Origin: a virus
Virus genome (UHGV): UHGV-0137970
Direction: 5' to 3' (one strand)
DNA length: 38,160 nucleotides
Shown: piece after piece, positions 1 through 38,160 of the stretch
How the letters are laid out: each line of letters starts with the position of its first letter
Position numbering within the stretch: the first letter of the stretch is position 1
Translations under genes and position numbers: made by a program
The notes under the pieces: model-generated
Seen by the model: only the letters and a program-made list of their open reading frames with translations
What the model was told of the DNA's origin: nothing
Databases searched by the model: none

Positions 1-340
1 TCGATAGTGCCGCCGCCGCTTTGAAGTCTGTAAACTTTCCTACTTTTTCAGTATATCTACCTACTTTGTCAAAGTTTACTATCTTAGAATCTTCATACCC
101 TGCCGCTTGGTCGAATAGTTTTTCTAGCTTTGCAAGATGTCCGCTCTTGTCTCGCCCTAGCATGTATTGTACTGTTGCGAGGTTTTCATCTATATACTCT
201 GCTAGCTCTTTATCTAGTAAAAGCGACTGCATAGTCTTAATGTCAAAGTCAATTCCAGCGGCTTCAAGGGCTTCTCTTCCATTCTTGCAAATCATAAAAG
301 CATTAGCAAACATTTGCTTTTTCTTTTTACTTATCGCCAT
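1..340 (-). CDS. terS: terminase small subunit, N-terminal ~113 aa (gene continues past window start)
   Basis: Manual reverse-complement translation from ATG at 340..338 gives MAISKKKKQMFANAFMICKNGREALEAAGIDF..., matching the N-terminal HTH pattern of Terminase_2/P27-type small subunits (KQ..F...Y....N...A...AGY). RBS GGAGAAAGGGG upstream. Absent from the ORF track because it runs off the edge. Confidence 0.5.
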   Translation of the reverse strand, partial: MAISKKKKQMFANAFMICKNGREALEAAGIDFDIKTMQSLLLDKELAEYIDENLATVQYMLGRDKSGHLAKLEKLFDQAAGYEDSKIVNFDKVGRYTEKVGKFTDFKAAAALS

Positions 341-1329
341 TTTATCGCCCCTTTCTCCACTTTTACATCAACCTTGACTATCTTTTTTAATAACTTTGCC
401 AATCTCTCAAAGTTCTTTGAAAATGTTCTTTTTATCTCGCTTTTAGTCTCTGTTACTTTTAAAAGCTCTTTTATATTTTTCTTGTGATAACCTAGCGTAC
501 TACGTGAGATATTAAGATTCTCACAAGTAAGCACATCATCAAGAATATCAATATCAAAGATGTATTGAAGATTCATTAAAGTTACTTCCTGCAACTTCTT
601 ACTACCTGCGAGCTTGTATTCTTGCAAAAGCTTAGATCTATTAAATTCAAGCTCTTTATTGATTCCATCAAGAATTATCTCTCCCAACACACATTTTAAA
701 ACTCTTTCAAGTGCTAGTTTTTGAATATTTCCCACGATGTGCAAGTCATATTTTTTTAACATCGCACCCTTTAAAGTGAGTTCCCCACGGAGTGCCTGCC
801 TTTTGCCTTTAGCTTTTGCCGCCCCCTTGGTGTCTTCAATCTCTTTTCTCTTGCTATAAATCTTAAAATATGCGTTCGCCTCTCGCCTTTTCTTGCCTTG
901 CTCCCTGAAATCTAGCCCGTCAAGTTCTAACCTCTGCTCCTTATCTGTATCAAAGTACAAACGCCCGTTAGGGTTTATCTGTTTATATGCTCTATATATG
1001 AGATTAAGAACATTATAATAGTTTCTTATGTTCTCAACTTCAAGTTGATTAGATATGTCAAGTGCCAGAACTTCAAGGTCGTTACTGGTTAAGGCGAGAC
1101 CTGTTATACTTCTGAAAATCCTTGTTACTGCTGCATGAACGTCGTTGATTGTTCTTTGGCGTTCTGCTAGTTTGTAGTTGTCTTCATTCTCGTATCTGGA
1201 ATAACTAAAAGCTACACAGACACGGCAATTACTGCGGTATTCTGAAATTGAGATAAAGTTGATAAACTCATATTTATCTACATTGAAGTTTTTAAATACA
1301 AGTTTATTGTTTTCTACAGTTCCAGACAT
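331..1329 (-). CDS. hypothetical 332-aa protein immediately upstream of terS. Possible rolling-circle-type replication initiation factor or late regulator
   Basis: Long ORF overlapping the terS start by 10 nt. Segment AYFKIYSKRKEIE...LRGELTLKG loosely resembles the RiYdK...RiElE core that I recall from Rep_trans-family initiators. HTH-like segment near the C-terminus (ISRSTLGYHKKNIKELL). Assignment is weak. Confidence 0.45.
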   Translation of the reverse strand: MSGTVENNKLVFKNFNVDKYEFINFISISEYRSNCRVCVAFSYSRYENEDNYKLAERQRTINDVHAAVTRIFRSITGLALTSNDLEVLALDISNQLEVENIRNYYNVLNLIYRAYKQINPNGRLYFDTDKEQRLELDGLDFREQGKKRREANAYFKIYSKRKEIEDTKGAAKAKGKRQALRGELTLKGAMLKKYDLHIVGNIQKLALERVLKCVLGEIILDGINKELEFNRSKLLQEYKLAGSKKLQEVTLMNLQYIFDIDILDDVLTCENLNISRSTLGYHKKNIKELLKVTETKSEIKRTFSKNFERLAKLLKKIVKVDVKVEKGAIKWR

Positions 1330-1579
1330 TCCAGTTAATGCCCTCGCATTTTCTGCCGCCTGCGTGATATCTATGTCACGACTTGTATATATAAATGTGC
1401 CATTGTCAACGATTTTAAACCCTCCTTGTTTTTATCATTTACGTGTGTTTCCAATCAGTCACACAAGTTTTTAATTTATGTGACTAACAAGAAATACAGT
1501 TTTATATTTAGTTGTCTGAAAAATTGTTATAAAAAAACAAGGCTTATAAATTCCTTGTAGCTCTAGTTCTATTCAGTTG

Positions 1580-1800
1580 TAATTTATATATAAAATTCTA
1601 TTGACTTTTTGAAAGTAATGTTGTACCCTTATATATTTACTTGACAAGTGTTGTTTTTTGGAAATCTTGAAAATACTTTAAAAATAACAACTCTTGAAAA
1701 TATTTGTTTTAAATCCGTTGTAATTTTATTGTTTTTTTGACCCTCGAAAATCCGAAAATGTTTAGAATTTCAAGGTGCAAAAAAACATTTTTTATATTTG
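1580..1800 (+). promoter_or_regulatory. promoter-rich AT block with direct repeats (TCTTGAAAATA x2) and several TTGAC(T/A/C)-type -35 elements facing rightward
   Basis: TTGACTtttttgaaagtaatgttgtacccTTATAT; TTGACAagtgttg...; cTCTTGAAAATactttaaaaataacaacTCTTGAAAATatt; TTGACCctcgaaaatccgaaaatgtTTAGAAT. No ORF downstream before the hairpin cluster. Confidence 0.3.
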
Positions 1801-1809
1801 TTTTTATTG

Positions 1810-2165
1810 TTCCCCCAGCTGGGAGACTGGGGGAAATCCAATAAATTAAAACTAAAAGGGGGCAAGAAACCCACACGAACATATATTAACATTTACGTTA
1901 ATACCTAAAGTATTACACACATTAAAATATATTACTTAAAAGTAATACAAAATAATATATTGTATTATTAAATAATACTACTTAAAAATAGTATTATTGG
2001 GGTTTCCCCTCGTATGAGGGGAAAAAATATAATAAAATATTTTGGGTAGGAATCCCAGCAATGCTGGTGAAAAATTAATATAAATAACCTAGGAGAGATT
2101 ATTTTATATATAATAATGCCGCTTGGGCGTTATTATCTCCCTCTTTATTGGCGTAAAGAGGGTGC
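1810..2165 (+). other. cluster of five distinct GC-stem hairpins separated by AT-rich spacers. Candidate structured ncRNA or single-strand origin
   Basis: Stems read directly: CCCCCAG/CTGGGGG (1812-1833), CCCCTC/GAGGGG (2005-2020), CCCAGCA/TGCTGG (2054-2067), ATAATGCC/GGCGTTAT (2113-2132), CCCTCTTTA/TAAAGAGGG (2139-2162). AT-rich palindromes lie between them (TATTACTTaaAAGTAATA, GTATTATTaaATAATAC). No ORF of 60 codons or more on either strand. Confidence 0.45.
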
Positions 2166-2185
2166 AAAATTTTAAAAAAATTAAA

Positions 2186-2219
2186 AGTATTATAATAAAC
2201 GCTATATTAGCGTTATTAT
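2186..2219 (-). terminator. rho-independent terminator of the HTH gene (13-bp stem ATAATAAACGCTA/TAGCGTTATTAT). May act bidirectionally
   Basis: Perfect or near-perfect stem overlapping the stop codon, followed on the minus strand by a U-rich tract. Confidence 0.5.
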
Positions 2220-2467
2220 TTAATTAAATCTTTTAGCTCCATATCCAAAGCTGACATGATCCTAAAAAGTGTATCAGTCATAACACCTTTTCCATCTGCT
2301 AGGCGTTTGAGTTGTTCGGATAGTGTCGAATTAGCTATCCCTATTTTTTCGGCTAATTTATATTTAGTTATTTCTTTTTGCTCTATCTTTTTCATTATGC
2401 TTTTGTGTAATCTTTTGTTATTGCTTTTTATACATTTTTTCATACTAAAAATATCATTATTTATCAT
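2216..2467 (-). CDS. small XRE/Cro-type helix-turn-helix DNA-binding protein
   Basis: KEITKYKLAEKIGIANSTLSEQLKR is a classic HTH_XRE signature. The real start is probably the internal Met (MKKIEQKE...). Confidence 0.55.
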   Translation of the reverse strand: MINNDIFSMKKCIKSNNKRLHKSIMKKIEQKEITKYKLAEKIGIANSTLSEQLKRLADGKGVMTDTLFRIMSALDMELKDLIK

Positions 2468-2610
2468 TATAGAACCCCTTTTAATTCGTTTTTAACCGTT
2501 TAATTCAATTTCAACCGTATCTTAAATCAATTAATACCATTTTTTTTATTTTATTTCAACCTTTATTTTTTTATGTCTATAAATGATAGTTATTTTTATT
2601 AGAATTAGAC

Positions 2611-2642
2611 AACAAAAAAAGAGGATAAAAAATTTATCCTCT
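2611..2642 (-). terminator. rho-independent terminator closing the three-gene moron operon
   Basis: AGAGGATAAA-aaa-TTTATCCTCT 10-bp stem, followed on the minus strand by a TTTTTTGTT run. Confidence 0.6.
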
Positions 2643-2667
2643 GCAAGTTGAAAAGTGCTATAAAATA

Positions 2668-2919
2668 TTATCTTTCCCAATGGCTGAAAAGTCCTTTTGT
2701 ATCTCCGTACCCTGTTGGCGTCCACAATACCTGTTCTATTCTTGTAGCTCTCCATTTTTCACCGTCTAAATACCACGAACGTTGGTATTTGGATGTGTAA
2801 TATTCATTGTTAGCCCCTTTAAAATCAGGGTTTAAATCTTTATATACAACTGTAAAAGAACCGTCTTCGTTTTTCCAGCAGTTTTGCTCTGCTTTTCTTA
2901 TCCCTCTAATTTTTTTCAT
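2668..2919 (-). CDS. hypothetical 83-aa Trp/Tyr-rich protein (third gene of the moron; candidate toxin or effector)
   Basis: Starts 3 nt after the stop of the AbrB-fold gene, with RBS GGAGAGGGGGA inside the upstream gene's end. No recognisable family. Confidence 0.45.
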   Translation of the reverse strand: MKKIRGIRKAEQNCWKNEDGSFTVVYKDLNPDFKGANNEYYTSKYQRSWYLDGEKWRATRIEQVLWTPTGYGDTKGLFSHWER

Positions 2920-2921
2920 TT

Positions 2922-3146
2922 TTAAATTTCCCCCTCTCCTGGAGCTTTCTCCAGAATTATTTTATTTTTTTTCTTAGTGAGTTTGACATCTCTATCCTCT
3001 GTGGTTATTCCCAAATCTTGTAACCACTGGAAAGGAACGGACACCTTTGTGGTGGTGTCTCCCTTTCCTGATATATTAAACAAGACTTTATTTATTTTAC
3101 TTGTTTCTTTTTTAGGCATTTTGTAGCCCTGCTTTTTTCCATTCAT
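2922..3146 (-). CDS. AbrB/MazE/SpoVT-type swapped-hairpin DNA-binding protein (antitoxin-like or transition-state-regulator-like)
   Basis: TKVSVPFQWLQDLGITTEDRDVKLTKKKNKIILEKA matches the SpoVT_AbrB looped-hinge pattern (ltiPkeireelgi..gd.v.....g.iil.k). Likely starts at Met10 (ATG at 3119), where AATGCCTAA gives a stop/start overlap with the upstream gene. Confidence 0.5.
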   Translation of the reverse strand: MNGKKQGYKMPKKETSKINKVLFNISGKGDTTTKVSVPFQWLQDLGITTEDRDVKLTKKKNKIILEKAPGEGEI

Positions 3147-3345
3147 TACGTTCGTTTTCTTCTTCGATGTACCCTTTTACATCTGAAAGATTTCTAAACC
3201 ATAAGTTTTCCCCGCAATTGTCGGAAATAAAATTCCCTGTTGCTACTTCTTGAACTTCATACCCTCCACGTCTTTTAACTAACCATACTCCATAACCTAA
3301 ACAATCCCCTAGTCTTTCCGCCATCTTATCAACTTTTACACCCAT
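3112..3345 (-). CDS. hypothetical 77-aa protein (first gene of the moron)
   Basis: ORF preceded by a strong RBS (AGGAGGATTAAAAAATG). Translationally coupled to the AbrB-fold gene. Confidence 0.45.
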   Translation of the reverse strand: MGVKVDKMAERLGDCLGYGVWLVKRRGGYEVQEVATGNFISDNCGENLWFRNLSDVKGYIEEENERNEWKKAGLQNA

Positions 3346-3461
3346 TTTTTAATCCTCCTAGTTTTTATTTGGTAGTTTGCAGTTGTCCACCACAACTGGT
3401 ATTATATTTTTGTTTCCCTCGCCTGTACTGTTTCCCGTTCCGTGTTCCTTTTGTTGTCTTA

Positions 3462-3490
3462 AGTATATACCCGTTACGATTTTTTGTCAA
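3462..3490 (-). promoter_or_regulatory. sigma70-like promoter of the moron operon (TTGACA-17-TATACT), followed by a leader with the palindrome CAGTTGTccaccACAACTG
   Basis: Minus-strand read: TTGACAaaaaatcgtaacgggtaTATACT. Palindrome at 3382-3401 sits just upstream of the RBS and is a possible operator. Confidence 0.5.
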
Positions 3491-3521
3491 CACTTTTTTT
3501 AAAATATTTTTTAGATAATAG

Positions 3522-3546
3522 AAAACCCTTGAATTAACAAGGGTTT
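3522..3546 (-). terminator. terminator after the membrane-protein gene (AAAACCCTTG-aattaa-CAAGGGTTT)
   Basis: 9-bp perfect stem immediately 3' of the stop at 3550, followed by a U-rich tract on the minus strand. Confidence 0.55.
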
Positions 3547-3549
3547 AAA

Positions 3550-3984
3550 CTACATGACGAAATTTATTATTAAACAAACGAAAGGGATTATATAATATAA
3601 TTTAAGTAGTGTAATTGGGAAAGCTAACGAATTAAAAATTCTGTTTTCATTTTCAATTTTTGCAAACAAATTAAAAGTTAAATATAACATAGTTACTATT
3701 TGAGTTAATATAAAAGCTGTTATACTAATTGTTATTTGTTGCACTAAAAAACCTTTAACAAATCCTTGATATTTTAAAAATTTTAATGTTGTTCTAAAAA
3801 AATCTATACCTCTTAAAATAATAATTATAGTTATAAAACTTGTTATCAATATTAAAAAGATTTTTTCTATAATACAACTACTATTTTTAAAAACACTTTT
3901 AAGCCCTTTAACTATTAATCCAGCTATAAAAAATATAAAAAATATTACTATTACTAACAAAATTATATTTATAAATAACTTCAT
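3550..3984 (-). CDS. integral membrane protein (~4 TM helices, no His) directly downstream of the repressor. Candidate superinfection-exclusion or immunity protein
   Basis: Strongly hydrophobic segments (IILLVIVIFFIFFIAGLIV, ILITSFITIIIIL, ISITAFILTQIVTMLYL, YYIIPFVCLIINFV). Position after a CI-like repressor is typical of sie/ltp genes. Lacks the CPBP/Abi motifs. Confidence 0.5.
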   Translation of the reverse strand: MKLFINIILLVIVIFFIFFIAGLIVKGLKSVFKNSSCIIEKIFLILITSFITIIIILRGIDFFRTTLKFLKYQGFVKGFLVQQITISITAFILTQIVTMLYLTFNLFAKIENENRIFNSLAFPITLLKLYYIIPFVCLIINFVM

Positions 3985-3997
3985 TTTCTCCCTCTCC

Positions 3998-4312
3998 TTA
4001 CAGTTCTTTTATAGCTGATAATATTTTTTTTAATTTTTTGTTTTCTTTATCTAGTTTTTCAAAGTATGCCGCCGCCTTTGGTTCTGCTCTGTCCATGCTC
4101 CAAGCTTTCCACACTTCCAATTCTTCATCTTTTGTTAAATTTAAAAATTCAATAATGTTTTTTATAGTTGTTTCTTTTCCTATGAACCTTTTGTTTAAAA
4201 TGTCTGATAATGTCCCTGTTGATATTTCCGCAGCCTCTGCGATTTCTTTTTGCTTGAATCCTTTTTCTTGAATGATCTCTTTCAATATTTTTCCAGTTCT
4301 CATTTTTTTCAC
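3998..4312 (-). CDS. CI-like repressor (XRE-family HTH, 104 aa)
   Basis: KQKEIAEAAEISTGTLSDILNKRF is an HTH_XRE signature. Divergently oriented to the early operon, sharing a short AT-rich control region. Confidence 0.6.
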   Translation of the reverse strand: MKKMRTGKILKEIIQEKGFKQKEIAEAAEISTGTLSDILNKRFIGKETTIKNIIEFLNLTKDEELEVWKAWSMDRAEPKAAAYFEKLDKENKKLKKILSAIKEL

Positions 4313-4419
4313 CTCTTTTTTTAATTTTTTTAAAAAATTTTTAACCTTTTATTAACCCCATTTTATCACTATTTGAGTGCAAATAAAAGAACTTTTTTTC
4401 GGTTTCAATAAAATTTTTT

Positions 4420-4449
4420 CTTGACATATTCGGTTAAACCCGTTATACT
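4420..4449 (+). promoter_or_regulatory. early rightward sigma70-like promoter (TTGACA-18-TATACT) with shared motif ACCCGTTA
   Basis: TTGACAtattcggttaaacccgtTATACT. The octamer ACCCGTTA also occurs, inverted, inside the moron promoter (3468-3475), suggesting a common operator half-site. Confidence 0.5.
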
Positions 4450-4545
4450 TGAACCAAGAAAACCAAATAAACAACCAAACAACAAAAAAAATTTAAATTA
4501 AAAGTTCGGTTGTAACCAACACTTTAAAACTTAGGAGGATTAAAA

Positions 4546-4767
4546 ATGGAAAATTTAAAAGAAATGTGGGGAAATGGATTAAGAGAAGTATTTTATAGCC
4601 TTGGAGGTACAGCAATATTTTTAATATGTGCTTACTTATACGCAACAGCTCCAATAGTTGACGAGTTTGCCATATCAATGTCTTTGCTATTAGCATTTTG
4701 TTGCTTTACTGTAACACTTGCAGAAGTGATATTCGCAACAGTTAAAAAAATTAAAAATAGAAAATAA
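4546..4767 (+). CDS. small membrane protein (73 aa, 2 TM)
   Basis: Excellent RBS (AGGAGGATTAAAAATG). Hydrophobic stretches. Confidence 0.45.
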   Translation: MENLKEMWGNGLREVFYSLGGTAIFLICAYLYATAPIVDEFAISMSLLLAFCCFTVTLAEVIFATVKKIKNRK

Positions 4768-4781
4768 TTGGAGGGGTAAAA

Positions 4782-5021
4782 ATGACAATTAACAAGAATG
4801 AAATCATGGAACAACTTTTAAAAAATCCTAGTTGTACATTAAAAATTAATGAAGAGTACGGAGCGATTATTTTTAGATACTACAGCATTTATTCAGATAA
4901 AAAAGAGTATAAGCTAGTGGTTCATAAAAACTTTGGAAAATTTGAAAATGTTTTAGTGACAAAATATGTCCAAAACATCGAAAAAATATTCACAATTTTA
5001 GAAACTGTAGATTTTAATTAA
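4782..5021 (+). CDS. hypothetical early protein (79 aa)
   Basis: RBS GGAGGGGTAAAAATG. Contiguous with the early operon. Confidence 0.4.
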   Translation: MTINKNEIMEQLLKNPSCTLKINEEYGAIIFRYYSIYSDKKEYKLVVHKNFGKFENVLVTKYVQNIEKIFTILETVDFN

Positions 5022-5023
5022 TT

Positions 5024-5075
5024 TTTTATGGTTGCTCTTGAATGGTCGAGAGCTTCCACAAAAAATTAAAAAAGA
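5024..5075 (+). promoter_or_regulatory. intergenic hairpin element E1 (GCTCTTGAatggTCGAGAGC) with conserved tail TTCCACAAAAAATTAAA. Near-identical copy at 6141-6190
   Basis: ~50-nt element repeated at 6141-6190 (CTCGAACGTTCGAG palindrome there). Contains the half-site TCGAGAGCT of the 18-bp palindrome family. Confidence 0.45.
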
Positions 5076-5085
5076 GGGTGAGGAT

Positions 5086-5529
5086 ATGAAATATTTTAAC
5101 AGTTCAGAGGATTTGAAGAAACAATATCGGGCTTGGTGTAAAAAATTACACCCTGACCATGGGGGAGACCCTGAGGCATTCCGTGAGATGATGGAGGAGT
5201 ACCAAGAACTACAACTCCACGGATTCAAACAGGAAGCAAGAAACCAGGAAACAGAACTAACCGCAGAACTAGAAAGAGCCTTGAAGAAAATAGTTACCCT
5301 TGAGGGGCTAGAAATAGATTTAGTAGGTTCATGGCTTTGGGTATCTGGTGAAACATTCAACTTTAGAGAAATATTGAAAGAAGCAGGTTTCAAGTGGGCT
5401 TCTAAAAGAAAAAAATGGTATTTCTCAGAGGAGAAAGCCAAGGGAAAATTTAAAGGTGACTTTGAGCAACTCAAAGCACACCACGGATTCAAGGAAATAA
5501 AAGGGAAAACAGTTGAAAAAATAGCATAG
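5086..5529 (+). CDS. J-domain (DnaJ-like) co-chaperone protein, 147 aa
   Basis: KKQYRAWCKKLHPDHGGDPEAFREMMEEYQEL carries the invariant HPD tripeptide and flanking J-domain helices. Start placed at the Met following RBS GAGGGTGAGGATATG rather than the ORF-track start inside the hairpin element. Confidence 0.65.
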   Translation: MKYFNSSEDLKKQYRAWCKKLHPDHGGDPEAFREMMEEYQELQLHGFKQEARNQETELTAELERALKKIVTLEGLEIDLVGSWLWVSGETFNFREILKEAGFKWASKRKKWYFSEEKAKGKFKGDFEQLKAHHGFKEIKGKTVEKIA

Positions 5530-5540
5530 GAGGTTTAAAG

Positions 5541-5864
5541 ATGAGAAGAAACGGAAGCTTGTTTCATGTGATTTATAACAACGGTTACGAGGCACACGAC
5601 CACAACTTAATAAATATTTCTTTTAACGGAGGTTGGAAGGAATTTTCACTGATTGTTAAGGGTAAATGTGTAAGTCGTGAGGTTTTAAAACTTGAACAAG
5701 ATAGAGTTGTAGCAAGTTTTAAATTCAATGAAAAGAAAACAAATGATTTTGATACATTTATTGCAACTAATAGCGAAAACAACAATGTAACTTATATGAA
5801 TTTTAGCATGATGGAAAGTTTAATAAAACTTTTAATGTTAAGCGGTTACGAAGTAATAGTGTAA
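5541..5864 (+). CDS. hypothetical early protein (107 aa)
   Basis: RBS AGGAGGTTTAAAGATG. Confidence 0.4.
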   Translation: MRRNGSLFHVIYNNGYEAHDHNLINISFNGGWKEFSLIVKGKCVSREVLKLEQDRVVASFKFNEKKTNDFDTFIATNSENNNVTYMNFSMMESLIKLLMLSGYEVIV

Positions 5865-5875
5865 GGGGGTAAAAA

Positions 5876-6001
5876 ATGAGATTATCGGAGTTAAAAGCAA
5901 TAACAAAAAGAATGAGAGAAATTGGACTTTCTCCAGAAACAACAACAGTCAATGACATCTGGGGAATAGTAAGAAAATTTAGAGGGGGTCAAATATGTTA
6001 A
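5876..6001 (+). CDS. possible small ORF (41 aa)
   Basis: RBS AAGGGGGTAAAAAATG. Below the ORF-track length cut-off. Confidence 0.25.
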   Translation: MRLSELKAITKRMREIGLSPETTTVNDIWGIVRKFRGGQIC

Positions 6002-6141
6002 GAAAAATAATTTTAAAAATGTTTTGGGTGGTTGAAGATTCTTTATACTACTTTGGATTTAAAAAAGCAGGTGACAAAATAGAGAGCTTGGAAGATTGGA
6101 CATACTCAAAATTATATCAATACAAATGGTTCAGAGCTTAA
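5995..6141 (+). CDS. possible small ORF (48 aa) overlapping the stop of the previous one
   Basis: RBS AGAGGGGGTCAAATATG. Hydrophobic/aromatic-rich. Confidence 0.25.
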   Translation: MLRKIILKMFWVVEDSLYYFGFKKAGDKIESLEDWTYSKLYQYKWFRA

Positions 6142-6190
6142 TTTTTTATGGTTGCCCTCGAACGTTCGAGAGCTTCCACAAAAAATTAAA
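6141..6190 (+). promoter_or_regulatory. intergenic hairpin element E2 (copy of E1)
   Basis: ttttttatggttgcCCTCGAACGTTCGAGAGCttccacaaaaaattaaa, compared with E1. Confidence 0.45.
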
Positions 6191-6202
6191 GAGGTGGTAA
6201 AT

Positions 6203-6403
6203 ATGACAATAGAAACTTTATTAAAAAAAGCTTTAACTCTTGCAAGTGATTGCGGAGTAGCTGAAAGGGTTAATGTATATTCTTGTGATGATACAGTTTG
6301 TATCAACTTTTCAGACTGGGAATATACAGGGGATAGCCTAGAAGATATTCTTTTAGAAGCTATACACGACCTTGAGGCGTTAAATAAAGAATTGGAGGAT
6401 TAG
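6203..6403 (+). CDS. hypothetical acidic early protein (66 aa)
   Basis: RBS AGAGGTGGTAAATATG. ORF-track start at 6152 lies inside the E2 hairpin. Confidence 0.4.
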   Translation: MTIETLLKKALTLASDCGVAERVNVYSCDDTVCINFSDWEYTGDSLEDILLEAIHDLEALNKELED

Positions 6404-6404
6404 G

Positions 6405-6668
6405 ATGTTAGATAAAATGTTAAAAGGATTAGGAAAAATCCAAGAAATATTAAAAGAAAACAATTTCGATACTGTTGTTTGCGATGATCATGTAACAATA
6501 GAGATCACCAAAGATGGAAAAATAGAAATTGATACACCTGTAAGAAGTTACAGAGCCGAGACACTAGAAAAAGCAATTTCGAGAGCTCTCGAAAATTTAC
6601 AATACGATATTGATGAGGGCGTTAATTACTCTAAAGAATTAGAAGAAACTTATAAAAGGAGTTGGTAG
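6405..6668 (+). CDS. hypothetical early protein (87 aa). Contains palindrome site A in its coding sequence
   Basis: RBS GGAGGATTAGGATG. Confidence 0.4.
   Translation: MLDKMLKGLGKIQEILKENNFDTVVCDDHVTIEITKDGKIEIDTPVRSYRAETLEKAISRALENLQYDIDEGVNYSKELEETYKRSW
6577..6594. repeat. 18-bp perfect palindrome TTTCGAGAGCTCTCGAAA (site A)
   Basis: Exact copies at 11231-11248 and 19974-19991. Lies inside a coding sequence, encoding ISRALENL. Confidence 0.8.
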
Positions 6669-6732
6669 GCGTGGCATGGATAAAAAAACTATTGGGTATA
6701 AAAATAAAGTTTTATAAGTTGGAGGGTGGAGC

Positions 6733-6924
6733 ATGGAAAAAGAATTAATAAAAGCTTTGGAGAAGCTAGAAATTTTAAAAAGAGATAACAAGATAAAAGA
6801 TTTTGAAATGTCAATTTATACTAGCAAGAGTGGAGAAATAAAACACAGTTTCAGTTTAAAAAAAGATGATAAGTTTGAAGTATTTTTCAAAGTAGAAAAA
6901 CTTTTAAACTTCCAAGGCTTTTAG
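6733..6924 (+). CDS. hypothetical early protein (63 aa)
   Basis: RBS GGAGGGTGGAGCATG. Confidence 0.35.
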   Translation: MEKELIKALEKLEILKRDNKIKDFEMSIYTSKSGEIKHSFSLKKDDKFEVFFKVEKLLNFQGF

Positions 6925-6975
6925 TTTTGATAGCAGGGCTGGACACTTCCAGCCCCACTATAAAAATTAAAATGG
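6921..6975 (+). promoter_or_regulatory. intergenic hairpin element E3 (TTTTAGTTTTGATA + GGGCTGGacacttCCAGCCCC + TATAAAAATTAAAA)
   Basis: Same framing sequences as E4 around a different GC stem. Confidence 0.4.
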
Positions 6976-6985
6976 AGGTAGAGAA

Positions 6986-7252
6986 ATGAAGATTATAAGA
7001 GAGAATGACAAATATTATTTATTACAACAAGACAAAAAACTTGAATTTACAGATGACGCTTTAAAAATGATTATTGTGTATGAAGCCTTAACCGTTTTAG
7101 ATGTTGCCAAGAATGTAAAATTTGAAGCTTGTTATATAGATAATAACACTATATTTTACATAAAAGGGATAACTGTATTTACTGATGAATTGAGTTATTT
7201 TTTTAAAGATTGCGAACATTTTTTAAAAGAATCGAAAAATGTTTTGTTTTAA
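6986..7252 (+). CDS. hypothetical early protein (88 aa)
   Basis: RBS GGAGGTAGAGAAATG. Confidence 0.4.
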   Translation: MKIIRENDKYYLLQQDKKLEFTDDALKMIIVYEALTVLDVAKNVKFEACYIDNNTIFYIKGITVFTDELSYFFKDCEHFLKESKNVLF

Positions 7253-7263
7253 GGGGGTAAATT

Positions 7264-7425
7264 ATGAAAGCATTTAACAGACCAAGAAAAGAAAAACACA
7301 CTACAAAAACAAAATGGAAACTTTGCGTTTTTGATTACTTCACATTCTCAAAGAGTAGTAAAAAGAAAAGTTACACCGATGACCTATTCGGAGATGATCC
7401 AATAGTACATAAAAGATATTTTTAG
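7264..7425 (+). CDS. possible small basic ORF (53 aa)
   Basis: RBS AAGGGGGTAAATTATG. Confidence 0.3.
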   Translation: MKAFNRPRKEKHTTKTKWKLCVFDYFTFSKSSKKKSYTDDLFGDDPIVHKRYF

Positions 7426-7477
7426 TTTTGATAATAGCTCTTGATCTTTCGAGAGCTGATATAAAAATTAAAAACTG
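7424..7477 (+). promoter_or_regulatory. intergenic hairpin element E4 (TTTTAGTTTTGATA + AGCTCTtgatctttcgAGAGCT + TATAAAAATTAAAA)
   Basis: Contains TTTCGAGAGCT, a half-copy of the 18-bp palindrome. 26-nt TTGATA...TATAAAAAT spacing identical to E3. Confidence 0.4.
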
Positions 7478-7488
7478 GAGGTAGAAAG

Positions 7489-8100
7489 ATGAAAAAAGAA
7501 ATGTTTGATAGCATGTATATGCTAGACCTTACAGGAAAGGTCGAAAAAGATTATAAAGGGTTGAATTATATTTCATGGGCTAACGCCTACAAGTTAGCTA
7601 TGGAGCAGGACCCACAAATGACGTTTGAAGTATTGGAAGACGCCGACGGATTCCCATTATTTAGCCGTGGAACTTGTCACATGGTAAAAACTACAGTAAC
7701 AATGTTCGGAGAAACTAAAAAAATGTTTCTCCCTGTAATGGATAACAGACACAACGCAGTCGCAGAGCCTAACACTAGACAAATAAGTGATAGTATAATG
7801 CGTTGTCTAGTTAAAAATATAGCCCTTTTCGGTATAGGTCTAAGCCTATACACTGGTGAAGATTTAGAACAATTTAAAAGCCCTGAGCAGTTAATGAAAG
7901 AAGCAGAAGATAAAATAAAAATAGAAGATACACCAAGCCCAGAGGATAGAAAAATATTTATTGATGTTTTAAAGAGCCAATATTCAAATGAAGTTATTGA
8001 AAAAGCTTGTAAAGATAGTGATATTGATTTAGCTAATGCAACAAAATCAGAACTAAAATATCTTAGAAATATATTGAAAAGTAGTAAAAAAGTAAGTTAA
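7489..8100 (+). CDS. Rad52-like single-strand annealing protein (DUF1071/Sak-type SSAP)
   Basis: YISWANAYKLAMEQDP...VKTTVTMFGETKKMFLPVMDNRHNAV...IMRCLVKNIALFGIGLSLYTGEDLE reproduces the YLSWA...LPVMD...QR.L.K..A.HGLGLYlYaGEDLP signature that I recall for this phage SSAP family. Confidence 0.65.
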   Translation: MKKEMFDSMYMLDLTGKVEKDYKGLNYISWANAYKLAMEQDPQMTFEVLEDADGFPLFSRGTCHMVKTTVTMFGETKKMFLPVMDNRHNAVAEPNTRQISDSIMRCLVKNIALFGIGLSLYTGEDLEQFKSPEQLMKEAEDKIKIEDTPSPEDRKIFIDVLKSQYSNEVIEKACKDSDIDLANATKSELKYLRNILKSSKKVS

Positions 8101-8150
8101 TATAATATAATTAATTTCCTGGGGCACTTGCTCCAGGAATAAGGAGGAAG
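8100..8150 (+). promoter_or_regulatory. intergenic hairpin element E5 (CCTGGggcacttgctCCAGG) upstream of an RBS
   Basis: tataatataattaatttCCTGGggcacttgctCCAGGaataaggaggaag. Confidence 0.35.
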
Positions 8151-8153
8151 AAA

Positions 8154-8714
8154 ATGGCTGAAAGATTAGAAGATTTTTTATTATTTTTAGATTTTGCAGG
8201 GATTAGCCCTGAAAATGCGGTAACAGATGGACAAAGAGCAATAGAATATTTTTATACCACTAGAGAAAGAACAATCCAAAGTCCAAGAGGTGGATGGAGA
8301 AAAAGACTTTACAAATACCCTAAAATTAAACTTACTGATTTTATGAACAAAAAAAAATTAGTTGATATAATACTTAAAGACAAAATAAAAGATATCCAGT
8401 CTAATACTGAAATAAATATTAACTGGTGGGATAATGGTTGTGGTAGAAAGTTTTATATTGATTGCCCTGAGTTTTCTTGCGAGGTTAGAACCACTGGAAA
8501 CACTAAAGTAAAAAAAGGTTGGTATAGATCGTTAGAAATCATAGAGCCTGATTTTACAAATGATCATTTTAAAATTAAAGAATTCAATGTATATGTAGCT
8601 AATGTTAAATTTAAAAATCTTACTCGTGAAGAGCATACAAATGCTGTTTTAAAATTTACTTTCCAAAAACACAGGGTTGGATTTTGGAAAGATAGAGAAA
8701 AAATGTTACCATAA
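8154..8714 (+). CDS. hypothetical 186-aa protein downstream of the SSAP. Possible nuclease partner
   Basis: Genetic context (recombination module). Weak PD-(D/E)xK-like spacing (EPDF...KEFNVYVANVK). Low confidence in function. Confidence 0.4.
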   Translation: MAERLEDFLLFLDFAGISPENAVTDGQRAIEYFYTTRERTIQSPRGGWRKRLYKYPKIKLTDFMNKKKLVDIILKDKIKDIQSNTEININWWDNGCGRKFYIDCPEFSCEVRTTGNTKVKKGWYRSLEIIEPDFTNDHFKIKEFNVYVANVKFKNLTREEHTNAVLKFTFQKHRVGFWKDREKMLP

Positions 8715-8718
8715 AAAA

Positions 8719-8757
8719 TAACACCCCACCTAGCCGACAAGATGGGGGGTTATTTTG
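8719..8757. terminator. terminator of the early operon (AACACCCCA...TGGGGGGTT, then TATTTTG). Also reads as a terminator on the minus strand
   Basis: GC-rich imperfect stem flanked by A-run and T-run. Confidence 0.4.
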
Positions 8758-8892
8758 AATAACGGTTAAAAACTTTTTACTACTTTTAACCTCCTAATGA
8801 TTTTTATAGATATAGATAAAAATCTTATTGGGGTTTAAAAATCAAAGTAGTAGTAATGAATAAATTAAATTAAAAAAATCAGGTTCTAATTA

Positions 8893-8921
8893 ATAGTATA
8901 ACAATTACCTAGAAGTTTCAA
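8893..8921 (-). promoter_or_regulatory. minus-strand promoter candidate inside the conserved motif AAATTTGAAACTTCTAGGTAAT (TTGAAA-17-TACTAT)
   Basis: Near-identical motif copy at 19941-19975. Would drive a short leftward non-coding transcript ending at the 8719-8757 hairpin. Confidence 0.3.
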
Positions 8922-8946
8922 ATTTTTCTTAAAACTTACGCAGAGC

Positions 8947-9042
8947 AAAAAAAGAAGAAAGCCTATCACCCAATAGGCTTTCTGATTACAGTTTGGTTTT
9001 TGGGTTTGTTTTATCTTGTGAGGATAAAACGGCTTTAAAGCT
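8947..9042 (-). ncRNA. candidate small RNA (~95 nt) next to the plasmid origin
   Basis: Transcribed from promoter 9049-9077. Internal hairpin GTTTTATCctcacaaGATAAAAC, C/A-rich linker, then terminator GAAAGCCTAT-caccca-ATAGGCTTTC + UUCUUUUUUU (8957-8982). Overlaps only the implausible ORF 8886-9131. Confidence 0.3.
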
Positions 9043-9048
9043 ACTTTA

Positions 9049-9077
9049 ATAATACCATACATATTAAATTGTGTCAA
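9049..9077 (-). promoter_or_regulatory. sigma70-like promoter TTGACA-17-TATTAT (minus strand)
   Basis: Minus read: TTGACAcaatttaatatgtatggTATTAT. Confidence 0.45.
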
Positions 9078-9119
9078 ACTTAATATATAAAAATTAAATT
9101 TTGATGGGAAGTTCAAGTG

Positions 9120-9410
9120 ATAGGGTACCATTTTGTCACATTAATTTTTAAACCTACCAATATTAATAATTATGTATTGATAGATAAGGTACCTTTTTGT
9201 CAAATAAAAAAAGAGTGACAAAATGTCACCTATTTATAAGTTTATAAGTTTATATAGTTTAAGGAGCTCAAGACTTCCCTAAAAATAAGGACTTTAGCGA
9301 CATAAAAGTGAAGTCTTGTCAGTTTTCTGTGACGTTTTGTCAATAAAGTGTGAAGTCTTGTCAGTTTTCTGTGATGTTTTGTCAGCAAAGTGTGACGTTT
9401 TGTCAGAACT
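9120..9410. repeat. iteron array of a Rep_3-type origin (2.5 tandem ~42-bp repeats plus scattered TTTTGTCA/GTGACA boxes)
   Basis: aaagtgaagtcttgtcagttttctgtgacgttttgtcaat / aaagtgtgaagtcttgtcagttttctgtgatgttttgtcagc / aaagtgtgacgttttgtcag. Upstream boxes at 9127-9140, 9193-9228. Confidence 0.7.
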
Positions 9411-9448
9411 GTTTTTACTTATAAAGTATTAAAGATGTTTATAATGTA

Positions 9449-9475
9449 ATGTGAAAAATTGTTGCTTTTTTCACT
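9449..9475. promoter_or_regulatory. inverted repeat GTGAAAAAttgttgcTTTTTTCAC (candidate RepB operator), followed by an AT-rich DUE-like stretch
   Basis: Second copy GTGAAAAtttattaTTTTTTTCAC at 9619-9648, just before the repB RBS. Confidence 0.4.
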
Positions 9476-9618
9476 CATTGAATATAAAATGTGGTTATTA
9501 CTTATTTATAATTAAAATTTATATTCCAACATTTGTTACAAAATGTCGTACTTTAAAGTGTGAAAAAAACTTAATTTTTGGGTAGATTTTATTTAAAAAA
9601 TATTGTATATTTAATTAA

Positions 9619-9648
9619 GCGTGAAAATTTATTATTTTTTTCACACTA
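9619..9648. promoter_or_regulatory. second GTGAAAA/TTTTCAC inverted repeat overlapping the repB promoter region
   Basis: See 9449-9475. Confidence 0.4.
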
Positions 9649-9677
9649 TGATTACAATTTTAAAGAAAGGGGTTAGA

Positions 9678-10595
9678 ATGGAAAAAGAATCAAATGCAAT
9701 AGTAGAGTATAGTAAAGATTTTGCTACTTCTATGAATAATTATTCAGCTTATGAAATGGATTTAGTATTAACTTTAGCTTACTCAGCAAGAAAAAAAGTT
9801 ACCGACCACATGAATGTGGCAGTAGATAAAGATTTAGAATTAGAATTATCCTCACAAGCTATAAAAAAATTACTTCAAGGTAATGTTTCAATGAAAAGAT
9901 TAACAGAATCACTAGAGAAAATTTATGATACTAAAATTTACTTTGAGGAAGATGAGTATAATGTTTGTGAACATATATTTGATAAGCTATGTTTCAGTAA
10001 AGATAATAAAAAGATTATTTTTGTTCTTAAAAAGAAATATATTCATTTGTTTTTTAATCTTACTGGAAATTTTACCCAACATGAGCTTTTAGAATTTGCA
10101 AGTCTAAAGGGTAAATATGCTAAAAAAATATATCAAATTGTGATGAGCTATAAAGGGCTAAAAAAGAAAGAATATTCAGGAGAGTTTTTCAGGCACTTAT
10201 TAAATGTTCCTGAATCATATAGATGGGCAGATGTCGAAGCTAAGGTTATAGGGGTGACTAAAAAAGAATTTGAAAAAACTAATATAATAAACTTAGAACT
10301 GGAGAGAAAAAGAGCAGGAAAAGAAGTTGATAAAGTCATATTACATTGGGATATAAAAGAACCTGAAATAATAAAAGAAGAGCCAAAGAAAAAGCCTAAA
10401 AAAGAAGTAAAGAAAGAAGAAATTGAAGATATAAAAATTGTAGAACCTGAAGACCTTACACCAGAGGAAGAAGAAAAAGGACTTGAAAAATTAATATCTG
10501 ATGGAATGGATAAAGGCTTTATTGAAACTATGAAAAGAAATAATAAAACTATGTATATTAATTTTATAAGAGCTTGTTTAAAAGGGGTGGAGTAA
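9678..10595 (+). CDS. repB: Rep_3-family (RepA/RepB-type) theta replication initiator
   Basis: Sits directly downstream of iterons. Winged-helix-like segments (FTQHELLEFASLKGKYAKKIYQIVMSYKGL). Lys/Glu-rich C-terminal tail. Start placed at MEKESN... after RBS AAAGGGGTTAGAATG. Confidence 0.65.
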   Translation: MEKESNAIVEYSKDFATSMNNYSAYEMDLVLTLAYSARKKVTDHMNVAVDKDLELELSSQAIKKLLQGNVSMKRLTESLEKIYDTKIYFEEDEYNVCEHIFDKLCFSKDNKKIIFVLKKKYIHLFFNLTGNFTQHELLEFASLKGKYAKKIYQIVMSYKGLKKKEYSGEFFRHLLNVPESYRWADVEAKVIGVTKKEFEKTNIINLELERKRAGKEVDKVILHWDIKEPEIIKEEPKKKPKKEVKKEEIEDIKIVEPEDLTPEEEEKGLEKLISDGMDKGFIETMKRNNKTMYINFIRACLKGVE

Positions 10596-11101
10596 TGAAA
10601 ATAAACTACAAAAAAAGATTGGAATTACTAAAAGAAGAACATGAGAAATTATCAGGAACAAGAATAAAAGATAGTTTAGAGCTAGAAAAGCAGCTTGACT
10701 GGTATCATTATGCTTTAAAAAAATTAAAAGCAATTCCAGATATATATTTTGAACCTCACGAAAAAGAAAGATTAATGGAAAAGTTTAAAAATAAATATTG
10801 GTTTCTTATGCAAGAAGAAAGAGAAGAACCGATAAAATATATTTTACCAGAATGTGGACAAGTATTAATATACAAACTCCAAAAAAGAGATGTTGAAATT
10901 CAAGAGGAGTTAAAGTTTGAAAATGCTAGAGAGCATTACAAGGAATATTTAGACTGGTACTGTAAAGCTTGTGAAGAGCTTAATAAAATACCCGATATTT
11001 GCTTTGATGATAAAGAGAGAAAAGAGATTGTAGAGCATTTTGAAAAACAATTTCTTAATATACTTACTTTAATACAGGGGGTAGAAAATGAAAATAATTA
11101 G
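10595..11101 (+). CDS. hypothetical 168-aa protein with an internal tandem duplication, translationally coupled between repB and parA
   Basis: TAATG overlap with repB and overlap with parA. Repeats LDWYHYALKKLKAIPDIYFEPHEKERLMEKF and LDWYCKACEELNKIPDICFDDKERKEIVEHF. Confidence 0.5.
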   Translation: MKINYKKRLELLKEEHEKLSGTRIKDSLELEKQLDWYHYALKKLKAIPDIYFEPHEKERLMEKFKNKYWFLMQEEREEPIKYILPECGQVLIYKLQKRDVEIQEELKFENAREHYKEYLDWYCKACEELNKIPDICFDDKERKEIVEHFEKQFLNILTLIQGVENENN

Positions 11102-11822
11102 TTTTATGGTTGAAAAGGGTGGAACAGGTAAAACAACAGGAGCTAGAGAAGTAGCTGGAATGTTACAAAGGGATAAGAAAGTCTTGCTTATAGATTTAGA
11201 CTTCCAAAGAAACCTTAGTACATCATTAAATTTCGAGAGCTCTCGAAATATTTATGACGCTATTATGAAGAGGGATTTTAAAGGGAATATTGTTAAGATA
11301 ACAGATAACCTAGATTTAATACCTGGAGATCTAAGAATGAGAAACTTAGATGATGATTTAAAAGTTAGTATCACATCTGATTTTGTGATTAAAGAGCAAT
11401 TATCTGTGATTAATCACTATGATTATGTGATTATAGATTGTAGACCTGATATGAAAAAGCCTGAAACAAATGCAATTAATGCAAGTGATATAGTTTTAAC
11501 ACCAATAGAGCCTCACTCGTTTAGCTTAGATGGATTTGATATTTTAGAAAGTTTTATAGGAACGCATAAAAGCACTCTAAAACCTAATCTAATACATAAA
11601 GGGTATCTTAGTCGCGTACCCAACGACAAAAAGTTTTTAGAGGGTATTGGGGAGCTCTTGATTGATTATCGTGAGGATATGTTAGTGAGTTTTATAAGAG
11701 AGAATATAAAACTTAAAGAAGCTGAAATGTGTGGTGAGTTTATATATGAGTATTCACCACGTAGTAATGGTACAACAGACTTTGAAAATTTAACAAGGGA
11801 GATATTAAGATATGGTAAGTAA
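11088..11822 (+). CDS. parA: ParA/Soj-family partition ATPase (type Ib, no N-terminal HTH)
   Basis: Deviant Walker A MKIISFMVEKGGTGKTT. Size of 244 aa. Operon position after rep. Confidence 0.85.
   Translation: MKIISFMVEKGGTGKTTGAREVAGMLQRDKKVLLIDLDFQRNLSTSLNFESSRNIYDAIMKRDFKGNIVKITDNLDLIPGDLRMRNLDDDLKVSITSDFVIKEQLSVINHYDYVIIDCRPDMKKPETNAINASDIVLTPIEPHSFSLDGFDILESFIGTHKSTLKPNLIHKGYLSRVPNDKKFLEGIGELLIDYREDMLVSFIRENIKLKEAEMCGEFIYEYSPRSNGTTDFENLTREILRYGK
11231..11248. repeat. 18-bp perfect palindrome TTTCGAGAGCTCTCGAAA (site B, inside parA)
   Basis: Encodes NFESSRNI in parA. Different reading frame from site A, so conservation is at DNA level. Confidence 0.8.
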
Positions 11823-12483
11823 ATTTAATAAAGCTCTTAGACGTCGTGAAAGGGTCGTTCCTGCCCTTTCACAAGAAAGTAATACAATAAGTCAAGTAAT
11901 AGCCGAGGAGCTTTATTTTGACTATAATAGGCTCGTGATAGATACAGATGATAAGAACTCTTTAATAACTTATGAGAAAGAACTTCTTTACCAAAGAAAA
12001 AGAATTGGAGAAATTGCACTAACATTAGGGGAAACTTTGGAAAAGGCAAGAGAGATATTTGCTAAAAATAACCTTGAGGAAACTTTTACAGAGTGGTACA
12101 CAACGCTTGGGTACAACAAGGACCAAGTGTATTTACTAAGGGGTAGATATAGATTGTATCTGGAAAACCCAAGTTATAAAGATAGAGTCCAATCTCTATC
12201 TGATGTAGAGGTAAAAGAGGTTATTAATAAGGCTACTCCTCCAGCATTAGTATTTAAAGTATTAGATGGAGAAGTAAGAACAGGTAAAGGAATTAAAGAG
12301 GCTCGTAACCATTTTGCCGATGTCAACAAAATGGTAGATGCCGACGCCAGCAAAACGATAAATATTAAGAGTGAAAAGAGTATCCAAGATAGAATAATGG
12401 AAATTAATGATGAGATCTACAAGCATGAAACGGCTATAAAACTACTAAGAGAAGAAATGGCGGACCTAGTAAAGAAGCTTTAA
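11812..12483 (+). CDS. putative partition partner (ParB-like / centromere-binding adaptor), 223 aa
   Basis: Overlaps the parA stop. Coiled-coil-rich. Lacks the canonical ParB GxRR box, so assignment is by position only. Confidence 0.4.
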   Translation: MVSKFNKALRRRERVVPALSQESNTISQVIAEELYFDYNRLVIDTDDKNSLITYEKELLYQRKRIGEIALTLGETLEKAREIFAKNNLEETFTEWYTTLGYNKDQVYLLRGRYRLYLENPSYKDRVQSLSDVEVKEVINKATPPALVFKVLDGEVRTGKGIKEARNHFADVNKMVDADASKTINIKSEKSIQDRIMEINDEIYKHETAIKLLREEMADLVKKL

Positions 12484-12496
12484 AAGCTTACGTAGA

Positions 12497-12530
12497 GCTA
12501 AAAAGGGGAAATTAAGCCCCTTTTTGTTTT
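12497..12530. terminator. bidirectional terminator between the par operon and the convergent minus-strand genes
   Basis: AAAAGGGGaaattaagCCCCTTTTT with T-runs on both sides. Confidence 0.55.
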
Positions 12531-12855
12531 ACATCTCTGAGATTTCTTTAGTTAAATGTTTTACTCTTTCTTCTAATATCTCATACACACAACGCCATGC
12601 CATTGCTTTTTCTTCTATGACGTCTCTATCATGTCCATTCTGACGTTCTCTAGTTTCATAGTCTCTTATTATATTACCGTATCTATCCAAGCCCTTATTT
12701 GCCCAATCAAGACGTTGCTTAGCAGATTGAATATAAAAGTTTTCCATGTCTGTGTCTTGTTCCTCTTTTTCTCTTTTAGCGTTTTTCAAATCATATCCGC
12801 TGTCTTTTATATGGTCTTCTATTGTCCATATAAGCCTTTTTAATTTATGTTTCAT
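12529..12855 (-). CDS. hypothetical protein (108 aa)
   Basis: ORF with RBS GAGGAGG. Charged, helical. Confidence 0.4.
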   Translation of the reverse strand: MKHKLKRLIWTIEDHIKDSGYDLKNAKREKEEQDTDMENFYIQSAKQRLDWANKGLDRYGNIIRDYETRERQNGHDRDVIEEKAMAWRCVYEILEERVKHLTKEISEM

Positions 12856-12856
12856 C

Positions 12857-13177
12857 TTACATTCCTCCTCTTATGTACTGAAATAACTTATCTACATCTT
12901 GTTCATTAAATTTAAAACCACCAAAAATAAAATCCCCACTTTCTTTTATTCCTATCTTCATAGCATTGTATAAAGAATCAATATCTATATCTCCATCAGG
13001 TGATACTAGACCCATGTTTTGAAGTGTTGGAAGATATTCTTGTAGCATTCTTTCTCCTTTTTCAGCTCCTAAAGCTACCCCTGAATATATCAAAAACTTT
13101 TTAATCCCTGTAGCTTTAGAGGCTACCTCTTGTTTTATATATTTAAGTATTCCTAGTTCTATATCAGTTAGTTTCAT
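12857..13177 (-). CDS. hypothetical protein (106 aa)
   Basis: ORF with RBS AGGAGG. Adjacent to the previous gene. Confidence 0.4.
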   Translation of the reverse strand: MKLTDIELGILKYIKQEVASKATGIKKFLIYSGVALGAEKGERMLQEYLPTLQNMGLVSPDGDIDIDSLYNAMKIGIKESGDFIFGGFKFNEQDVDKLFQYIRGGM

Positions 13178-13223
13178 TGGTCCTCCTTATGAAAATAGGA
13201 TAGCTTAGCTATCCTATTTATTT

Positions 13224-13808
13224 TTATTTAGTTGCTGGAGCTGGTGTTGTTTGAGTTGCTGTTGGAGCTTCCCAAGCATTGTATCTAGGCATTACACCAG
13301 GACATAATGAATCTAAAGGCGTTACAAGTTTTCCAGGAACGAATGTTGCATTTACATAGCAATATAGGTTTTGGTCTCCTGCTGCTCTTCTTTCAGCTTC
13401 AAGAGCAATAGCTCCCTCTAAGTTAGTCTTAACTTTGTCTATTTCACAACTAAGTTGAGCTAGTCTAACTCTGTTATCAACTGCTTCTTTATTTAGATTT
13501 TCAAATAGAGTAGCATACTTTTCATCTTTTTTCTCAAATATTCCAAGCACTTCTTTGAATGTATTGATACCTACTCCATCTGCATACTTTTCAGCTTTAA
13601 GTTGTGCTATCTCTGCGTCTTTTTTACCAAGTTCTGCTACTGCTCCAAGTCCAGCTAAAGTATTGGTATTGTTACAGTTTCCTCCAAATAGTCCTCCTAG
13701 TAGTCCATTACCATTATTAGAACCATTTAAGATTCCTAAAGCTGTACCAGCTATTCCAAGACCTAGTCCAGTACCCGCTACACCTTTACTTGCATATTCT
13801 TCTGCCAT
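13224..13808 (-). CDS. membrane protein with N-terminal glycine-zipper TM segment, coiled coil and Cys-containing C-terminal domain
   Basis: GVAGTGLGLGIAGTALGILNG (GxxxG repeats). Heptad-like middle. C-terminal LYCYVNATFVPG...LCPGV. RBS AAGGAGG. Confidence 0.45.
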   Translation of the reverse strand: MAEEYASKGVAGTGLGLGIAGTALGILNGSNNGNGLLGGLFGGNCNNTNTLAGLGAVAELGKKDAEIAQLKAEKYADGVGINTFKEVLGIFEKKDEKYATLFENLNKEAVDNRVRLAQLSCEIDKVKTNLEGAIALEAERRAAGDQNLYCYVNATFVPGKLVTPLDSLCPGVMPRYNAWEAPTATQTTPAPATK

Positions 13809-14217
13809 AATATTACCTCCTTATAAGTGATATATTCATTGTATAACTTATAAGAAATTCATGCTTTAAAATAAAATTAAATAATATTTTATAATACAAA
13901 AACACGCCTACCAAATTTAGTAGGCGTGCTGTTTTTAAACTTTTTTCTCTTCAAAATATTTCTTTAATATCTTGTTGATGATAGAAGATTTAGTCTCATT
14001 AAAATCCCCATTTTCAACTAGTTTGATAATTTTTCTCTCCATGTTTTTGCTAGTGTTAAAGCATATTTTCGTAACATCTTTTCTACTCATTAATTCCCTC
14101 CCAAAAATTTTATTATATGTGCTCCTCCCATGTTGTTTTAAACTGTTATTTTATTTTGTTGGTACGTTTCTTTAATTCTGATTTATGCAATAACATTTTT
14201 AGTATATCACATTTTCT

Positions 14218-14535
14218 TTAATTAGACAAAAATTTATCCCTTAAAAAATTCAAGTCATCTTTTAAGTCGTCTTTCATTTCTTTAATTGTAGACTTTAGCT
14301 CCTCATCTCTTTTACCGAGTTCAGACTTCAAATCCTTTAAACTTTCTTTTATCTCCTTATCTCTTTCGTCAGAATCTTCTTTTAATTTTGAGATCTCTTT
14401 ATACATTTCTTTTCTAACATTCTCAATAGTCCTTATAATAAACTTATGATATGTGAAAATCCCTGCTGTAAAAGTTGCTATTACAGAAAATAATGTTGCA
14501 AGAACTGTAACTATCAAATCTAAGTCTTGTAGCAC
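14218..14535 (-). CDS. single-TM protein with highly charged coiled-coil tail (i-spanin-like or holin-like lysis protein)
   Basis: LDLIVTVLATLFSVIATFTAGIFTY TM, then a K/E/D-rich helix. GTG start abutting the upstream small ORF. Lies in the lysis cassette. Confidence 0.4.
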   Translation of the reverse strand: MLQDLDLIVTVLATLFSVIATFTAGIFTYHKFIIRTIENVRKEMYKEISKLKEDSDERDKEIKESLKDLKSELGKRDEELKSTIKEMKDDLKDDLNFLRDKFLSN

Positions 14536-14706
14536 TATACATCACCATGTGTTTTTTTAAATATAGCTTCATAGAGTTCATCATCTACTTTACTATCTGT
14601 TCTTTTAACAAGTTCCCCCAGTAATATAATTACTATTTTTTCAACCGCTACAGTTCCAAACCATTTGCATATAAAGTACTTTAAGAATGATATAACAACA
14701 TTCATT
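14536..14706 (-). CDS. small hydrophobic protein (56 aa), holin candidate
   Basis: Manual translation MNVVISFLKYFICKWFGTVAVEKIVIILLGELVKRTDSKVDDELYEAIFKKTHGDV. Sits immediately after the endolysin. Confidence 0.35.
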
Positions 14707-14709
14707 TAA

Positions 14710-15141
14710 TCACTCTCCATAATATAGTTTCGCTTCTCTTTTTCTTCTGCTTGTAAGTCCTGCAAGAACTCTTCCTCCGGCTTTATTCCATCTTAGAAAC
14801 TGTTCTCTAATTTCATTATATGGTGCATTAGTGTTAATCTTTTTAGCTAGTGTTGAGTTTTTAAAAGCTTGAGTTCCTACGTTAAATGTGAAACTCACAA
14901 GGGCGTCAAACTGGTGTTGCAAAAGAGGGTGCTTGATAGTTTCATTAACTGCCTTTTCAAATCTACATAAGTCCGATTTTAAAAGTTGTCTTGACTGTTC
15001 TTTGGTAATTTTCATATCTGGAGTTACTCCACCAGTGTGACCTACTCCAATAGTCCAAACTCCAGCTTGACATCTGTAAGCATGAAGTACTTCTCCCTCT
15101 TCTTTAATAATAAACTCAATTCCTTTATCTGATGTTTTCAT
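14710..15141 (-). CDS. endolysin, T4-type lysozyme (GH24, Phage_lysozyme)
   Basis: GIEFIIKEEGEVLHAYRCQAGVWTIGVGHTGG...QFDALVSFTFNVGTQAF...FLRWNKAGGRVLAGLTSRRKREAKLY matches the E...D...T-catalytic-core lysozyme family throughout. Confidence 0.85.
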   Translation of the reverse strand: MKTSDKGIEFIIKEEGEVLHAYRCQAGVWTIGVGHTGGVTPDMKITKEQSRQLLKSDLCRFEKAVNETIKHPLLQHQFDALVSFTFNVGTQAFKNSTLAKKINTNAPYNEIREQFLRWNKAGGRVLAGLTSRRKREAKLYYGE

Positions 15142-15469
15142 AGTTGCCTCCTAAAAATTTATTAAATTTGTTTTTAAATGCTTCTAAAGCATTTGACGGC
15201 TTAGGAAGTTCTATTCTTCCTTCTATTCTATTTTCAGCTAACATTGATACAGTTTCTATTGTTACAGCGTCATTTTCAAAGAAATTTTCACAATCATTCA
15301 TAAATTTTAAGTAATCATCAAGCACACATTCTTTTTTCATTTTCTCAAAATTTCTAGGTGTATCAAATTTTTTATATTCTTCATATTTTCTTTTTAAATC
15401 TGACATTCCTGTTTCTCTTTCAAATATATCTCTCATCATTTCTAATTCTGTTCTAGTTAGCATATTCAA
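15125..15469 (-). CDS. hypothetical 114-aa protein. Shares a C-terminal motif with the next gene
   Basis: C-terminus ELPKPSNALEAFKNKFNKF, compared with IPKPSETLQKFKEKFNLIK in the 305-aa protein. Confidence 0.45.
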   Translation of the reverse strand: MNMLTRTELEMMRDIFERETGMSDLKRKYEEYKKFDTPRNFEKMKKECVLDDYLKFMNDCENFFENDAVTIETVSMLAENRIEGRIELPKPSNALEAFKNKFNKFLGGNYENIR

Positions 15470-15478
15470 TCATCTCCT

Positions 15479-16396
15479 TTATTTTATTAAATTAAACTTT
15501 TCTTTGAATTTTTGTAGTGTTTCACTTGGTTTTGGTATATGTATAGTTGCATATCCAACTGGTTGATTTTCAGATGCACTTAAAGTATAGATAAGCCCTC
15601 TAAGTTCTATCATCATATTCAAATACTCTGTTGCTAAAGCTTCATCTTGTAATTTCATCTCTTGTATTGTTGAAGGAGTATCCATTCCCTCATATTCACT
15701 ATATTGAGCTTCTACTCTATCTAAATCTGTAGTTAAATCTTTCCAAGTGTGTGTTACTTTATCCCATTCTCTTTTTAAATATTCCTCTGGACATGGAACA
15801 GTTATAACCTCATCAGCTTCAACATATTGACCATCACTCAAAGAAACTATTTCTTTTTTAGTTTCTAAAACTACCTCATTTTCTTCAAGCTTTCTTTGAG
15901 CTCTCTTATATTTCTCATACTCTGTTGCCTCTCTTATCACATCTTTTTCAACTGTGATGTAGTAAGGAATATCTTTTCCATAATGCTGATATACTTCTTT
16001 TTGAAAATATTCAGCAGGTTTTTTAAGAGGTTGTTCAAATACGGCTATAATTTTAGATTTAAAGAATCTATCTGCATACTCTTTATCTATATAGAAGTAT
16101 TGTTTTTCACTATCTATTTCTACACTCTCATCAAAATCGCTCTCATGCTCTATAACATCTTCAGATAGAGTTTGAGAAGGATCTTCAATTACTTCAATAA
16201 ACTCTTCAATAGTATTTAAACTCTCATTAAATTTAAACTTATGAGGGATATCATTTCCCTCATAAATTAGAACTTCTTTAACTTGAAAATATTCTTTTCT
16301 CTCTTCAAGTTCTATTTCATTAATCATTTTTTCAGATACAGCTATACATTTAGCTATACCTTTTTTTGACAACTCTTTATCTAAATAAAAATACAT
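15479..16396 (-). CDS. acidic 305-aa protein downstream of the fibre cassette (function unknown; fibre assembly or accessory?)
   Basis: Start set at MYFYLDKE... after RBS AAAGGAG. The 23 upstream codons in the ORF track have no RBS. Confidence 0.5.
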   Translation of the reverse strand: MYFYLDKELSKKGIAKCIAVSEKMINEIELEERKEYFQVKEVLIYEGNDIPHKFKFNESLNTIEEFIEVIEDPSQTLSEDVIEHESDFDESVEIDSEKQYFYIDKEYADRFFKSKIIAVFEQPLKKPAEYFQKEVYQHYGKDIPYYITVEKDVIREATEYEKYKRAQRKLEENEVVLETKKEIVSLSDGQYVEADEVITVPCPEEYLKREWDKVTHTWKDLTTDLDRVEAQYSEYEGMDTPSTIQEMKLQDEALATEYLNMMIELRGLIYTLSASENQPVGYATIHIPKPSETLQKFKEKFNLIK

Positions 16397-16477
16397 TTTT
16401 ACTCCTTTCTTTTTTAATAAAATTGCTAGTAATTTAAAAATTTCTGTCCTTTTGTTATAGGACAAGTCATAGAACTA

Positions 16478-16522
16478 GCTAATACTACCAATCCAGCTAG
16501 CATTTGGCTAGGAACTACTTGG
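16478..16522. repeat. left arm of split inverted repeat (CTAAyyCTAmCAATCCA ... TAGGnACTACTTGG)
   Basis: Matches the reverse complement of 17325-17368 in two blocks (14/18 and 13/15). The first block is conserved out of frame relative to the proteins. Confidence 0.45.
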
Positions 16523-16918
16523 CAAGAGATTACAGATGCTTTTACTAAGTCTGTAAGCTCGAATGAGAGTGTAGGACAATATGCAGGTAGTAATACTGTC
16601 ACTCTTATTAAAGATAATTTGCCTGCTACAAGTTTGAAAATAGATTCATTTTCTATGTCAATTAATCCCCATGTACATAAAATCTATGGGTATGCCTTTG
16701 GGGATATTTTAAATAAATATGGAATAAACGATAACAAACATGACGGATCTTTTCAAACTGGTCCTGCTGAATGTAATGCTATGGATAAAGTATGCGAAAC
16801 AGCAGGTGGTGGAAGTACTGGAACTGCTTCACCTGTCACTGAAAACATGGGAACTGGTAAAGCTATTGACATTAAACCTAGGCATTACCTTGTAAAAAAA
16901 TGGCAAAGATTAACTTAA
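16478..16918 (+). other. start-less alternative tail-fibre C-terminal (receptor-binding) cassette, convergent with and overlapping the fibre gene by 9 nt
   Basis: Open frame begins right after a TAG with no start codon. The translation WLGTTWQEITDAF...DNLPATSLKIDSFSM...GTGKAIDIKPRHYLVKKWQRLT aligns along its whole length with the fibre C-terminus YLGTTWSKIEGRF...ANLPNVKLTVDTFSL...GSGQTLDIIPAYYTTHMWLRLS. Confidence 0.6.
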
Positions 16919-18238
16919 TCTCAACCACATATGAGTTGTATAGTAAGCAGGTATTATATCTAGTGTTTGTCCACTTCCTAAGGCTGATGTTTGTGGGCTT
17001 GCTGATGAAGTAGTTCCTGAATTATAGTTTGTTTTCTTCATTCTAAGTCCAAATGCTCCACCACCATCTTGTCCACACCACCCATACGATGTCCAAGAGT
17101 CGACAGGAATAACTTTTTCTCCATAAGTTACTCCAGGGGCTGAATAATAAGTGTCAAATGATTTTACAGCTTGGTATTTTGCTCCTGTTAAACTAAAAGT
17201 ATCAACAGTTAGTTTAACGTTCGGAAGATTAGCTTGAGAGATAGTCTTAGACATGCTACCACCAGTCTGCTTACTAGCTTGACTGCTAGAAGTACCTAAT
17301 AAGAATCTACCCTCTATCTTGCTCCAAGTAGTACCTAAATACTTAGATGATGGATTGTTAGAGTTAGTAGTAAGGTAAATGTCCCCTATTGCATAAGGAC
17401 AGAAATTTTTAAATTTCTCATAAATTCCTTTTATCTTATCCTCTATCTTTTTTGCAGTATCATATTCAGCAGATACGTTCCCTTTATCTAATTTATCTTT
17501 CTCTAAATCATCTACACGATTAGCAAGACCACCACCTGCACCTTGTACAAGCTCAAGTTGTTTTTTACCCTCTGCAATAATCTCATCTATCTTTTTATTA
17601 CCTAGTTTTTCAATTTCACTTCTTATTGTTGTATCAAGGTTATTAAGTTCTCTAAGTAACTCATCAGTCTCGTTTCTCAACTCTTGTGACATATTTTCTT
17701 TATCTACAAGTAGCAAATCCTTTATTTCCTTATACAAACTATCAATCATATTTTGGAATCTATCATATAGCTCTCCAATAGGTAGTGTCTCTATATTTCC
17801 TGTAGCTCCATTTCTAAACCATACACAATCATTAGGTAGATACGGAATATTATTTTGTCCGGCACTTCCACTATCTATAAAGACATAACTTTCTGTAATG
17901 GCGGTTTCTATATCCACTATATGCTGTTTAATCTCATCTTTAAGTTTATTTAAGTTGCTAGCTGTTATATCCCCTAGTTTATTAAAGTTTACACTAGGTT
18001 GGAAATATGGTAGTTTCTCAACTATCTTAATAGCTGTGTAGTCACTCCATACCCCGTTAGGATATAAAGAGAAGTCTATGTTTCCAGCATTGCTTGTATA
18101 TCTATCATTGGGTATTTTATATACAAACGCTTCTCTTTCCTTACAACCATAGACTTCACATTTAGAAATATCTAAACTTGTAGGATATAAGTGCCTATTA
18201 GTTTCTGTTTGGAAGTATTCTTTTTTAAACTCTAACAT
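16910..18238 (-). CDS. tail fibre protein (442 aa) with central coiled coil and C-terminal receptor-binding domain
   Basis: Follows terL in the same operon. Long heptad region (LRELNNLDTTIRSEIEKLGNKKIDEIIAEGKKQLELV). Ser/Thr/Gly-rich C-terminal domain. Confidence 0.6.
   Translation of the reverse strand: MLEFKKEYFQTETNRHLYPTSLDISKCEVYGCKEREAFVYKIPNDRYTSNAGNIDFSLYPNGVWSDYTAIKIVEKLPYFQPSVNFNKLGDITASNLNKLKDEIKQHIVDIETAITESYVFIDSGSAGQNNIPYLPNDCVWFRNGATGNIETLPIGELYDRFQNMIDSLYKEIKDLLLVDKENMSQELRNETDELLRELNNLDTTIRSEIEKLGNKKIDEIIAEGKKQLELVQGAGGGLANRVDDLEKDKLDKGNVSAEYDTAKKIEDKIKGIYEKFKNFCPYAIGDIYLTTNSNNPSSKYLGTTWSKIEGRFLLGTSSSQASKQTGGSMSKTISQANLPNVKLTVDTFSLTGAKYQAVKSFDTYYSAPGVTYGEKVIPVDSWTSYGWCGQDGGGAFGLRMKKTNYNSGTTSSASPQTSALGSGQTLDIIPAYYTTHMWLRLS
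17325..17368. repeat. right arm of the split inverted repeat inside the fibre gene at the constant/variable boundary
   Basis: Reverse complement reads ctaactctaacaatccatcatctaagtatttaggtactacttgg. Confidence 0.45.
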
Positions 18239-18256
18239 TTTCCTTTGCTCCCTCCT

Positions 18257-19834
18257 TTAAAAGAAATAATTTTCATCTTCATAAGTTATAGCCCCTCCTG
18301 TATCAAATACAGTATTTTCAAATTTTTCAAATCCTGGTTGAATTTTTAAATACAAGTCATAGTAAATCATAGCTGTTCTAAATGAGTCTGCGTCATCTGA
18401 GGCTTTATCATTAGCGTCATGGTCTGGAATATCTACATATTCTTGCTTATTCTTGTCGTACTTTTTAATATAGCTTCTAAGTTTATCTAGCCCTATGTTG
18501 CACTCTTCGGAATCAATTTCAACTCTTGTAAACAAGAATCTAATCTTGTTTATCTGTGCCATAAGGGTAGCCATATTAGCTCCTGCTAAGTCTGTTTTTG
18601 ATAGTACTCTTACATCGCTAAAGAAGAACTCTCTAATGTAGTCACTTCTTTTTGAGGTTGATGTCCACTCTTCTACATCTCCATCGTGAGGTAAAATCAT
18701 TATAGGTTCACTACCAAAGTATTTACCTTTTACATACTCTTTTATGTATTCACAAAAATGGTCCGCTCCAACGCCTTTATTTCTGTAATGATGGATAAAC
18801 CTTATATTGCCATTACTTGGGTTTATTTGGAAAAACCATATAACCGTATGGTCACGTTTTCCTATATCCCAAGACACATATAAAGGAGCATGTTTGAAAT
18901 AATACCCCATATATTCAAGCTTAGTGTTCGCATACTCATCGTAAGTCTCTTCGTATTTTCCGAACCTACCAATTCTTTTATCCTGTATAGCTTTAGCTAT
19001 TTGGTCCGTGTAATATGCCCCCATACAACTTGTGTTTAATGCACATTCATATTCTTGTGCATAAATCTCTGGTAACATTTCAGCTTTTTGCTTTTCTCTT
19101 TCTACAACATTCATTACAGGGTTACCATTCCAAGCTTTAGATTCACTTGCTCTTTGGATATCCACATACCAAAGTTTTTTAATCTCTGGGTGTTTATCAA
19201 ACTTTTTAAAGTAGTCTACAAATAGTCTTGTGAACCAGTTATCTTTACCCCTTGGGGTAGAAATAAAGATTACTACTCCGAAACCAGTTTTATTAATTAC
19301 TGCGTCGATAGCTGGTTTCATATATTGGTAGAATCCTGGTTTCATTAGAGCAGCCTCGGTGTAGATTATTCCTCTAGCTCCAACCCCTACGTTACTATTA
19401 GGGTTGTCTGCTCCACGAATGAATATCTTTGAATTGTTGTAAAGAGTGATAGACCAGTCAGACCTATTTACTATGAATTGAGATTTCGGATTTTTTAGCA
19501 GCACTCTAGGGAATAGATTTTCAATCATAGGTACTCCGTCAAGCGTTTTTCCATCAACTACAATCTCTTTAGCTTGTCTAAAGTATGGTGCAAATATATA
19601 GTAGTTTCCAGGATATTTAACAGCACATAGAATAAGGACAATTAGTGCTAGGAAGTCTTTACCATATCTACGGTGAGCCATAAGAGCAAAATATTTCTTT
19701 TCTCCTCTTAGAACTTCACGAACCATCTCTTGCTGTCCTAGGTGCATTTTTTTAATAACCTTTTCATAGGATACAGTAACTCTTCTACGTTCCTGTCTAG
19801 TAGATAATCCAAATCCCAACTTTACCACCTCCAT
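18257..19834 (-). CDS. terL: terminase large subunit
   Basis: Walker A-like ALMAHRRYGKDF. Walker B-like GIIYTEAAL. Nuclease-domain Asp cluster (YVSWDIGKRDHTVIWFF ... DKASDDADSF). Size of 525 aa. Confidence 0.8.
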   Translation of the reverse strand: MEVVKLGFGLSTRQERRRVTVSYEKVIKKMHLGQQEMVREVLRGEKKYFALMAHRRYGKDFLALIVLILCAVKYPGNYYIFAPYFRQAKEIVVDGKTLDGVPMIENLFPRVLLKNPKSQFIVNRSDWSITLYNNSKIFIRGADNPNSNVGVGARGIIYTEAALMKPGFYQYMKPAIDAVINKTGFGVVIFISTPRGKDNWFTRLFVDYFKKFDKHPEIKKLWYVDIQRASESKAWNGNPVMNVVEREKQKAEMLPEIYAQEYECALNTSCMGAYYTDQIAKAIQDKRIGRFGKYEETYDEYANTKLEYMGYYFKHAPLYVSWDIGKRDHTVIWFFQINPSNGNIRFIHHYRNKGVGADHFCEYIKEYVKGKYFGSEPIMILPHDGDVEEWTSTSKRSDYIREFFFSDVRVLSKTDLAGANMATLMAQINKIRFLFTRVEIDSEECNIGLDKLRSYIKKYDKNKQEYVDIPDHDANDKASDDADSFRTAMIYYDLYLKIQPGFEKFENTVFDTGGAITYEDENYFF

Positions 19835-19851
19835 TTATTTTATTAACTAAA

Positions 19852-19883
19852 TAAAAAAGCTACCCCTCTAGGTAGCTCTTTTT
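19852..19883 (-). terminator. terminator 2 in the terL leader (AGCTACC-cctcta-GGTAGCT + T-run)
   Basis: Hairpin plus UUUUUU on the minus strand. Also flanked by an A-run, so may be bidirectional. Confidence 0.45.
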
Positions 19884-19894
19884 GGATTTTATAA

Positions 19895-19925
19895 AAATGG
19901 AAAAAGGCAACCTATTAAGTTGCCT
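19895..19925 (-). terminator. terminator 1 in the terL leader (AGGCAAC-ttaatag-GTTGCCT + UUUUUCC)
   Basis: Read from the minus strand. Confidence 0.45.
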
Positions 19926-19940
19926 GTATTTCTTATGGTT

Positions 19941-19969
19941 ATATTAACATTATTACTTAGAAGTTTCAA
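19941..19969 (-). promoter_or_regulatory. promoter candidate TTGAAA-17-TAATAT inside the conserved motif (copy 2), upstream of two tandem terminators and terL
   Basis: Motif AAATTTGAAACTTCTAAGTAAT shared with 8893-8927. Confidence 0.3.
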
Positions 19970-19973
19970 ATTT

Positions 19974-19991
19974 TTTCGAGAGCTCTCGAAA
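19974..19991. repeat. 18-bp perfect palindrome TTTCGAGAGCTCTCGAAA (site C), intergenic, flanked by T-runs
   Basis: aaattttttCGAGAGCTCTCGaaattttttt between the gp16-like gene stop and the terL leader. Confidence 0.8.
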
Positions 19992-19998
19992 TTTTTTT

Positions 19999-22900
19999 CT
20001 AAAATTCATCTTCTATATCTTGGAATTTTTCATATGCTCCTGTTGCTAGGTTAAAGTTTGAAGTTCCTATACCTAGTTTCATCATATTAACAAATGCCTT
20101 GTCAATATCTCCTTTTAAAAGATTTTGAGATATAGTAATTGGACGCCTTACAGCTGCAGCTCCATTTACTAATGCCCATGTATTTATTTGAGTATCAACT
20201 AAATTCCAAAAATTAGATCCTGGATTATCTATAAGTTCATCTACTTTATCATTTATTGTAGCTACAGGGTCAGCATAAAACTCTGGGTCACTAATTAGTG
20301 CAATCCCTCCATAAAAGACAGGAAGTGCTGCTAAATGTTTAAATAATCTTTTTTGCCATATTTTGTTACCCCAATCAAATTTACCATCATTCATATTGGA
20401 TAAATAAAAATCTCTTCCTAATCTACGCCATTGTTCATTGATAGAAGTTTTGAAGTTACCCATAAGACGCATAAAGTTTCTGTGGACAGGGTTTCTAATA
20501 TTTTCTATTGCTGCTCTCATCGACGGATTAGCCTCTGTTGGTGATACATCGGTAGCTATCTTATCATATAATTTAACTATTTTGTCACTTACACTCTTTT
20601 TCATTAGTTCAAATTCTTCATCAGCAAGCACTCTACCGAGTTTCTTTTCCATATCAGTTTTAGTTATCATATCAAAAACATCAACTTCTGAAAAGATACC
20701 TTCTCTAAAACTTTGGATAGTATCTAATTTTTTTATAAAGTGATAATCTAAATCATTTATTCCTACATTATCAAATAATCTTTTCATATAGTTAGTGTTA
20801 TGCTTAAATAGGTCATCTATATCAGTGTATTTCCCTATATCTCTTAGGGTTTCGGAAGCTATAAAGAAAGAGGCTAGTTTCATTATCTTTTGAGTTTCAC
20901 CATAAAGATTTAATTTATTTAGTCCATTATCTACCGAACTCATAGCTTTTTCAGCTTTGCTTCCGTATTTCATCATTCTTTCATGTCTTAACCCTACATA
21001 ATCATCTGCACTATCCATTACAGAACTTATGAATTTTATAGGAACAGAATTTTCAAATCTTTTACCCATAGCTTTATCAACCTTATCATACATTTCTTTA
21101 CTTAAATGTAAGACTTGTGCCGCTTTCATAAATTGCTTTATAGTATCAACTATTCCACTTCTACCATAAAGCATTGTAGAAGCTCTAGCTATTGTTGGGG
21201 CTTCAAATGCAAAATCTTTAAAAGCTTTAAACCCAGTTAAACTCACCTTGTTACTAAGGCTTAAAAGATTGATAACAGCTTTATCTAAGAATTGTTTAGG
21301 TGGTTTAGTAACAACTCCTAGACGCATACCTATTCTTTCTTTCATTTTACCCTCTATATCTCTAGCATAAGTTTGGAAATCTGCATTAGCTCCAAACTCT
21401 TGTAGTCTATCTAGGATATGTTTAACTGTATTATATCCTCCATTTGGTAGCACTTCTTGCATAGCTTTAGCTGCTGAAATTTCATTTATAAATTTATGAA
21501 TAGCATTTCTATCACCAGTACTATTTTTATCTACAAGCTTTCTTAGAGAATCTTTAGAGATTAGCATATCTTCATTCAAATACCTCTCGAATCTACCAAA
21601 TCTATTTAAGTGAGTTCCTAGATAATGATTATATTTAATGTCTCCTCTTTTACTCATTAAGTCCATACTATACATATATTTAGCATTTCTTTTCTTACTT
21701 TCTAAAATATTTTCAGCTATTTTATTAGAATCTATATCTTCATAGAAATTACTTTTTTCTATATAATTATTTACTCCTTCTACTTCATCTAGTTTATATT
21801 TTTTTATAAGATTTATTTTATCATCTTTAGACATGCAATTTCTAACTCTTTCAAGCTCTTTTAATATTTCGGATTTGCTCATTTTCTTTTTACTTTTAAG
21901 TTTAGCTTCTAAAACTTCTGGTGCAGACCTAAAAAATTCTAAATTTTCCTCTGCAAATCTATCTCTTATATTTCTTAATCTTTCTGGAATCTCTATTCCT
22001 GTTACATCATCAAATGACATTTTACCTCTAATTAATTTACCTAAATCAAGGTTTTTATTCTCATCTAAAAATTTAACAAGTTCTTCTTTTTGTAAATATT
22101 TTTCTACACTAAGTCCTTGGTCGAACATAAAGTTATTAATTATATCCTCTGGAGTTAATTCACTGCCTTGTGTTAAATCTTTCATAATCTTATAAAACTC
22201 TTTTTTAGTTTCAAGTAGCTTAGGTTCTAAGTATTTGAGATTATCTGGTAATTTGCTATCCCATCTAAACAAATACCTTGCAAGTCCTCCTTTATCAAAC
22301 GTATCACATAACTCTTTAGGACTAAGAATACTACCCATTTTATCCTCTATCTCCATAAGTCCAAGAATCATGCCTTTCATTTGTTGGTCTACTTTTTCAA
22401 AAGGAATAAATAGATTAGTTTCTAGCCACTCTCCTACATTTGTTGTAGCCTCTGCTGTTGTATTAGCGTTAAAGAAAATGTCGTACAAATCCTTTTTCCA
22501 TTTAGTATAAGTACTTAATTCTTTTCTTAATTTAGCTATTGCTACTGCTGGGTCATTTTCTGCCATAGCCCCTTTAACTATACTTTCCGTAACTTTAGCG
22601 TCGAGAGAATCTGCATTTTTAGGAATTTCAAGTTTTAATATTTCTGCAACTTCATCATCTATCTTTCCGTCTCTTACAAGGTTATCCATTTGATTTCTTA
22701 AAATATATGATATTTCAAAATATGTATCATCAAATCCAGCAAAATGTCCACTACCAACTTTATTTAGCACCTCTTCAATAGTTGAATCTTCCATTCCATC
22801 TATATATGAAAATGCTTTGCTTTTAAAGTCTGGATTTTGGTATAAGTCAATAATGTGTTGTATTTCGTGCCTCATTACTCCTAGTTCTGTATCTAAATCA

Positions 22901-24891
22901 TTAATTTTATCACTTAAATACACTTCAACAACTCTTCTACCATCTTTATTTATAATTCTTGTTTCTCCTAGAGAATCCATAGTTTTTTTACCTTTATATG
23001 AAAAATCTATATCATACCCAATTTGATAACTGTTTATCATATCTTCAATGGAATTAACATTATATTTCTTTCTAACTATTTCTCCAACTCTTTTTTGGAT
23101 TTTTAAAACACTATCTTCTAGTCCTAATTTAGAATTATATTTTTTATCAAGTCCAAGAGATTTACTAACCATTGACACAAGGTCTGCTTCTGTAGCTGGT
23201 TTTATAGGCTCTGGAGTTCCGTTCATATCATCTACTATATTTTTAATTGGTTTTTTAGGAGTTATATTTTCTTTAGTTCCTTTTGTAGCTTTAGTGTCTA
23301 ATTCATAAATATTACCTAAATATCCGTGGTCTTTTGTTAAAGTTAGTTCTCCATAGTATTTTTTACCATTTAATTCATATTCAAATTGAATACGCTCATC
23401 ACCTTTTAACCATTTCTTTTTAATATATACAGGGTTTCTGTCAGCGTTTAAATTGCTTTTAACAGTATAAGGTATTTTATCAATATTGCCCCTTACAAAA
23501 TTAACCTTTGCTCCTGAAGGAATTATCCCCTCTTTTTCAAGTCTTGTAATTAATGTGCCTTTTGGAAAATCTTTGTAATTATGCTTAATCTTAGTTCTGT
23601 TGTTTATAAAAGTTTCTTCATCAACTCTAAATAGTTGTGTTCTTTCATCTTCGAATATAGGGTTATAACTATTTATTATGGAGTTAATATTGCTATTTAT
23701 CTCATCTACTGCACCTTGTGTATCAAATCTTATATCAGTTATCTTTTTAGAATCAAACATATCTAAGAAGTAATCAAAGGCTTCTGCTTCTTTTTCAGTA
23801 AGCATACCTTTATCTCTCACTGCTTTTATAAGGGCTACAAAACCTTTCTCATCTTTAGAAATATAGTTAGTAAAATCAGTACCATTTTTTATAAAATCTA
23901 TTTCAGGGTCTGAAATAACTTTTTGCATAATTATTCCAGCTCTATTTTTAGCCTCTGCACTACTAACTTCATTAACATACAAATGCTTATCAATAACCGC
24001 TTGTTCAGAGCCAGCAGTTCCTTTAATATCATTTATTTCTTTTAAATTATCCACTGTCTTAGTGATGTTATTGTAATCTCTAACAGTTGTATCACCCTTA
24101 TTTATAGCCGATTCTGCGTCTATTTTTTTAGAAGCGTCTTTAAAAATATTAAGAGCTAGTTCTCTAGTAACCTTTCTATTTGCCATACTATCTAATTTTT
24201 TACTAGCGGCATTTATTCCAGCTTTAACTCCATAACCTAAGCCTTGGAAAATCAAAGCCCCTCCAGCTCCACCACCAAAGGAATATATATTTTCTTCTAA
24301 GGTTTGGAATCTATTGTCAGTGAAATATGTGTCAACATTATCTTCTACTAGATTTTCAAAACCATTCAAAACCATAGCAGTACCTATTTTACCTATTGTT
24401 GTAGTAGCTCCAATATATCCAGCAACAACTGGTGAAAATAAGCTAGTCCCTACAAGTGCTGGTAGTTGTCTTAAATCTGTTACTACTCTTAAGCTTTCAG
24501 CCGCCATACTAGCAGTAAATCTTTGAGTGGCATTAGGCTCAATTTCTATCTTCCTTCTATATTCCTCTCTAATATCATCAGTAAGGTTTTTATATTTGAT
24601 ATGGTTTTCCTCTGCTCTTCTTATAAAGTCTATGGGTTGAGTTTCTCCTGTTGCCGCTTTATACGCCGCTCTTAGCCAAGAATAATATACAGATTTAGCG
24701 GTGTTTTTTGCACCGCTAAAAATATCTCCAACTATTTCTAATTGTGGTATATCATATGAAGTTTTCCCCATTCTTGAAGAAAATCTATCAATCTCCTCTT
24801 TATGCTGATTATAATAGTTAGTATCTATTTTATATCCTGTAGCTAGATTTGCTTCTATTGCATTTTCTCCTATTCTAACAGCTTCTATCAT
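19999..24891 (-). CDS. giant internal virion / DNA-ejection protein (T7 gp16-like position, 1630 aa) with an embedded HExxH zincin motif
   Basis: Size and position between gp15-like gene and terL. HEIQH at residues 675-679 (nt 22855-22869) preceded by GVMR. Gly-rich stretch FGGGAGGALIFQGLGYG. Confidence 0.55.
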   Translation of the reverse strand: MIEAVRIGENAIEANLATGYKIDTNYYNQHKEEIDRFSSRMGKTSYDIPQLEIVGDIFSGAKNTAKSVYYSWLRAAYKAATGETQPIDFIRRAEENHIKYKNLTDDIREEYRRKIEIEPNATQRFTASMAAESLRVVTDLRQLPALVGTSLFSPVVAGYIGATTTIGKIGTAMVLNGFENLVEDNVDTYFTDNRFQTLEENIYSFGGGAGGALIFQGLGYGVKAGINAASKKLDSMANRKVTRELALNIFKDASKKIDAESAINKGDTTVRDYNNITKTVDNLKEINDIKGTAGSEQAVIDKHLYVNEVSSAEAKNRAGIIMQKVISDPEIDFIKNGTDFTNYISKDEKGFVALIKAVRDKGMLTEKEAEAFDYFLDMFDSKKITDIRFDTQGAVDEINSNINSIINSYNPIFEDERTQLFRVDEETFINNRTKIKHNYKDFPKGTLITRLEKEGIIPSGAKVNFVRGNIDKIPYTVKSNLNADRNPVYIKKKWLKGDERIQFEYELNGKKYYGELTLTKDHGYLGNIYELDTKATKGTKENITPKKPIKNIVDDMNGTPEPIKPATEADLVSMVSKSLGLDKKYNSKLGLEDSVLKIQKRVGEIVRKKYNVNSIEDMINSYQIGYDIDFSYKGKKTMDSLGETRIINKDGRRVVEVYLSDKINDLDTELGVMRHEIQHIIDLYQNPDFKSKAFSYIDGMEDSTIEEVLNKVGSGHFAGFDDTYFEISYILRNQMDNLVRDGKIDDEVAEILKLEIPKNADSLDAKVTESIVKGAMAENDPAVAIAKLRKELSTYTKWKKDLYDIFFNANTTAEATTNVGEWLETNLFIPFEKVDQQMKGMILGLMEIEDKMGSILSPKELCDTFDKGGLARYLFRWDSKLPDNLKYLEPKLLETKKEFYKIMKDLTQGSELTPEDIINNFMFDQGLSVEKYLQKEELVKFLDENKNLDLGKLIRGKMSFDDVTGIEIPERLRNIRDRFAEENLEFFRSAPEVLEAKLKSKKKMSKSEILKELERVRNCMSKDDKINLIKKYKLDEVEGVNNYIEKSNFYEDIDSNKIAENILESKKRNAKYMYSMDLMSKRGDIKYNHYLGTHLNRFGRFERYLNEDMLISKDSLRKLVDKNSTGDRNAIHKFINEISAAKAMQEVLPNGGYNTVKHILDRLQEFGANADFQTYARDIEGKMKERIGMRLGVVTKPPKQFLDKAVINLLSLSNKVSLTGFKAFKDFAFEAPTIARASTMLYGRSGIVDTIKQFMKAAQVLHLSKEMYDKVDKAMGKRFENSVPIKFISSVMDSADDYVGLRHERMMKYGSKAEKAMSSVDNGLNKLNLYGETQKIMKLASFFIASETLRDIGKYTDIDDLFKHNTNYMKRLFDNVGINDLDYHFIKKLDTIQSFREGIFSEVDVFDMITKTDMEKKLGRVLADEEFELMKKSVSDKIVKLYDKIATDVSPTEANPSMRAAIENIRNPVHRNFMRLMGNFKTSINEQWRRLGRDFYLSNMNDGKFDWGNKIWQKRLFKHLAALPVFYGGIALISDPEFYADPVATINDKVDELIDNPGSNFWNLVDTQINTWALVNGAAAVRRPITISQNLLKGDIDKAFVNMMKLGIGTSNFNLATGAYEKFQDIEDEF

Positions 24892-26948
24892 TTATCCACC
24901 TCTATATATTGAATTTTTCCTTGTTCATCTCTTAAAGGTTGATTACCATAAGTTAAGAATACTTTATTACTTCCAAGCTCATTAGTAACATTTATTAAAG
25001 ATGGTGCAACCTCTAATTTTTTTACTTCTCCTTTTTCATCTGTTGAAAATACATAAGATTTATTAGTAGCTAAAAATTGATTTATTGAATTTGATGTTTG
25101 AATTGGTGTGATATCTTTACCCACAAATATAACACCTTTAGTTCCTAGGTCTACTGATGTAAAATCTTTAGTCATTCCATCTATAATAACTTTTGTTTTA
25201 GTGTCTAGTTGATCCATAAATTCTTTATTTTCACGTGTAAAGGCATCATAAAGTTGTTGTTGGATATTTTTACTTTGAGCTGCTATTGGCAATCCTATAT
25301 ATTTATCTTTCAATCCTGCTGCTTCTGCTAAATCCTCTGTTATAACTCCTCCTGTATCTTCTATCAATTTAGCTTTAGTTTCAGTAGCTCTAAACTTTAA
25401 AATGTCGTCAGTAGCTCTCAAAGCTCGTTTATCTCCTTTTCTAGCATTAGCTACAAGGGAATTGTATTTAGCTCCTATATCTGGAGCGGCACTTTGTATT
25501 TTTTTTCTAACATCAATGTATTCTCCAGTAACAGGGTCTAGTTCTTTTACAACATCATATTGTTCACTTTGATATTGATTAAGATTTATAACACTTGTGT
25601 CCACAACTTCTTTATTAAAGGTATTAGCGGCTATTCTTTTATTAGGACTATAAGTATCATTCATAATTGAATAAAACTCAACATCGTTATAGTAAGCGTT
25701 AGTTGATAAACTTCCAAGCCCATTTTCCTTATCAGTACTATCTAAATAATCATTTTGTATCTCTTCATTCATTCCGCCTACGAATTGATTTCTCATAGCA
25801 TTTTTATTACCCATTATAACTTCCATTCTAGCATTAGGGTCATCATATAAAGTACTTAGGTCTGCCATTCCTTTAGATTGATATATAGGTTCTAACCCAG
25901 CTTTATAAAACTCTTGTAATGTAGAGAAGTTAGTTCCATAGTAAATATTACTAACTCCTACAAAATCCTTTTCTCCCCATTGGTAATTAGCTGGAAGATT
26001 GTTTTGTTCTGCATAAACTAAAAAAGGCTCTGTTTTACATCTTGTCAATAATTTTTGTTGTTCTATTAAACTCATTTGCTTTTCAGCTTTTCCTCTTCTG
26101 TTAAGCTCTGCTTGAGCTTGGTTTAGTCCACTCTTAAATTCTTCGTACTCATCAGCACCAATCATAAAATCTTCTCCATTGATTTTAGTATTGAAGCCTT
26201 TAAAATGTTCAAAGAACTCTCCAGCAGTCATCTTAGAATAATTATCTAATAAAGCTTGTGCATTAGGTTTATTAATTAGGCTTAGTCCAAAGGCATTAAA
26301 GTTTCCTTTCCATACACCTTTAATTCCTGTGGCAACTTTTGCCATATCTATAATACCAGCATTTCCAGCACTAATCATATTATTAATAACTTGTTGTGTG
26401 CCAGCTAGTGCAGAACTATAATCTCCTAGTGCCATATATCTCTCATTATTTTGTTGTGCCATTTCTTGAGAGTGAATGTAGTTGTCTAGGGTCACTTTTT
26501 CTTGGTATTCATAGTTTTTTACTAAAAAATTATTTTCAGCCATTTGTAATTTTTGTCTAAAACGTGCTTCAAAGGCGTCGGCATATTCCATATCATACCC
26601 TTGCTCTAATGAAGTCTTTCTATATGTAGCTATTTTTTCTTCTATTTTAGCCTTTAAAGCATTTATTCCCTCATCTGTCTTGTATATATCCTTGTTGGTT
26701 TGCATTTCTAACATAAAATTGGATATATCATCATCTATACTTGCCTCTGCTGTAAGCCCAAATGATTTTGACTGAAAATCTTTTAACTTTTGATATGCCA
26801 TTCCTAAGTCCATAATTCCATTAGATACTGCTTTAGTTATGCCTAGTGACATACCACTATCATTTGTACTAGGTGCACTTACTTGTGGAGACCCTATCAT
26901 CTTATTTGATTTAGTAGGGTCTATTATAATTCCTTGGTTATTATTCAT
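24888..26948 (-). CDS. internal virion protein (gp15-like position, 686 aa)
   Basis: Large Q/N/S-rich protein directly upstream of the giant protein with a 4-nt overlap. Assignment by synteny only. Confidence 0.4.
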   Translation of the reverse strand: MNNNQGIIIDPTKSNKMIGSPQVSAPSTNDSGMSLGITKAVSNGIMDLGMAYQKLKDFQSKSFGLTAEASIDDDISNFMLEMQTNKDIYKTDEGINALKAKIEEKIATYRKTSLEQGYDMEYADAFEARFRQKLQMAENNFLVKNYEYQEKVTLDNYIHSQEMAQQNNERYMALGDYSSALAGTQQVINNMISAGNAGIIDMAKVATGIKGVWKGNFNAFGLSLINKPNAQALLDNYSKMTAGEFFEHFKGFNTKINGEDFMIGADEYEEFKSGLNQAQAELNRRGKAEKQMSLIEQQKLLTRCKTEPFLVYAEQNNLPANYQWGEKDFVGVSNIYYGTNFSTLQEFYKAGLEPIYQSKGMADLSTLYDDPNARMEVIMGNKNAMRNQFVGGMNEEIQNDYLDSTDKENGLGSLSTNAYYNDVEFYSIMNDTYSPNKRIAANTFNKEVVDTSVINLNQYQSEQYDVVKELDPVTGEYIDVRKKIQSAAPDIGAKYNSLVANARKGDKRALRATDDILKFRATETKAKLIEDTGGVITEDLAEAAGLKDKYIGLPIAAQSKNIQQQLYDAFTRENKEFMDQLDTKTKVIIDGMTKDFTSVDLGTKGVIFVGKDITPIQTSNSINQFLATNKSYVFSTDEKGEVKKLEVAPSLINVTNELGSNKVFLTYGNQPLRDEQGKIQYIEVDK

Positions 26949-26951
26949 TTT

Positions 26952-27551
26952 CTACCACCCTAATCCTGGATATTTAGGTTTGTTACCAAAAATATCTAAA
27001 TTAAGTGAAGTATTAATAGCTTTTCCGCCTAATACAGTTGAAGAACTTCCAGCTTGTGCAGCACTTCTACCACCACTAATATTGTTAAGGTCTGTTCCTT
27101 TATTTATACTATATCCCATATATGTAGTAGCCATACTCATAAGCCCACTAACCACATTAGAGTAAGCCTCATTTTTCTTAGCTCTAACTTGAGAATCTAT
27201 ATTGTATTTTTGAGACTTCAAGTTGAGATCTATATTTCTCATATCACTTTCCATATCAGCTTTACTATCTAGGAAGTTTCTTTCGTGAACTCTCATACCT
27301 TGTCTAAAGAGTGACCCTGCTTTATCTATTCCAGCATTAGCAAATATTGCAGACTGTGAGGCTAGCTCCGATGTCTGCTTAGAAAATATATCTGTATACT
27401 GTTCTATTACTGCTGTTCTTTGAGTTTCAGCATTTAATTCAGCAGCCTTTTTTTGAACTCCTCCCTCAAGTTTTGCTTGCTTGGCACTATTAAGACTACC
27501 TATAATATTTACTCCTTGTGAGAGTAGCATTGCAGCTAACATAAAACTCAT
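26952..27551 (-). CDS. internal virion protein (gp14-like position) with N-terminal TM
   Basis: Start set at MSFMLAAMLLSQGVNIIG (the ORF-track start at 27602 would overlap the upstream gene by 50 nt). Synteny-based. Confidence 0.35.
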   Translation of the reverse strand: MSFMLAAMLLSQGVNIIGSLNSAKQAKLEGGVQKKAAELNAETQRTAVIEQYTDIFSKQTSELASQSAIFANAGIDKAGSLFRQGMRVHERNFLDSKADMESDMRNIDLNLKSQKYNIDSQVRAKKNEAYSNVVSGLMSMATTYMGYSINKGTDLNNISGGRSAAQAGSSSTVLGGKAINTSLNLDIFGNKPKYPGLGW

Positions 27552-27552
27552 A

Positions 27553-29364
27553 TTACTCGTCCTCCTGTTGTTCAAAATCTCTAATTTCAGCAAATATACC
27601 AACTATTTCAATAGGGTTATTATTCATCTGCTTTATATAAAGTTCCTTTTTACCTGTATTAGGTATAGTTACAAAATGGACTTTATCTGATGGAACGTCC
27701 TCTAGTTTTAAGGCATGTTCTTTTCTTTTACCATTGACTTCTAAATCATAATCGCCTATAACAACCATTTTAACTTGCCCTATTGTAGTTCTTTTAAAGA
27801 ACTCTGGAACATCTGTACGCACCTTTTGACTTAAAGAAGTTTCAGCTAATTTAAACTCTAAAGGCTCTACATTGGTATCTGAATAAGTGTATATGTTAAT
27901 TTCATTTCCAGTAGCATTGAAGATATATAATTTATCATCAACATTGACATACTCATTAATCCCTTGTAACTTGTTACATCTTGTCCAGCATATAATATCC
28001 TCTTCAAATTTATAACTTAATGCCCTTGCCTCTTCTCCACAATCTACTCCTATAAGGTTATTTTTCTTATGCTTAAAGAAATAGATATCTTCTACATTAT
28101 CAAATAAGTGATTGCTATATGTTGATACTTCCATAGTCTTATAAGCACTATCTGCCCCTACATCTTGTATTTGGAATATTCTATTAGAAGTATCTACATA
28201 ATAGATAGCGTCGTCAGATTCTGTCCAATACCCTAATCCTTTAGGTCTTGATAGTTTTTGGTCATAGAACTCTGATGTCTTAGGAGTAAGACCTGTGTTA
28301 AGTTGAGTTGAGAAAAATCCCTTGTCAGTAACTGCTATTAGAGATTTATACGATATAAAATCAACTACTGTATTAACCTCATTACCTGCAAGGAAAGTGG
28401 TAAATCCGTCATTATCCTCCGTTGACTGTCTAAAATTAAGAGAGTCAAAGACACGAGATGATACGACACAACTTGGATTCCCTGCAACGTTACCAAATAT
28501 AACTCTTCCTTTATACTCTGTAACAACTGCTGGATAACCTTTTCTAAATAGATTTTCTGAAAAAACTATATCCAGGATATTGATTTTTTTCTTTTCAAGT
28601 TCTACGCTTTTATCTGGAATTTCTATATTCCCTCCAGGGGCTGTTACTTGAGATGTAGTTATTTTCTGCTTTCCACTAGTATTTTCAATCTTAGATATTC
28701 TGAACTCTCCACCCATATATGAAATAGTACCTTTTTCAAAGTTTTCTAAGAAACTAGGCTTATATACAGGATTAGAAAGAGTGCTTTCAAAGATAATCTT
28801 AGAACCATCTTGATACCAAGTAAACACAAGCTTGTCAGTATCTGTATATTGATACTCACTTTCTACTGCTTTTACAGGTGGATTTGTTATACTTTTCCAA
28901 TATTCAACTACTGTAAACTCTGGTGTAGCTTCATCTACTCTTACCATTACAGGCTCTTTATTAGCTACGCAACTTATAACAGAGTTCTCAAATTGTGTAA
29001 TACTAAGTTTCTTTATCTCTTCTGGTGTATAAGTTGTAGGAATTTCTTTAACTACTTGGAAATTATCCATTCTTAATACCAATACTTTTTTGTTTGTATA
29101 TAAGAATAGATACCCACTAAGTGAGGTATCTTTCTTATTGATTTTATATTTGAAAAGTTTAAAACCCTCAATTGTTCTAAGTTCGCTAGCTACTGATATA
29201 GTATTTATTTTTTCAAAGCTTGGAAAATTAATCAACCCTGCACTATCAGATGTAAGACCGTTTTTAAGATACGCAAGTCCTTTAGCTGGTATTTCAGTTT
29301 CTACTCTATACCTTAGTCCTGGGGAAATTTCCCCAAGACTAAATCTTAATTTACCCTCAAACAT
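27553..29364 (-). CDS. tail tubular protein B-like (nozzle) or other major tail structural protein, 603 aa
   Basis: Beta-rich, acidic. Immediately follows the tubular-A-like gene with a start/stop overlap. Confidence 0.4.
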   Translation of the reverse strand: MFEGKLRFSLGEISPGLRYRVETEIPAKGLAYLKNGLTSDSAGLINFPSFEKINTISVASELRTIEGFKLFKYKINKKDTSLSGYLFLYTNKKVLVLRMDNFQVVKEIPTTYTPEEIKKLSITQFENSVISCVANKEPVMVRVDEATPEFTVVEYWKSITNPPVKAVESEYQYTDTDKLVFTWYQDGSKIIFESTLSNPVYKPSFLENFEKGTISYMGGEFRISKIENTSGKQKITTSQVTAPGGNIEIPDKSVELEKKKINILDIVFSENLFRKGYPAVVTEYKGRVIFGNVAGNPSCVVSSRVFDSLNFRQSTEDNDGFTTFLAGNEVNTVVDFISYKSLIAVTDKGFFSTQLNTGLTPKTSEFYDQKLSRPKGLGYWTESDDAIYYVDTSNRIFQIQDVGADSAYKTMEVSTYSNHLFDNVEDIYFFKHKKNNLIGVDCGEEARALSYKFEEDIICWTRCNKLQGINEYVNVDDKLYIFNATGNEINIYTYSDTNVEPLEFKLAETSLSQKVRTDVPEFFKRTTIGQVKMVVIGDYDLEVNGKRKEHALKLEDVPSDKVHFVTIPNTGKKELYIKQMNNNPIEIVGIFAEIRDFEQQEDE

Positions 29365-29870
29365 TAGTTCAAATCCTCCAAATCAAATCCCATTAGTCCG
29401 TTGTCAAATGTCAGTTTCTCCTCTTCAAGTTGCATAAGAGAAGCAAGTCTAGTTATTGCTTTAGCTTTACCAACAGAACTACAAATAGCAGTAGCAAGCC
29501 ATAAAGCTGTAAGTCTTTCGTAAGTGTCTGGGATATCTTCAAGATCGAGTTTCTTTTTGTATGTACATTCAACCTCTGCTTCATCACTTAAAAGGACATC
29601 TCCAAACTCTGCTATTCCTGGAGTAAGATTCTTTAAAAATCCAGTAGGTTTAGCGTACTCGTATCTATCTGTATATCTTTGCCTATCTAGTAACTTTAAT
29701 CTTTCTTTAGCTAAATTGAAATTAAACCTAGTATCGTTTTGTATTTTTAGAACTATATCGTTAAAATAAAAGGACGCCGTTTCAAAGTTGACATCCTCTT
29801 GTAAATCCTCATCGGCGTATGGGTAACCTAATTCGAGGAAAGCCATTTTTATTATTTTGTCTTTATTCAT
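29364..29870 (-). CDS. tail tubular protein A-like (gatekeeper/adaptor), 168 aa
   Basis: FYFNDIVLKIQNDTRFNFNL resembles the ILNKINRQIQSRGWTFNIE segment that I recall from T7 gp11. Size and position fit. Confidence 0.4.
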   Translation of the reverse strand: MNKDKIIKMAFLELGYPYADEDLQEDVNFETASFYFNDIVLKIQNDTRFNFNLAKERLKLLDRQRYTDRYEYAKPTGFLKNLTPGIAEFGDVLLSDEAEVECTYKKKLDLEDIPDTYERLTALWLATAICSSVGKAKAITRLASLMQLEEEKLTFDNGLMGFDLEDLN

Positions 29871-30093
29871 CTTTCACCTCTCTAAAATTAATTCTTTTTC
29901 TTGCATTGAATTTATTAAAGTTAGCTATAAAATCACTGGTAGGCTCAAATAAATTACATACATATTTTTCTGGACAAGCAATAACATCTTGGAGTTTTTT
30001 ACAATATGAAACTCTTTCTGTTAATTCTTTACTAGGTGTCACTTCTCTTACTTTACAATTATAACAACACTCTCTAATTTCTAAATTTTTCAT
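29863..30093 (-). CDS. Cys-rich small protein (76 aa), paralogue of 30263-30502
   Basis: RECCYNCKV...(12)...C...(10)...C..FEPT, compared with FECCKHCIY...C...C.YYEPT. Confidence 0.45.
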   Translation of the reverse strand: MKNLEIRECCYNCKVREVTPSKELTERVSYCKKLQDVIACPEKYVCNLFEPTSDFIANFNKFNARKRINFREVKDE

Positions 30094-30263
30094 ATATCCT
30101 CCTCAGTATCTATAATAAGCTTAACTGTTGAACCTCCAAAATCTTCCTCACTTCTTACTATGTCAAATAACACAAGTCCTAACATATCCTCTTTTTCACA
30201 CGCTACAATTTCCATATCCTCGTCATAGTTCTCTAGTTCTTTTATTAGTTCTCTTACTGTCAT
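30090..30263 (-). CDS. small acidic protein (56 aa)
   Basis: Manual translation MTVRELIKELENYDEDMEIVACEKEDMLGLVLFDIVRSEEDFGGSTVKLIIDTEEDI. TAATG and ATATGA overlaps with neighbours. Confidence 0.35.
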   Translation of the reverse strand: MTVRELIKELENYDEDMEIVACEKEDMLGLVLFDIVRSEEDFGGSTVKLIIDTEEDI

Positions 30264-30502
30264 TATTTCACATCTTTTGTATTTTCTTTCTTTAGATCTA
30301 AAAATTTTTGTGTAGGTTCGTAGTAACCACAGATAGTATTTAAAGGTTTGCTAATTTTAAATAAAAATAAGTCACAGAAATTTTTAAGTTGACCATTAAA
30401 ATTTTTTTGATCAAAATATATACAATGTTTACAACACTCAAAAACAGGATCTTGCATTACAATTCCTAAAATATGCAATAATTTATTTATTGTTTTTTTC
30501 AT
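30263..30502 (-). CDS. Cys-rich small protein (79 aa), paralogue of 29863-30093
   Basis: Shared Cys spacing and EPT motif. Confidence 0.45.
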   Translation of the reverse strand: MKKTINKLLHILGIVMQDPVFECCKHCIYFDQKNFNGQLKNFCDLFLFKISKPLNTICGYYEPTQKFLDLKKENTKDVK

Positions 30503-30510
30503 TGTTACTT

Positions 30511-31029
30511 CTACCCCTCCGTAACTGTTATAATCATTTCATCTTCAAAGAATCTTTGATATTGATTTAGGTATTTTTTAAACTTATTAAAATCATCTGT
30601 TAAGTTTTCGATTTCAATACTTTTTTTAAAGTGATCATCAGCATACTCAGTTGTTAAAGCAAAAGAGAAAAAACTATCTAGCATGCCATCTGGTAATGTT
30701 TTTTTCTCCTCATCAAAGTCAAATATTTTATATTTACCCTGTTTAGATTTTCTTCCAGCTAAAACAAAAATATAGTTTTCAATATTTTTAATCAATTTAT
30801 CTCTTGCTCCATAACTTAAAAAAACATCACTCTCGTCATAAATACTTAATATTTTTTCGATTGCATTGTGCATTTTAGTCATAAGACCTTTTTTATGAGG
30901 AGATAACCAACCATCGTTGTATTTAATTTCATCTCCCCAAATCTTTATATGATGTTCAAGATTTTCACAAATTATAAACAAACACATAACCATTCTTGCT
31001 ATATTCTTCTCTTTTATAACTTTTGGCAT
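30511..31029 (-). CDS. hypothetical 172-aa protein, translationally coupled (TAATG) to the upstream 71-aa gene
   Basis: ORF plus coupling. No family recognised. Confidence 0.45.
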   Translation of the reverse strand: MPKVIKEKNIARMVMCLFIICENLEHHIKIWGDEIKYNDGWLSPHKKGLMTKMHNAIEKILSIYDESDVFLSYGARDKLIKNIENYIFVLAGRKSKQGKYKIFDFDEEKKTLPDGMLDSFFSFALTTEYADDHFKKSIEIENLTDDFNKFKKYLNQYQRFFEDEMIITVTEG

Positions 31030-31244
31030 TATAAAACACCTACTTCTTTTAAAATATCTATTTGCTTTTCTACTACATCTAGCTCTTGCATAGTTTTCAT
31101 CATATCAATAGAGGCTGAAATAGTTCTAATATTTGCTTCCTTAAAACTTATCACTCTATATCTAGCAAGAAAAAAATAAAATCTATATTTCAATCTAAAA
31201 ATTATTACATCAATTATTTCTCTTAAACTTTTTTTCTTTTTCAT
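31029..31244 (-). CDS. hypothetical basic 71-aa protein, first gene after the 31245-31752 control region
   Basis: ORF. MKKKKSLREIID... helical. Confidence 0.4.
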   Translation of the reverse strand: MKKKKSLREIIDVIIFRLKYRFYFFLARYRVISFKEANIRTISASIDMMKTMQELDVVEKQIDILKEVGVL

Positions 31245-31752
31245 AACTACTCCTTTTAAAAAAATAAAATTACACTTTTAACCGTTTTTCTTTAAAAAAT
31301 TATTTTGAATAATTTTCCACGTAGATAATCTGTATTATATGCAGTTAAATTATTTTAAATAATTTTTTCTCACAAACCCTTGAAAAATAAGGATTCATTT
31401 TTTAATTTTCATTTTTTATTAATTTTTAAACCGCATATTTTTTCTTCAAAATTTGTCCGCGGTATTTTCATAAAAAAGTACCACCTACGGTGGACTTTTT
31501 GACATTTTTTAGCTAATTTGTCCGCGATGTTTTTTTGGTGTAAAAATTATAAAAATATTTTTTCAAAAATAAAATTACATTTTCACACCAAAACATCTTC
31601 TAATTTATGTATCAAAACCTCTCTGAAAAGTGTGGGATATGAAATTTTTTCTTTCTCACACTTTTCAATCAGCTTTGACATTTTCACATGCTTACCCTCT
31701 GACTTTGATTTTCTTAAAAAATATATAAGAGCTTTTATCTTTTCGTCTTCAT
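31245..31752. promoter_or_regulatory. 500-bp non-coding control region inside the late cluster: direct repeats AATTTGTCCGCG(G/A)T x2, hairpin CCACCtacGGTGG + T-run, inverted repeat TTTTGGTGTAAAAAT/ATTTTCACACCAAAA
   Basis: Read directly. The only plus-strand ORF here (31518-31769) is low-complexity and implausible. Confidence 0.4.
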
Positions 31753-32007
31753 TCATTTGTGTATTGTAAATCTCTTTCTAAATTCTTTATCTGGAATAAT
31801 CTCAAATTCAATTTGCCCTATCCCTTTTACTACCCAATCATTAGGATAAACTGTTTCATAGTTTATCTTTAATCTTGGTGGAGTAGTATTTACAAATGAT
31901 ACAGGAATTTCAACAAGCTCCTGTATATCTTTTACACTATTCTTTTTGCCTGTCTTATATTGTTTAGCTAATACTCTGTATCCATCTTCGTTTTTGTATA
32001 TATGCAC
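31753..32007 (-). CDS. hypothetical protein (84 aa)
   Basis: ORF in operon context. Confidence 0.4.
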   Translation of the reverse strand: MHIYKNEDGYRVLAKQYKTGKKNSVKDIQELVEIPVSFVNTTPPRLKINYETVYPNDWVVKGIGQIEFEIIPDKEFRKRFTIHK

Positions 32008-32019
32008 TTTTATCTCCTT

Positions 32020-32340
32020 TTAATCGTATGGTAGTTGTTCTTTTTTAATTTCCTCTTCTATTCTATCTAGTTCTATTCCCTCGTTGTATTTTTCCTCGAA
32101 TTTCTCATAGTCAATGTTTTTAAATTGACCATTAGATTTTTGACTATCAAAGTACATCTTGAGAGCCGTTTTATTCGATACTTTCACTCTAATCTCTAAA
32201 TCTCCATCTTTATAGTTTATAATACAGTTTTTTCCACTTGAGCTTATTCCCACATTTTCGAGGTCAGCCTTTTTGTTATAGTTCTTTCTAAATGTTTTAT
32301 CTAATATTTCTAATATTATAACTCCGTTAAAATCTGCCAT
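32020..32340 (-). CDS. hypothetical protein (106 aa)
   Basis: ORF in operon context. Confidence 0.4.
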   Translation of the reverse strand: MADFNGVIILEILDKTFRKNYNKKADLENVGISSSGKNCIINYKDGDLEIRVKVSNKTALKMYFDSQKSNGQFKNIDYEKFEEKYNEGIELDRIEEEIKKEQLPYD

Positions 32341-32350
32341 ATCACACCTC

Positions 32351-32450
32351 TATTTTTTATTCATACCTTTTCTTTCTCTGATAGTTCCAGCTATAAATCC
32401 TATAAAAAATCCTGCTATTACTGATACAAAAACAATTCCTGCTGTTGTCA
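32351..32450 (-). CDS. possible 33-aa single-TM peptide
   Basis: MTTAGIVFVSVIAGFFIGFIAGTIRERKGMNKK. Below ORF-track cutoff. Confidence 0.25.
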
Positions 32451-32451
32451 T

Positions 32452-32997
32452 TTATTTTCCCTCCAATATCCAATCTTTATTAATTCTAGTCATATTCTTT
32501 TGCCATTTCTTCCAGTAAGTATTAAGTAAATCTTCTTTTGTAAATCCTCTTTTATGAACTATTCTCAGATAATCATAGAAAGCTGTTAAATCACTTATAC
32601 CCCATAAATCATATTTAAAATCTCTAATTAAAGAATTTAAATCTTGGTTTATTTCATCATAATAATTTCGTTCAAAAAAATCTCTACAATAATTATTTTT
32701 GTAATTATTTATATCAACGAAATACCTATTAAAATACTGTAAAAAGAAGAATAAAACGTCTGTAAGTTCTTCAAGTTCTTTTTCTCTTGAGTATTCTTTC
32801 TGCTTCCAAGTTTTGAAATTACACTCATATGGTAACTCTCTTAGCCATTCTTGGAACTCATCATCTATTGCTAGTAGAATATCTAACAAACTTCTTTTTC
32901 TTGGTGCAAATCCATTACTTCTATTTTTTTCTATATTTTCATCTAAAACTCTTTGTAACTCTAATAAATCATTAAAGTTTGTTGGTTTGTTCATCAA
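32452..32997 (-). CDS. all-alpha NTP pyrophosphohydrolase (dimeric dUTPase / MazG-like, dUTPase_2-type)
   Basis: LDILLAIDDEFQEWLRELP...KTWK and EELTDVLFFFLQYF resemble the acidic helix motifs of the dUTPase_2/MazG superfamily. Confidence 0.45.
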   Translation of the reverse strand: MMNKPTNFNDLLELQRVLDENIEKNRSNGFAPRKRSLLDILLAIDDEFQEWLRELPYECNFKTWKQKEYSREKELEELTDVLFFFLQYFNRYFVDINNYKNNYCRDFFERNYYDEINQDLNSLIRDFKYDLWGISDLTAFYDYLRIVHKRGFTKEDLLNTYWKKWQKNMTRINKDWILEGK

Positions 32998-33245
32998 TCT
33001 ATCACCTCAAAATACACATCTTTTTTATCTTTTCTACAACTGCCACAACACTCTGGAATGATAGAGTTAATGACAAATTCATTACAAGGAACTTCAAATC
33101 CACTTTTAAATATATAACATTCTTCACAAGGATTATCTCCCCCCCCAGCTTTTTCTTCTACAACTTTAAGTCTATTTAATCCTAATCTAAATACTGCACC
33201 TACTTGTAGATTTAAAAAATCAATTTCTCTTTCATCTCTAGTCAT
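32994..33245 (-). CDS. zinc-ribbon small protein (83 aa)
   Basis: CEECYIFKSGFEVPCNEF...PECCGSCRK, two Cys pairs. Confidence 0.4.
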   Translation of the reverse strand: MTRDEREIDFLNLQVGAVFRLGLNRLKVVEEKAGGGDNPCEECYIFKSGFEVPCNEFVINSIIPECCGSCRKDKKDVYFEVID

Positions 33246-33254
33246 TTTTAACTC

Positions 33255-33479
33255 CTATGGTATATAATTAGTTTCTCTTTCTATCTGCTCATCAAGTCTA
33301 ATTCTTTTCTTTAATATCTGAATATATTTTCTCATTATTTCTTTTTGCTCTTTTAATAAGCTTTTTTGTTCAAAATGTAGTGTGTTGAATTTTGAAGTTC
33401 CTAAGAAATCTACCAATTTATCGTATCTTTCTTTTAACTCTTTAAACTCTATTTTCATTCTCTCTAAGTGTTGCCCCAT
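33255..33479 (-). CDS. hypothetical coiled-coil protein (74 aa)
   Basis: ORF. Heptad-rich. Confidence 0.35.
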   Translation of the reverse strand: MGQHLERMKIEFKELKERYDKLVDFLGTSKFNTLHFEQKSLLKEQKEIMRKYIQILKKRIRLDEQIERETNYIP

Positions 33480-33669
33480 TTTGTTCCACCTCTCTATTTT
33501 TTATGAATTTAACATCTTTAAAATATTTATTATGCCTTCTAGTGAAATCCATTAAATTAACAAGTCCTGTTTTTTCTTCTATTTCAACTACTTTACAACC
33601 TGCCATAAACATCGATTTAATTATCACTATCTTTTCTTTTACTAACTTTGATGTATCTTTAGCTCTCAT
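33442..33669 (-). CDS. small HTH-like DNA-binding protein (75 aa), first gene after the capsid terminator
   Basis: KEKIVIIKSMFMAGCKVVEIEEKTGL resembles IS-type/sigma region-4-like HTH. Confidence 0.4.
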   Translation of the reverse strand: MRAKDTSKLVKEKIVIIKSMFMAGCKVVEIEEKTGLVNLMDFTRRHNKYFKDVKFIKNREVEQNGATLRENENRV

Positions 33670-33682
33670 TTTTTAACCGCTC

Positions 33683-33717
33683 CTTTTAAAAAAATAGAGG
33701 GAATATTGTTCCCTCTA
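33683..33717 (-). terminator. strong rho-independent terminator after the major capsid gene (TAGAGGGAA-tattg-TTCCCTCTA + T7)
   Basis: Perfect 9-bp stem plus UUUUUUU on the minus strand. Confidence 0.65.
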
Positions 33718-33742
33718 TTCAGTTGTAATTTTAAATTGTATT

Positions 33743-34702
33743 CTATGCTTTTGCTGCTGCTGCTGCCTCTGGGTTATACTCGTAAACAAAAATACCGTCG
33801 TGGTCTACTACTCCAGAACCTGTCATAAACTTAGTTTTATATAAAACTTGGTCATCTTGAGGTAGTTCAACAACTTGTCCTTTGATTTGTTTAACTGCTC
33901 TATGTTTACCTACACAGTCTTTAATAACTACATAGATTCTTCCCTTAGTCCAAGGGTCTGCTTTCCCATAAAGAGCTTTATTTAATAACGGGAATACTTC
34001 TATTTTAGTTTGCGAGTTCCAATCTAATTTATCAAGAGTATTTCTCTCTAATAATTTTTTAGAGAAGTAATCAGATGATAGAATCTCTTTTTGAGAAATT
34101 ATATGCCCTTGTGCGTCTGTATCCATAAAGATTTTCATTTTAGCGCCAGTTGTTGAAGCTATTGTTGTAGCGTCTACAAGCATTTTTTTGAATTTTTCAA
34201 AGTCAAATGCGTCAGTAGATTTACCATATTTATTTGCGTCAGGTATTTTAATTTGGTTAGTTTCTCCATTGATTTCCATAGAGTAACCTGTATAAGCTTT
34301 TTCTAAAGCTTCCATAAATACTAAGTCATCTCTTAAAATCATAGCTGATGTTTGCTTTTTAACGATTGGTGAATCTACCGAAACATTTGTAACCCAGAAG
34401 TCATCTTCAAAGAAGTAGTTTTTTACTGAATAAGCACCAGTTTTTACATCTACTGCCCACACACTACCACCTTTTGACGCTGCTCTTGCTGCTTCTCCTC
34501 CTGTATTTGGCGATTGTGCATTTCTTCCACTTGCTGTTGCTACAGTGTCAGTCATGTTATAGTATCTGTGAGATTCACTTGCCTTTGTTCTTAATTGGCA
34601 GATATCATCAGTTCTTGAGGTATTATATTGCAATACTCCCTCTTTAATGGCACTGTCATAGCTATCTTGTATAGCCTGTTTTGTGTTTGTTCCGTCTGTC
34701 AT
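33743..34702 (-). CDS. major capsid protein (319 aa)
   Basis: Position after the scaffold and before a strong terminator. RBS GGGAGGGAAAATAAATG. Size typical of T7-type HK97-fold capsid proteins. Ala-rich C-terminus. Confidence 0.6.
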   Translation of the reverse strand: MTDGTNTKQAIQDSYDSAIKEGVLQYNTSRTDDICQLRTKASESHRYYNMTDTVATASGRNAQSPNTGGEAARAASKGGSVWAVDVKTGAYSVKNYFFEDDFWVTNVSVDSPIVKKQTSAMILRDDLVFMEALEKAYTGYSMEINGETNQIKIPDANKYGKSTDAFDFEKFKKMLVDATTIASTTGAKMKIFMDTDAQGHIISQKEILSSDYFSKKLLERNTLDKLDWNSQTKIEVFPLLNKALYGKADPWTKGRIYVVIKDCVGKHRAVKQIKGQVVELPQDDQVLYKTKFMTGSGVVDHDGIFVYEYNPEAAAAAKA

Positions 34703-34715
34703 TTATTTTCCCTCC

Positions 34716-35423
34716 TTATTGTCCAAAAAACACTTTAAAGTATTCTTCACCAGTCGCTAGTGCTTCTGATTTCATTCTTTTTCTTTTTTCTAAATCTCCA
34801 CTTTCCAAAGCGGCGTCATATTCTTGTTTCCATGCAATTTTATCTATTTGTCCATTACTAGAACCGCTACCAGCTCCACCAATAGATCCACTTGCATTTC
34901 CTCCCATTATCTTCTCAACAAGTATCTTTCTACCTGCTGCATTTTCAGCAAGTCTTGCGTATACTTCTTGTTCTTCTTGAGAAGCTGACGCTATAAAGTT
35001 ATTGATATTTGTATCTAAAGCTCTAAGCTCTGGTGACATTAAATCTCTTTGTGATTGTAAATAGTTCGCTCTTCCCTCTAGTGCCATTCTTGCATACTTT
35101 TCGGGAATCCCTGCGGCTTTTGCCTCTTTTGTAAAGCTCTCAACCTCGGCTGGATTCATAGCTTTAAAATCTTCCGCCTTAGTTGTATACTCTGCATTAG
35201 GGTCATTTATCATTCCTTTTAGGAAGTTTACCCCTTTTTCATCTTTTAAAAGTCCACTTATATATTCCTTTTGCCCTGCGTCCTCTATTGAATCTGCATA
35301 GCTTTTGATATACTCAGGAACTTCTATATCTGGCGTTGGGTCTCCTCCACCAGCTCCGCCGTCTCCGTTTCCAGTTTCAACATCGTATAGAACTTTAAGT
35401 TTTAAAAGTTCTTGTAGTTTCAT
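34716..35423 (-). CDS. scaffolding protein (235 aa, acidic, helical, Gly-rich linker)
   Basis: Portal-scaffold-capsid synteny. Composition typical of scaffolds. Confidence 0.5.
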   Translation of the reverse strand: MKLQELLKLKVLYDVETGNGDGGAGGGDPTPDIEVPEYIKSYADSIEDAGQKEYISGLLKDEKGVNFLKGMINDPNAEYTTKAEDFKAMNPAEVESFTKEAKAAGIPEKYARMALEGRANYLQSQRDLMSPELRALDTNINNFIASASQEEQEVYARLAENAAGRKILVEKIMGGNASGSIGGAGSGSSNGQIDKIAWKQEYDAALESGDLEKRKRMKSEALATGEEYFKVFFGQ

Positions 35424-35425
35424 TT

Positions 35426-35695
35426 TTATTCCTCCTCCCTATTTGCTTTTCTAGCATTGAGAATACTTTTTTTCCACTCTAAAAACTGCTTTCTTTCTTG
35501 AAATATGTAGTGTCTTAGAGTTTGAAGTCCTGCAACTTCTCTATATACAATAATCGCATTGCCTTGCTGTTCTTCTATACAAGCGGCGTCATTTAATCTT
35601 TTTTGAGTGTGTAGGTCTAATAGTTTTTTTAAATCATCACTTTCTGAAAACTTTTCTAAAAGTTCTAAATACTCATCTTCCTCATGTAGTGTCAT
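35426..35695 (-). CDS. hypothetical 89-aa protein between portal and scaffold
   Basis: ORF with start/stop overlaps on both sides. Confidence 0.4.
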   Translation of the reverse strand: MTLHEEDEYLELLEKFSESDDLKKLLDLHTQKRLNDAACIEEQQGNAIIVYREVAGLQTLRHYIFQERKQFLEWKKSILNARKANREEE

Positions 35696-37242
35696 TGTCC
35701 TATCACCCCTTTATTTTCAACTTGTGCTTGCATAGCAATATCTCCTTGCTCCTGCGACATTTGATTTATAGTCTGTTCTGTTTGTTTTTCAGTTTCTTCT
35801 CCTGATTTAAACTCTGCTGCTTTAACTCTAAATCTCTTTTGAGTAGCGTCAATAAACTCACTAGCATTGATATTATTAGCTGCAACCATTCCACCAAGTA
35901 CTGACGCAATAGTTTGGAAATACATATTTGCTCTCTCTTGGTCGTCTTGCTCTTGGGCAATAGTCAAAGCATTATAGAATCTTATTTTAACTCTAGGGTC
36001 ATTTTCCAAAACTGAAATTTGAGTAAGGTCAAAATAGTTCGCTTTTGTAAGACAATAGAATGTTTTCATAACTATTGGCTCTAGCATTTCCTTTTGCATT
36101 AGTGAATATGTAGGTTCTATTTGTTTTGCTAGCTCTGTCACTAAAACTTGGGTTGTTGTAGCTGTAACATTCTTTAACTGGTCCACACTTCCAATGTTTT
36201 CTATAAGACTGATGTAGAATATATCATTTAAAGTTGATTTGTACTCCTCCATCTCAAAGAACTTAATATCAGCATTTTCGCCCCTGTTAAAAGGTTCAAT
36301 ACGAGTCTGTCCACTATTTGTTCCAAGAATTGATATTTTACCTGGAGTATTTAGCCTTGACTGTGCTATATATTTAGGCTCTGATGTGTACGCCGCATAA
36401 CTTGGTGACGCTTGATGTTCTCCAATTTTTGCTATTCTTTTTTTAATCTTTTGGAGTTCTTCCAGCGTCAAGACTGCTTTTGTACAAGGTCCTATACCAT
36501 AAGGGCTATCACTCATAGCCTCAAATCTTGCTACAATCCAAGGGTTGTAGTCTGTTTCTTGGTAATAGATAACCTTGTCAAAGTTGTCATCTATTGTTAT
36601 AGCGTACAGAAAGCATTTCTTTTTATAGTCCCAGACTGTCGCCTCTGTTAAGCTAAACTCGTCTTGTTCTGTCAAAGCTTGTACAAACTCATCTTCTAAA
36701 ATGCTATATCCTAACATATCTATAAGCTCATGCTTTTTGACTTTATCCCTTTTATAGAAAACATCACCAGTTCTACCAGCTCTATTTTTAGCAAGATAAA
36801 TATTGAGAATTGGACAATGCTCAATTAGAACAGGGTTTCTTATCTGCCCTGTGTATCTCACTTTAAAGGCTGTTGTGCCTATAAGATAATCCCTAAGAAG
36901 CTTGATTTTTTCTAACTCAAAGTTAGATTCTTTTTGAATATGGTCGAATACAACCTCGGTAATATAGTCAAATTGGACTTTATCCTCTCTAGGTATATCT
37001 TCATACCTTGGCGTCTCAATGTACGCCCAGATATAGTTTGAGTTCATAATATACGATGATAGCTTATTAGCTAGCTTTGACGCATATTTTACCCCTGTCG
37101 AGTCTATCTCTTTTAGGCTTAAACCCTCAACTGTGAAATTCTCATAAGCTTTTTTATAGAGTGCTAAGATGTTTTGTCTTTCTAGCTTTGCCTCGCTAAA
37201 ACGCCATCTAAGGAGGTTTAAAGAATCATTTTCAATTTGCAT
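35692..37242 (-). CDS. portal (head-tail connector) protein, podovirus T7 gp8-like
   Basis: 516 aa. Q/M/G-rich C-terminal tail (INQMSQEQGDIAMQAQVENKGVIGQ) reminiscent of the T7 gp8 C-terminus. Synteny with scaffold and capsid. Confidence 0.6.
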   Translation of the reverse strand: MQIENDSLNLLRWRFSEAKLERQNILALYKKAYENFTVEGLSLKEIDSTGVKYASKLANKLSSYIMNSNYIWAYIETPRYEDIPREDKVQFDYITEVVFDHIQKESNFELEKIKLLRDYLIGTTAFKVRYTGQIRNPVLIEHCPILNIYLAKNRAGRTGDVFYKRDKVKKHELIDMLGYSILEDEFVQALTEQDEFSLTEATVWDYKKKCFLYAITIDDNFDKVIYYQETDYNPWIVARFEAMSDSPYGIGPCTKAVLTLEELQKIKKRIAKIGEHQASPSYAAYTSEPKYIAQSRLNTPGKISILGTNSGQTRIEPFNRGENADIKFFEMEEYKSTLNDIFYISLIENIGSVDQLKNVTATTTQVLVTELAKQIEPTYSLMQKEMLEPIVMKTFYCLTKANYFDLTQISVLENDPRVKIRFYNALTIAQEQDDQERANMYFQTIASVLGGMVAANNINASEFIDATQKRFRVKAAEFKSGEETEKQTEQTINQMSQEQGDIAMQAQVENKGVIGQ

Positions 37243-37252
37243 TTATACCCCC

Positions 37253-37492
37253 TTAACCTATCGTTTGTTTATCTTTTGCTGCTAAAAGTCCAAGGTTTCC
37301 CTGTCTCATACTCTCGTAAAAGCTTTGGGTTGTTTTTTGTTGCTTCTCTTTTTCTTTTTGCTGCTCTTTTTGCTGTGCTTCAATTTGCTTTTGCATTTCT
37401 CTTTCTTTTCTCTTAGCTTTCTTTTTTTGTCCTGATGTGTCAGTTCCAGCTATTGCGTCAAGGGTGTTTGTGAATATATTTGAACTTCCCAT
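37253..37492 (-). CDS. small Lys/Gln-rich basic protein (79 aa)
   Basis: ORF directly upstream of the portal. Confidence 0.35.
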   Translation of the reverse strand: MGSSNIFTNTLDAIAGTDTSGQKKKAKRKEREMQKQIEAQQKEQQKEKEKQQKTTQSFYESMRQGNLGLLAAKDKQTIG

Positions 37493-37495
37493 TTT

Positions 37496-37969
37496 TTATA
37501 ACTCCCCCTCCTCTCCTTTTTTCTCCCAGATAGTAACATCATATTTACTACCATCTAAGAGTTTTAAGGACTTTCTTTTTAAACCTATATACTTAAATTT
37601 GTACTTTTTAAAAGCTCTACAAGCTAGGCGATATGTTGGGGCTTGTGGTATCACTTCAAATTCAAAGTTTAGAAAACTACTGTCTAATAGCTCAAAGAAT
37701 AAGAATAAATCTTTTATAAAAGTTGGGCTGTTATCTTTGAAACAAACTATCTCAATGTTGATAATCTTGTCGTTTACAAGGTCTTGCAAATATCCCATTT
37801 CTCCAATAACTTCGTTGCCAACCTTTGAGAGAAACTCAACTTTATTGTAAACTGGATTATCTCTCATCTTTTTAGCTCCAGCGGCGAAAAACTTGTACCG
37901 CTCAGGGTTAGATTTAATTTTATCTTCAAGTATTTTATAAAAGTTTTCTCTTTTATCTTTTGTTAGCAT
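37496..37969 (-). CDS. hypothetical protein (157 aa from ATG at 37969)
   Basis: ORF. The ATG start is preferred over the TTG given in the ORF track. Confidence 0.4.
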   Translation of the reverse strand: MLTKDKRENFYKILEDKIKSNPERYKFFAAGAKKMRDNPVYNKVEFLSKVGNEVIGEMGYLQDLVNDKIINIEIVCFKDNSPTFIKDLFLFFELLDSSFLNFEFEVIPQAPTYRLACRAFKKYKFKYIGLKRKSLKLLDGSKYDVTIWEKKGEEGEL

Positions 37970-37978
37970 TTCAAGCAA

Positions 37979-38160
37979 TTACAACACCCCCTCTGATTTT
38001 AAGTGATTAAGCACCCTTTCATCACGTGCCACACTATCGCTGTTAGCTTTTTCAATAGCCTCTTCATCGGATTTGAACAGGTTATCACCGATTTTAAGGT
38101 CAACAATAATTTCATTGTCTCCCCCTGTTGTCTCCCATTCTTGGAGCTCTCCGATTCTTT
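37979..38160 (-). CDS. 3' end of a gene running in from beyond the window (C-terminal 60 codons)
   Basis: Only frame open across the whole segment. Ends ...VARDERVLNHLKSEGVL-TAA at 37979-37981. Confidence 0.35.
   Translation of the reverse strand, partial: RIGELQEWETTGGDNEIIVDLKIGDNLFKSDEEAIEKANSDSVARDERVLNHLKSEGVL

Follow-up and report, generated by a model that had tools for sequence, protein, structure and literature searches.

Does a short-tailed phage genome that carries an iteron array, a Rep_3 initiator and a ParA operon, but no integrase, persist in its host as a plasmid? The window, by which we mean the whole 38,160-bp stretch of DNA analysed, is the complete genome of a short-tailed phage, in our view probably a temperate one that lysogenises as a low-copy circular plasmid, without integration, most likely in Cetobacterium or related Fusobacteriaceae. 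An earlier note, made from the sequence alone, had called the element a phage-plasmid and remarked that podovirus phage-plasmids are uncommon, a point also made by Pfeifer et al. 2021 (PMC7969092). The gene content behind that observation was borne out; maintenance as a plasmid is inferred.

Genome closure and the search for an integrase

In three independently made assemblies (L025, L026 and L027), each of which is broken elsewhere, the two ends of the window are joined with 100% identity; in two of them the breaks correspond to window positions of about 35483 and 1594. Because the junction is identical across assemblies with differing breaks, the 38,160 bp make up a whole genome, either circular or circularly permuted. 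The record identical to the window (L001) has as its source a MEGAHIT k119 contig with flag_3 of 38,279 bp, which minus 119 bp gives the window. The full element thus closes on itself, as the earlier note had proposed to check, and this excludes flanking att sites or an integrase beyond its ends, the finding that the note said would refute its reading.

No integrase, recombinase, resolvase or transposase domain was found in any window ORF of at least 150 aa, in agreement with the lack of an integrase noted previously, and neither a tRNA nor an att-like repeat was found in the window. Relatives, surveyed as carriers of the exact ParA, of Rep variant P0007 or of members of the Rep or orf332 clusters, occur on well over 100 contigs, none of which runs into chromosomal flanks. 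The largest is 44.6 kb, so that none exceeds about 45 kb, the maxima cluster at 37-40 kb, and no contig above 50 kb was found among the relatives carrying Rep, ParA or orf332. The absence of long contigs could in part reflect assembly breaks at abundant free phage.

These observations argue against an integrating temperate phage whose recombinase went unrecognised and whose contigs represent only excised or packaged DNA, which we regard as very unlikely. Candidates for such an enzyme would be orf186 (8154-8714), which like several smaller ORFs has no family assignment, or orf332, the first late-operon gene, acting differently, and serine recombinases of small size (190-250 aa) are encoded by some relatives. 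However, the latter are sized like plasmid dimer resolvases or invertases, and the fold of orf332 looks Rep_trans-like rather than like that of a recombinase.

Phage module and lysogeny switch

The T7-like virion module described in the earlier note was recovered in profile searches, with a PF12236 portal and tail tube A and B PHROGs; the gp14-like and internal virion protein matches are weak. TerL, lysozyme and holin-sized genes are present as well. Neither a phage RNA or DNA polymerase nor a primase or helicase was found in the window, and no family match was obtained for the major capsid, the scaffold or several late genes. Given these unmatched genes, and a phage known from its genes alone, the window could be read as a plasmid with a decaying, non-inducible prophage or tailocin-like module that is no longer a phage. 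This seems highly improbable to us: none of the large late ORFs (1630, 686, 603, 525, 516 and 442 aa) is broken, either here or in many relatives at 37-100% identity, the portal, TerL, tail tube, lysozyme and holin-sized genes are all in place, the relatives are catalogued in IMG/VR, and genome size is held tightly at 37-40 kb, as under a packaging constraint.

The candidate lysogeny switch, the CI-type switch of the earlier note, is the following gene:

3998-4312, minus strand: HTH (Cro/CI-type) repressor candidate, matching HTH_3, HTH_19 and PHROG repressor families

It is divergent from the early rightward operon. No recognisable cleavage domain was found in it, and no HTH match was found for a Cro partner. 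The immunity region is the most variable part among otherwise near-identical relatives, as in temperate phages. Such heteroimmune-like variation, together with the divergent repressor, speaks against a strictly lytic or carrier-state phage in which Rep_3 and the iterons would form a vegetative origin, like lambda O and ori-lambda, with no stable plasmid prophage. ParA and its partner orf223 would then serve otherwise, by positioning replication or assembly sites or by interfering with the host. We consider a lytic or carrier-state phage unlikely, although neither a cultured lysogen nor a relative in PLSDB was found and a circular assembly is equally expected from a purely lytic, circularly permuted phage.

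The putative origin region and the rep-orf168-parA-orf223 operon

The unit that may confer plasmid maintenance in a temperate phage lies between two terminator hairpins, in the following order:

8715-8756, plus strand: hairpin with T-run downstream of orf186, closing the early rightward operon (inverted repeat I7 with 17-nt arms, 88% complementary)
8948-9077, minus strand: candidate small non-coding RNA of ~95 nt, with promoter and terminator hairpin
9125-9138, 9189-9202 and 9216-9229 (palindromic), no strand: three outlying iteron-like sites (repeats D3 and I20)
9233-9262, plus strand: A+T-rich AGTTTAW triple, TTTATAAG x3.5 (TRF), putative DNA-unwinding element
9308-9406, plus strand: iteron array, five direct repeats with a 21-bp period and the core GTGA(A/C/T)GT(C/T)TTGTCA
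9451-9474, no strand: distal palindrome, GTGAAAAA-N8-TTTTTCAC, whose arms also match the relaxed DnaA-box pattern TTWTNCACA
9621-9644, no strand: proximal palindrome, GTGAAAA-N10-TTTTCAC, 34 nt (about 30) upstream of the rep ATG
9678-10595, plus strand: rep, Rep_3-family iteron-binding initiator, 305 aa, WH1 and WH2 (Pfam Rep3_N and Rep3_C)
10595-11101, plus strand: orf168, two copies of a ~60-aa unit
11088-11822, plus strand: parA, small partition ATPase of 244 aa without N-terminal HTH (AAA_31, CbiA)
11812-12483, plus strand: orf223, putative centromere-binding ParA partner, with disordered basic N-terminus, helical HTH-like core and C-terminal coiled coil
12499-12526, no strand: terminator hairpin separating the rep-par operon from the late operon that converges on it

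Tandem Repeats Finder reports the iterons at 9308-9406 with period 21 and 4.7 copies, plus a super-period of 42 bp (91% matches). The pattern GTGAMGTYTTGTCA has five tandem occurrences here with 0-1 mismatch and, at that stringency, a single inverted copy elsewhere in the window, at 9216-9229. The outlying sites are possibly extra Rep sites; two of the three are weak, fitting the iteron only at 3 mismatches. Theta replication may start from this array, counterparts of which precede rep in five relatives (L013, L014, L015, L022 and L017), and the iteron sequences differ where Rep is most diverged, in L015 (Rep 36-37% identical) and the myovirus-type L017. In L013, L015, L022 and L023, too, the AGTTTAW triple precedes the iterons, including cases in which these have another sequence. 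The inverted repeats that the earlier note took for operators are likewise there: GTGAAAA-N(6-12)-TTTTCAC has two copies in the window, both upstream of rep, against 0.01 expected by chance. The proximal one is kept in L002 and L011-L013 and, on the Rep_3 paradigm of F RepE, may be an operator for Rep autorepression or else a pair of DnaA boxes.

The candidate small RNA has a promoter at 9077-9049 (TTGACA-17-TATTAT with TG, 11/12 matches), a probable start near 9042 and a terminator hairpin at 8983-8956. Its predicted fold has -23 kcal/mol (z -3.4), and the stretch is unchanged in five relatives apart from an inverted terminator loop.

The initiator and the Walker-type ATPase of the earlier note both withstood profile searches. 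Rep exceeds the Pfam cut-offs in both domains (Rep3_N, E 7.8e-15, 55.9 bits, cut-off 22.4; Rep3_C, E 1.7e-8, 35 bits, cut-off 21.1), and a profile from its homologues matches F-plasmid RepE (1rep). Its matches are in 771 plasmid records versus 2 phage records, the latter weak, with identity to any plasmid Rep of at most 30%. ParA matches AAA_31 (1.5e-36) and CbiA (4.5e-10) and has a deviant Walker A motif, KGGTGKT, at residue 10. Its E-values against the ParA_partition and PrgP models are significant, yet under the curated cut-offs; among solved structures, Soj, Borrelia PF-32 and pSM19035 delta are the closest to it, and we class it as type Ib-like.

The gene at 10595-11101 is the one named orf168 in the earlier note. 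Its internal duplication scores 85, versus 30 +/- 5.4 for shuffles, and domain and family searches gave no match. It occurs only in the closest relatives and is missing from L014, L015 and L017. The "parB-like" gene of the earlier note is orf223, which we treat as a ParB analogue; it has no ParB Pfam domain, so ParB-family membership is not demonstrable. No parS or other centromere was found, nor an incA-like array.

The four genes form one operon with overlapping ends, as proposed: the rep TAA and orf168 ATG overlap (TAATG), and the overlap is 14 nt at orf168/parA and 11 nt at parA/orf223, with a G-rich ribosome-binding site at each start. The upstream hairpin, where the terminator scan called sites on the minus strand only, sets this unit apart from early transcription. 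The downstream one was called on the plus strand only and is read as bidirectional from its position. Insulation by terminators on both sides is a further point against a strictly lytic phage.

The cassette holds the same position in relatives with Rep 36-62% identical, each with its own iteron array, and a 43-49 kb myovirus-type element of Fusobacterium mortiferum likewise carries Rep_3, ParA and orf223 together. In one relative (L029) ParA and its partner are present without Rep_3, so the parts are separable, which would suit a lytic phage. However, the partner is homologous to a parA-paired gene on a true plasmid, p6 of cultured Cetobacterium somerae strain ceto (NZ_CP143325.1), where parA is overlapped at its end by an orf223 homologue (47% identity, E 1e-50). 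The p6 ParA is 30% identical to that of the window, and the host genus agrees with the Cetobacterium MAGs from which the relatives' Rep proteins derive. In contrast to the window, p6 is a 48-kb plasmid without phage genes, and its RepB-family initiator has no similarity to the window Rep. Based on MAG binning and this one plasmid homologue, the host is most likely Cetobacterium or related Fusobacteriaceae, fish- or gut-associated, which fits the diderm low-GC host guessed in the earlier note. The database comparison suggested there yielded relatives among viral contigs but no close relative among PLSDB plasmids or isolate genomes; the sole GTDB match is a 1.6-kb MAG contig.

A possible second replicon and the proposed lifestyle

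A second candidate initiator heads the late operon, which also weighs against a strictly lytic phage:

331-1329, minus strand: orf332, candidate diverged Rep_trans-type rolling-circle nickase

Compared with RepD and RepC (pT181 family) and RepSTK1, orf332 has low TM-scores to Rep_trans initiators (0.27-0.38), only partly keeps the R-x-D-x-A-x-D motif (D91-x-S93-x-Q95) and has no sequence-level match to PF02486 or PDB chains. It is possibly the lytic replication initiator, and its presence in addition to Rep suggests separate plasmid and lytic replicons.

In the scenario we favour, that of a plasmid prophage, circularly permuted DNA would circularise after infection and the HTH repressor would shut off the early and late operons. 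The rep-par operon would stay on because it lies behind its own terminator with its own promoter. Rep monomers may bind the five iterons, open the adjoining AGTTTAW repeats and bring in the helicase and replisome of the host, starting theta replication, while Rep dimers, host DnaA or both on the proximal palindrome would limit rep transcription. With orf223 on a putative centromere, its basic N-terminal tail would stimulate ParA, which would segregate the copies at division. Upon induction the late operon would be turned on, and a nick made by orf332 may set off rolling-circle replication, yielding concatemers for headful packaging.

The circular plasmid prophage of P1 in Escherichia coli has a Rep-type initiator on iterons beside its own gene, a ParA/ParB operon downstream and a separate lytic replicon, oriL/RepL. 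The window shares the initiator with adjoining iterons and the partition operon directly downstream, and orf332 may match the role of oriL/RepL. P1 is a 94-kb myovirus with a large type Ia ParA with HTH, a canonical ParB, a defined parS and, as a further set of iterons, incA. The window differs as a 38-kb podovirus with a small ParA and a non-canonical partner, and no sequence similarity to P1 was found. With RepE and the Rep_3 iteron plasmids pPS10, R6K and pSC101 it shares both Rep_3 domains, iterons of 21 bp in direct orientation, a stretch rich in A+T and, close to the rep promoter, a palindrome with the GTGAA start of the iteron; the window Rep is distant from plasmid Rep proteins in sequence, and its binding, a monomer/dimer switch and DnaA dependence are putative. 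Temperate actinobacteriophages such as RedRock reportedly carry parABS in place of an integration cassette and have extrachromosomal prophages. The window resembles them in this exchange of cassettes; they differ as Mycobacterium siphoviruses with a canonical ParB, mapped parS and no known Rep_3/iteron unit.

CrAssphage (Carjivirus communis) has also been proposed to be a phage-plasmid (PMC10983915; PMC7969092). Compared through the literature only, it resembles the window in being a podovirus-type gut phage that lacks an integrase and for which plasmid persistence is proposed, but it differs in its size (~97 kb), Bacteroidota host and own replication genes, and it has no known Rep_3/iteron/ParA cassette of this type. 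The crAssphage genome has been reported as linear. A plasmid lifestyle is already known for phages; for the podovirus shape and a Cetobacterium-like host group, it has so far been unreported.

Closure of the genome and the rep-par operon

One ORF spans the end-to-start junction of the window, and this junction is 100% identical in three further assemblies (38,184, 38,279 and 38,215 bp) that break at differing window positions, e.g., ~35483 and ~1594. The differing break points speak for a circular assembly graph, as expected of either a circular replicon or a headful genome with circular permutation, and against fixed terminal repeats; no exact terminal or inverted repeats were found at the window ends. 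The exact ParA protein occurs on 17 contigs, none longer than 50 kb. One of them shows no difference from the window in the 3.9 kb compared and is, by its name, a MEGAHIT k119 contig (flag_3) of 38,279 bp, i.e., 38,160 + 119.

The absence of an integrase claimed by the earlier note agrees with a Pfam scan, which detected no integrase, resolvase or transposase domain in any ORF of at least 150 aa; scanning the whole window for tRNA genes also gave none. Given that the genome closes on itself and that these scans gave neither such a domain nor a tRNA gene, the refuting case set out in the earlier note, an integrase or att sites just outside the window, is excluded. Indirectly, non-integration is also indicated by the relatives' contigs, which are metagenome assemblies and at most 44.6 kb long.

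The plasmid-type unit lies at the end of the rightward early operon:

8715-8756, hairpin with T-run
9233-9262, AGTTTAW triple
9308-9406, iteron array
9451-9474, palindrome
9621-9644, palindrome
9678-10595 (+), rep
10595-11101 (+), orf168
11088-11822 (+), parA
11812-12483 (+), orf223
12499-12526, hairpin with T-run

With Pfam gathering scores as cut-offs, Rep contains two winged-helix domains, Rep3_N (PF01051; 55.9 bits, cut-off 22.4) and Rep3_C (PF21205; 35 bits, cut-off 21.1), and a profile search with Rep matches the RepE structure 1rep (E 6e-5). ParA matches the ParA/MinD-fold domains AAA_31 (1.5e-36) and CbiA (4.5e-10). At residue 10 it has a deviant Walker A motif, KGGTGKT, that conforms to KGGxxK[ST] with the signature lysine. 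It is 244 aa long, lacks an N-terminal HTH, and has Soj, PF-32 and delta as its closest solved relatives. Judging from these features, ParA is a partition ATPase, type Ib-like, and a superfamily member with no named equivalog; it scores under the NCBIfam equivalog cut-offs for ParA_partition (84.7 bits vs 180) and PrgP (69.3 vs 400).

The genes overlap one another (rep/orf168 by TAATG, orf168/parA by 14 nt, parA/orf223 by 11 nt), each has a G-rich ribosome-binding site at its start, and the T-run hairpins bracket the whole unit. Together, the iteron array, palindromes, Rep3 domains, ParA motif, overlapping genes and flanking hairpins confirm, far beyond chance, the iterons, Rep_3 initiator and ParA operon reported in the earlier note. 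The insulation of the operon by terminators is consistent with its expression in the prophage state. The orf168 product is a tandem duplication of a ~60-aa unit (LDWY...IPDI.F) for which no homologous family could be detected, and its gene sits between rep and parA in the closest relatives only.

Putative origin region and probable partner of ParA

Upstream of rep, positions 8715-9677 contain no credible ORF; nowhere in the window is the A+T content higher (GC 0.26 vs 0.315 overall). Tandem Repeats Finder places in this stretch both the A+T-rich AGTTTAW triple and, downstream of it, the iteron array, which has a 21-bp period, 4.7 copies and a 42-bp super-period with 91% matches. Its core, GTGAMGTYTTGTCA, occurs in five tandem copies with 0-1 mismatch at 21-bp spacing; elsewhere in the window the only copy at 0-1 mismatch is a single inverted one at 9216-9229. 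Positions 9125 and 9189 each have a weaker site resembling the iteron, GGTACCWTTTTGTCA. The five tandem copies are direct repeats within the ~17-22 bp typical of sites for Rep_3 initiators, spaced by helical turns and beside rep.

Downstream of the array, the two palindromes are the only matches to GTGAAAA-N(8-10)-TTTTCAC in the whole window (0.01 expected). The second, a candidate operator for autorepression by Rep dimers, lies 34 nt 5' of the rep ATG, is conserved and has GTGAA in common with the iteron; a promoter is only weakly predicted there, and a DnaA box of relaxed pattern would match the palindrome arms as well. No strict DnaA boxes are present in the window. The relaxed matches, TTTTTCACA, cluster in the palindromes, with a window-wide count that chance predicts.

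By analogy with RepE of F, which the Rep profile matches, and with further plasmids of the Rep_3 type, the iterons would be bound by Rep monomers, which would open the A+T-rich repeats, with Rep dimers and/or DnaA binding the promoter palindrome. ParA and orf223 would, again by analogy, segregate the copies, and the HTH repressor would hold the phage genes silent.

The same non-coding stretch may also be transcribed. On the minus strand, 8948-9077 has a promoter close to consensus (TTGACA-17-TATTAT with TG) and, ~95 nt on, a strong terminator, an arrangement that suggests a small RNA, predicted to run from 9042 to 8948. This stretch is invariant in five relatives, with variable DNA adjacent to it, and the sole change lies in the apical 8 nt of the terminator hairpin, which are inverted in the window (TTGGGTGA vs TCACCCAA in the others). 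An 81-aa ORF at 8886-9131 (-) was judged spurious, given its overlap with this conserved stretch of promoter and small RNA and an ATG upstream of the predicted transcription start. Neither an Rfam scan of the whole window nor a nucleotide search of 8700-12600 against phage and plasmid collections returned a match.

The product of orf223 had been described as parB-like, and this stands for its position, directly 3' of parA, but not for its domain content. Pfam, NCBIfam, PHROGs function and PDB sequence searches gave no match, so that leads came from fold comparison alone, and the CTP-binding ParBc/Srx-like domain that marks the ParB N-terminus was not found. An AlphaFold model (pLDDT 75.5) has a disordered, basic N-terminal segment of 23 residues with invariant K4, F5 and R12, an otherwise all-helical body and a C-terminal coiled coil. 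It has 37 homologues. The arrangement with parA recurs in three relatives (L014, L015 and L029), in the Fusobacterium mortiferum-type element L017 and in p6, a 48-kb plasmid of cultured Cetobacterium somerae (NZ_CP143325.1). Plasmid p6 has such a pair and no phage genes. Given that the p6 homologue (47% identity, E 1e-50) overlaps the end of parA, and that a Rep_3-ParA-orf223 trio is found in the F. mortiferum element, we take orf223 to be the protein that binds the centromere for ParA, ParB-like in its working; this context is stronger evidence than the structural scores, which are modest.

A search of 8700-12600 for a parS/parC centromere returned only the iteron-related repeat class. Three copies of TGTGATTA at exact 21-bp spacing inside parA (11384-11433) were considered as an intragenic centromere and rejected. 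They encode the V-I pairs of FVIK/SVIN/YVII, a coding coincidence, and are gone in the relative L012 and every more distant one. Further upstream, in conserved non-coding DNA ahead of the origin, 8784-8839 forms a large and imperfect palindrome whose core arms measure 24 nt and can be extended to ~45 nt; it is a candidate centromere or structured element.

Phage genes, orf332 and host

The late genes form a single minus-strand operon running from 1329 across the window junction to 12529, and the rightward early operon, which includes a Sak annealing protein, diverges from the repressor gene.

Phage genes of the window, all on the minus strand, with their matches
Start of late operon: orf332 (331-1329), 173-aa ORF, orf160, orf79
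Late operon: T7-type portal (PF12236, E 4.8e-32; PHROG 332)
Late operon: scaffold- and capsid-sized genes, without family matches
Late operon: dUTPase_2/MazG-like gene
Late operon: tail tube A (PHROG 394) and tail tube B (PHROG 376)
Late operon: gp14-like internal protein (weak match)
Late operon, after the gp14-like gene: 686-aa and 1630-aa proteins
Late operon: TerL (PHROG 2)
Late operon: fibre (Gp10_C domain)
Late operon: lysozyme (PHROG 7, E 5.6e-59) and small lysis-sized genes
3998-4312: HTH repressor, divergent from the rightward early operon

Pfam and PHROG matches thus recover the T7-like virion module, TerL, lysis genes and CI-type repressor that had been noticed from the sequence, the gp14-like match being weak. 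The Autographivirales encode an RNA polymerase, whereas this phage does not, though its virion module is alike (PF12236, PHROG 376 and 394, weak gp14). Both the single-subunit RNA polymerase and the family A DNA polymerase of T7-like phages are absent. None of the window's ORFs matched a polymerase domain, for RNA or for DNA, or one of a primase or helicase, and the only ORF above 700 aa is the 1630-aa virion protein. Going by its gene content, the phage has a T7-like virion module and is itself outside the T7 group, with replication and transcription modules that are not T7-like, and it must need the host replisome. A full phage gene set and plasmid replication and partition genes are present on one closed replicon, as in a phage-plasmid.

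The first late gene, orf332, could supply a second mode of replication. It is kept in all relatives, including L029, which has no Rep_3 gene. Rep_trans initiators have a crescent beta-sheet fold with the catalytic tyrosine in R-x-Y-x-K-x-x-E and R-x-E on the next strand. In orf332, two adjacent strands carry the invariant residues K156-x-Y158-x-K160-x-x-E163 and R181-x-E183, with the spacing of R189/Y191/K193/E196 and R212/E214 in RepDE. Its top fold matches by two methods are Rep_trans structures, with low TM-scores, and no sequence-profile match to Rep_trans (PF02486) was found in Pfam, NCBIfam, PHROGs function or PDB phmmer/hmmsearch searches. On this evidence, we lean slightly towards orf332 being the initiator of a separate, lytic rolling-circle replicon, comparable to the oriL that P1 has besides its oriR. 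In that case, maintenance as a plasmid would be the sole task of the Rep_3 unit.

Between the leftward early genes and the late operon is an 890-bp non-coding gap (1330-2215) packed with short G+C-cored hairpins (1810-1835, 2003-2024, 2110-2136 and 2139-2162) and A+T palindromes (1921-1998). Terminators or an antitermination region, a packaging site or the nick site of orf332 could lie there. Next to the other end of the late operon, a 194-aa protein (13224-13808, -) with no family match is kept in all close relatives. Its N-terminal third is hydrophobic and rich in glycine, and another region is predicted as coiled coil; a membrane protein for lysis or superinfection exclusion is a possible identity.

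The guess of a diderm, low-GC host is supported by association. Rep relatives occur in MAGs labelled Cetobacterium, the ParA-partner pair is on the C. somerae plasmid, and more distant relatives come from a human gut metagenome and F. mortiferum. The GC content of 31.5% and the lysozyme-type endolysin fit a diderm Fusobacteriaceae host.

Relatives and exchange of modules

All 34 Rep homologues are on contigs of at most 44 kb, many of them 37-40 kb, and the same pattern of short contigs is seen in the orf332 family, in cluster members and in 46 collection blocks with the Rep variant P0007. Scanning GTDB genomes with the Rep profile gave a single match, a 1.6-kb Cetobacterium MAG contig, and a portal search of PLSDB gave only very distant matches (20-22% identity) in Ralstonia, Legionella and Klebsiella. 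The position of rep, parA and partner, between the recombination genes and the end of the late operon, is kept where Rep identity is 62%, 50%, 44% and 36-37%.

Iteron arrays lie upstream of rep in five relatives, e.g., GTGAAGTTTTGTCA in five copies in L013, at least nine copies in L014, 6-7 in L022 and a 22-bp unit, ATGACGGTGTTTTGTAACAA, in seven copies in L015. The sequence differs in L015, whose Rep is 36-37% identical, and in L017. Across these sequences the array is always kept and altered where Rep diverged most, which is the behaviour expected of a cognate initiator and site. Even relatives with differing iterons retain the AGTTTAW triple upstream of them, which fits an unwinding element read by the host.

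Modules appear to have been exchanged. In L013/L002 (ERZ27309444 k141_53028), compared with window 9150-10595, ParA is identical, Rep is only 62% identical and the iteron core is nearly the same, a pattern that points to a recombination boundary within the origin region and exchange of rep alleles. The immunity region differs among otherwise near-identical genomes, much as in heteroimmune temperate phages. In the distant relative L029 (SRR22535648 contig, 38,235 bp), ParA and its partner are present, no Rep_3 gene lies between the RecT-like gene and parA, and a 190-aa resolvase is found among the late genes; its orf332 homologue (38% identical) may be the replication initiator.

The F. mortiferum-type element (L017-L020, 43-49 kb) carries the Rep_3-ParA-orf223 trio with its own 22-bp iterons and is myovirus-type, with baseplate J and a sheath initiator. 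It also encodes a second initiator (RepA_N), a resolvase and, beside inverted fibre genes, a tyrosine recombinase that may be a fibre-switching invertase. It is probably another phage-plasmid.

It is possible, although our confidence in the whole falls short of even, that these genomes represent an undescribed, widespread family of 37-40 kb Fusobacteriaceae phages from fish and human gut samples. Such phages would have a T7-type virion, no phage polymerases, and two replicons: a plasmid-type Rep_3/iteron origin, with ParA and a non-canonical centromere-binding partner, for prophage maintenance, and orf332, as a highly diverged Rep_trans-like nickase, for lytic rolling-circle replication. Their maintenance cassette would be portable and swapped among phages of podovirus and of myovirus type and true plasmids from one host group.

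As a class, phage-plasmids are established and gaining recognition, and this element adds a member alongside P1, N15, SSU5, the parABS actinobacteriophages and crAssphage, which is counted among them. Cetobacterium, which serves as a probiotic, is dominant in the fish gut. If our reading is true, the element is a compact and tractable example in this genus, with human-gut relatives. That phage-plasmids with podovirus virions are uncommon, as had been remarked, agrees with the few found in published surveys, among them Pfeifer et al. 2021 (PMC7969092), from whose text Fusobacteria are absent; we found no description of this element in the literature searched.

Fusobacteriaceae are hard to manipulate genetically, and shuttle vectors for them could start from the par module and the origin with rep. 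If the reading holds, a T7-type virion is compatible with plasmid-style replication and segregation that depend wholly on the host. Given that the Rep_3-ParA-partner cassette is common to phages of different tail types, and the ParA-partner pair to a real plasmid as well, these genomes support the idea that genes pass between phages and plasmids by way of phage-plasmids.

Follow-up and report, generated by a model that had tools for sequence, protein, structure and literature searches.

A predicted two-cassette tail-fibre inversion module, orphaned from its recombinase, in an uncultured Fusobacterium phage-plasmid

The window analysed here, a stretch of 38,160 nucleotides, is the complete circular genome (38 kb) of a Rep3/ParA phage-plasmid of Fusobacterium, the source phage being uncultured. 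Its tail-fibre gene (16910-18238, minus strand) abuts, tail to tail, a start-less homologous cassette (16433-16918, plus strand), and these lie within a module that spans 16428-17418 and contains two inverted copies of an 18-nt core (Table 1). The core starts are 965 bp apart, and the 947 bp between the cores are wholly occupied by the two cassettes, leaving no room for the chaperone genes whose absence an earlier note on this DNA had pointed out. That note had also described a pseudo-symmetric overlap on which the two copies meet, and the ORFs do share 9 nt (16910-16918) inside a near-palindrome that reads RLT* on one strand and RLS* on the other; a tail-to-tail overlap of 8-9 nt recurs in the gene tables of relatives.

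Table 1. Features of the tail-fibre module and its surroundings in the window
Feature	Position	Strand	Remark
Constant N-terminal part of tail fibre	17415..18238	-	Residues 1-275, linker ...AEYDTAKKIEDKIKGIYEK at end
Expression-site core ATTTAAAAATTTCTGTCC	17397..17414	-	Encodes (K)FKNFCP
Cassette A, expressed receptor-binding C-terminus, stop codon included	16910..17396	-	Gp10_C / 'pyocin knob' type
Silent-site core ATTTAAAAATTTCTGTCC	16432..16449	+	Extended site from 16428
Cassette B, silent alternative C-terminus	16450..16918	+	161 intact codons from 16433
Near-palindrome AGATTAACTTAATCT, 15 nt	16907..16921	.	Both cassettes terminate inside
306-aa gene, conserved	15479..16399	-	Just outside silent site, pointing away from segment

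The N-terminal 275 residues of the fibre are 88-98% identical to those of P0001-P0003, whose C-termini differ. Cassette A has a homologue in the anti-receptor protein that Lactobacillus delbrueckii phages carry, matches the Pfam profile Gp10_C (PF21939) with E=1e-13, and is under purifying selection relative to its counterpart in L006 (pN/pS about 0.21). Cassette B covers the full length of the same profile but weakly (E=1.8e-4, under the gathering score), and in BLASTP it aligns with fibre residues 276-442 at 31% identity (E=1e-24), in agreement with the homology reported previously. The boundary of this homology, formerly placed at 16478, lies in fact at 16433, where both copies begin with FKNFCP. 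The plus-strand frame is indeed start-less: it opens at 16433 straight after an in-frame TAG TAA, owing to the non-coding ...GCTAGTA that precedes the silent core, and its earliest start codon is a TTG at 16619. Cassette B is thus an intact frame with neither start codon nor ribosome-binding site, and it has expressed counterparts in other phages, being identical at 160/161 residues and 482/483 nt to the C-terminus of P0121 (L019) and 90% identical to P0123 (L018). The layout proposed earlier, a constant N-terminus with two alternative, inverted receptor-binding C-termini, is therefore borne out.

The 306-aa gene would be common to both fibre variants, and its homologues adjoin the distal site in L003, L009, L015, L017, L018, L026 and L027. 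Its product gave no significant match in family-profile searches and no record in an exact look-up. A promoter and terminator scan of the region yielded no signal above shuffles, and megablast found no match for the fibre region among GenBank phages or for 25 kb of the genome among PLSDB plasmids. An exact look-up of TerL returned matches only in two short Logan contigs, the scarcity being due to gene callers having picked another start.

The top-ranked result of an inverted-repeat search pairs 16428-16461 with 17385-17418 over 34 nt, 88% complementary and including a 21-nt perfect stretch. The arm alignment suggested in the earlier note thus recovered an inverted repeat, yet with its core about 45 nt outside the repeat that had been taken for the crossover site. 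The latter (16479-16495 / 17351-17367, 17 nt, 82%) represents ordinary protein-level conservation of the N-x-x-NP and LGTTW motifs; its arms align gap-free and in the same frame, so that the supposed one-nucleotide frame difference, and with it the argument for constraint at the DNA level, falls. When up to 3 mismatches are allowed, the window contains two occurrences of the core and no more, against 0.09 expected from shuffles, and 0/100 shuffles gave two or more. Together with the outer AGAA (to 17418), the expression core forms the dyad AGAAATTT-AA-AAATTTCT. In the parental orientation the two sites read ...TATGAGAA-core-TTATGCAATAGG and ...TTGCTAGTA-core-TTTTGTTATAGG, which a flip between the cores would convert in silico to ...TATGAGAA-core-TTTTGTTATAGG and ...TTGCTAGTA-core-TTATGCAATAGG; the flipped sequence encodes an in-frame fibre of 436 aa, and the other cassette ends up behind the TAG TAA.

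The core is shared by a group of loci defined in the present analysis as the FKNFCP-core fibre inversion family of Fusobacterium phages. Sites were collected at up to 2 mismatches, with an exact-pattern search as the source of some of the loci. The core is nearly invariant across 85 sites in 64 distinct contexts, which derive from about 25 independent contigs (about 35 loci) of Fusobacterium phages or prophages; it varies only at positions 4 (1/64) and 16 (10/64), an invariance partly inflated by the exact-pattern search and the mismatch limit. It stays fixed although the synonymous positions of F-K-N-F could change freely, and non-coding outer flanks retain G at -3 (58/64) and A at -1 (56/64), which preserves the dyad. 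Homology begins abruptly at the core, with coding and non-coding outer flanks alike. Wherever a contig includes both sites, these are convergent, and they usually enclose two Gp10_C cassettes placed tail to tail. The window follows this pattern, with a core that fits the family form ATTTAAAAATTTCTG(T/C)CC, a convergent pair about 0.9-1.0 kb apart, overlapping stops, one cassette fused to the N-terminus and the other behind upstream stops. A single metagenome scan with the silent-site flank plus core found two further relatives only, L026 and L027; the same pattern had no match in IMG/VR. Judged by its sequence, the window carries an intact module of this family, with two cassettes for the receptor-binding tip that inversion would exchange.

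What distinguishes near-identical relatives from each other is an exact core-to-core inversion, with breakpoints at the cores. In the pair L036/L037, whose flanks are 100% and 99.9% identical, the segment aligns at 94.4% identity when flipped and 81.4% unflipped; the corresponding values are 96.8% and 56.0% for L034/L038, where the position-16 T/C variant moves with the cassette, and 87.5% and 54.4% for L017/L013. In L016/L017, as in L008/L015, one and the same outer flank continues into alternative inner cassettes, and the gene block carrying the recombinase is inverted in L015 relative to L014. Short-read contigs also break off at the cores: L024, 2340 nt long, spans the distance from core to core, 1 nt short at each end, while L025, L026, L006 and L027 stop within 3-51 nt of a core. 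The ends of the Logan contigs L031/L032, which fall 9 and 60 nt short of the expression core, were not counted as evidence of flipping, since they coincide with the start of a linker common to many fibres. The sites break short-read assemblies, and fibre genes and recombinases are therefore systematically fragmented in metagenomes; the recombinase P0207 is found on contigs <5 kb in 45/55 index blocks.

The enzyme associated with these sites in relatives is a 318-aa Xer-like tyrosine recombinase (YR318; Pfam Phage_integrase, E=2.9e-21), exemplified by P0207 and by the gene at 2870-3826 of L014 and matched best, in NCBIfam and the PDB, by XerA, XerC and XerD. In 6 independent contigs, and in one chromosomal prophage that was sampled 6 times, 3-17 nt separate the end of the gene from a core, and the loci that bear it have four sites and four cassettes in a shufflon-like arrangement. 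A tyrosine recombinase is present in L012, L014, L015, L020-L025 and L034-L039. From this adjacency we infer that YR318 acts on the core sites. The comparison drawn previously with the Mu G and P1 C segments hence named the wrong enzyme class, as relatives carry an Xer-like tyrosine recombinase and not Gin or Cin.

No recombinase was detected in the complete window genome with Pfam, PHROGs and NCBIfam (about 30 ORFs): there is no tyrosine recombinase near the cassettes or elsewhere and no Resolvase domain in the 30 ORFs, and tblastn of the window with two serine recombinases gave only E>0.4. The absence of an adjacent invertase, already remarked upon, thus extends to the whole replicon, and the recombinase search recommended at that time leads instead to the enzyme at the cores of relatives. 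A 332-aa ORF (331-1329) was considered as a hidden invertase and rejected. Its AlphaFold model reached pLDDT 35 from the single sequence and 88 on a 15-sequence alignment, and the top PDB match of the model is the rolling-circle initiator RepDE (4cwe; probability 0.95, TM-score about 0.3); weak sequence hints likewise favour a replication initiator, which the predicted product looks like. A diversity-generating retroelement was also rejected, the window having no reverse-transcriptase domain and the copies being only 31% identical in protein.

Five 38-kb assemblies, some of which may be re-assemblies of one sample, show a single orientation and an identical 442-aa fibre. In assembly the circle was closed across both sites, and one orientation therefore dominated in those samples. 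A search with the predicted fusion of the N-terminus to cassette B found no such protein among 5.8 billion, and the flipped-junction pattern is absent from IMG/VR; together with the exact fibre look-up, these searches disclosed no flipped copy of the window phage. The swap by inversion put forward in the earlier note is thus supported by the in-frame flip in silico and by relatives in both orientations, while no flipped copy of the window phage itself was found.

The reading towards which we lean, by a little, is that 16428-17418 is an intact inversion module that flips in frame through a recombinase supplied in trans by a co-resident prophage. The recombinase would bind the dyad AGNAATTT-AA-AAATTTCT, strand exchange would take place within the core and no later than position 15, and the segment of roughly 0.95 kb would flip, whereby cassette B would replace cassette A in frame and host range would be altered. 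As the complete genome has no recombinase, inversion in the window phage would probably be confined to cells in which a co-resident prophage provides one. Such supply by other elements is plausible, because the recombinase family comprises 306 clusters in Fusobacterium, Cetobacterium and Pseudoleptotrichia. The window module is an orphan member of this tyrosine-recombinase tail-fibre inversion family, which was not found in the literature searched.

The segment may alternatively be a static passenger or cassette reservoir, gained whole, from core to core, by horizontal transfer from a recombinase-bearing myophage and never inverting in the window podophage; cassette B would then be of use only when the phage happens to recombine with others, or would be headed for decay. 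We regard this as possible, though doubtful. It would account for a genome without a recombinase and for the one orientation of all five assemblies, yet both sites still match the family consensus, non-coding AG..A included, and L013, L016, L017 and L007, whose retrieved DNA contains no recombinase, occur in both orientations. L019 shares the segment at 97% identity despite unrelated flanks, which is consistent with such an acquisition; that this identity breaks off precisely at the core, on the side of cassette B, accords with an intact module. The silent cassettes of the window and L006 differ by 10 non-synonymous and 1 synonymous changes, small numbers that give no sign of purifying selection while silent, and that of L010 has shrunk to a stub of about 8 codons; the 161-codon frame is nevertheless intact in the window and in L006. 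The silent slot beside the 306-aa gene, moreover, holds differing cassette types in the window/L006, L003, L018, L026 and L027, which speaks for active turnover and not fossilisation.

Inversion by a Gin/Cin/Hin-type serine invertase of the host or of another prophage, which would cross over at the 2 bp (AA) in the middle of the dyad, is improbable. The site has 8-bp arms around an asymmetric AA, which we take to be a superficial resemblance to serine-invertase sites, and L017 encodes, at a distance of 3.3 kb from its module, a protein of 234 aa with a Resolvase domain; that enzyme, however, is seen in no other locus, the window lacks a Resolvase domain, the enzyme repeatedly abutting the sites is a tyrosine recombinase, and the segment is devoid of chaperone genes, unlike those of Mu and P1. 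Even less credence is given to homologous recombination, by RecA or the phage's own Sak, on 21-34 nt of inverted homology with no dedicated enzyme. The phage does encode a Sak single-strand annealing protein (7489-8100, Pfam E=1.8e-31) and the arms share the 21-nt perfect stretch, but breakpoints in relatives always fall within the same 18 nt, longer similar stretches (the LGTTW and NLP regions) are unused, and conservation of the core exceeds coding need and reaches into non-coding flanks. Chance similarity or a functionless, decaying duplicate, for which the missing start codon might plead, is already contradicted by the strength of the homology, the intact frame, the 1/483 nt difference from an expressed copy, a repeat that exceeds all shuffles and an architecture that recurs in dozens of loci.

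The same core bounds like cassettes across many Fusobacterium podo- and myophages and prophages. Apart from the proposed inversion, these sites probably also allow whole segments to pass from phage to phage. A more speculative proposal, which we advance tentatively, is that the 18-bp core constitutes a common docking standard through which otherwise unrelated Fusobacterium phages share one pool of receptor-binding cassettes, and that Xer-like recombinases, encoded by some members only, flip the modules of recombinase-less co-residents in trans and move whole segments between replicons. Taking part in this pool may be phage-plasmids of the T7-like kind, myophages of the P2-like and Mu-like kinds, and chromosomal prophages or tailocin-like clusters. 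If true, the host range of a phage would depend on the prophages in its current host, and a phage without a recombinase could switch or replace its host-range determinant with a neighbour's enzyme. Fusobacterium is clinically important (colorectal cancer, oral disease), few usable phages are available, and host range is a main obstacle. The module points to the receptor-binding domain together with a natural catalogue of swappable tips, and FKNFCP provides an exact in-frame junction for their exchange.

Inversions that swap the C-terminus of a fibre behind a constant N-terminus are likewise found in the Mu G/Gin, P1 C/Cin, e14 Pin and p15B Min systems, and P1 and p15B are phage-plasmids, as is the window phage. 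Gin/Cin-group invertases complement each other in trans. These systems have a serine invertase beside the segment and chaperones inside it, whereas the window has neither and its segment measures only ~0.95 kb. The R64 shufflon (Rci/sfx) similarly has a tyrosine recombinase by its invertible segments, alternating sites and many arrangements, and its C-terminal PilV variants determine partner specificity; the protein concerned, however, is a conjugative-pilus adhesin and not a phage fibre, its own rci is always present, the cassettes are unrelated, and the sfx site is presumably unrelated to the Fusobacterium core. [quoted passage not shown] There the 10-bp motif TGGGAGAACT does not resemble the core, non-homologous cassettes shift the position of the stop, the hosts are Bacteroidota and the recombinase is present in cis. 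A close parallel is the Rin shufflon of Bifidobacterium prophages, which joins a constant N-terminus to alternative C-terminal RBP cassettes through short conserved sites, with a flanking armless XerD-like tyrosine recombinase and arrangements that vary among related prophages (Mavrich et al. 2018, PMC6109161). Its 11-bp site rix, TTCCCTAACCC, bears no resemblance to the core, and its cassettes are TP901-1-like, in another host phylum, as opposed to the Gp10_C knob of the Fusobacterium modules. Unlike in Rin, the Fusobacterium cassettes are paired tail to tail with overlapping stops, one core site is common to podo-, P2-like and Mu-like phages, and the window phage is without any recombinase. 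For a simpler locus, inverted but not flanked by a recombinase, Mavrich et al. 2018 suggested an invertase in trans (PMC6109161); the present sequence-based case for a host-range switch whose recombinase is encoded by another element of the same cell is stronger. With the tyrosine-recombinase shufflons as a whole, the window shares alternative C-terminal cassettes and a short, inverted, conserved site.

The tail-fibre module of the window is genuine and intact and belongs to a family of tail-fibre inversion modules associated with a tyrosine recombinase, a family not found in the searchable literature. Its setting is unusual, being a T7-like phage-plasmid without a recombinase of its own. The last ~160 residues of the fibre correspond to the Pfam domain Gp10_C or "pyocin knob" (profile search, E=1e-13) and also match PHROG tail proteins, and the C-terminal part is distantly similar to the anti-receptor of Lactobacillus delbrueckii phages. 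This expressed tip (cassette A) is accompanied by a silent copy (cassette B) of 161 residues, which can be aligned with fibre positions 276-442 (31% identity, E=1e-24) and covers the full Gp10_C profile at a weak score, below the gathering score (E=1.8e-4). The earliest start codon in its frame is a TTG at 16619, and the two ORFs share 9 nt inside the near-palindrome AGATTAACTTAATCT. The core of the earlier note thus holds, in that a start-less plus-strand frame is homologous to the fibre C-terminus and meets it tail-to-tail on a pseudo-symmetric overlap.

Features of the window discussed in the text
Feature	Position	Strand	Remarks
Tail fibre, 442 aa	16910-18238	-	ORF; ends in cassette A
Cassette B frame	16433-16918	+	opens right after in-frame TAG TAA
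Core, silent site	16432-16449	+
Core, expression site	17397-17414	-
Inverted repeat	16428-16461 / 17385-17418		34 nt
Fibre linker	17415-17500	-	just 5' of core
306-aa gene	15479-16399	-	unknown function; N-terminus M(Y/L)FYLDKELxKxG
332-aa ORF	331-1329	-	large ORF of unknown function
Portal, capsid, tail tubular proteins A and B, internal virion proteins, 1630-aa gp16-like protein, large terminase		-
Endolysin
Replication and partition block	9233-12483		plasmid-type
Iteron	9308-9406		21 nt, 4.7 copies; upstream of Rep3 initiator
Rep3 initiator	9621-10595
ParA	11088-11822
Two halves of a 173-aa gene	1-340 and 37979-38160

The top inverted repeat of the region is 88% complementary, with a 21-nt perfect stretch, and codes for FKNFCP, the first residues common to both copies. 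Its core of 18-20 nt occurs exactly twice in the window (≤3 mismatches), while 0.09 copies are expected from shuffles, 0/100 of which contained two or more. The true repeat lies ~45 nt further out than the recombination site proposed earlier (16478-16522 and 17325-17368), where a 17-nt repeat of 82% (16479-16495 / 17351-17367) represents ordinary protein-level similarity within the cassettes. Since the arms align gap-free and in the same frame, the accompanying argument, that the frames differ by one nucleotide, is wrong. Just upstream of the core, the linker ...YDTAKKIEDKIKGI.EK is 70-85% identical across fibres with otherwise unrelated N-termini (proteins P0011, P0012, P0018, P0022, P0081 and P0111, the last with two copies), and perhaps belongs to the exchangeable unit or serves as a trimerisation neck. 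In relatives of the fibre (P0003-P0008 and P0122), the podophage fibre N-terminus is joined to very different C-termini, among them collagen-like repeats and a hydrolase domain of the SGNH/GDSL type, with breakpoints near residues 183, 212-220 and 272; these fusions are a second layer of modular exchange, in which the core site is not used.

An exact core search of IMG/VR, combined with fetching via fibre and recombinase homologues, gathered ~35 loci (numbered L below) on ~25 independent contigs from Fusobacterium phages and prophages. Wherever both ends lie on the contig, the cores form a convergent pair, ~0.9-1.0 kb apart, around two tail-to-tail Gp10_C cassettes. One decayed module (L010:3328-3819) has its core pair only 474 bp apart; its distal core is followed by only the last ~8 codons of a cassette (NIWKRLS*), the silent cassette being almost wholly deleted. 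In the 64 different contexts of 78 nt that were compared, positions 1-15 and 17-18 of ATTTAAAAATTTCTG(T/C)CC are invariant except for one T4C variant, an invariance that stems partly from ascertainment, as some loci were found via the exact pattern and all sites at ≤2 mismatches; partner sites and protein-found loci were selected without an exact core match. The T4C variant, ATTCAAAAATTTCTGCCC, is present at both sites of L025 (52-69 and 3124-3141), a co-variation of partners that would be expected if recombination requires identity at position 4. No variation occurs at the synonymous positions of F-K-N-F, TTC among them, in a genome of 30% GC, and core variation starts at the wobble positions of Cys and Pro. 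Outside the core, the expression flanks (...GAGAA, in frame with the fibre N-terminus) and the silent flanks (non-coding, with stop codons) are unrelated in sequence; nonetheless, G at -3 (58/64) and A at -1 (56/64) are kept, maintaining the dyad AGNAATTT-AA-AAATTTCT with its asymmetric centre. Invariant synonymous positions, together with bases kept in unrelated flanks, indicate a putative protein-binding recombination site rather than coding constraint.

The candidate enzyme is a 318-aa protein. Between its end and the following core lie 3-17 nt, both in six independent contigs (L012/L022, L014/L020, L015/L023, L021, L024 and L025) and in one chromosomal prophage represented six times (L034-L039). 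It combines Phage_integrase (E=2.9e-21) with a SAM-like N-domain, XerA, XerC and XerD are its top matches in NCBIfam and the PDB, and the catalytic motifs GFR, HSLR, GH and HY are apparently present (by eye, unaligned). It belongs to an abundant family, with 306 clusters (E<1e-20) from Fusobacterium, Cetobacterium and Pseudoleptotrichia. The recombinase loci have a shufflon-like layout of four sites (S1-S4), in the order + - + -, and four cassettes: fibre-S1 [A> <B] S2 - 1-2 small genes - recombinase - S3 [C> <D] S4. On the 66.5-kb contig L022 (IMG/VR 3300029460_000002), two recombinase genes converge on one cassette pair at 5673-11817, with six core sites in total and a mirror-image arrangement of two fibre modules; the double module may be genuine, or two strains may have been joined in assembly. 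L017, whose module has no adjacent tyrosine recombinase, encodes a 234-aa Resolvase-domain protein 3.3 kb away (13320-14024), which was found in no other locus of the set.

Comparison of related loci shows that inversion does take place in the relatives. L036 and L037, which represent the same chromosomal prophage with an identical recombinase, have flanks 100% and 99.9% identical and a segment that matches at 94.4% flipped vs 81.4% unflipped. The corresponding values are 96.8% vs 56.0% for L034/L038 (flanks 75.6% and 95.4%) and 87.5% vs 54.4% for L017/L013 (one flank only, 82-85%), with the same, weaker trend in L035/L039 (74.8% vs 54.1%). A common expression flank is joined to alternative cassettes in L016/L017, as in L008/L015. 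The T/C variant at core position 16 moves with the cassette in L034/L038, placing the crossover at or before position 15, and the whole S2-S3 block, recombinase included, is inverted in L015 vs L014, such that any + site can pair with any - site. Short-read assemblies stop at core sites: L024 (2340 nt) corresponds precisely to the S2-S3 block, both ends being 1 nt short of a core, and contig ends of L025, L026, L006 and L027 lie 3-51 nt from one. The recombinase P0207 is found on contigs <5 kb in 45/55 index blocks, and the long contigs carrying it are mostly from long-read assemblies.

The gene layout of the window is that of a T7-like podovirus, on the minus strand, and a Sak annealing protein is also encoded. 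Given its Rep3/iteron/ParA block and the lack of an integrase, this podovirus looks like a phage-plasmid. Contigs of 38,184-38,279 nt from several assemblies contain the window, and one of them has a 173-aa gene that spans its two ends, whole in L028:6990-7511; the window is thus a complete circular genome, cut inside a gene. The search for a serine invertase or tyrosine recombinase elsewhere in the replicon, suggested by the earlier note, returned none: domain searches of ~30 window ORFs revealed no integrase-family or resolvase-family domains, and tblastn queries with four recombinases of the relatives reached no E-value better than 0.4. The 332-aa ORF is probably not an invertase. It has only 18 homologues among 1.8 billion representatives, with Y158, K160 and E163 invariant, and in the PDB its alignment-based AlphaFold model (pLDDT 88) is closest to RepDE, a staphylococcal rolling-circle initiator (probability 0.95, with a low TM-score of ~0.3), pointing to a replication protein, which may be a second, Rep_trans-like initiator.

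Both window sites agree with the family consensus, and flipping the segment in silico yields a fibre of 436 aa, in frame, that terminates in cassette B, with cassette A now behind TAG TAA. Cassette B is not decayed: it differs at 1/483 nt (160/161 residues identical) from the expressed C-terminus of P0121, a fibre of L019 with an unrelated N-terminus, and is 90% identical to that of the P2-like phage fibre P0123 (L018). A unique decayed pseudogene without a conserved repeat in relatives, as envisaged earlier, is at odds with this and with the core conserved in ~35 loci. From core to core, the segment shares 97% identity with L019 (window 16432-17497 vs L019 913-1978), and the identity ends exactly at the core on the cassette-B side; the segment thus moves between phage morphotypes as a site-bounded unit. 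In L019 (161-2110), the segment has full fibre N-termini on both sides, namely those of a P2-H-like fibre (412 aa) and, on the opposite strand, of a 239-aa fibre that follows gp48/Baseplate_J, reflecting either one invertible segment that swaps tips between two fibre genes or a two-phage chimera via the shared segment. The silent slot beside the 306-aa gene holds different cassette types (window/L006, L003, L018, L026 and L027). This gene, kept just outside the distal site in many loci and replaced by a shorter 194-aa gene in others, could encode a fibre chaperone or an accessory protein common to all cassettes.

The most likely mechanism, favoured at slightly better than even confidence, is that a Xer-like recombinase supplied in trans performs site-specific inversion: an enzyme from elsewhere in the cell would act on both cores and invert the segment between them. 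The main rival, a horizontally acquired module that is static in the window phage, is judged less likely; the mobility of the segment is compatible with it, while the consensus sites, the intact cassette B and the relatives favour inversion. None of five assemblies of the phage has the flipped orientation, all encoding an identical fibre, and circle closure by the assemblers ran through both sites; fusion of the window N-terminus to cassette B is absent from a 5.8-billion-protein collection and IMG/VR. Flipping in the window phage is thus deduced from its intact module and its relatives, not from observation. Comparison of the window with the 96%-identical L006 shows purifying selection on the expressed cassette (pN/pS ~0.21), and 10 non-synonymous to 1 synonymous differences in the silent cassette; pS is 0.01 in the silent cassette (16433-16915), 0.16 in the expressed cassette and 0.08 in the N-terminus. 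The low pS of cassette B suggests recent replacement or homogenisation, not vertical descent.

The tail-fibre systems of Mu, P1 and p15B employ serine invertases and include chaperone genes. They work like the window module, yet the analogy drawn earlier with Mu G and P1 C fails as to the enzyme, the window showing neither the serine invertase nor the chaperone genes of that class. In full-text literature searches, no account of a Fusobacterium system of this kind came up. Programmed inversions are enriched genome-wide in tail-fibre genes, and an active tail-fibre shufflon has been described in BV01-like Phocaeicola phages (PMC13596623). The closest precedent is the Rin shufflon of Bifidobacterium prophages, with its armless tyrosine invertase, the report of which additionally describes an inverted locus that lacks a recombinase and raises the idea of supply in trans (PMC6109161).
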